Part shown: positions 1-28,348 of the stretch, piece by piece | Layout: the number at the start of each line of letters is the position of its first letter | Numbering within the stretch: the stretch's first letter is position 1 | Assembly: GCA_039809675.1 (NCBI GenBank) | Contig: JBDHVO010000001.1 | Coordinates: 1 to 28,348 of the forward strand | DNA from: Proteocatella sp. | GTDB taxonomy: Bacteria > Bacillota > Clostridia > Peptostreptococcales > Filifactoraceae | Reading direction: 5' to 3' | Length of the DNA: 28,348 bases | Program-made: the position numbers and the translations under genes | Notes under the pieces: generated by a model | The model's input: only the letters and a program-made list of their open reading frames with translations | What the model was told of the DNA's origin: nothing | The model's database searches: none

Positions 1-906
1 AAGACCTATAATCTTAGGGAAATATACGAATTCTTACAAACAAAAAAAATCCCCCTTATTATAGATTCGGCTCATGGAGCCCGTTTTGCCTTCTCTGAAG
101 ACCTGCCGGAGTCAGCCGTAAAAAACAGCCATGTGTGCGTCATGAGCCTCCACAAGACCCTGCCGGCCTTGACCCAGCGCTCGATTTTGCATGCAGGAGA
201 AGCCCTGGCAGACTCTAATCTGAAAAAAATAGATAAAAAAATGAACTTCTACACAACCACCAGCCCCTCCTACCTTCTTATGGCATCCTCAGAGCTTGCA
301 GTTGCCCTGATGGAAAGCTGCGGCAAGGATATATTTGCTGCAGTGAAGCGAAATAGGGAGGCCTTTGCAGAGGAAATAGGAGAGAATTCCCTTATCAGGG
401 TATATGATAGCAATGATTTTTCCAAGCTGCTTGTAAAAACACCCCTGGATGGCGAGGAGCTTATGAAGCTTCTCAGGAAAGAATATAAGATACAAGCTGA
501 AATGGCAATAGGCAGGTCTGTTTTGTTTATTACTGGAAGGGGGCATAGGCCAGAGGATTTGCAGTACCTTGCCCGCTCTATAAAGGACGCTGTAGGCAAA
601 AACAAGGCTAAGGAGGATGGGCTCCTGGATTCTGGGGCAAGCGCTCCTATAAATTTCTTCCCTCGCCTCAAAGCCATCGGCTATGGCTTGCAGGGGGCAA
701 TCAAGGAAGGTCAGGCTGTAGAGGCTGATGTTTATCAAGCTGAGGGCCTTGTGGCTGCAGAGGATATTATTCCCTACCCTCCTGGAATTCCTTTAATCAG
801 AGAATTTGAAATTATTAACAAGGAATCCATAGAGGTGCTTATATATTTTAATTACAAAAAAATTAAGTGTTACCAAAATATACCGGATATTTTTTCTGCT
901 GAATAA
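1..906 (+). CDS. Orn/Lys/Arg decarboxylase family PLP enzyme, 5' end outside window
   Basis: Frame is open from base 1 (KTYNLREIY...IIDSAHGARFAF...). DSAHGA (DEAHGA-like) and SLHKTLPALTQ PLP-lysine motif, C-terminal PYPPGIP. Substrate cannot be determined. Confidence 0.85.
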   Translation, partial: KTYNLREIYEFLQTKKIPLIIDSAHGARFAFSEDLPESAVKNSHVCVMSLHKTLPALTQRSILHAGEALADSNLKKIDKKMNFYTTTSPSYLLMASSELAVALMESCGKDIFAAVKRNREAFAEEIGENSLIRVYDSNDFSKLLVKTPLDGEELMKLLRKEYKIQAEMAIGRSVLFITGRGHRPEDLQYLARSIKDAVGKNKAKEDGLLDSGASAPINFFPRLKAIGYGLQGAIKEGQAVEADVYQAEGLVAAEDIIPYPPGIPLIREFEIINKESIEVLIYFNYKKIKCYQNIPDIFSAE

Positions 907-1051
907 GGGAAAAGACTCTTAGGACCCTTGTCATAAAAATGTTATAAAAATAAATAGGTATTTAATTTATGCAACCTCTTATGTGGTGGAGGAGTGCTTT
1001 CAAAGGATACACAATGAATTAAAATTATAAATTTTCGAAACATTTAGTATT

Positions 1052-1076
1052 GGCCGTATTTTATACGGTCTTTTAT
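1052..1076 (+). terminator. Hairpin plus U-tract, terminator-like
   Basis: GGCCGTAT-TTT-ATACGGTC (one G-U pair) followed by TTTTAT. Confidence 0.4.
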
Positions 1077-1077
1077 A

Positions 1078-1106
1078 TTGACAAAAATCAATTTAATGAG
1101 TACAAT
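1078..1106 (+). promoter_or_regulatory. sigmaA promoter of the NhaC-family gene
   Basis: TTGACA (1078-1083), 17 nt, TACAAT (1101-1106). Confidence 0.75.
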
Positions 1107-1243
1107 TTTGTTTATGATTACTTCGGGAAAATGTTACCCCCAAATATTACAGGGCATAGTTAAAACAATGCCAATGGATAGGGGGCTACTTCTCGAGTAG
1201 AGCAATTATACAATTATTGGAAGATATTAAAGAGGAGGTCAAA

Positions 1244-2716
1244 ATGTCAAACGCAAAAAAAAGGGAGAAAAAGCAAGCCACCTTGGGCATAGCGCTTATC
1301 CCGATAGTTTCTCTTATGGTATTCCTTTCTGTGGGAATCGCAGTTTTTGGTCAGGATCCACATATACCCCTTATAGGTGGTTCAATCGTTGCAGTTGCAG
1401 TTGCAGTATTTGCTCTGGGCAGCAACTGGGCCGATCTTGAGGATGGAATACTTAAAACAATCAACATGGGTATGCAAGCAGTAATTATACTTATGATAAT
1501 CGGTATGCTGATTGGAGCATGGATTTTTGGTGGAATAGTTCCGGCCCTTATATTCTATGGCCTGAAGGTTCTTTCGCCTGGAATCTTCCTTGTGGCAACA
1601 GTTATCCTTTGCTCAGTTGTAGCTCTTGCAACGGGTTCATCATGGACAACAGCCGGAACAGTGGGGGTTGCCCTTATAGGGGTTGCAGCAGGTCTTGGAA
1701 TTCCAGCACCTATCGCAGCTGGAGCTATAGTTTCCGGAGCCTACTTTGGAGATAAGATGTCACCGCTTTCAGATACTACAAACCTGGCACCTGCTATGGC
1801 TGGAGCTACTTTGTTTGACCACGTTAAGCACATGGTTTATACAACAGGCCCTTCTTACTTAATAGCGATTGTTATATTTGGAGTTATCACTATGAAATTC
1901 TCTGGTCAGGAACTGGATGCAGAAGCCATAAACTCTCTGCTTGCAGTCCTTACAGATAACTTTAATATTACTCTTTTAATGATTCTGCCGCCCCTTCTTG
2001 TAATTGCCATGGTAGTCCTGAAGGTACCTGCAATACCTGGTCTTATTGGCGGAGTTGTCCTTGGAATGATCTTTGCCATGGCCTTCCAGGGAGCAAGTAT
2101 AGGAGACCTTCTTGATGTTCTTCAAAACGGCTTTGTATTTGAAGCTGCAGAAAACGCATCAGAAGCAGAAATTATGATTGCAGACCTGCTTACAGGTGGT
2201 GGATTACAGAGTATGATGTGGACAGTATCCCTTATAATCTGTGCTCTTACCTTCGGTGGTATCCTTGAATCAACGGGAATGCTTGAGGTTCTTGCAGGTA
2301 CTCTTCTAAAGTTTGCAAAGAGTACAGGATCCCTTGTAGCAGTTACAATATTCTCATCAATATTCATCAACGTTATTGCATCTGACCAGTATCTGTCAAT
2401 AGTTATACCTGGTCGTATGTACAAGGATGCCTACGCTGAGAGAGGGCTTGCACCTCGTAACCTTTCAAGAACCCTTGAAGATGGGGGTACAATTACATCC
2501 GCTCTTGTTCCGTGGAATACATGCGGAGCCTATATGGCTACAGCCTTAGGAGTGCCTACTGTGGAATATGCACCATATGCCTTCCTAAACCTTGTAAATC
2601 CAATAATCTCTATCTTATGGGCATACCTGGGACTATTCCAGCTAAAAATGACTCCGGAGGAAATAGCAGCCTACGAAAAATCAAAGGCAGCCCTTCACGC
2701 AGGAGCGGGAGCATAA
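1244..2716 (+). CDS. nhaC: NhaC-family Na+/H+ antiporter or amino-acid transporter
   Basis: Polytopic membrane protein with ATGSSWTTAGTVG, GAYFGDKMSPLSDTTNLA and PWNTCGAYM motifs. Start placed at ATG 1244 after AGGAGG (1233-1238), not TTG 1217. Confidence 0.88.
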   Translation: MSNAKKREKKQATLGIALIPIVSLMVFLSVGIAVFGQDPHIPLIGGSIVAVAVAVFALGSNWADLEDGILKTINMGMQAVIILMIIGMLIGAWIFGGIVPALIFYGLKVLSPGIFLVATVILCSVVALATGSSWTTAGTVGVALIGVAAGLGIPAPIAAGAIVSGAYFGDKMSPLSDTTNLAPAMAGATLFDHVKHMVYTTGPSYLIAIVIFGVITMKFSGQELDAEAINSLLAVLTDNFNITLLMILPPLLVIAMVVLKVPAIPGLIGGVVLGMIFAMAFQGASIGDLLDVLQNGFVFEAAENASEAEIMIADLLTGGGLQSMMWTVSLIICALTFGGILESTGMLEVLAGTLLKFAKSTGSLVAVTIFSSIFINVIASDQYLSIVIPGRMYKDAYAERGLAPRNLSRTLEDGGTITSALVPWNTCGAYMATALGVPTVEYAPYAFLNLVNPIISILWAYLGLFQLKMTPEEIAAYEKSKAALHAGAGA

Positions 2717-2754
2717 GCAAAAGCATTATAAAATTCAAATCAATAATTGTAGCT

Positions 2755-2788
2755 GGGGCAGGTTCAAAAGAACCTGCCTCTTTGGTTT
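2755..2788 (+). terminator. Intrinsic terminator after nhaC
   Basis: GGGGCAGGTTC-AAAA-GAACCTGCCTC then TTTGGTTT (imperfect U-tract). Confidence 0.7.
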
Positions 2789-2800
2789 AGAAAGGATTTT

Positions 2801-3268
2801 ATGAAATATATAAATTACCTGGAGACCCCGATAGGGGCCATAGGTCTTGTCCAGGAGGAGGGCTACATTACAGAAATATTTTTTGGAAGGGAAGATAGGT
2901 TTAAAGACTATAGTCAGGAAGAAACCCCTCTTCTTATGAAAAGTAAAGGTCAGCTGGAGGAGTATTTTGCCGGCAAAAGAAAAGTCTTTGACCTGCCCCT
3001 GATGCCTGAGGGAACAGACTTTCAAAAGGCTGTCTGGAAGGCTCTCCTTGATATTCCCTATGGAGAAACAAGGTCCTATAAGGAGGTGGCAGAGGCGGTA
3101 GGAAATCCAAAAGCTGCCCGGGCGGTTGGTATGGCTAACAACAAGAACCCGATTTCTATAGTAATCCCATGACACAGGGTTATAGGAGCCAGCGGTAGGC
3201 TGGTGGGATTTGGTGGAGGTCTTCATGTCAAGGAGGCTCTCTTGGCCCTTGAAAAAGACAGTAAATAA
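2801..3268 (+). CDS. ogt: Methylated-DNA--protein-cysteine methyltransferase with in-frame UGA at the catalytic Cys (probable selenocysteine, codon 124); 155 aa if read through
   Basis: TDFQKAVWKALLDIPYGETRSY...ARAVGMANNKNPISIVIP-[TGA 3170-3172]-HRVIGASGRLVGFGGGLHVKEALLALE. The frame continues to TAA 3266-3268 with the conserved Ogt C-terminus. RBS AAGGA precedes ATG. Confidence 0.85.
3173..3215 (+). promoter_or_regulatory. SECIS-like hairpin in ogt
   Basis: G-CCAGC (3188-3193), loop GGTAG (3194-3198), GCTGG-T (3199-3204). Loop starts 21 nt after UGA and begins with GG. Confidence 0.55.
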
Positions 3269-3287
3269 CTAATTATTAACAATATCC

Positions 3288-3322
3288 TTGAAAACCCTCA
3301 ATAACTATGGTATTGTAGGGTT
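3288..3322 (+). promoter_or_regulatory. sigmaA promoter of the Rrf2 gene with overlapping inverted repeat
   Basis: TTGAAA, 17 nt, TGgTATTGT (extended -10). Inverted repeat AACCCTCAATA-N7-TATTG(T)AGGGTT at 3293-3322. Confidence 0.6.
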
Positions 3323-3364
3323 ATAAACGATGTTTGCGGCAGAGCCAAACGAGAGGGGGGTATT

Positions 3365-3802
3365 ATGAAGGTTTCTACAAAAGGCAGATATGCTCTTAGG
3401 ATGCTAATATACCTGGCCGAGATGCCCAGGGATGAATTTGTTCCTCTTAAGGAAATTGCAGAGAAACAGAGAATATCCAAAAAATATCTGGAGCAGATTG
3501 TACCAATCCTAAATAGAGGAGATATGCTCCAGACCAATAGGGGCTACCAGGGAGGCTACCGCCTGTCCAGGAAACCGGGAGAATATACTGTTGGAGAAAT
3601 CCTAAGGGCAACAGAGGGAGGCCTTGTACCGGTTGATTGCCTGAGCAACACCCCCAAGGGCTGTGCCAGGGTGCATGAATGCGAAACCTTCTATATCTGG
3701 GAGGGTCTTGAAAAAACAGTAAATGAATATTTGGATAGCATAACCTTAGATGACGTGCTAAAGCACAAGAAAGAGCCTTATGTTTTAGATTTTACCATAT
3801 AA
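3365..3802 (+). CDS. Rrf2-family transcriptional regulator (IscR/CymR-like), three C-terminal Cys
   Basis: STKGRYALR, ISKKYLEQI, RGYQGGYRL; DCLSNTPKGCARVHEC cysteine triad. Confidence 0.92.
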   Translation: MKVSTKGRYALRMLIYLAEMPRDEFVPLKEIAEKQRISKKYLEQIVPILNRGDMLQTNRGYQGGYRLSRKPGEYTVGEILRATEGGLVPVDCLSNTPKGCARVHECETFYIWEGLEKTVNEYLDSITLDDVLKHKKEPYVLDFTI

Positions 3803-3855
3803 AAGCAACAACCCGCACTCGGACACAAGATGTCTGGTGCGGGTTGTTGCTTTTT
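3801..3855. terminator. Bidirectional intrinsic terminator between convergent genes
   Basis: 18-bp perfect inverted repeat AAAAGCAACAACCCGCAC / GTGCGGGTTGTTGCTTTT with an inner GGACA/TGTCT stem. Confidence 0.85.
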
Positions 3856-3870
3856 AGATAAGCCAGCCTG

Positions 3871-5262
3871 TTAAATTCTGCCATTTTCTTCTGCTCTGTT
3901 TCGTCCGCCGTCCTTGGATCTATAGAGGGCCTCGTCTGCCATGGCAAGCAGGGTTTCCGGGCTATCATCCAGGCTAGGGATTAAATAAGCAACTCCAATA
4001 GAAACGGTTATTATTTTGAAGGCAGAGCCTGTATGTTCTATATTTAGAGCTTCAACCCTCTGAGCTATTGACTTGGCATAGTCATTAAGCTTTTGTGGCT
4101 CTGCATTTTGTATCAGGATGACAAATTCTTCGCCTCCGTATCGTGCTACTAAATCAGTAGACCTGTGAGCTGTATCTTGCAGGAGCTGACCTACTATTCT
4201 TAGAATGCTGTCGCCTGCTAAGTGGCCGTAAGTATCGTTATAATATTTGAAAAAGTCAATATCTATCATGAAAAGTCCGAGATATTTTTTGTTGCGCAAA
4301 GACGTTCTCCAAGCAGCCTGCAAAGTGGTGTCAAATTGTCTTCTGTTGGGGATTCCTGTAAGGTCGTCGGTAGTGGAAAGGAGCTTAAGCTCCCTGTTGC
4401 GTTCCTCAAGCTCATTGGTCCTAAGGGCGACTGCCTTCTCAAGGCCACTAACAGTCTGGGTTATACGCAAGGCCATCTTATTGAAGGACTGGGTTAGCTG
4501 GCCTATTTCATCCTGCCTGTCTTGGTTTGGTATAGTAATCAGCCTGCCGTTTGAAAGCTCTTCGGCAGCCTGGCATAAGATAGTCACGGGCTTTACCATA
4601 CGATTGGCAATATAGGTAGTAGTAAGAATGGTAGCAGATCTGTAGAGGAGGCAATGAGCATACCGGCTTCATCTACTATAAACACCTGACCTGAGGGGCC
4701 GATAGGGAGAGTCTTCAGGGTATTGCCCAACCATGACAAAAGGTGGTCAACTCCAAAAACGCCAATTAACTCGTTGTTGTGGTCATAAACCGCCAGACTG
4801 GATGTAATGGTAGGCTCGCGGAATACAAAGTGGCTGTAGACACTGCTGATGACTGGCTGTCCTGTTTCAACAGCCTTTGGTTGATTCGTTATTACGCACA
4901 ACCTGGAGCATGCCTTCGCTGGTACGACGGGCACCATAAAAGGACCCGTCAGGCAGGCCTACATAAGTCATAGCAATGTCTGGGTATAGCTTTATATGGT
5001 TGGTAAAGTAGGGCTCTCTATTGGCTTGAGAATCAAGGTCTAGTATTTTGTGCCTTATGTGGTCATAGTGCATTTGGTTTAATTGAAGGGCAGATTCCAG
5101 ACGCTGGGACAATTCGATGCCAACCTGTCTTTGCATTTGCTTGTGCAGCTCCATCAAGGCAAGCTGAGAGCTTGCAAGGCTTGCTTCTATTAATATAAAG
5201 CCGATGAAACCAATGGTTATAATCAGCTGGATTAAAGAAGGTATGGTAAACCACTTCTTCAT
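3871..5262 (-). pseudogene. Membrane Cache-HAMP-GGDEF diguanylate cyclase fragmented into three frames; HAMP-GGDEF part (3871-4599) is intact
   Basis: ORF 4867-5262 gives TM1 and Cache start. Frame 2 gives KAVETGQPVISSVYSHFV..IGVFGVD..GQVFIVDEAG (Cache core). Frame 3 gives TM2 end, HAMP (QDEIGQLTQSFNKM) and GGDEF (DLTGIPNRR, DIDFFKYYNDTYGHLAGD, RSTD I-site, RYGGEEF). Frame switches near 4878 and 4640. Confidence 0.8.
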
Positions 5263-5408
5263 ATGCCGGTCTCCTGTTTTTTCGTTTTATCCTCCATACC
5301 CCATAAAATGCGGATATTTTGCCTGGATTTTAAAAATAATATTATAGGTAACATACTCCAAAATCTAAGGGGATGTCAAGGGATAGAGGCAATAAAGTGG
5401 AGGCAATA

Positions 5409-5463
5409 TTTACCCACTTTTTACAGAAGGCTCTCCCTGCTGTTTACATTCAATGGGTACAAT
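5409..5463 (+). promoter_or_regulatory. Putative Pho box and -10 of the pst operon
   Basis: TTTACC-N5-TTTACA (5409-5425), another TTTACA at 5443, TACAAT at 5458-5463. Resembles Firmicute PhoP TT(A/T/C)ACA 11-bp-period repeats. Confidence 0.5.
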
Positions 5464-5498
5464 TATGTAAGAAAAGAATTTATCAGAAGGAGGCTGCA

Positions 5499-6359
5499 AT
5501 GACAAGGATGCTTGTAAGATATATGGTGTATGCTTTTATATTATTTGCTCTGACGGGCTGCGGAGGCATTTCGGGAACAAGGGAGGATGATATCACGGTG
5601 GTTTCTCGTGAAGACGGCAGTGGCACCAGGGGGGCCTTTACAGATTTGCTGGGCATAGAAAAAATAGGCCAGGGAACCAGGAAAGACCTTACTACAAAAG
5701 AAGCTATTGTTGTCAACAAGACAGCGGTTATGTTAAATACAGTGGCCGGGGACAAAAACGCCATAGGCTATGCCTCGCTTGGGTCCTTGGATGACCATGT
5801 GAAGGTCTTAAAAATCAATGGCTATGAGCCCTCTGATGAAAATATTGCCAAAGGCCTCTATCCTGTTGCCAGACCCTTTCTTATTGCTACCAGGGACGAC
5901 CTTTCCCCTCAGGCTCAGGATTTCATAGATTTTATTTTGTCCAAGGAAGGCCAGGAGCTTGCGGGACAAACCTATATTGCTGTAGATAATAAGGCTGCCC
6001 CCTATAAGGAGACAAATATTCAAGGCAAGGTTACGGTTGCAGGCTCGTCCTCTGTGGCTCCCTTGATGGAGAAGCTTAAGGAGGGCTACAACAGGGTTAA
6101 TCCGGGTCTTGTCATAGAAATCCAAATGAGTGATTCTACCTCTGGCATAAGCTCGGTAATGGAAGGGGCTATTGATATAGGTATGGTCAGCAGGGATTTG
6201 AGGGAGAGTGAGGCAAATGTCCTTAAGGGGACAGAGATCGCCATAGACGGGATTGCTATAATTATAAATCCCGAAAACAAGCTTGATAATCTTGAAATTG
6301 AAGGGGTAGGAAAAATATTTACAGGTGAGTACACGAACTGGAGGCAAATCCATGGATAA
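5499..6359 (+). CDS. pstS: Phosphate ABC transporter substrate-binding lipoprotein
   Basis: Lipobox ALTGC; SREDGSGTRGAF, AGSSSVAPLMEKL, SDSTSG, IAIDGIAII. Start at ATG 5499 after AGGAGG. Confidence 0.92.
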   Translation: MTRMLVRYMVYAFILFALTGCGGISGTREDDITVVSREDGSGTRGAFTDLLGIEKIGQGTRKDLTTKEAIVVNKTAVMLNTVAGDKNAIGYASLGSLDDHVKVLKINGYEPSDENIAKGLYPVARPFLIATRDDLSPQAQDFIDFILSKEGQELAGQTYIAVDNKAAPYKETNIQGKVTVAGSSSVAPLMEKLKEGYNRVNPGLVIEIQMSDSTSGISSVMEGAIDIGMVSRDLRESEANVLKGTEIAIDGIAIIINPENKLDNLEIEGVGKIFTGEYTNWRQIHG

Positions 6360-7239
6360 TAAAAGAAGATCGGAATTAAGGGAATCCTTGATGAAGGGTG
6401 TATTCATGGCCTCTGCCTTTACCAGTATTTTAGCAGTTGCTTTAATATGTATATTTCTTTTTGCCAACGGTCTGCCTGCAATAGCCCAAATAGGTCCCTT
6501 AAAGTTTTTGCTGGGCAGGGAATGGTCTCCTGCTGATCTTCCGCCGTCCTTTGGTATCCTTCCTATGATACTTGGCAGTATATACATTACTTTAGGGGCG
6601 GTAATCCTTGGGGTGCCTGTAGGCGTCTTTACAGCAGCATTTTTGGCCAGGTTTTGCCCAAAGCCCCTTTACAGGATTTTAAAGCCGGCAGTTGAGCTTT
6701 TGGCAGGTATCCCTTCTGTTGTATATGGGTTTTTTGGTCTTGTAACCATAGTTCCCTTTGTAAGGACTGTATTTGGAGGCAATGGGAGCAGCATGCTGGC
6801 AGCGGCAGTGCTTTTGGGCCTGATGATTCTCCCGACTGTTACAGGAATTAGTGAGTCAGCCCTAAGGGCTGTACCCAAGGAGCTTTACGATGGAGCAGTA
6901 GCCCTTGGAGCCAGCCATGAGAGGGCAGTATACAGGGTTGTGGTTCCAGCTGCAAAATCCGGAGTAATAGCGGCGGCTGTTCTTGGGATAGGAAGGGCTA
7001 TTGGCGAAACCATGGCAGTTATTATGGTTGCCGGTAACCAGGCCAGGATGCCGGCTGGCCTCCTGAGGGGGGCCAGGACTCTTACTGCAAATATAGTGCT
7101 TGAAATGGGGTATGCTGCAGACCTCCACAGGGAGGCCCTCATTGCTACGGGAGTTGTTCTTTTTATCTTTATTCTTGGGATAAACCTCTTGTTTGCGGCA
7201 GTAACAAATAAAGGAGGAAGGGGAGGTATGAAGCGATGA
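6352..7239 (+). CDS. pstC: Phosphate ABC transporter permease
   Basis: ELLAGIPSVVYGFFG, RAIGETMAV, RTLTANI. Start at ATG 6352 after GGAGG. Confidence 0.93.
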   Translation: MDNKRRSELRESLMKGVFMASAFTSILAVALICIFLFANGLPAIAQIGPLKFLLGREWSPADLPPSFGILPMILGSIYITLGAVILGVPVGVFTAAFLARFCPKPLYRILKPAVELLAGIPSVVYGFFGLVTIVPFVRTVFGGNGSSMLAAAVLLGLMILPTVTGISESALRAVPKELYDGAVALGASHERAVYRVVVPAAKSGVIAAAVLGIGRAIGETMAVIMVAGNQARMPAGLLRGARTLTANIVLEMGYAADLHREALIATGVVLFIFILGINLLFAAVTNKGGRGGMKR

Positions 7240-8057
7240 AGAGAAAAGCTATGGATTATTTTTTAAGGATAGCAACCTGGGGGAGTGCGGCTCTTACCTT
7301 TGGGGCCCTAATCTTTCTTGTAGGCCATATTTTAGTAAAGGGAATTCCCTATATAAAGCCTTCTTTGTTTGAGTTAAAGTATACGACAGAAAATGTATCT
7401 CTTTTGCCGGCTCTTATAAGCACCCTGCTAATGGTTTTTATGTCCCTTGCAGTGGCGGTTCCTCTCGGAGTGTTTACGGCAGTCTATTTGACAGAGTATG
7501 CCAAAAGAGGGAGCAGGTTTGTTAGCCTGGTAAGGATGACAACGGAGACCCTGTCAGGCATACCTTCAATTGTTTATGGCCTCTTTGGTCTTTTGTTTTT
7601 TGTTACAAGGCTGGGCCTGGGTTTTTCGGTCTTATCGGGGGCTCTGACTCTTTCTATAATGATCCTTCCTCTTATTATCAGGACTGGGGAGGAGGCCTTG
7701 AAAGCAGTGCCGGATTCCTTTAGAGAGGGCTCCTTTGGCCTTGGGGCAGGAAGGCTGCGGACTGTTTTTAGAATAGTTTTGCCTTCTGCGGTGCCGGGAA
7801 TTCTGGCAGGGGTAATCCTTGCCACAGGCAGGATTGCAGGGGAGACTGCGGCCCTCATGTACACATCGGGGACAGTGGCCCAGGTGCCCCATTCAGTTAT
7901 GGATTCAGCAAGAACCCTGTCGCTTCACATGTATGCTCTTTCGGGAGAAGGACTTTATACAGGAGAATCCTACGCTACAGCTGTTGTTCTGCTTGTTTTT
8001 GTGGCTCTTATAAACTGGGGGTCTGCTGCCCTGGCCAAAAGGATAGTAAAGGAGTAA
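7236..8057 (+). CDS. pstA: Phosphate ABC transporter permease
   Basis: [30 protein letters not shown]; ATGA overlap with pstC. Confidence 0.93.
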
Positions 8058-8059
8058 AG

Positions 8060-8809
8060 ATGGATAAATTCAGGATTAAAGATATGTGCCTGTGGTATAA
8101 TGATTTTAAGGCCTTAAACAATATTTCCATGGATATAAAGGAAGGGGAAATAACTGCCTTTATAGGCCCCTCCGGATGTGGAAAATCAACCTTTCTCAAG
8201 AGCCTCAACAGGATGAATGACCTTGTGGAGGGCTGCAGGGTAGAGGGAGAGGTTCTGCTTGATGGGGTAAACATCTACAAGAGCATGGATGTTAATGACC
8301 TGCGCAAAAGGGTGGGCATGGTTTTTCAAAAACCCAATCCCTTTCCTATGAGTATATATGACAATATAGCCTTTGGGCCAAGAACCCATGGCATAAAATC
8401 AAAGGCGGCTCTGGATGAAATAGTTGAAAAAGCCCTGAAAAATGCGGCTATCTGGGATGAGGCCAAGGACAGACTAAAAAAGAGTGCTGTTTCTATGTCA
8501 GGAGGCCAGCAGCAAAGGATTTGCATAGCAAGAGCCCTTGCTGTTAACCCTGAGGTTCTTCTTATGGATGAACCAACCTCAGCTCTTGACCCTATTTCTA
8601 CAGCAAAAATAGAAGAGCTTGTCCTTACTCTCAAGGAGAGGTACACTGTTGTAATGGTAACCCACAATATGCAGCAGGCCACAAGGGTATCGGACAAGAC
8701 TGCCTTTTTCCTTATGGGCCATCTGGTAGAATACGGTGATACTGACCAAGTATTCTCTATTCCGGCGGATAGGCGGACTGAAGATTATATTACAGGGAGG
8801 TTCGGTTAA
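8060..8809 (+). CDS. pstB: Phosphate ABC transporter ATPase
   Basis: [47 protein letters not shown]. Confidence 0.96.
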
Positions 8810-9474
8810 TGACTAGAAGCAGATTTGATGAACAGCTGGATAAGCTAAACACCATGCTTATTGAAATGGGGGCCCTTACGGAGCTTGCCATTACGACAGC
8901 CATAGTAGCCCTGCAAAAGCAGGATATAGAGCTGGCAAAAAAAGCATCCTACTATGAGAATGAAATAGACCAGATGGAGAAGGATATTGAAGACCTTTGC
9001 TTAAAGCTAATTTTGCAGCAGCAGCCGGTGGCGGGAGACCTCAGGTTTATTTCGTCGGCTTTAAAAATGATTACTGATATGGAAAGAATTGGAGACCAGG
9101 CAGAGGATATAGCCGAAATATCTGTCTACCTGGCGGATAAAACCTACATTAAAAAGCTGGAGCATATACCTATGATGGCAGAAGCCACAAAAAAGATGCT
9201 GACAGACAGTATAGAGGCCTTTGTAAAGAGGGATATAGACCTGGCAAGAAAGGTAATTCTTGCTGATGATTTTGTAGATGACCTCTTTACAACTGTAAAA
9301 AATGACCTTATAGAGATGATTGGTCAAAATAAGGACAACGGGGAGCAGGCTATAGATTTAATTATGATTGCCAAGTATCTTGAAAGAATTGGAGACCATG
9401 CAGTGAATATTGCTGAATGGGTAGCCTTTGCAATTACAGGCCATCACGAGGATATAAGTCTGCTCTATGATTAA
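8809..9474 (+). CDS. phoU: Phosphate signalling protein PhoU
   Basis: QQPVAGDLR, DMERIGD, YLERIGDHAVNIAE; TAATG overlap with pstB. Confidence 0.95.
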   Translation: MTRSRFDEQLDKLNTMLIEMGALTELAITTAIVALQKQDIELAKKASYYENEIDQMEKDIEDLCLKLILQQQPVAGDLRFISSALKMITDMERIGDQAEDIAEISVYLADKTYIKKLEHIPMMAEATKKMLTDSIEAFVKRDIDLARKVILADDFVDDLFTTVKNDLIEMIGQNKDNGEQAIDLIMIAKYLERIGDHAVNIAEWVAFAITGHHEDISLLYD

Positions 9475-9483
9475 GGAGAGTCT

Positions 9484-10161
9484 ATGACAAGGATATATAT
9501 AGTTGAAGATGATGAGGACATAAGGGAGCTGACTATTTATGCCCTCAAGGCTGCAGCCTTTGACTGCCAAGGCTTTGAAAATGCAGAGGCTTTTTATGGT
9601 GCCCTGGACCATGAAAGACCTGATATGGTTTTACTCGACCTGATGCTGCCTGGTCAAGATGGGATAAGTATTTTGAAAAAATTACGTGAAACCGGCAGAT
9701 ACATAAATCTGCCGGTTATTTTGGTGACTGCCAAGGGGAGTGAGGCAGACAGGGTAAGGGGCCTGAATATGGGGGCAGATGACTACATTGTGAAGCCTTT
9801 TGGAATAACCGAGCTGATTGCAAGAATAAATGCAGTCCTAAGACGGGCTCAAAAAACAATGAAAGCGGAGGCTGTTATTGGGTGTAAAAACCTGGTGCTT
9901 AACAGGGAAAAGCACAGGGTAGAGGTAGATGGAGTTGAAATCCCCTTGACCTTTACCGAGTTTGAGCTCTTAAAATATATGCTTGAAAACAAAAATTCTG
10001 TCCTAAGCAGGGAAAGGCTGATGGATGGGGTGTGGGGCTTTGACTATGTAGGTGAGAGCCGGACAGTGGATATGCATATTAAATCCCTAAGAAAAAAACT
10101 GGGATCGGCAGGAGAATATATAAAGACTGTAAGAAATGTAGGCTATAAAATAGAGGAATAG
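9484..10161 (+). CDS. phoP: OmpR/PhoB-family response regulator
   Basis: VEDD, LLDLMLPGQDG, GADDYIVKPF, RTVDMHIKSLRKKL; position in the pho operon. Confidence 0.9.
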   Translation: MTRIYIVEDDEDIRELTIYALKAAAFDCQGFENAEAFYGALDHERPDMVLLDLMLPGQDGISILKKLRETGRYINLPVILVTAKGSEADRVRGLNMGADDYIVKPFGITELIARINAVLRRAQKTMKAEAVIGCKNLVLNREKHRVEVDGVEIPLTFTEFELLKYMLENKNSVLSRERLMDGVWGFDYVGESRTVDMHIKSLRKKLGSAGEYIKTVRNVGYKIEE

Positions 10162-10183
10162 GCCAAGGGGCCTGGGAGGTGCC

Positions 10184-11446
10184 ATGAAAAAGAAAATTTT
10201 TGCAGCCTTGATAACCCTTCTTATAACAGTGCTTACCGTATTTACACTTCTTTGGGGCATGATAATGTCCGAGGAGCTAAAAAATCAGGCTTCGGATGCC
10301 CTGAAGAGCATTAGGGTCACTATCCTGACTGGGGAGGGGGAGGTGGCCTTTGATAATATGTATGACGAAAAAACCCTGGCAAACCACATGGACAGGGAGG
10401 AGGTCATAGAGGCCTCTCGGGCTGGCCATGGTCAAAGTCAGAGATTCTCTGACACAACAGGAGCCACCACCTACAATTATGCCGTAAAGCTAAAGGATGA
10501 CAGGATACTTAGGATGTCCCTAAAGGCTGACAGGCTCTCTGATGTTATTTATAAATTTTTGCCGGCAATAGGGGTCTCTTTTATAATGACCTTCGTTGTG
10601 GCCTTTGTTTTATCCTCCTACCTTACCGAAAGACTTATAAGACCAATAAATAACCTCAATCTTGATTATCCCGACGCAGGGGACTATGAGGAGCTCCTCC
10701 CCCTTGTTGAGAGGATTCGTCACCAAAACGAGGAAATTGCGGCCGCGGAGCTCCATAGGAAGGAATTCTCCGCCAATGTGTCCCACGAGCTAAAAACCCC
10801 GCTTACGACCATAATAGGCTACTCGGAGCTTCTTGCTAAGGACTCTGTAAAGGAGGGGGATATAATACCCTTTTCTGAAAAAATCAACTCCCAGGCCAAG
10901 CGGCTCCTCAATATAATAAATGATATTATCAGCTTGTCTGAATTTGATGAAGGCAAAAAGCCCAAGGAATTTGAAAAAACCAACCCCCACATACTGGTAG
11001 AAAATGTCTTTGACCAGCTAAGGGACAGGGCTTTGGAAAAAGGTGTCAAGCTTAATTTTTTGGGCATGGATAATATTAATATAATGGCCAATCCGAGTCT
11101 TTTAGAAAGCATGATATTTAATCTTGTCGATAACGGCATAAAATACAACAAAAGAGGGGGCCAGGTAGACGTAAGCGTTGCATCAGAAGGAGAATATGTA
11201 AAAGTAATAGTATCAGATACCGGAATAGGAATACCACAGGACCACAGGAGCCACATATTTGAAAGGTTTTATCTGGTAGACAAATCAAGAAGCAAAAAAA
11301 CAGGAGGCACTGGCCTTGGGCTATCCATTGTAAAGCATATAGCAGAGCACCATGGGGGCTATGTAAAGGTTCAGAGCAGGGAAAATGAAGGAACCACATT
11401 TATATGCTATATCAAAAGGAGGGAAAATCCATGGGAGAGAGGATAA
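10184..11446 (+). CDS. phoR: Sensor histidine kinase
   Basis: Two TM segments; H-box EFSANVSHELKTPLT, N-box NLVDNGIKY, DTGIGI, FERFY, GGTGLGLSIVKH. Confidence 0.88.
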   Translation: MKKKIFAALITLLITVLTVFTLLWGMIMSEELKNQASDALKSIRVTILTGEGEVAFDNMYDEKTLANHMDREEVIEASRAGHGQSQRFSDTTGATTYNYAVKLKDDRILRMSLKADRLSDVIYKFLPAIGVSFIMTFVVAFVLSSYLTERLIRPINNLNLDYPDAGDYEELLPLVERIRHQNEEIAAAELHRKEFSANVSHELKTPLTTIIGYSELLAKDSVKEGDIIPFSEKINSQAKRLLNIINDIISLSEFDEGKKPKEFEKTNPHILVENVFDQLRDRALEKGVKLNFLGMDNINIMANPSLLESMIFNLVDNGIKYNKRGGQVDVSVASEGEYVKVIVSDTGIGIPQDHRSHIFERFYLVDKSRSKKTGGTGLGLSIVKHIAEHHGGYVKVQSRENEGTTFICYIKRRENPWERG

Positions 11447-12060
11447 GCTTGTGGACCAGGCAGGATAAGAGATTTATAGAGGTAATGGAAAAGGAAAAGA
11501 TCTTTTATGCAAAAAAGGAATATATAGAAGAAAAAAACGACAGCCTGGCAGGCTACTACCTGCCCCTGTATGACTGGTTTGTAGCAGAAGCGCAAAAGAG
11601 GGTTCCAAGGCCTCCAAAAGCTCAGTATCCAATTTGGTGCTCTGCAGATAAGGACTATATGCTCAGGGGGGCCCATGGCAATATCCTGATAGAGCTTTCA
11701 ATAGAAAAGGAGAGAGTCCTATACTTCAATTCCCTAAAGTGGGACCTTGTTCTAAACCATACCTATATTCCCAGGGACAAGAAGGATCAAGAAGATTTTT
11801 TGAATGAGCTTAAGGCCAGGGGGATAAAAAACAGTTTTTCTTTTATGGATGACTACCACAAAAAATTTTATCCGGACCTTGTGGCCAAGGTTACAGAAAG
11901 CTGGAAGAGGATTTTTGACATAGATCCCAAGAAAGAGGATATTTTTTCTGTCCAGGCCAATATATGGGAAATAAGGCCGCAGGATATAGTATCCATAACA
12001 GAATATGAGGGAGAACAGCAAGGAAAAACCCTAAGAAGCTTTACAGATCACTATAAATAA
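11431..12060 (+). CDS. DUF3841-like protein of unknown function
   Basis: LWTRQ, YDWFV, YPIWC, KWDLVLNHTYIP, VQANIWEI pattern recalled for DUF3841. Start at ATG 11431 after AGGAGG, overlapping the phoR end. Confidence 0.65.
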   Translation: MGERISLWTRQDKRFIEVMEKEKIFYAKKEYIEEKNDSLAGYYLPLYDWFVAEAQKRVPRPPKAQYPIWCSADKDYMLRGAHGNILIELSIEKERVLYFNSLKWDLVLNHTYIPRDKKDQEDFLNELKARGIKNSFSFMDDYHKKFYPDLVAKVTESWKRIFDIDPKKEDIFSVQANIWEIRPQDIVSITEYEGEQQGKTLRSFTDHYK

Positions 12061-12071
12061 TGTTGTCTACT

Positions 12072-12115
12072 TGTAATACAGATGTAATGTTACCATAAAA
12101 GGCATGATGTATAAT
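12072..12115 (+). promoter_or_regulatory. OmpR-family direct repeat (WalR-box match) plus -10
   Basis: TGTAAT-ACAGA-TGTAAT (12072-12088); TATAAT (12110-12115) with no good -35. Confidence 0.55.
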
Positions 12116-12142
12116 AAATCTTGTAATCGACATTAGAAAAGG

Positions 12143-14149
12143 ATGGTAACAATGGTACTTGATAAAAACACTATAAAAAAATTCTCAAAAAAATTTGCAG
12201 TAACAAGCCTTGCTTTGATTCAGCTGATGACATTCAGGGGATTCGGGGACATAATAGATGAAGAGACCTATGAAATTCCTGTAAGCAGGGGAGTTGTTCA
12301 CAAAAGAATAGTCCAGACCTATGAAAACGGAGTCCAGTCTATCTACCTGACCTTTGCTGATATGGGGGACAGGGCACTGGGGGTGGACCTTTTATACAAC
12401 AAGAAAACAGGCTTTGTAAACAGGCAGACCCTATCAGAGCTTACATCCCAAAAGAGCGGGTCTGTGGCCTCCATAAACGGTGATTTTTTTAGCATGGCAA
12501 ACCCCAGCTATGCAACAGGCATAATGGTTGACAAGGGGCAATTAATTTCGTCCCCCTCCTACCAGAATGGCCAAATGGCGTCTATGCTGGTCGGGTCAGA
12601 CAATAGTCTTGTATTTGACTACCTCTCCTCCGGCATTACCCTCAACAACGAAACAACAGGGGACAGCTATATATCTCTAAGCATTAACAAGGCGTCAGGA
12701 ACCTATGCCTATCCTATTATAATGACAAGTGAATACAGGCAGGCAACAGTTGGCTCCACAGACAAGCTAAAGGTGACAGAGCTTGTTGTAAACAACGGCC
12801 TGGTCGAGGAGGTAAGGCAGGGTAAGGGGTCTGTGGCTATACCCAAAAACGGCTTTGTAGTAACGGTAAGCGGAGCCAAGGCTGCAGAGCTCGAAGTGAA
12901 GTTTAGGCAAGGAGACAGGGTAAACATAAAAAGCTCTGCCCAAAGTGCCTACTCTGATATAGCAACAGCTCTTGGCGGAGGCACCATGATACTTAAAAAT
13001 GGTCAGCCCACAGCCCTGACCCATCAGGTAAAGGGTAAATCCCAAAGGACTGCCATAGGGCTTACCTATGACAACAAGCTTGTATTTGCAGTAACTGACG
13101 GAAGGACAGGAGCCTATATAGGCATGGATGAAAACGACATGGCCCTCATGCTCAAGAGCCAAAAGGTCAAGGATGCAATGATGCTGGACGGAGGAGGCTC
13201 ATCTGAGCTTATAATAAACGGCAATATTACCAACAAAATGGTAGCCGCTGAAAGAAAACTAATAAACGGCATATCCATAACGAACAATAACCCAAGGGGG
13301 AGTCTGGCCAGTCTTGAAGCTGCCCTTGAAACAAGCTCCCTTGTTCAAGGGGACAAGGTAAAGCTCCTTGTCCAAGGCTTTGACTCAGCTATGAACCCTG
13401 TCCAATTGGGGCCGCTTTCAGTATCTGGCGAAGGGGTAGGGATCAGCTATAACAATGGCTATATAACCTTTACTTCGGGTGGCAGCGGCAGCTTGGTGGT
13501 AAAATCAGGTGCTGCATCCACCAAAATCCCTGTGAATGTCAGCAGCATAAACCCTGTAGACCCTCGTCTAAAGGAAGCTGACGGCAGGATAGACGTAGCT
13601 GTAATTCCAAATGGCAGCTCGGACAAGGATGATATTCTGGGTCAGGCCATAAACGGCAAAATAGTTGAAAAATCAGCTGCAGCAAGTCTCTCTGTAAACA
13701 TGTTCAACAAGAATCAAGAGCTTAGCAACAGTCTTAAAGGCTCTAAGGAATCTGTATACAAGGGCGGGCAAATATTAAAAAAAACAGGTATAACCTTTTT
13801 GGGTCTTGATACCTCAAAGGGCATAGGAGGCACACCGGGCCAGTGGTCAGCCTTGAAAAATGCCCTGGCCTCAAGCGACAATAACCTTATAATAATGATG
13901 AACAGCCTGCAGCTCGAAGGCTCTGAAAAAAAAGTCTTCAGAAAGCTCCTGAATGAGGGTTCAAAATATAAAAATATTTATGTGGCCTATATTGGGGATA
14001 CTTTTAAATCTCATGCAGAAGGAAACGTAAGCTATATCAGTATAATGGACAATCAAAAGGCAAAAGGCTCAAGCGAAAGTTCCTTTAGAATGCTAAGCTT
14101 CAGACTCAAGGACGGGAAATTAATATACAGCTTTGAAAGGCTGTTTTAG
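12143..14149 (+). CDS. Exported phosphodiester glycosidase (NAGPA/DUF2233) family multidomain protein; start may be ATG 12152
   Basis: Basic plus hydrophobic N-terminus; ASINGDFF, ALGGGTMILKNG, QRTAIG, VTDGR, AMMLDGGGSS motifs. Confidence 0.82.
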   Translation: MVTMVLDKNTIKKFSKKFAVTSLALIQLMTFRGFGDIIDEETYEIPVSRGVVHKRIVQTYENGVQSIYLTFADMGDRALGVDLLYNKKTGFVNRQTLSELTSQKSGSVASINGDFFSMANPSYATGIMVDKGQLISSPSYQNGQMASMLVGSDNSLVFDYLSSGITLNNETTGDSYISLSINKASGTYAYPIIMTSEYRQATVGSTDKLKVTELVVNNGLVEEVRQGKGSVAIPKNGFVVTVSGAKAAELEVKFRQGDRVNIKSSAQSAYSDIATALGGGTMILKNGQPTALTHQVKGKSQRTAIGLTYDNKLVFAVTDGRTGAYIGMDENDMALMLKSQKVKDAMMLDGGGSSELIINGNITNKMVAAERKLINGISITNNNPRGSLASLEAALETSSLVQGDKVKLLVQGFDSAMNPVQLGPLSVSGEGVGISYNNGYITFTSGGSGSLVVKSGAASTKIPVNVSSINPVDPRLKEADGRIDVAVIPNGSSDKDDILGQAINGKIVEKSAAASLSVNMFNKNQELSNSLKGSKESVYKGGQILKKTGITFLGLDTSKGIGGTPGQWSALKNALASSDNNLIIMMNSLQLEGSEKKVFRKLLNEGSKYKNIYVAYIGDTFKSHAEGNVSYISIMDNQKAKGSSESSFRMLSFRLKDGKLIYSFERLF

Positions 14150-14158
14150 AATATAAAG

Positions 14159-14194
14159 AGGGGTGTTGAAAATTCGACACCCCTGTGCTATTAT
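14159..14194 (+). promoter_or_regulatory. prdR sigmaA promoter overlapped by a palindrome
   Basis: TTGAAA (14166-14171), 17 nt, TGcTATTAT. Palindrome AGGGGTGTTGAA-AA-TTCGACACCCCT (14159-14184). Confidence 0.65.
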
Positions 14195-14212
14195 GGGATA
14201 AAAGGAGGGCTT

Positions 14213-15577
14213 ATGCACGAATACGACTATCTGTGGAAGAGCGTTACCAAGGATTTTATCCTGGACGACCTTGATGAGGCTGTATGCGTTGTGGATAACG
14301 ATGGAACAGTAACAGTTTGGAACAAAAAATCCGAACAGATATATGATATGCCCAAGGATGAAATTCTGGGTAAAAATATGGACGATGTCCTTTATGGGAC
14401 GGTTGTAATGGATGTTCTGCGCTCAGGTGAAGACAAGCAGAATATTTACAAGGCAACCAGAACAGGCTGCAGCATCCTTGTAAAGGCCAAGGTTATCTAT
14501 AAAGACGGGGAAAAAATCGGAGTCATGTGCGTAGACAAGGACCTTAGTGAGATAGATGAGCTAAAAAACCAGGTTGACAGGCTTTATGACAGGATTTCCT
14601 ACTTGGAAAACAAGAACGTCAGTGAATACTCCTCCATAATGATAGGCAACAGTGAACAAATAGAAGACCTCCTGAGAAAGGTCAATAAGGTATCCAAATC
14701 TGATGCCAATATTTTTATAAACGGAGAAAGTGGAGTAGGCAAAAAATCCTTAGCCAGAGAAATTCATGACCTAAGCGGACGAGAGGGGATGTTTATTGAT
14801 GTGAACTGCGGAGCCATCCCAACCGGTATGTTTGATGAAGAGTTTTTCGGAGTCCAAAGCGCAAGCGAAAGCCGGCCCGGCCTTTTTGAGCTGGCTGAGG
14901 GAGGGACCCTCTATTTTGATGAGATAGCCGATATGTCTGTAAAAATGCAGTCAAAGCTCCTAAACGCCCTGCAGAAGCAGCAGATATTCAGGGTCGGAAG
15001 CAAGGAAATGATCCCCTTTCATTGCAGGATTATTTCTGCTACAACAAAGAATATCTATAACCTTGTTGAAAAGGGTGAATTTTTAGAGGACCTCTACTAC
15101 AGGCTGAATGTAATCTCCCTTGATGTTCCTCCCCTCAGAGACAGGGGGTCTGATATTACCCTTTTATCCAACCTCTTCTTAAAAGAGCTGTCTGAAAAAT
15201 ACTCCCTGAAAATCCCCGGCATATCTCCCAAGGTCAGGAATATCCTCCTTGAGTACGACTGGAAGGGCAATCTCAGGGAGCTGAAAAATATCCTTGAGCA
15301 CATGGTTGTAATGTCAGGCGGCAAAGAAATAAGCGAGGATATGCTGCCCTACTTTGTCAGGGACAGCGTGGCAAAATTTGCCAGATCCTACGCCCAGGTA
15401 AATGACCTGGCAAAAAATGTAGCTGAATACGAAAAGCATATAGTGGAGGAAGTCCTAAAAAACACTGACTGGAACAAGTCTCTGGCAGCCAGAAAGCTAA
15501 ATGTGCCAAGAACAACCCTTATGTATAAGATTAAGCAGTATGATCTTGAGGAAGAAAAGCTTAAGAAGAAAAAATAA
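14213..15577 (+). CDS. prdR: PAS-AAA+-Fis HTH (NtrC-like) regulator of proline reductase, lacking GAFTGA
   Basis: N-terminal PAS, GESGVGK, PGLFELAEGGTLYFDEI, DLYYRLNV, WKGNLRELKN, HTH AARKLNVPRTTLMYKIK; directly upstream of prdA. Confidence 0.8.
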   Translation: MHEYDYLWKSVTKDFILDDLDEAVCVVDNDGTVTVWNKKSEQIYDMPKDEILGKNMDDVLYGTVVMDVLRSGEDKQNIYKATRTGCSILVKAKVIYKDGEKIGVMCVDKDLSEIDELKNQVDRLYDRISYLENKNVSEYSSIMIGNSEQIEDLLRKVNKVSKSDANIFINGESGVGKKSLAREIHDLSGREGMFIDVNCGAIPTGMFDEEFFGVQSASESRPGLFELAEGGTLYFDEIADMSVKMQSKLLNALQKQQIFRVGSKEMIPFHCRIISATTKNIYNLVEKGEFLEDLYYRLNVISLDVPPLRDRGSDITLLSNLFLKELSEKYSLKIPGISPKVRNILLEYDWKGNLRELKNILEHMVVMSGGKEISEDMLPYFVRDSVAKFARSYAQVNDLAKNVAEYEKHIVEEVLKNTDWNKSLAARKLNVPRTTLMYKIKQYDLEEEKLKKKK

Positions 15578-15628
15578 GCTCTGGCTCTTATAAATATTTT
15601 TTATATAGAGGCAAAGAAATACTTAATA

Positions 15629-15661
15629 TGTCTGAAATTCGACAGTGGCGAAATTTGGACA
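15629..15661. promoter_or_regulatory. Tandem palindromic operator sites upstream of prdA
   Basis: TGTC-TGAAATTC-GACA (15629-15644) and TGGC-GAAATTTG-GACA (15646-15661). Confidence 0.55.
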
Positions 15662-15746
15662 TATTTTTTTGTTAAGAACAAAAAACCCAAAAAACCATAA
15701 GTTTACAGGGTTTTTGAACAGAGGTTTAAGCACATTCGCATAAAAT

Positions 15747-15792
15747 TGACAGTAATTGGACAGTTGATTAAGTTAATAACGTATCATATAAT
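15747..15792 (+). promoter_or_regulatory. prdA sigmaA promoter with adjacent operator
   Basis: TTGATT (15764-15769), 17 nt, TATAAT (15787-15792); TGAC-AGTAATTG-GACA at 15747-15762. Confidence 0.7.
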
Positions 15793-15890
15793 AGATATAG
15801 AAAAACATTATCAAAAGGCGTAGTTGCTTGACAAAGTGACAAGCAATTATCAAAGATTCAAATTATTTATAATTTTAAAAGGAGGAACAC

Positions 15891-17741
15891 ATGTCAATAA
15901 CATTAGAAACAGCTCAGGCCCATGCTAAGGACCCAGCAGTATTATGTTGTAGATTAGAGGCAGGGAATGTAATAGAAGTTACAAACCTTGAGGACCCTGC
16001 AATTTTCCCAGACCTTGTAGATTCTGGATTAATAGCAATTGATGAGAACACTCTTACAATTGAGGAGGTTCTTGGAGCAAAGCTAATCAAAACTTCTGAT
16101 TCACTTACTCCGCTTACAAGAGAGCTTCTTGAGGGAGTAAAAGAAACAGCAGCAGCTCCAGCAGCAGAGGTAGCAGTAGCACCGGTTGCAGCAGTAGCTC
16201 CAGTAGCTCCAGTAGCAGGAAACGCTGGCGTAGTAAGAATCCATATAGGAGAAGGAAGAGATATTAATCTTGAAATTCCCCTTGGCGTAGCAGCTCAAAT
16301 GGGAGTAGCTCCAGTAGCAGCTCAAGCAGAAGTAGCAGCAGTAGCAGCTCAAGCAGCAGCTCCAGCTGGACAAGAAACAGCAATTAGATCTCTAAAGAGA
16401 AGACATATAAAAATTGACAAGGTAGTATTTGGATCAGAGACAAAAATCGAAGGAACTACTCTTACAATAAGAGAGAACATCGAAACAGAAGCAGTAGCTT
16501 CTCAAGCACTTGTAACTGCAATGAAGCTTGAAATAATCACTCCTGACAAATACAATACTTACTCAGAAACAATCATGGACGTTCAGCCAATCGCAACAAA
16601 GGAAGACGGAGAGCTTGGAACAGGCGTTACAAGAGTAATTGACGGAGTAGTTGTTGTTCTAACAGGAACAGATGAAGGCGGAGTACAAATCGGAGAGTTT
16701 GGTTCTTCTGAGGGAGAGCTTGACAAAAACATCATGTGGGGAAGACCTGGAGCTCCAGACAAAGGCGATATCTTTATCAAAGCTGAAGTAACAATAAAAG
16801 AGCATACAAACATGGAAAGACCAGGACCTCTGGCAGCTCACAAGGCAATGGATTTCGTAACTGAAGAAATCAGACAAGCTCTTAAAAAAGCTGACGAGTC
16901 TCTTGTAGTTAAAGAAGATGAGTTTGTACAAAAGAGAAGACCAGGCAAGAAGAGAGTTCTTATAGTTAAAGAAATCATGGGTCAGGGTGCAATGCACGAC
17001 AACCTGATACTTCCTGTAGAGCCGGTTGGAATCCTTGGAGGACATCCAAACGTTGACCTTGGAAACCTTCCAGTAGTTCTTTCTCCGCTTGAGGTGCTAG
17101 ATGGAGGAATCCACGCCCTTACTTGTATAGGACCTGCTTCAAAGGAAAACTCAAGACACTACTTCAGAGAGCCGCTTGTACTTGCTGCAATGGCTGATGA
17201 TGAAATAGATCTTGTAGGAGTTGTGTTTGTTGGTTCTCCTCAGGCAAACTCTGAGAAATTCTATGTATCAAAAAGAGTAGGTATGATGGTTGAGGCTATG
17301 AATATAGACGGAGCAATCATAACTACTGAAGGATTCGGAAACAACCACATCGACTTTGCTTCTCACCATGAGGAAATCGGAAGCAGGGGAGTTGAAGTAG
17401 TTGGAGTAACTTACTCAGCTGTTCAGGGAGCCCTTGTTGTTGGTAACAAATACATGAAAAACATGGTAGACAACAACAAAGCATCTCAAGGAATTGAAAA
17501 CGAAATTCTTGCAAACAATACTCTATGCCCAGAGGATGCAATCAGAGCTCTTGTAATGCTTAAGACAGTAATGTCTGGAGAAACAGTTAAGGAAGCTGAA
17601 AGAAAATGGAATCCAGCTGTTAAGCAAAACAACATCGAAATGATTGAAAAAGCAACAGGCATGAAGATTGAGCTTGAAGAAAACGAGCAGTCTCTTCCAA
17701 AAAGCAAAAAGAGACTTGAAATATACGAGCCAGAGAATTAA
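15891..17741 (+). CDS. prdA: D-proline reductase proprotein (pyruvoyl-forming)
   Basis: EFGSSEG, GQGAMHDN, DGGIHALT-CIGPASKE cleavage site (Cys412, TGT 17124), EGFGNNHIDF; strong AGGAGG RBS. Confidence 0.96.
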   Translation: MSITLETAQAHAKDPAVLCCRLEAGNVIEVTNLEDPAIFPDLVDSGLIAIDENTLTIEEVLGAKLIKTSDSLTPLTRELLEGVKETAAAPAAEVAVAPVAAVAPVAPVAGNAGVVRIHIGEGRDINLEIPLGVAAQMGVAPVAAQAEVAAVAAQAAAPAGQETAIRSLKRRHIKIDKVVFGSETKIEGTTLTIRENIETEAVASQALVTAMKLEIITPDKYNTYSETIMDVQPIATKEDGELGTGVTRVIDGVVVVLTGTDEGGVQIGEFGSSEGELDKNIMWGRPGAPDKGDIFIKAEVTIKEHTNMERPGPLAAHKAMDFVTEEIRQALKKADESLVVKEDEFVQKRRPGKKRVLIVKEIMGQGAMHDNLILPVEPVGILGGHPNVDLGNLPVVLSPLEVLDGGIHALTCIGPASKENSRHYFREPLVLAAMADDEIDLVGVVFVGSPQANSEKFYVSKRVGMMVEAMNIDGAIITTEGFGNNHIDFASHHEEIGSRGVEVVGVTYSAVQGALVVGNKYMKNMVDNNKASQGIENEILANNTLCPEDAIRALVMLKTVMSGETVKEAERKWNPAVKQNNIEMIEKATGMKIELEENEQSLPKSKKRLEIYEPEN

Positions 17742-17764
17742 GAGGCAATAGGTTAGGAGATTAA

Positions 17765-18034
17765 ATGGACAAGTTAAGATACACCTCAACAGAAAACTAT
17801 GTAGAGGGAGTAATAGTAGAAATTAAGAGTGGCCTTGTGGCAATTGACATGAAAGGCAGGATGGGACAATGGAGAGTGCCGATGAGAATGCTAATATCGG
17901 ATTTTCCACCAGAAATTGGCCAGGAGGTTGGTTTCCTGCTCAGCTACCCTGAAGTTCTCGGTCCTGAAATCAACGAAAAATATGCCCAGGTATTAGAAAG
18001 TAAAAGAAAAAAGATTAGTGAAATGGAGGAATAA
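17765..18034 (+). CDS. Small conserved prd-operon protein (CBO2463/CBO2479-like)
   Basis: 89 aa between prdA and prdB with RBS AGGAGA; YVEGVIVEI..IDMKGRMG..PMRMLISD pattern. Confidence 0.75.
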   Translation: MDKLRYTSTENYVEGVIVEIKSGLVAIDMKGRMGQWRVPMRMLISDFPPEIGQEVGFLLSYPEVLGPEINEKYAQVLESKRKKISEMEE

Positions 18035-18036
18035 AA

Positions 18037-18762
18037 ATGAGTCTTACAGCAGTAAAAGGACTACAGTCAGAAATATTCGTGCCTGTAACACCGCCACCTG
18101 TATGGACACCTGTTTCAAAGCCGCTAAGCGAAGCAGTTGTAGCTCTTGCATCAGCAGCAGGAATCCATCTTAAAACAGATAAAAGATTTAACCTTGCAGG
18201 TGACTTTACATTCAGATTAATTCCAGGAGATGCAACAGCAAAAGACCTTATGGTATCTCACGGTGGATATGACAACGCTGACGCGAACAAGGACATAAAC
18301 TGTATGTTCCCAATCGACAGAATGCATGAGCTTGCAGCAGAAGGCTTTATAAAAGCATTTGCACCAGTAAACTTTGGATTCATGGGAGGCGGAGGAGACC
18401 AGGACAAATTCGCCAACGAAACAGGACCGGAAATCGCAAGACAGCTTAAAGAAGAAGGCGTAGACTATGTACTTCTTACAGCAGGCTGAGGTACCTGCCA
18501 CCGCTCTGCCGTGCTTGTGCAGAGAGCAATCGAGTCTGCAGGAATACCAACAGTAATCATTGCAGCACTACCTCCGGTAGTTAGACAAACAGGAACTCCA
18601 AGAGCAGTTGCCCCGCTTGTACCAATGGGAGCAAATGCAGGAGCACCAAACGATCCAGTAATGCAAACAGCAATCATCAAGGCTTCTCTAAACGCCATGA
18701 TGGAAATGACAAGTGCTGGACAAATAGTACCACTGCCATTCGAATATATAGCAAAAGTTTAA
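18037..18762 (+). CDS. prdB: D-proline reductase selenoprotein subunit, Sec151 (TGA 18487-18489), 241 aa
   Basis: MVSHGGYD, NCMFPIDR, VLLTAG-U-GTCHRSAVLVQRAIE. Joins track ORFs 18037-18489 and 18511-18762 in one frame. Confidence 0.96.
18490..18527 (+). promoter_or_regulatory. SECIS-like hairpin of prdB
   Basis: CTCTGC (18504-18509), loop CGTGCTTGT, GCAGAG (18519-18524); loop starts 20 nt after UGA. Confidence 0.65.
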
Positions 18763-18767
18763 TAAAT

Positions 18768-18799
18768 TTTCAGGGGCTGCAAGACTTGCAGCCCCGAAA
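18768..18799 (+). other. Strong intercistronic stem-loop between prdB and prdD, no U-tract
   Basis: GGGGCTGCAA-GAC-TTGCAGCCCC flanked by TTTC / GAAA. Confidence 0.7.
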
Positions 18800-18822
18800 T
18801 GAATATGGAGCTGAGCCTAGTT

Positions 18823-19578
18823 ATGGAAACTATAGATTTACGAAGGTTAGTCATCAGAGCTTTTCACATAGAAAAGATTGAGTTTGGAGACAAATTCAAA
18901 TATGATAAACGTGTACTTACGATTGATAAAGAATACACAAAGTATATACAGGAAAATCCTCTTATTGAAAACGTTACAATCAGCGTAATAAAACCAGGGG
19001 ATCATGACAGAGAAATTAATACTATAATGGACATTATCCCCATATCCACCAAGGTGCTGGGTAAGCTGGGAGAAGGAATCACCTACACCATGACAGGCGC
19101 TTATGTAATGCTGACAGGCTGTGATGCAGACGGAAGGCAGATGCATGAATTTGGTTCTTCTGAGGGCAACCTTAAAGACCAGATGGTGCTTGGGAAAGCT
19201 GGCACCCCTGGGGAAAACGATATCATAATTCATATAGATGTACTTATAAAAGGCTCAGAGGTGTATGACAGGAGGCTGCCAAACGCCTGCTTCAAGGCCT
19301 GTGATGAATTCATCCAGCAAATACGTGAGGATTTAAAGCTCCAAGAGCCAAAGCATGCCACAGAGGTTCACGAGTTTTATGATAGAAAAAGACCAGGAGC
19401 CAAAAAGGTTGCCCTTGTGAAGCAGGTCGCCGGGCAAGGTGCCATGTATGACCACCTTCTTCTTCCAAAGGAGCCATCAGGCTTTACTGGAGGAATATCA
19501 ATAATAGATGCAGGCAATATGCCCATAGTGCTATCTCCCAACGAATTTAGGGATGGAGCCTTAAGGGCTTTGGATTAG
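18823..19578 (+). CDS. prdD: Proline reductase cluster protein PrdD
   Basis: LRRLVIRAFH, EFGSSEG, GQGAMYD, DGALRAL; homologous to the central part of PrdA. Start ATG 18823 preferred over 18799, which lies inside the stem-loop. Confidence 0.88.
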   Translation: METIDLRRLVIRAFHIEKIEFGDKFKYDKRVLTIDKEYTKYIQENPLIENVTISVIKPGDHDREINTIMDIIPISTKVLGKLGEGITYTMTGAYVMLTGCDADGRQMHEFGSSEGNLKDQMVLGKAGTPGENDIIIHIDVLIKGSEVYDRRLPNACFKACDEFIQQIREDLKLQEPKHATEVHEFYDRKRPGAKKVALVKQVAGQGAMYDHLLLPKEPSGFTGGISIIDAGNMPIVLSPNEFRDGALRALD

Positions 19579-19586
19579 GAGGAAAA

Positions 19587-20054
19587 ATGGGAGTAGGACC
19601 ATCGACAAAAGAAACTTCATTACACCATTTTAGAGATCCGCTGGTAGACGTTTTAAGTAATGACAATGACCTTGAGCTGGTAGGTATAGTGGTCGTAGGC
19701 ACGCCTCAGGACAACATAGAAAAAGAAAGGGTAGGCACAAGGGCTGCTCAGCTTCTTGAGGCTATGAGAGTGGACGGCTGCATACTTTCATGTGATGGAT
19801 GGGGGAATTCGCATGTAGACTATGCCAACACCTTTGAGGAGATAGGAAAAAGAAATATTCCTGTCGTAGGAGTTACCTTTAACGGAAAGCAAGCAAAATT
19901 TGTTGTAACTAACAGATACATGGACACGATAGTTGACATAAATAAATCAAAAGAAGGCATTGAAACTGAAGTTGTAGGCGAGAATACAACCGACGAACTA
20001 GATGCAAAAAAAGCAGCGGCACTTTTAAAGCTAAAGATGAGAAAGAGAGTATAA
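19587..20054 (+). CDS. prdE: Proline reductase cluster protein PrdE
   Basis: MGVGPSTKETSLHHFRDP, DGWGNSHVDY; homologous to the PrdA C-terminal subunit; RBS AGGAGG. Confidence 0.88.
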   Translation: MGVGPSTKETSLHHFRDPLVDVLSNDNDLELVGIVVVGTPQDNIEKERVGTRAAQLLEAMRVDGCILSCDGWGNSHVDYANTFEEIGKRNIPVVGVTFNGKQAKFVVTNRYMDTIVDINKSKEGIETEVVGENTTDELDAKKAAALLKLKMRKRV

Positions 20055-20056
20055 CG

Positions 20057-21061
20057 ATGATTTTTTCAAAAGGAATACACGCAATTGACTCACATACAGC
20101 GGGAGAAGCAACAAGAATAGTAATAGGTGGAATCCCTAATGTTCCTGGCAAGACAATGCCTGAGAAAAAAGCATACCTTGAGCAGAATATGGACCACATA
20201 AGAACAGCTCTTATGCTAGAGCCAAGAGGGCACAACGATATGTTTGGATCCTTCATACTTGCTCCTACAGTAGATGAGGCTGATTTTGGAATTATATTTA
20301 TGGACGGCGGCGGCTACCTTAACATGTGCGGTCACGGAACAATCGGAGCAGTAACCTGTGCTGTTGAGACCGGTATGGTTGAGATGAAAGAGCCTGTTAC
20401 AAAGGTTGTTCTTGAAGCACCGGCAGGAATTGTAAGAGCTGAAGCTGCAGTTGAAAACGGAAAGGTACAAAGCGTATCCTTCAAAAACGTACCTGCCTTC
20501 CTTTACAAAAGAGACCAGGTGGTAGAGCTTGACGGAAAGAAAATAAAGTTTGATATCTCCTTCGGCGGAAGCTTCTTTGCCATCGTTCATGCTGATGAGC
20601 TAGGAATGAAAATAGAGCCAAACAACGCAACAGCCCTAACTGATGTTGCCCTAAGACTTAGAGATAAAATCAACCAGGAGATCGAAATTCAGCATCCAGA
20701 GCTTGCTCATATAAAAACAGTAGACCTTGTTGAAATCTATGATGCTCCTACTCACCCGGAAGCAACCTACAAAAACGTTGTAATCTTCGGTCAGGGTCAG
20801 GTAGACAGATCTCCATGCGGAACAGGAACATCTGCAAAGATGGCAGCCCTTCATGCAAAGGGAGAGCTAAAGGAAGGACAGGAATTTGTATACGAAAGTA
20901 TCCTTGGAACTCTTTTCTATGGTCATGTTGCAGAAACAACAAAGGTTGGCGACTTTGATGCAGTAATCCCTGTAGTAAAAGGATCTGCATACATCACAGG
21001 CTTTAACCACTTTGTAATTGATGAAACAGACCCTCTTAAGCATGGATTTGTTCTAAAATAA
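20057..21061 (+). CDS. prdF: Proline racemase
   Basis: DSHTAGEATR, MCGH (Cys91), DRSPCGTGT (Cys254). Confidence 0.95.
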   Translation: MIFSKGIHAIDSHTAGEATRIVIGGIPNVPGKTMPEKKAYLEQNMDHIRTALMLEPRGHNDMFGSFILAPTVDEADFGIIFMDGGGYLNMCGHGTIGAVTCAVETGMVEMKEPVTKVVLEAPAGIVRAEAAVENGKVQSVSFKNVPAFLYKRDQVVELDGKKIKFDISFGGSFFAIVHADELGMKIEPNNATALTDVALRLRDKINQEIEIQHPELAHIKTVDLVEIYDAPTHPEATYKNVVIFGQGQVDRSPCGTGTSAKMAALHAKGELKEGQEFVYESILGTLFYGHVAETTKVGDFDAVIPVVKGSAYITGFNHFVIDETDPLKHGFVLK

Positions 21062-21074
21062 GCAAAAACACTAG

Positions 21075-21101
21075 CGGCTGCTGTCCTTGAAGCAGCAGCC
21101 G
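21075..21101 (+). terminator. Stem-loop after prdF, weak or absent U-tract
   Basis: CGGCTGCTG-N9-CAGCAGCCG perfect 9-bp stem followed by AATCCTAATTATTT. Confidence 0.5.
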
Positions 21102-21162
21102 AATCCTAATTATTTACAGCAAAAAAAATCTTCGGAATCTTAATTAAAAGTTTAATTTTTTA

Positions 21163-21191
21163 TTGAAACAATTCTTTGTCTGTGATATAAT
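21163..21191 (+). promoter_or_regulatory. sigmaA promoter of the permease gene
   Basis: TTGAAA, 17 nt, TGaTATAAT (extended -10). Confidence 0.75.
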
Positions 21192-21235
21192 AAACACACA
21201 ATTTAATTGTAAATTAAATACATAGGAGGAAACCC

Positions 21236-22111
21236 ATGAACGTAGCATCGATATTATTAATTGGTATTGGAATACTATGCGCATTTTACGTGGTAGTATT
21301 AGTAAAAGACTTTATGGCAACAAAGGCAGCTGGAGCTCTTGAACCAGGAACAAGCTATGCAACATCAGGAATTATAGGAACAGTAGTTAACTTTTTTGAC
21401 ACGCTTGGAATCGGCTCCTTTGCCCCATCAACAGCTCTATTTAGAGCCTTCAAGCAGGTAGACGACAGACTTATCCCGGGAACCCTAAACGTTTCTTGTA
21501 CTCTGCCGGTTTGCTACCAGGCTTACCTATTTATGAGTGAGGTAGAGGTTGAGCCCTTCACACTTGCATCAATGCTTATTGCATCAGCAGTAGGAGCTTA
21601 CTTCGGAGCAGGTATAGTATCAAAGCTTCCAACCAAGGTTGTACAAAAGGTTATGGCTCTTGCTCTTGCAGCAACAGGACTAATAGTTATTCTTCAGCTT
21701 GTAGGTCTATTCCCAAGCGGTGGAGATGCAACAGGTCTTACAGGTATCAAGCTTATCATAGGTATAGTAATGAACTGTATCCTTGGAGCCCTTATGACAG
21801 CCGGAATCGGTCTTTACGCTCCATGTATGGCCCTTGTATATATGCTTGGAATGAGCCCGCTTGTAGCATTCCCAATAATGATGGGATCTTGTGCTTACCT
21901 AATGCCGGTAGCTTCAGTAAGGTTTATCAAGGAAGGCGGATTCAACAGAAAAGCTTCAATGGCAGTTGCTCTTGGAGGACTTGTGGGAGTTGCTATAGCC
22001 TTCTACCTGGTTAAGAGCTTACCGCTTACAATCCTAAAATGGCTGGTAGTAGGTGTAATGTTCTACACTGCGATATCTCTATTCTCAGCTTCAAAAAAAG
22101 CAGCAGCTTAA
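21236..22111 (+). CDS. TauE/SafE (TSUP) family membrane transporter
   Basis: About 8 hydrophobic segments with internally repeated FDTLGIGSFA / LMTAGIGLYA motifs; RBS AGGAGG. Confidence 0.75.
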   Translation: MNVASILLIGIGILCAFYVVVLVKDFMATKAAGALEPGTSYATSGIIGTVVNFFDTLGIGSFAPSTALFRAFKQVDDRLIPGTLNVSCTLPVCYQAYLFMSEVEVEPFTLASMLIASAVGAYFGAGIVSKLPTKVVQKVMALALAATGLIVILQLVGLFPSGGDATGLTGIKLIIGIVMNCILGALMTAGIGLYAPCMALVYMLGMSPLVAFPIMMGSCAYLMPVASVRFIKEGGFNRKASMAVALGGLVGVAIAFYLVKSLPLTILKWLVVGVMFYTAISLFSASKKAAA

Positions 22112-22159
22112 TAGTTAGAAACAGACTACACACTGTTAATAATACACAAACTATGGATT

Positions 22160-22190
22160 GGGATTGGCGCAAGCTGGTCTCTTTCCATTT
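22160..22190 (+). terminator. Probable terminator after the permease
   Basis: GGGATTGGC-GCAA-GCTGGTCTC (GNRA loop, several G-U pairs) then TTTCCATTT. Confidence 0.5.
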
Positions 22191-22223
22191 ACAAAGGAAA
22201 TTTAGCAAGAATTCAAAAAATGC

Positions 22224-22252
22224 TGGACAAAGTATAAAAAGTTCAGTATAAT
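22224..22252 (+). promoter_or_regulatory. sigmaA promoter of proS
   Basis: TGGACA, 17 nt, TATAAT. Confidence 0.75.
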
Positions 22253-22261
22253 CAACAGAAA

Positions 22262-22460
22262 GCTATGAAAAAGAATCATATTTGCAAAGGTCCATAGAGA
22301 ATGGGAGGAGCTGGAAACCCTGATTGGAGCAAAGTATGTCCTGCTTTGGAGCTGGAGTAATCCCGTTTTGGCCCGTTACAGCCCCAAGAGATATTCCCTT
22401 AGGAATAATTAGAGTGGTACCGCGATCCTTCGCCTCTATATGAGGAGGGGGATTTTTTAA
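22262..22460 (+). promoter_or_regulatory. T-box riboswitch, Pro specifier (CCU)
   Basis: AGAGA bulge, GCTGGAAA distal loop, stem CATATTTGC/GCAAAGTATG, CCT at 22340-22342, T-box AATTAGAGTGGTACCGCG (22407-22424), terminator hairpin with U-tract ending near 22460. Confidence 0.9.
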
Positions 22461-22509
22461 TAGCCAAAAATACAGGCTTAGGGCCTGAAATAAAAATTAT
22501 GGAGGAATT

Positions 22510-23955
22510 ATGTCAAAGAAAGCACAGCAGTTTGTAAAGGAAATAACACCAATGGAGGAGGATTTTGCCCAGTGGTATACTGATATAATCACAAAGGCAG
22601 ACCTTGTAGACTACTCACCAGTAAAAGGCTTTATGGTAATCAAGCCCTATGGCTACGCCCTGTGGGAGGCAATCCAGGGCTTTGCAGACAAGAGATTTAA
22701 GGATACAGGTCACAAAAACTGTTACTTCCCTCTCTTAATCCCTGAAAGTCTTCTTATGAAGGAGGCAGAGCACGTTGAGGGCTTCGCTCCAGAAGTAGCC
22801 TGGGTTACCCACGCTGGCAAGGAAAGACTTGAAGAAAGACTGGTAATCAGGCCTACATCAGAAACTATAATATGCGAAATGTACAGAAAATGGCTTAGAT
22901 CCTATAGGGACCTGCCATACCTATACAACCAGTGGTGTTCAGTTGTAAGATGGGAAAAGGCAACAAGGCCCTTCCTGAGAACATCAGAATTCTTGTGGCA
23001 GGAAGGTCATACCCTGCATGAAACCTTTGAGGAGGCTGAAAGAGAAACCCTCCAGATGCTGGACATCTATGAGGAGGTTGCCCAGGACCTTATGGCTATG
23101 CCGGTTGTAAAGGGGCAAAAATCTGTTAGAGAGCGTTTTGCAGGAGCTCAGGACACCTATACAATAGAGGCCCTTATGCATGACGGCAAGGCCCTTCAGT
23201 CCGGGACAAGCCACTTCCTGGCCCAGCACTTTACAAAGGCCTTTGAAATCCAGTTCCAGGACAGAAACGGCGGTCTTAGCTACCCTTACCATACATCGTG
23301 GGGAATATCGACAAGACTTATTGGTGGCCTTATAATGGTTCATTCCGATAATAGAGGGCTTGTGATACCACCTAAGATGGCACCTACCCAGGTAAGGATA
23401 ATTCCTATCCAGCAGAACAAGGAAGGGGTAATGGACAAGGCCAACGAGATTTATGACGAGCTGAAAAAAACCTTAAGAGTGGATATGGATGATACAACAG
23501 AAAAATCTCCGGGCTACAAGTTCAATGATGCTGAAATGCTTGGAATCCCAGTAAGAATAGAGGTAGGACCAAGAGACCTTGAAAATGGTCAGGTAACCCT
23601 TGTAAGAAGAGATACCCTTGAAAAGGCCCAGTATGAGATTGAAGGCCTGAGAGAAAAAATAGAAGGTCTTATGGCCGAAATCCAACAAAACCTGTTTAAC
23701 AAGGCCTTAGAGCGTCAGGAGGAGAGAACGTCAACAGCCTACAATATGGATGACTTCAAAAAAGCTCTTGTTGAAAATCCGGGCTTTATCAGGGCAATGC
23801 ACTGCGAGGATGAAGAGTGTGAGGCAACAATCAAGGAAGAAACAGCGGCAACTATCAGGTGCTTCCCGTTTGCAGACACAGAAAAAATTGCAGACACCTG
23901 TGTATGCTGCGGCAAAAAGGCAGATAGACTGGCCTACTTTGCAAAAGCTTATTAG
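22510..23955 (+). CDS. proS: Proline--tRNA ligase (archaeal/eukaryote-like type, no INS editing domain)
   Basis: EGFAPEVAWVT, RPTSET, TRPFLRTSEFLWQEGHT, QSGTSH, SWGISTR, C-terminal FAKAY. Confidence 0.96.
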   Translation: MSKKAQQFVKEITPMEEDFAQWYTDIITKADLVDYSPVKGFMVIKPYGYALWEAIQGFADKRFKDTGHKNCYFPLLIPESLLMKEAEHVEGFAPEVAWVTHAGKERLEERLVIRPTSETIICEMYRKWLRSYRDLPYLYNQWCSVVRWEKATRPFLRTSEFLWQEGHTLHETFEEAERETLQMLDIYEEVAQDLMAMPVVKGQKSVRERFAGAQDTYTIEALMHDGKALQSGTSHFLAQHFTKAFEIQFQDRNGGLSYPYHTSWGISTRLIGGLIMVHSDNRGLVIPPKMAPTQVRIIPIQQNKEGVMDKANEIYDELKKTLRVDMDDTTEKSPGYKFNDAEMLGIPVRIEVGPRDLENGQVTLVRRDTLEKAQYEIEGLREKIEGLMAEIQQNLFNKALERQEERTSTAYNMDDFKKALVENPGFIRAMHCEDEECEATIKEETAATIRCFPFADTEKIADTCVCCGKKADRLAYFAKAY

Positions 23956-24251
23956 GAGTTAGGTAAAAGGTAAAAGGTAAAAGGTAAAGTAGGGGCCTGG
24001 CGGCCGGAGTTGGTTAGTGGTTAGCTGACAGGTCTTAGGTTAAAGGCTTTTGGTTAAATGCTAGATGGCACTTGGGCAGCCAAAGTCATTAGTTAAAAAA
24101 GGCTATAAAATCCGTAAAAGCGAGAACCTGTCTGAGCGACAGGCAGTTCACAGCTTTCGGATTTTATAGCCTTTCTAGCTTTAACCTTTTTCCTTTTACC
24201 TAACCACTAACCAACTAACCACTAACCAACTAACCACTAACCAACTAACTT
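23956..24251. repeat. Intergenic nested inverted-repeat / tandem-repeat element, probably also a bidirectional terminator
   Basis: GGTAAAA x3 plus GGTAAAG (23962-23989); CTAACCACTAACCAA x3 (24200-24244) complementary to 24008-24024; 17-bp perfect IR at 24098-24114 / 24158-24174. Confidence 0.85.
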
Positions 24252-25574
24252 CTAGTCCTGGTCAACAGTTTTTGAAACCTTTAGGGTTCTGTAAAGCGGA
24301 TGGCCTATGGTTCTCATAACATGGTCAGTCTGGTGCATAACCTTTAGTCCCATTTTTGGAGCTGAGCCCATTACAGTATTTGAACAATCTGAACAGTTAC
24401 CTATAACTATATATTCGCACTTGTCCTTTTTAAACTGTAAGCTGTTTTGTACCTGGCCAGGACACTCTCCCGGGCGCTCGCACTTAAGCGGTCCGCCTGG
24501 CTTTGCAGCCACAGCCTGCTTACATTTTGCAACAGAAACAACCTTTGAATTCATCTTTGCTGCAATATCACGCATACGGTTTTCGTCACCGCCGCACGCA
24601 CATATAAGGATTCCCATAGGGGCTCCGTGCAGGTCAGGGAATTCCATTGTAGCAATGATTCCACCTGTTGTTTTTGTAATAGGAGCTTCAAGAGTAGTAG
24701 GCTTGCCTGTGAAAGGTCCTCCCATAATAAGCTCTCCGATTGGCCTGTCAATTAGTCCACCAGAAGCTTCAATAAGGTCTGCTACGCTTGTTCCTATTGG
24801 CACGTCCTTAAAGATTTTGCCTTTTTGAGCATCCTCAACCATTCCAACAACCGTAAGATCCTTGCTGATGCATGGTCTTCTTTCGTCGATTGCCTCAGTT
24901 ATTCTGATAAGAGTCTCTGTATTAAGGACAACTGCGTTGGCAGCAGATGGCAGCTCAGCAACTCCAAGCTCTATTCCGCCAAGGCACTCCCTTACAACTG
25001 CTCTTTCCTCACCCATTGGGTAGATATCAGGCATAAGTCTGATTGACATAGCAGGCTCGGCTTTGATAGCTTCTTTTAGGATTTTTACAGCATTTTCATT
25101 TTTCTTTTTGATGGCAAATATAGCCTTGGCAGCTCCTGTAATATCCATAGCGTATTTAACGCCCTTGATAAGCTTGGCAGTTTGAGTCTCTGTCTGCATA
25201 ATATTATGCTTTAGGCCAGGCTCGCACTCTGCGTCATTAATAAGCACATAACCGCCTTCGATTTTTGTAGAAAGCTTAATAGCGGTAGGGAATCCTGCTC
25301 CTCCCATACCAACAAGTCCTGCTGCCTTTATCATCTCCAGAGGAGTGTCCTCCTTCAGAGGAATAAAAGCATCCTTTTGCTCTTCATCAGGCTTTATAAT
25401 TATACGGTCATCTTTTACTTCAGTAACAAGGCCGTAAACACTTGAATAAATATTGGCACCAAGTCCAGCAGGCTCAGCAACCAAGGTTCCTTTTTCTACC
25501 CTTGCACCAGCCTCAACAACAGGCTTGCATGGTGCACCCACGTGCTGGCTAAGCAGCAACTGAATATCTCTCAT
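24252..25574 (-). CDS. prdC: Proline reductase-associated electron transfer protein (RnfC-like)
   Basis: QHVGAPCKPVV, AGLVGMGGAGFPT, INDAECEP, YPMGEE, GGPFTG, C-terminal CACGG, CERPGECPG and GNCSDC; RBS GAGGAG. Confidence 0.9.
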   Translation of the reverse strand: MRDIQLLLSQHVGAPCKPVVEAGARVEKGTLVAEPAGLGANIYSSVYGLVTEVKDDRIIIKPDEEQKDAFIPLKEDTPLEMIKAAGLVGMGGAGFPTAIKLSTKIEGGYVLINDAECEPGLKHNIMQTETQTAKLIKGVKYAMDITGAAKAIFAIKKKNENAVKILKEAIKAEPAMSIRLMPDIYPMGEERAVVRECLGGIELGVAELPSAANAVVLNTETLIRITEAIDERRPCISKDLTVVGMVEDAQKGKIFKDVPIGTSVADLIEASGGLIDRPIGELIMGGPFTGKPTTLEAPITKTTGGIIATMEFPDLHGAPMGILICACGGDENRMRDIAAKMNSKVVSVAKCKQAVAAKPGGPLKCERPGECPGQVQNSLQFKKDKCEYIVIGNCSDCSNTVMGSAPKMGLKVMHQTDHVMRTIGHPLYRTLKVSKTVDQD

Positions 25575-25650
25575 AAATACTCCTCTTTAATATATAGATT
25601 TAGAAAACATTATCAGAAAACATTATTTAAAAGAGTAAGATTCTCCATAT

Positions 25651-25679
25651 ATTATAGACTATATTAAGGGTTTTTGCCA
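25651..25679 (-). promoter_or_regulatory. Putative prdC promoter (good -10, weak -35)
   Basis: Minus strand TGGCAA, 17 nt, TATAAT. Confidence 0.5.
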
Positions 25680-25876
25680 TAGCTTTTTAAGGAAAGTCCG
25701 GACAAAATCTGCTTATTTTGGTCTTAACTTCAAAAAATATATAAAATTTTAGATTGGTATATAAAATTTTTGGTATTTGCGAACTATACGCCTGGGTATC
25801 TGGGTATATAATTCGAAATAAAACGAACTAAATATAAAATTACTCTTCTAAAATACAAGCTTTTCTTATAAATACC

Positions 25877-25905
25877 TTTACAGGTTGCCTTAGAGTAGCT
25901 ATAAT
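25877..25905 (+). promoter_or_regulatory. sigmaA promoter of the BMP ABC operon
   Basis: TTTACA, 17 nt, TATAAT. Confidence 0.7.
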
Positions 25906-25953
25906 CTAATTGAAAGCAATCGTAACTATAAAGGATCTTGAAGGGAGTATGGA

Positions 25954-27063
25954 ATGAAAAAGGTATTAGCAATTTTAATGTCACTTGTTATCGGTATAAG
26001 TGCTACGGGCTGCGGCGCTTCAAAAACAGGAGGATCAGACGCAGGCTCAGGAGATGCAGAGCCGGTAAAGGTAGGATTTATTTATATAGGTCATATAAAC
26101 GACGGAGGCTTTACCCAGGCCCACGACAGAGGCCGTCTTGAGCTTGAGGAAGCTATGGGGGACAAGGTAAAGACCTATTATCAGGAGGTAGTGCCTGAAA
26201 ATATTCAGGATGTAAAAAACACTGCCAAGGTAATGATTGATCAGGGGGCTACCATAATATTTGCCAACAGCTTTGGCTACATGGATGGAATGGAAGAGCT
26301 TTCAAAAGAATACCCTGATGTAAAATTCCTTCACTTCTCTGGCTACAAGGCCAATGATACAAACTTTGACAACTATTTTGGAGCCATGGAGGAAGCAAGA
26401 TACTTGTCAGGTATTGTAGCAGGTATGAAAACAAAAACAAACAAAATAGGCTTTGTAGGGGCTTTCCCTCTGCCAGAGCTCTTTATAGCAATCAACGCCT
26501 TTACCCTGGGTGTCCAGTCAGTAAACCCTGATGCTACTGTACAAGTAATTTGGACAAACTCATGGTATGACCCTGCCAAGGAAAAAGAAGCAGCAGTAGC
26601 CCTTCTTGACACAGGAGCAGACGTAATTGCCCAGCACTGTGATACAACAGGTCCTCAGGTAGCAGCTGAGGAAAGAGGAGCCTATGCAATTGGCTATAAC
26701 GCAGATAGCTTTGATGCAGCTCCAAAGGCCTTTATGACAGCCCCTACCTGGAACCATGGCGCTTACTATATCAAAACCGTTCAAGCTATTGTAGATGGAA
26801 CATGGAAGCCTGAAAGCTACTACGGAACAATGCAAGATGGCTATATCGGCCTTCTGCCTTTGACCGAAAATGCACCTGAGGGAGCAGAGGCAAAGGTTGA
26901 AGAAGTAAAGGCGCAGATAATTTCTGGTGACTTTAATGTGTTTACAGGCCCAATTAAAAATCAGGCAGGTCAAGTCGTAATTGCCGATGGAGAAAAACCA
27001 GACAGGGCAAAAATCTGGTCTATGGACTACCTTGTTGAGGGAGTAATAGGAACAACAAAATAA
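25954..27063 (+). CDS. BMP-family ABC substrate-binding lipoprotein (nucleoside/purine type)
   Basis: Lipobox SATGC; DGGFTQAHDRGR, NSFGYMD, INAFTLG, SWYDPAKE, GADVIAQHCD. Confidence 0.9.
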   Translation: MKKVLAILMSLVIGISATGCGASKTGGSDAGSGDAEPVKVGFIYIGHINDGGFTQAHDRGRLELEEAMGDKVKTYYQEVVPENIQDVKNTAKVMIDQGATIIFANSFGYMDGMEELSKEYPDVKFLHFSGYKANDTNFDNYFGAMEEARYLSGIVAGMKTKTNKIGFVGAFPLPELFIAINAFTLGVQSVNPDATVQVIWTNSWYDPAKEKEAAVALLDTGADVIAQHCDTTGPQVAAEERGAYAIGYNADSFDAAPKAFMTAPTWNHGAYYIKTVQAIVDGTWKPESYYGTMQDGYIGLLPLTENAPEGAEAKVEEVKAQIISGDFNVFTGPIKNQAGQVVIADGEKPDRAKIWSMDYLVEGVIGTTK

Positions 27064-27074
27064 GCGGAGGATTT

Positions 27075-28348
27075 ATGCAAGGCAAAAAAGCTATAGAAAT
27101 GATTGATATTTCCAAAAGCTTTGGAAGCATAAAGGCGAACGGAAACGTAAACTTAACTATAAATGAAGGCGAAATCCATGCCCTTTTAGGCGATAACGGA
27201 GCTGGAAAAAGCACACTAATGAACATGCTGTCAGGAATATACTCTCCTGACAGCGGTTCTATTTTTGTTTATGGACAAGAACAAAGGTTTACATCGCCAA
27301 GCGAGCCAATAGAACTGGGAATAGGCATGATTCACCAGCATTTTAAGCTGGTTGATGTCCTGACTGCCATGGATAATATTATCCTGGGCCAAAAAGGAAA
27401 GGCCCTTATAAGGAATAAGGCGCTTACAAAAGAAATAAGGGCAATTTCGGACAAATACAGGCTTGATATAGACCCGGGCAAAAAGGTCTACAATATGTCG
27501 GTAGGAGAGAAGCAGACCCTTGAAATAATAAAGGTGCTTTACCGGGGGGCAAAAATCCTTATAATGGATGAACCCACCGCCGTTTTGACTCCTCAGGAAA
27601 TAAAAAGGCTCTTTAATATAATGAGAAATATGAAGGCCCAAGGCAATTCAATAATAATCATAACCCACAAAATGAACGAGGTTATGGAAATTAGCGACAA
27701 GGTTACAGTTCTAAGAAAAGGCAAAAGTATTGCAACCCTTAATACAAAGGAAACCACCTCCAGGGAGCTTGTAGAGATGATGGTAGGCAAATCCTTGGAG
27801 CTTAAAATAAAAAGACCAAAGGTTCAAAGGTCCGAAAAGCCTGTACTGGAGCTTGATGAGGTAACAGTGCTTGACCAGGACAAGAGGGCAGCCCTCAAGG
27901 ATGTCAACCTCAATGTATACGGGGGAGAAATTATTGGGGTAGCGGGTCTTGCAGGCTCAGGCCAAAAAGAGCTTTGTGAAACAATAGCAGGCCTTATGAA
28001 GACAAACTCCGGAAGAATCTACCTCCAGGGAGAAAATATAATAGATAAAACTCCAAGGGAAATTATAAACATGGGGGTCCGTATGGGCTTTATACCTGAG
28101 GACAGGCTAGGCATGGGGCTTGTAGGCTCCATGGACATAGTAGATAATATAATGCTCAAGGACTACAAAAAACAACCGGGCATCTTTATAAACAAAAAAG
28201 CAATGAGATCAAAGGCTGAAGAAATAGTTGAAAGGCTGGAGATTGTAACGCCGGGCTTAGACGAGCCTGTAAGAAAAATGTCCGGGGGAAATATTCAAAA
28301 GGTCCTCCTGGGCAGGGAGATGGATTCAGAGCCAAAGCTCCTTATAAC
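27075..28348 (+). CDS. Two-domain (CUT2/NupA-like) ABC ATPase, runs off the window end
   Basis: Read manually; absent from the ORF track because there is no stop. MQGKKAIEM...GDNGAGKST, GMIHQHF, IMDEPTAVL, ITHKM, IPEDR, MSGGNIQKV; RBS GGAGG. Confidence 0.92.
   Translation, partial: MQGKKAIEMIDISKSFGSIKANGNVNLTINEGEIHALLGDNGAGKSTLMNMLSGIYSPDSGSIFVYGQEQRFTSPSEPIELGIGMIHQHFKLVDVLTAMDNIILGQKGKALIRNKALTKEIRAISDKYRLDIDPGKKVYNMSVGEKQTLEIIKVLYRGAKILIMDEPTAVLTPQEIKRLFNIMRNMKAQGNSIIIITHKMNEVMEISDKVTVLRKGKSIATLNTKETTSRELVEMMVGKSLELKIKRPKVQRSEKPVLELDEVTVLDQDKRAALKDVNLNVYGGEIIGVAGLAGSGQKELCETIAGLMKTNSGRIYLQGENIIDKTPREIINMGVRMGFIPEDRLGMGLVGSMDIVDNIMLKDYKKQPGIFINKKAMRSKAEEIVERLEIVTPGLDEPVRKMSGGNIQKVLLGREMDSEPKLLI

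Follow-up and report, generated by a model that had tools for sequence, protein, structure and literature searches.

The window, a stretch of 28,348 nt from Proteocatella sp., contains an ogt gene whose codon for the catalytic cysteine is an in-frame TGA. Judging from the sequence, this UGA is very probably decoded as selenocysteine (Sec), as a sequence-only reading of the window had proposed when it called the product a selenoprotein DNA-repair enzyme. This is the best supported reading because the UGA lies exactly at the Cys position, the frame and the residues around it are intact, the hairpin that follows fits bacterial SECIS elements (bSECIS), the genome contains selB, selD, prdB and grdB, and parallel TGA-type ogt genes occur elsewhere.

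The gene is a further member of a predicted family catalogued since 2005, not the discovery of a new one. A Sec-type methylated-DNA-protein-cysteine methyltransferase (Sec-MGMT), CHY0809, was described in that year (PMC1287953), others appeared in GOS and Olavius-symbiont metagenome data (PMC2398784, PMC1976440), and reviews from 2022 and 2026 include the family (PMC9312934, PMC13188914), so that the sequence-only reading had correctly placed it in lists of selenoproteins. It knew of no biochemical study, and we found none on a natural member in the literature searched, but an engineered human AGT with Sec at the acceptor position (C145U) has been examined: it is active, protects E. coli delta-ada delta-ogt from MNNG, and stays active together with N137A, a change that kills the Cys form (PMC4150793).

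The ogt gene and its in-frame TGA

The gene and the signals preceding it are as follows:

2755–2780, plus strand: terminator-like hairpin of the upstream antiporter gene
2791–2796, plus strand: AAAGGA, likely ribosome-binding site, 4 nt 5′ of the ATG (from the letters)
2801–3268, plus strand: ogt/MGMT coding sequence of 155 codons including the in-frame TGA, with a TAA stop at 3266–3268 (translation, Pfam, synteny)
3170–3172, plus strand: TGA in place of the catalytic Cys codon (IP-U-HRV), codon 124, proposed to specify Sec (translation, alignment, contigs of three runs)

The TGA occupies the codon of the methyl-accepting Cys of the PCHRV motif (CCA TGA CAC AGG GTT, 3167–3181), as first noticed, and translation through it confirms that 31 sense codons follow before the TAA, giving a 155-aa protein of the same length as its orthologues. 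Both MGMT Pfam domains score above their curated cut-offs (PF01035, 2e-35, 120.9 bits with a cut-off of 27; PF02870, 4e-10, 40.5 bits with a cut-off of 21). The TGA is the sole Cys site of the protein, which has no further Cys. The translation and alignments retain the active-site residues IPYGE (Tyr114), RAVG (Arg128), NKNP (Asn137) and IPUHRV, and the codons 3′ of the TGA encode the His-Arg of the motif as well as a Lys at +20 and a Glu at +27, equivalent to Lys165 and Glu172 of human AGT; the position of human Tyr158 is occupied by a Phe. The database entry of the gene is a 123-aa product ending at the TGA (P0002), the truncated call that had been expected of annotation pipelines, and we predict that it should instead read as a 155-aa selenoprotein. 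Given the terminator-like hairpin at 2755–2780, ogt is probably transcribed either from a start of its own or by read-through.

Four sequencing runs, all from one activated-sludge study, contain the ogt stretch, and Logan contigs from three of them (three samples of that study) span positions 3170–3172 with zero differences over 214–845 nt. These three run assemblies are independent, although the MAG may itself come from one of the samples, and their word depth is only 2–4, which places minor alleles at 3170–3172 beyond judgement. The TGA is thus a true base, very unlikely to have arisen from faulty base calling or assembly; the sequencing error first entertained as a possible refutation is contradicted by three independently assembled runs with the same TGA.

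Two further genes near ogt have unusual structures. A gene for a dCache-HAMP-GGDEF sensor diguanylate cyclase (3871–5262, minus strand) is spread over three frames by two frameshifts and represents a pseudogene or else a defect of the assembly. The open reading frame at 5373–6359 (plus strand) resembles phosphate-binding proteins and matches two PBP families in separate halves, PBP_like_2 being matched only over its first 125 of 267 positions before the next gene starts; its architecture is odd or truncated.

The SECIS-like hairpin and Sec machinery genes of the host

Two features downstream of the TGA are relevant here:

3188–3204, plus strand: SECIS-like hairpin GCCAGC/GGUAG/GCUGGU with a 6-bp stem (folding, published bSECIS criteria)
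3197–3199, plus strand: AGG (Arg, +9), where the Cys orthologues have AAA/AAG for Lys (codon alignment)

The hairpin is made up of GCCAGC (3188–3193), the loop GGTAG (3194–3198) and GCTGGT (3199–3204), which confirms the position originally given for the GGTAG loop. Its stem begins 15 nt and its loop 21 nt past the UGA, with a folding energy of -9.6 kcal/mol. Published bSECIS criteria (PMC13188914, Fig. 2) comprise a loop of 3–9 nt with a G within the first two positions, a stem of 4–16 bp, a UGA-to-loop distance of 16–37 nt and a minimum free energy of at most -7.5 kcal/mol; with its 5-nt loop beginning GG, 6 bp, 21 nt and -9.6 kcal/mol, the ogt element agrees with all four. Our strict hairpin test is our own coding of these criteria for a contiguous stem only and differs from bSECISearch. 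The energy of the 61-nt fold as a whole was ordinary (z = -0.42), so we relied on a local, position-restricted hairpin test with Cys-type controls; the hairpin signal resides in the local stem-loop plus its position, not in the overall energy of the 61-nt fold. Searches of the window with Rfam, at gathering thresholds, and ARAGORN gave zero hits, which is uninformative on SECIS presence either way.

None of the 45 distinct Clostridia-side Cys-type ogt genes used as controls (46 loci scored) reached -7.5 kcal/mol, the best having -6.3, while this value was reached by six of 47 GC-rich Cys-type controls from Nitrospirota and Desulfobacterota, three of the six at the same distance. Among 260 single-TGA frames of the own genome, 11 passed the strict test, including those of selD (-10.0), ogt (-9.6) and two grdB genes (-7.5); the remaining passers look like terminators behind true stops. 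The loop begins 20 nt past the UGA in both selD and prdB and 21 nt in ogt, so that the three elements share one geometry, and the likeness to the prdB SECIS element that had been noticed from the letters was borne out. One further small frame in the same genome (contig C33, minus strand, reverse-complement index 6099), reading ..SFCPUYHLL.., has a 9-bp hairpin, GGCGGCAGG/GGUU/CUUGCUGCC, 27 nt past its TGA and could be a small redox selenoprotein, or else a stop followed by a terminator.

The prdB gene belongs to a complete proline reductase cluster at 14213–25574 of the window:

14213–15577: sigma-54-type activator
15891–17741: prdA, followed by a small open reading frame, prdB (18037–18762), prdD and prdE
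18037–18762, plus strand: prdB (proline reductase selenoprotein B), with its Sec TGA at 18487–18489 and its hairpin at 18504–18524 (stem CTCTGC, 18504–18509)
20057–21061: proline racemase

Beyond the proline racemase there are a TauE-like gene, proS and an RnfC-like gene on the minus strand.

Completeness of the MAG is 62%; it consists of 195 contigs and includes six assembled tRNAs. It contains selB, above cut-off, a selD that carries its own UGA (Sec-type), and at least two grdB genes, in which the family match stops at a UGA followed by GTCTRCGA. A search for selA and tRNA-Sec found neither in this 62%-complete MAG with its six tRNAs, where the selB contig begins inside selB; among genus relatives, selA was found in four of five and tRNA-Sec in three of three. 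The Sec machinery that had been deduced from prdB was therefore recovered as regards selB and selD, together with the selenoprotein genes prdB and grdB, and not as regards selA and tRNA-Sec.

Own-lineage orthologues and TGA-type ogt genes elsewhere

In the window, ogt lies in the order decarboxylase fragment, Na+/H+ antiporter, ogt, Rrf2 regulator. Its closest proteins in a search of 5.8 billion clusters have 66–71% identity and are all full-length Cys forms, and those orthologues whose DNA was fetched occupy the same neighborhood, which identifies these Cys-type genes as true orthologues. The TGA stands alone: TGT or TGC is present in every syntenic orthologue (ca. 70% identity), and Cys was found in six of six genus relatives and in all except two of the matches listed from 400 genomes of the order. 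No second TGA genome of the own lineage was found among the 5.8 billion protein clusters, 40 relatives and the 400 genomes of the order; a scan of genome and metagenome contigs for the IPUHRVIG codon pattern, which possibly omitted records near the own genome, likewise gave no own-lineage TGA, and the sequencing-run search for such relatives led to one study only. As the TGA is alone in its lineage, purifying selection on the codons past it cannot be demonstrated for ogt. Conservation of UGA and hairpin in orthologues is nevertheless not strictly required, since CHY0809 was likewise unique when described.

The codon comparison with the orthologues showed three differences, each toward the TGA-type genes found elsewhere. 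The first is TGY to TGA. The second is AGU/AAA to AGC/AGG, which turns a U-A pair of the stem into C-G, the last G of the AGG at 3197–3199 pairing with the C of the Ser codon AGC in place of the U-A of orthologue L098, and removes the Lys at +9; a change of UCC to GCC adds a G-U pair, and together these changes take the hairpin from 5 bp and -5.5 kcal/mol to 6 bp and -9.6 kcal/mol. The third is TAY to TTT, which places Phe at the human AGT Tyr158 position:

3209–3211, plus strand: TTT (Phe, +13), human AGT Tyr158 position; Tyr in every listed Cys form of the own clade

The Cys gene of L098 already bears, in the corresponding position, a hairpin of 5 bp (CCAGU/GGCAA/ACUGG, -5.5 kcal/mol), so that the ogt hairpin is only partly derived. 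Cys orthologues devoid of a conserved hairpin had been named at the outset as evidence against Sec; the orthologues are indeed all of the Cys type, yet one of them has this weaker hairpin. The comparison with relatives that had been called for therefore gave a divided answer, with TGT/TGC in all close orthologues and TGA-type ogt genes with a covarying hairpin in other lineages, and the case for Sec in the own lineage is an indirect one.

In the protein tree (96 rows), the TGA label required about nine changes, at least four of them forced by well-supported branches. The ogt protein is sister (92/84) to a Cys-only clade, within a starred clade, and its own branch is short (0.15). A grouping of the ogt protein with the TGA clade of Tissierellaceae was not rejected by an AU test (p = 0.197); we rate a shared origin with that Sec clade as unlikely on account of synteny and of the higher identity to the Cys orthologues on either side of the TGA. 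The Cys-to-Sec event thus apparently took place within the own lineage, at the ancestral locus, which we conclude mainly from synteny, the protein tree being insufficient. The 39-nt hairpin stretch has 85% identity to that of L057, from the Tissierellaceae clade, vs. 67–72% to the orthologues, and is too short to separate convergence from a short gene conversion. Overall, ogt looks like a young, lineage-specific conversion.

In species-level genomes, the I-P-U-H-R-V-I-G codon-pattern scan identified 13 genuine ogt genes of the TGA type (Gudongella, Tissierellaceae, Tissierella, other Bacillota, Nitrospirota and Desulfocapsa) and metagenome contigs supplied ca. 17 more; two others came from another genus of the own order and eleven from Nitrospirota relatives. 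After removal of duplicates, the comparative set contained 38 TGA-type (ca. 37 besides our own) and 92 Cys-type DNA sequences. The strict hairpin was present in 23 of the 38, its loop always 18–24 nt past the UGA. In the 11 genes that share the register of ogt (ogt and ten others), 93.5% of the cells are paired and five of the seven pairs have changed on both sides, and pairing falls to 14–47% when the partner is slid by 1–3 columns; because this set was picked for having the hairpin, it speaks for covariation and not for prevalence. Conservation of UGA and hairpin with selection downstream was found in the g40 species pair, with synonymous changes past the UGA, and in the Nitrospirota clade, but not for our own ogt. 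Four of five other TGA-type host genomes tested contain selB above cut-off. TGA-type ogt is therefore real and recurrent.

The residues at +13 and +9 also differ between the two types. Phe occupies +13 in 33 of the 38 TGA-type genes and Tyr in 70 of the 92 Cys-type genes (own ogt and loci L037–L164), and Lys occupies +9 in four of 38 vs. 50 of 92, counts that include kin and are not independent; in our ogt these two residues are Phe and Arg, against Tyr and Lys in the Cys orthologues. The comparison of independent Sec-Phe pairs is underpowered, with four starred pairs, two or three in the same direction, usually none opposite and a median p of 0.25. Phe is also found in 10 of 18 Nitrospirota Cys forms, and is thus not everywhere a consequence of Sec. 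Tyr158 lines the alkyl pocket beside Cys145 (PMC10814553, PMC9515978), which makes a link between this position and the acceptor atom plausible, although inferred. These residue patterns suggest that Phe at +13 without Lys at +9 is a supportive signature, not proof.

Several loci depart from the general pattern. L058 (5618–6070, minus strand), from the Christensenellaceae MAG G404, has TGA at the catalytic Cys, Tyr at +13 and a hairpin of -4.3 kcal/mol, and no selB over cut-off was found in the G404 genome; it is probably a plain nonsense allele or stems from an incomplete genome, and its traits indicate that not every TGA-type ogt encodes a selenoprotein. At the SECIS position of the Cys-type gene L047 (G061:C1:1025024–1026082) there is a 7-bp hairpin (UGCCAAU/GGAAA/AUUGGUA) whose arms are identical to those of the Gudongella TGA forms; it is a relic of a Sec ancestor or else a latent pre-SECIS. 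The Cys-type genes L106 (G412) and L107 (G427) have 76% and 74% identity to a TGA-type query, the top values among the Nitrospirota relatives searched and above the 61–67% over full length of other TGA forms with the same query. Their hairpins are decayed (-5.3 and -3.1, respectively), +13 is Tyr in L106 and Phe in L107, and from these sequences both look like Sec-to-Cys reversions.

Proposed decoding of the UGA and comparison with known systems

If the UGA is decoded as Sec, SelB with Sec-tRNA(Sec) would bind the hairpin 15–34 nt downstream of UGA-124 and deliver Sec to the ribosome against release factor 2, after which the remaining 31 codons would be translated. The product would be a full-length O6-alkylguanine-DNA alkyltransferase with selenocysteine as the alkyl acceptor, whose selenolate would take the alkyl group from O6-alkylguanine in a single irreversible step, like the thiolate of ordinary Ogt. 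With selenium or SelB limiting, a truncated, inactive product of 123 aa would result. The Cys-to-Sec change may have been eased by a prior weak hairpin in the conserved coding stretch G-x-x-G-K-L-V-G, strengthened later. The TGA, the hairpin, the machinery genes and the parallels in other genomes are observed; Sec insertion itself, the activity of the product and any benefit of Sec are inferred.

A recent TGY-to-TGA nonsense mutation might instead have killed ogt, leaving an inactive 123-aa product and a downstream frame that has not yet decayed. We give this a small chance, to which the isolation of the TGA among syntenic orthologues and genus relatives that all have TGT/TGC contributes, as do the weaker hairpin in a Cys orthologue, given which a hairpin is not in itself a sign of selection for Sec, and the dead appearance of L058 with its Tyr at +13, weak hairpin and no selB over cut-off. 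The genome, moreover, carries damaged genes, the sensor gene with two frameshifts lying ca. 600 nt downstream of the ogt stop. Yet this codon represents only about one in 65 of the possible nonsense changes in ogt (a rough estimate, not computed), and frameshifts are commoner lesions than nonsense hits. Also against a dead gene are the derived Lys-to-Arg change, with its U-A to C-G pair, and the derived Tyr-to-Phe change, both toward TGA-type genes, a hairpin stronger than in all 45 Clostridia-side Cys controls, and the short branch. Even a young UGA followed by such a hairpin would probably be read partly as Sec with SelB present.

Decoding of the UGA outside the Sec system, through a code reassigned to Trp or Gly or through near-cognate read-through inserting Trp or Cys, is very improbable. 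UGA-C is a leaky stop context, and the genes of the window strongly avoid TGA as a stop, ending in TAA (19), TAG (5) and TGA (1 of 25). One gene does terminate in TGA, however, and the in-frame TGAs seen among the window genes are confined to two places, the Sec site of prdB and the catalytic Cys of ogt, which indicates that the genetic code is not reassigned. Trp or Gly at the alkyl acceptor would moreover be expected to give a dead enzyme, by analogy with the inactive S145 variant of human AGT (PMC4150793). A sequence error hiding a true TGT or TGC has virtually no chance of being right, since the fragmentation of the MAG and the low word depth, which would allow it, are outweighed by the same base in independent contigs from three samples.

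With decoding as Sec as the preferred reading, ogt represents a further origin, apparently separate from the others, of a suicide repair protein of the Sec type, in which one selenocysteine would be spent per lesion. A wider proposal, which we hold as possible but rather doubtful, is that Ogt is a family with repeated Cys-to-Sec conversion, of which the window offers a young example, and that Sec-Ogt is adaptive and not a neutral oddity. The G-x-x-G-K-L-V-G stretch would then provide a latent hairpin at the right distance, its Gly codon giving the G's of the loop, and each conversion would be fixed by codon changes that strengthen the stem, often with a Tyr158-to-Phe change retuning the alkyl pocket; Sec-Ogt might be a faster or pH-independent alkyl acceptor. 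The comparative pattern of a fixed hairpin distance, Phe at the Tyr158 position and loss of Lys at +9 could guide the study of why Sec occurs in a non-redox, single-turnover enzyme, and the same traits help to tell UGA alleles that are probably functional from dead ones like L058.

Among the known systems, CHY0809 (ABB14497.1) from Carboxydothermus hydrogenoformans shares with ogt the PF01035 domain, a UGA for the catalytic Cys, a stem-loop past the UGA and a host encoding Sec machinery, of which selB and selD were recovered for ogt; its family was predicted by Cys/Sec homology only (PMC1287953, PMC2398784, PMC1976440, PMC13188914), and ogt differs in belonging to another lineage, where Cys apparently changed to Sec in a separate event at the ancestral locus. 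The TGA-type genes of Tissierellaceae and Gudongella MAGs (L055, L057, L056, L063 and L066) share the motif IP-U-HRVIGA-x-G-x-LVGFGGG, Phe at +13, a hairpin in the same register (GCCAG../..CUGGU) and, where checked (G405), selB. Their protein identity to ogt is 55–68% in the stretches compared, whereas ogt groups with a Cys-only clade, the gene neighborhood of which it shares. The own-lineage Cys forms (P0003–P0020; L098, L100–L102) agree with ogt in locus, length, catalytic residues and 66–71% identity, and differ in TGT/TGC, Lys at +9, Tyr at +13 and a hairpin that is absent or weaker (5 bp, -5.5 kcal/mol). Finally, the engineered human AGT C145U is likewise an AGT with Sec as the alkyl acceptor but, unlike ogt, it is artificial, encoded by UAG, delivered by EF-Tu without a SECIS, and retains Tyr158.

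Follow-up and report, generated by a model that had tools for sequence, protein, structure and literature searches.

The window analysed here is a 28,348 bp stretch of DNA in which prdR (14213–15577, forward strand) is followed by an operon of prdA-prdH-prdB-prdD-prdE-prdF, beginning with prdA (15891–17741, forward strand; TIGR04480, 995.8 bits). The open reading frame of prdR and its domain profile matches describe a protein of 454 aa with PAS, AAA+, lid and HTH_8 domains and no CBS domain. D-proline reductase drives Stickland fermentation, and the accepted model of its control, which combines sigma-54 with PrdR, comes from C. difficile. The original prediction took PrdR of that species to be a sigma-54-type activator, and published work confirms that its prd genes depend on both SigL and PrdR (PMC6615313, PMC9130780, PMC12069270). 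Most relatives have prdC as the regulated gene, and the direct prdR-prdA junction is peculiar to the sublineage of the window; the region upstream of the relocated prdC was read for PrdR boxes or a −24/−12 element and held nothing convincing. The window DNA derives from activated-sludge metagenomes; the sequencing runs listed with this sequence were all DNA runs from activated sludge, with no RNA run among them.

Within the window PrdR, Sigma54_activat (PF00158) covers residues 143–303 (E = 9e-52, 175 bits) and is accompanied by AAA_lid_14, while domain profile matches place a PAS sensor domain at residues 15–107 (14255–14533, forward strand) and a Fis-type HTH_8 DNA-binding domain at residues 404–443 (15422–15541, forward strand). 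The best NCBIfam model was TF_PrdR (NF041552) at 480.8 bits, below its cut-off of 795, and the match spanned only profile positions 135–577, the CBS part being absent from the protein; the window PrdR therefore lies outside the PrdR equivalog as defined by the NF041552 score and the full CBS-PAS-AAA+-HTH architecture. It had been predicted to be TyrR-like, which is apt for a PAS-AAA+-HTH protein without GAFTGA but not for its family, as the TyrR model (NF008085), whose cut-off is 576 bits, aligned to residues 16–451 with a score of 229.4, and no ACT domain is present. Judged by these profiles the protein branched off from PrdR and lies outside the TyrR family. Its nearest mechanistic analogue is VpsR.

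Deletion of the GAFTGA loop, the central claim made for this protein, was borne out by HMMER alignment to the solved structures of NtrC1 and ZraR, in which a gap of 5 residues falls exactly at GAFTG; against canonical PrdRs the gap at loop 1 is 6 residues. The remnant of loop 1, as aligned to the structures and to canonical PrdRs, is DEEFFGVQSASESRPGLFELA (residues 208–228; 14834–14896, forward strand). Alignment with GAFTGA proteins showed that the other motifs pointed out as altered (GKKSLA, LLNALQ, ATTKNI and FLEDL) are real: ATTKN stands in place of ATN, LLNALQ carries Asn at a position occupied by Arg in 27 of 29 GAFTGA proteins, and Leu291 of FLEDL (15083–15085, forward strand) stands where all 29 have an Arg. 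The rest of the ATPase site comprises a Walker A motif, GESGVGKK (14723–14746, forward strand), whose Lys is conserved in 47/47 members of the clade described below, and a Walker B region, TLYFDEIADM (14906–14935, forward strand), that retains Asp-Glu. Loss of ATPase activity is accordingly less certain for the window PrdR in particular, although two conserved arginines are changed in it (FREDL Arg to Leu, LLRVLQ Arg to Asn). A PF00158 AAA+ domain in which GAFTGA is deleted or defective is what distinguishes atypical enhancer-binding proteins, and this is the state found here.

The GAFTGA loop of sigma-54-dependent enhancer-binding proteins is missing from the window PrdR and from all 47 close homologues, a set that takes in Proteocatella as well as the window's own genus, and the N-terminal CBS domain is missing throughout. 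These 47 loop-less proteins form a single clade beside the CBS-type PrdRs (SH-aLRT 100; stem of 1.05 substitutions per site). The Walker B Asp, present in 29/29 GAFTGA proteins, is kept in only 2/47 loop-less ones, the window PrdR being one of the few exceptions, and has become Gly, Ser, Ala or Glu in the other 45; the FREDL Arg (29/29) and the LLRVLQ Arg (27/29) of GAFTGA proteins are each found in 0/47. By this comparison loop loss is conserved across the whole clade, and the change extends over two genera and some metagenomic lineages rather than this genome alone. Constraint on the domains is inverted between the two groups: in the loop-less clade conservation is lowest in the AAA+ core (56%) and highest in the HTH (69%), with the PAS domain at 64%, whereas in canonical PrdRs the AAA+ core is the most conserved (63%) and the PAS domain stands at 44%. 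The loop-less prdR genes are still under purifying selection, with intact reading frames for all 47 proteins, dN of 0.07–0.25 in every domain and omega of approximately 0.05–0.15 where computable, a figure that serves only as an upper bound because dS was saturated in most pairs. A scan of the genome contigs with patterns taken from the PrdR alignment returned distant proteins only, these patterns being generic enhancer-binding-protein motifs.

Upstream of prdA lies a predicted sigma-A promoter (15764–15792, forward strand), with TTGATT (15764–15769) and TATAAT (15787–15792) separated by 17 nt and a predicted start site for the prd operon near 15799; it is identified by consensus match and conservation. 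Both halves of the original promoter prediction held, as this element is present and a pattern scan of the prdR-prdA spacer (15578–15890) found neither GG-N10-GC nor TGG-N9/10-TGC, with zero matches to TGGCAC-N5-TTGCW in the same interval when up to 3 mismatches were allowed. The −24 GG/−12 GC promoter of sigma-54-dependent regulators is thus absent from the prd operon of the window. The DNA is AT-rich, and a −35/−10 scan of the spacer region gave 8 sites against 4.2 expected; a single match is weak evidence in itself, and the weight of TTGATT-17-TATAAT comes from its exact conservation in 16 related loci. Further downstream a conserved leader motif, GACAAGCAATTATC (15838–15851, forward strand), is common to the window, L057, L059 and four loci of the same genus (L041–L044), with 1–2 changes in some. 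Rfam models, run against both the window and the prd leader, gave no match at threshold, and a weak S15-leader match (15.3 bits, with 39.5 needed) was dismissed.

Candidate PrdR operators with the pattern TGNY-N8-GACA start at 15629, 15646 and 15747 on the forward strand. The first two are the distal tandem boxes 1 and 2, TGTCTGAAATTCGACA and TGGCGAAATTTGGACA, which are separated by one G and have a 17-nt period (15629–15661); nowhere else in the 1.2-Mb assembly do two such boxes stand in tandem. Box 3, TGACAGTAATTGGACA (15747–15762), comes 101 bp further on than box 2, with a single nucleotide between its end and the −35 hexamer, at a predicted position of about −52 to −37. Across the window the pattern is commoner than expected, with 13 matches where 4.7 would be predicted. 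A motif class of the TGT-N10-ACA type has been reported for PrdR (PMC6615313), and the window PrdR has both hallmarks of that regulator, a neighbouring prd operon and sites of this type. A fourth match, box 0 or TGTTGAAAATTCGACA (14164–14179, forward strand), covers the −35 element and spacer of the predicted sigma-A promoter of prdR itself (14166–14194, forward strand; TTGAAA, 17-nt spacer, TATTAT, TG before the −10), a 10/12 match to consensus and identified by that match only. Because of this overlap box 0 is a candidate autoregulatory operator and suggests autorepression of prdR in the sublineage of the window. The 16-mer recurs unchanged ahead of prdR in L057, L059 and L043.

Comparison with other prd loci supported the proposal that control had been rewired to sigma-A. 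All 16 loop-less loci have TTG and TATAAT with 17 nt between the hexamers, starting 1 nt after box 3, and this fixed offset is maintained although the flanking DNA has diverged; no −24/−12 element was found in any of the 16 (14 scanned for TGG-N9/10-TGC and 2 read by eye). Their −35 hexamers agree with the consensus at only 3–4 of 6 positions. The three boxes are likewise conserved in sequence and exact spacing across the 16 loci, and the distance from box 2 to box 3, measured in 14 loci, is 98–102 bp in all but one; in L049 and L050 (the latter from the cultured Proteocatella sphenisci) box 2, located by eye, is the 16-mer beginning 10 nt past the prdR stop, and the distance is 99 bp. In contrast, eight canonical loci, Acetoanaerobium sticklandii among them, pair a PrdR bearing GAFTGA and FLDEI with a −24/−12 promoter, TGGCAYG-N4-TTGC(T), approximately 40–90 nt before prdC. 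The same pattern detected TGTC-N8-GACA boxes in 7 of these 8, and the layout of a tandem pair with a third box approximately 99 bp downstream is common to canonical and loop-less loci. One genome (G040) holds both states, a GAFTGA-bearing PrdR with a −24/−12 promoter (L054) and a loop-less PrdR with a −35/−10 promoter (L048). Since the loop was lost in a single evolutionary event, the correlation of loop type with promoter type counts phylogenetically as one observation, to which long-term conservation adds support. A −35/−10 promoter with an adjoining binding site, as expected for the atypical class, is present here as far as sequence and conservation can tell.

The original prediction had set loss of the loop against a possible loss of rpoN. 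Loop loss does map to one clade of 47 proteins, but rpoN has been retained: it was detected in 5 of 6 genomes of the same genus, and sigma-54-type promoters occur at other sites in the genome of the window, in which rpoN itself was not found in an assembly that is 62% complete. Sigma-54 has thus, on the genome sequences, not been lost from the lineage, and its persistence together with promoters of its type indicates that the rewiring is specific to the prd operon. Loss of rpoN as the driver of the change was rejected on the same grounds.

On balance we favour a reading in which the window PrdR belongs to the atypical enhancer-binding proteins, having lost its contact with sigma-54, and most likely activates the sigma-A promoter from box 3. 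Its forebear would have been a sigma-54-dependent CBS-PAS-AAA+-HTH PrdR, a type that Acetoanaerobium, the sister genus, still has. Four features would then have disappeared in the last ancestor shared by the window's genus, Proteocatella and a small number of uncultured lineages: the CBS domain, the GAFTGA loop, the Asp of Walker B and one conserved Arg of the active site. The PAS sensor, Walker A, the HTH and the ancestral operator layout of TGTC-N8-GACA-like boxes, two in tandem and a third approximately 99 bp downstream, would have been retained. Nucleotide binding by the loop-less proteins is probable because Walker A is kept. The sigma-54 promoter some 130 bp beyond box 3 would have been replaced by a sigma-A promoter, TTGnnn-17-TATAAT, beginning 1 nt past that box, and PrdR bound at box 3 may recruit or stabilise sigma-A RNA polymerase in the class II style of VpsR at vpsL. 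Occupancy may be helped by the two distal boxes through looping of the DNA, and the signal to which PrdR responds, presumably proline, would be read by its PAS domain. The comparison shows the anatomy, how well it is conserved and how it correlates with promoter type; we infer the sigma factor, the direction of regulation and the ligand.

The strongest competitor, which we nevertheless consider rather unlikely, makes PrdR a repressor or dual regulator of the same sigma-A promoter, a hexamer like NtrX or TyrR whose oligomer bridges the distal pair and box 3, loops approximately 100 bp of DNA and blocks the −35 until the PAS domain senses proline. A perfect −10, a 17-nt spacer and TTG at −35 could make the promoter fairly strong without an activator, so repression would fit as well as activation on this point; yet the −35 hexamers fall well short of consensus. 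The strictly conserved spacing of 98–102 bp between boxes 2 and 3 suggests looping, the position of box 0 over the −35 of prdR is typical of a repressor, and NtrX and TyrR are atypical enhancer-binding proteins able to repress (PMC6158489). Against this, box 3 stops upstream of the −35 and does not cover the −35, the −10 or the start, and so matches the site from which VpsR activates (−31 to −52). Moreover, the 2+1 layout was inherited unchanged from an ancestral PrdR that is described as an activator in PMC6615313 (citing Bouillaut 2013).

It is much less probable that the loop-less PrdR is a decaying relic without a regulatory role, with the sigma-A promoter driving constitutive prd expression. 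The degraded catalytic residues and the low conservation of the AAA+ core could be taken as signs of decay, but reading frames are intact in 47/47 proteins, dN is low in all domains at saturated dS, the PAS and HTH domains are highly conserved, and the sequence and exact spacing of three boxes persist across 16 loci. Least credible of all is continued action through sigma-54, by an unrecognised contact or a degenerate or distant −24/−12 element with TTG-17-TATAAT incidental, for although rpoN is present in most genomes of the genus, the PF00158 match still reaches 175 bits and the window PrdR has an unbroken Walker A and the Asp-Glu of Walker B, GAFTG is deleted, the Walker B Asp and FREDL Arg are lost clade-wide, 16 loci lack a −24/−12 element (in the window, none even when 3 mismatches are allowed), the −35/−10 holds its offset from box 3 amid diverging flanks, and G040 sorts the two regulators by promoter type.

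If PrdR acts at a sigma-A promoter as we favour, the sigma-54/PrdR model from C. difficile would not be valid for Proteocatella and its relatives, and the database labels "sigma-54-dependent" and "sigma-54 interacting" on loop-less PrdRs are probably wrong for the whole clade. The prd operon would then offer a natural example of a gene switch moved between transcription machineries, from sigma-54 to an ordinary −35/−10 promoter, a type of conversion usually studied in the long-diverged TyrR and VpsR. We give about even weight to a broader interpretation, namely that this was an in-place swap from a sigma-54 to a sigma-A promoter, with both states extant in sister genera and in one genome; that the ancestral enhancer was kept and now serves as a class II-like activator site, aided by looping sites upstream of it, while the AAA+ ring has become a nucleotide-binding, non-hydrolysing scaffold; and that PrdR is the first atypical enhancer-binding protein in Firmicutes with an identified target promoter. 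Since the two states are found in sister genera, controlling one operon through a shared operator, swapping parts would directly test in which order loop, Walker B, CBS domain and promoter changed and what the changes do to function.

Among known systems, canonical PrdR (C. difficile CD3245; A. sticklandii WP_013362446; NF041552) is the best family match of the window PrdR and, by our reading, its evolutionary parent. The two share a position upstream of the prd operon, the TGTC-N8-GACA operator in its 2+1 layout and a PAS-AAA+-HTH_8 core at 37–42% identity. Unlike canonical PrdR, the window protein is without the CBS N-terminus of approximately 130 aa, the GAFTGA loop and the FREDL and LLRVLQ arginines, most of its clade also lacks the Walker B Asp, and its predicted target promoter is a −35/−10 adjoining box 3 instead of a −24/−12 approximately 130 bp away. 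VpsR of Vibrio cholerae, whose structure (PDB 7v2b) is matched by the window PrdR with E = 1.9e-36, is likewise a sigma-54-type AAA+ protein without GAFTGA that has a site directly upstream of the −35 and a further distal site; its Walker B is degenerate (DE to ND), and from −31 to −52 it activates sigma-70 RNA polymerase in a class II-like manner (PMC6158489). It differs in having a receiver domain and a response to c-di-GMP in place of the PAS domain, and is a proteobacterial protein of independent origin with an unrelated operator. TyrR and PhhR control sigma-70 promoters of amino-acid genes from "boxes", by activation or repression. These proteins, from E. coli and Pseudomonas, share the PAS-AAA+-HTH architecture and the lack of GAFTGA (PMC3162934), whereas the window PrdR has no ACT domain, uses another operator and is derived from PrdR. 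GAFTGA is also lost or changed, with sigma-70 dependence shown or proposed, in HupR, in NtrC of R. capsulatus and Caulobacter, and in NtrX, DhaR, HsfA and B. subtilis YplP (PMC3162934, PMC6158489). The characterised members of this group come from Proteobacteria or Myxococcus, YplP of Bacillus being uncharacterised at the promoter level, and for none of them do these sources report a comparison with a sister genus in which an orthologue still controls that operon through sigma-54 (PMC3162934, PMC6158489).

The product of the window prdR gene (14213-15577, forward strand), P0001, is 454 aa long and has PAS (residues 15-107), Sigma54_activat (PF00158; residues 143-303, E 9e-52), AAA_lid_14 and HTH_8 domains. 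Its top NCBIfam model was TF_PrdR (NF041552), but its 480.8 bits fall short of the PrdR equivalog cut-off (795), and the match is confined to profile positions 135-577. The original prediction that this protein lacks the GAFTGA loop was borne out: residues 208-228 (nt 14834-14896) read DEEFFGVQSASESRPGLFELA, and HMMER alignment to the solved NtrC1 and ZraR structures placed a 5-residue gap exactly at GAFTG (6 residues against GAFTGA-bearing PrdR-like proteins). The other motif changes it listed also proved real by comparison with GAFTGA proteins, with GESGVGKK as Walker A, ATTKN in place of ATN, Asn in LLNALQ where 27 of 29 such proteins have Arg, and Leu in FLEDL where all 29 have Arg. Both the FREDL and LLRVLQ arginines have gone from all 47 loop-less proteins compared, as has the N-terminal CBS region (~130 aa) from loop-less PrdR. 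All 29 GAFTGA proteins have the Walker B Asp, versus 2/47 loop-less ones; in the rest it is replaced by Gly (30), Ser (8), Glu (6) or Ala (1). P0001 belongs to the two that keep it (FDEI; its nearest relatives have FEEI or LEEI), and loss of ATPase activity is less certain for it because the Walker B Asp-Glu is retained. Residues largely preserved in the clade are the Walker A Lys, the RVG and RII arginines and the sensor-II Arg. Loop-less PrdR would have retained nucleotide binding, sensing and DNA binding, and would have given up sigma-54 remodelling driven by ATP hydrolysis.

Absence of the loop is a trait of the whole clade. None of the 36 nearest database homologues (450-470 aa, 53-82% identity), that of Proteocatella sphenisci included, has it; GAFTGA appears in the more distant ones that follow (≤40% identity, ~580 aa, CBS domains present). 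Among species-representative genomes, loop-less orthologues were found in 6/6 others of the window's genus and in 4/5 of the genus containing P. sphenisci (one of the four, in G008, has the same sequence as the P. sphenisci protein); PrdR of Acetoanaerobium (A. sticklandii and A. noterae) is a 584-aa protein with GAFTGA. Across 251 genomes sampled from the order, loop-less-type matches (E ≤1e-165) occurred only in those two loop-less genera, the remaining PrdR-like matches having 36-42% identity and mostly ~590-aa frames. In a maximum-likelihood tree all 47 loop-less sequences formed one clade (SH-aLRT 100) beside the CBS-type PrdRs, its stem long (1.05 substitutions per site); the loop was thus lost in a single event, with rapid change alongside. 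Domain constraint is inverted between the two groups: at similar overall divergence, conservation is lowest in the AAA+ core in the loop-less clade (56%, versus 64% for PAS and 69% for HTH) and highest there in canonical PrdRs (63%, versus 44% for PAS).

The 313-bp spacer between prdR and prdA (15578-15890) contained no GG-N10-GC or TGG-N9/10-TGC element, and no TGGCAC-N5-TTGCW at ≤3 mismatches. It holds a tandem pair of PrdR boxes (boxes 1 and 2, 15629-15661) and a third (box 3, 15747-15762), followed by a predicted -35 element TTGATT (15764-15769), a 17-nt spacer and a predicted -10 element TATAAT (15787-15792), with the operon start site predicted near 15799. These scans agree with the earlier proposal of a sigma-A-type prdA promoter that lacks a -24/-12 element. 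A lone TTGATT-17-TATAAT match would be weak evidence, as the scan of this region gave 8 promoter-like sites where 4.2 were expected. Matches to the box pattern number 13 in the window (4.7 expected), and no tandem pair other than 15629-15661 exists anywhere in the assembly. The leader also contains GACAAGCAATTATC (15838-15851), just after a short inverted repeat (TTGCTTG...CAAGCAA); the conserved motif recurs in the same-genus loci L041-L044 and in L057 and L059, is not in L045/L046, and gave no match in Rfam.

Comparison of loci provided stronger context. At eight GAFTGA loci (L051-L053 from Acetoanaerobium, L140-L143 from other families, and L054), TGTC-N8-GACA boxes lie 3' of prdR in all but L054, which has looser look-alikes only; they usually form a tandem pair, with a third box 82-103 bp on in L051-L053 and L141. 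These loci have a textbook TGGCAYG-N4-TTGCT ~40-90 nt upstream of prdC, 126-137 bp past the third box where one exists. The box motif class and the sigma-54 promoter are as described for PrdR regulons (PMC6615313), and both fit the SigL dependence of C. difficile prd (PMC9130780); prdB and prdF are reported to be ~700-fold down in a ΔrpoN strain (PMC12069270). Sixteen loop-less loci that together sample all deep branches of the clade (the window, L041-L050, L055, L057, L059, L145 and L146) all retain the 2+1 box layout, with a 17-nt period in the tandem pair; of the 14 in which the distance between boxes 2 and 3 was measured, 13 have 98-102 bp. Each has box 3, exactly 1 nt, TTGnnn, a 17-nt spacer and TATAAT, and a -24/-12 element was found in none of the 16. 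Sequence between and flanking these elements is unconserved, so the elements constitute a phylogenetic footprint. Genome G040 has both locus types and is an internal control for the pairing, with a loop-less PrdR (L048) before a -35/-10 promoter and a GAFTGA regulator (L054) with the predicted sigma-54 promoter TTGGCACGTATTTTGCTT. The latter belongs to a second, divergent prd-like operon (L054:2745-4118; PrdA 50% identical) that may reduce a different substrate, and its regulator frame is broken by a TAG stop. Loop type and promoter type thus appear to change together, a correlation resting on one evolutionary event.

Downstream of prdA (15891-17741; TIGR04480, 996 bits) lie a small prdH-like ORF, prdB, prdD, prdE, prdF (proline racemase), a TauE/TSUP transporter gene and proS. 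An in-frame stop at 18487-18489, presumably the selenocysteine codon expected for PrdB, splits prdB into ORFs at 18037-18489 and, in the same frame, 18511-18762 (PrdB profile positions 157-238). Relatives have the order prdR-prdC-prdA-prdH-prdB-prdD-prdE-prdF; prdC is absent from this interval in the window, as in two independent metagenome contigs (L057 and L059), so the box 3 promoter would drive prdA directly. A bona fide PrdC gene lies on the opposite strand (24252-25574; TIGR04481, 615 bits) as one 440-aa frame, with only 44% identity to relatives versus 70-88% for other Prd proteins, which suggests that prdC was relocated or replaced by a foreign copy. In L041-L053, the ~100 nt directly after the prdC stop are strongly conserved and look like coding sequence, which would fit a selenocysteine (UGA) near the PrdC C-terminus.

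The lineage has kept sigma-54. The rpoN gene was not found in the window's genome (a 1.2-Mb metagenome-assembled genome from activated sludge reads, 195 contigs with the window as C1, 62% complete), but is present in 5/6 same-genus genomes and in 26 of 31 searched, the window's own counted. The window's genome also encodes another enhancer-binding protein, whose loop reads GSFTGA (contig C24, L002:682-2411), divergent to a cdsB-like gene with TGGCATTGAATTTGCT 28 nt upstream of its ribosome-binding site, and has further good sigma-54-type promoters. A TAG stop splits the GSFTGA frame into ORFs of 395 and 155 aa, which could reflect a pseudogene or an assembly error. Since rpoN and sigma-54-type promoters persist, the rewiring of prd control suggested by the co-varying loops and promoters would be specific to this operon and not a lineage-wide abandonment of sigma-54.

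Judging from the sequence comparisons, loop-less PrdR probably activates at a sigma-A promoter, as favoured by its descent from an activator, by the inherited operator layout, and by -35 hexamers that agree with the consensus at only 3-4 of 6 positions. A repressor or dual regulator is a less likely reading, towards which the perfect -10 element, the 99-bp box spacing (suggestive of looping) and box 0 (14164-14179) count, the last overlapping the -35 of the predicted prdR promoter (TTGAAA-17-TATTAT, within 14164-14194). The box 0 16-mer is identical in L057, L059 and L043 and absent 5' of prdR in other relatives, making it a candidate autoregulatory site specific to the window sublineage. That loop-less PrdR is a dead relic is highly improbable; the gene is not decaying, with intact frames, dN of 0.07-0.25 in every domain (dS saturated) and omega of ~0.05-0.15 where computable. 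Continued sigma-54 dependence of prd is scarcely credible.

What makes the system most valuable is that sister genera preserve both the ancestral and the derived state of one regulator, operator and operon. Databases name the loop-less clade 'sigma-54-dependent' or 'sigma-54 interacting', and our literature search found nothing linking PrdR with GAFTGA loss. Atypical, sigma-70-using enhancer-binding proteins form a recognised class that includes TyrR, PhhR, HupR, HsfA, NtrX, VpsR, DhaR, the NtrC proteins of R. capsulatus and Caulobacter, and probably B. subtilis YplP (PMC3162934, PMC6158489). Loop-less PrdR would resemble them in mode and lies outside all their families; the original description as TyrR-like stands for the missing GAFTGA but not for family membership, as P0001 scores 229 bits on the TyrR model against a cut-off of 576. 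The activating reading finds its closest parallel in VpsR, a class II-like activator of sigma-70 RNA polymerase in which GAFTGA is likewise absent and the Walker B motif degenerate (PMC6158489): a start ~7 nt after the -10 would put box 3 at about -52 to -37, the same position as the VpsR activating site at vpsL (-31 to -52; PMC6158489).
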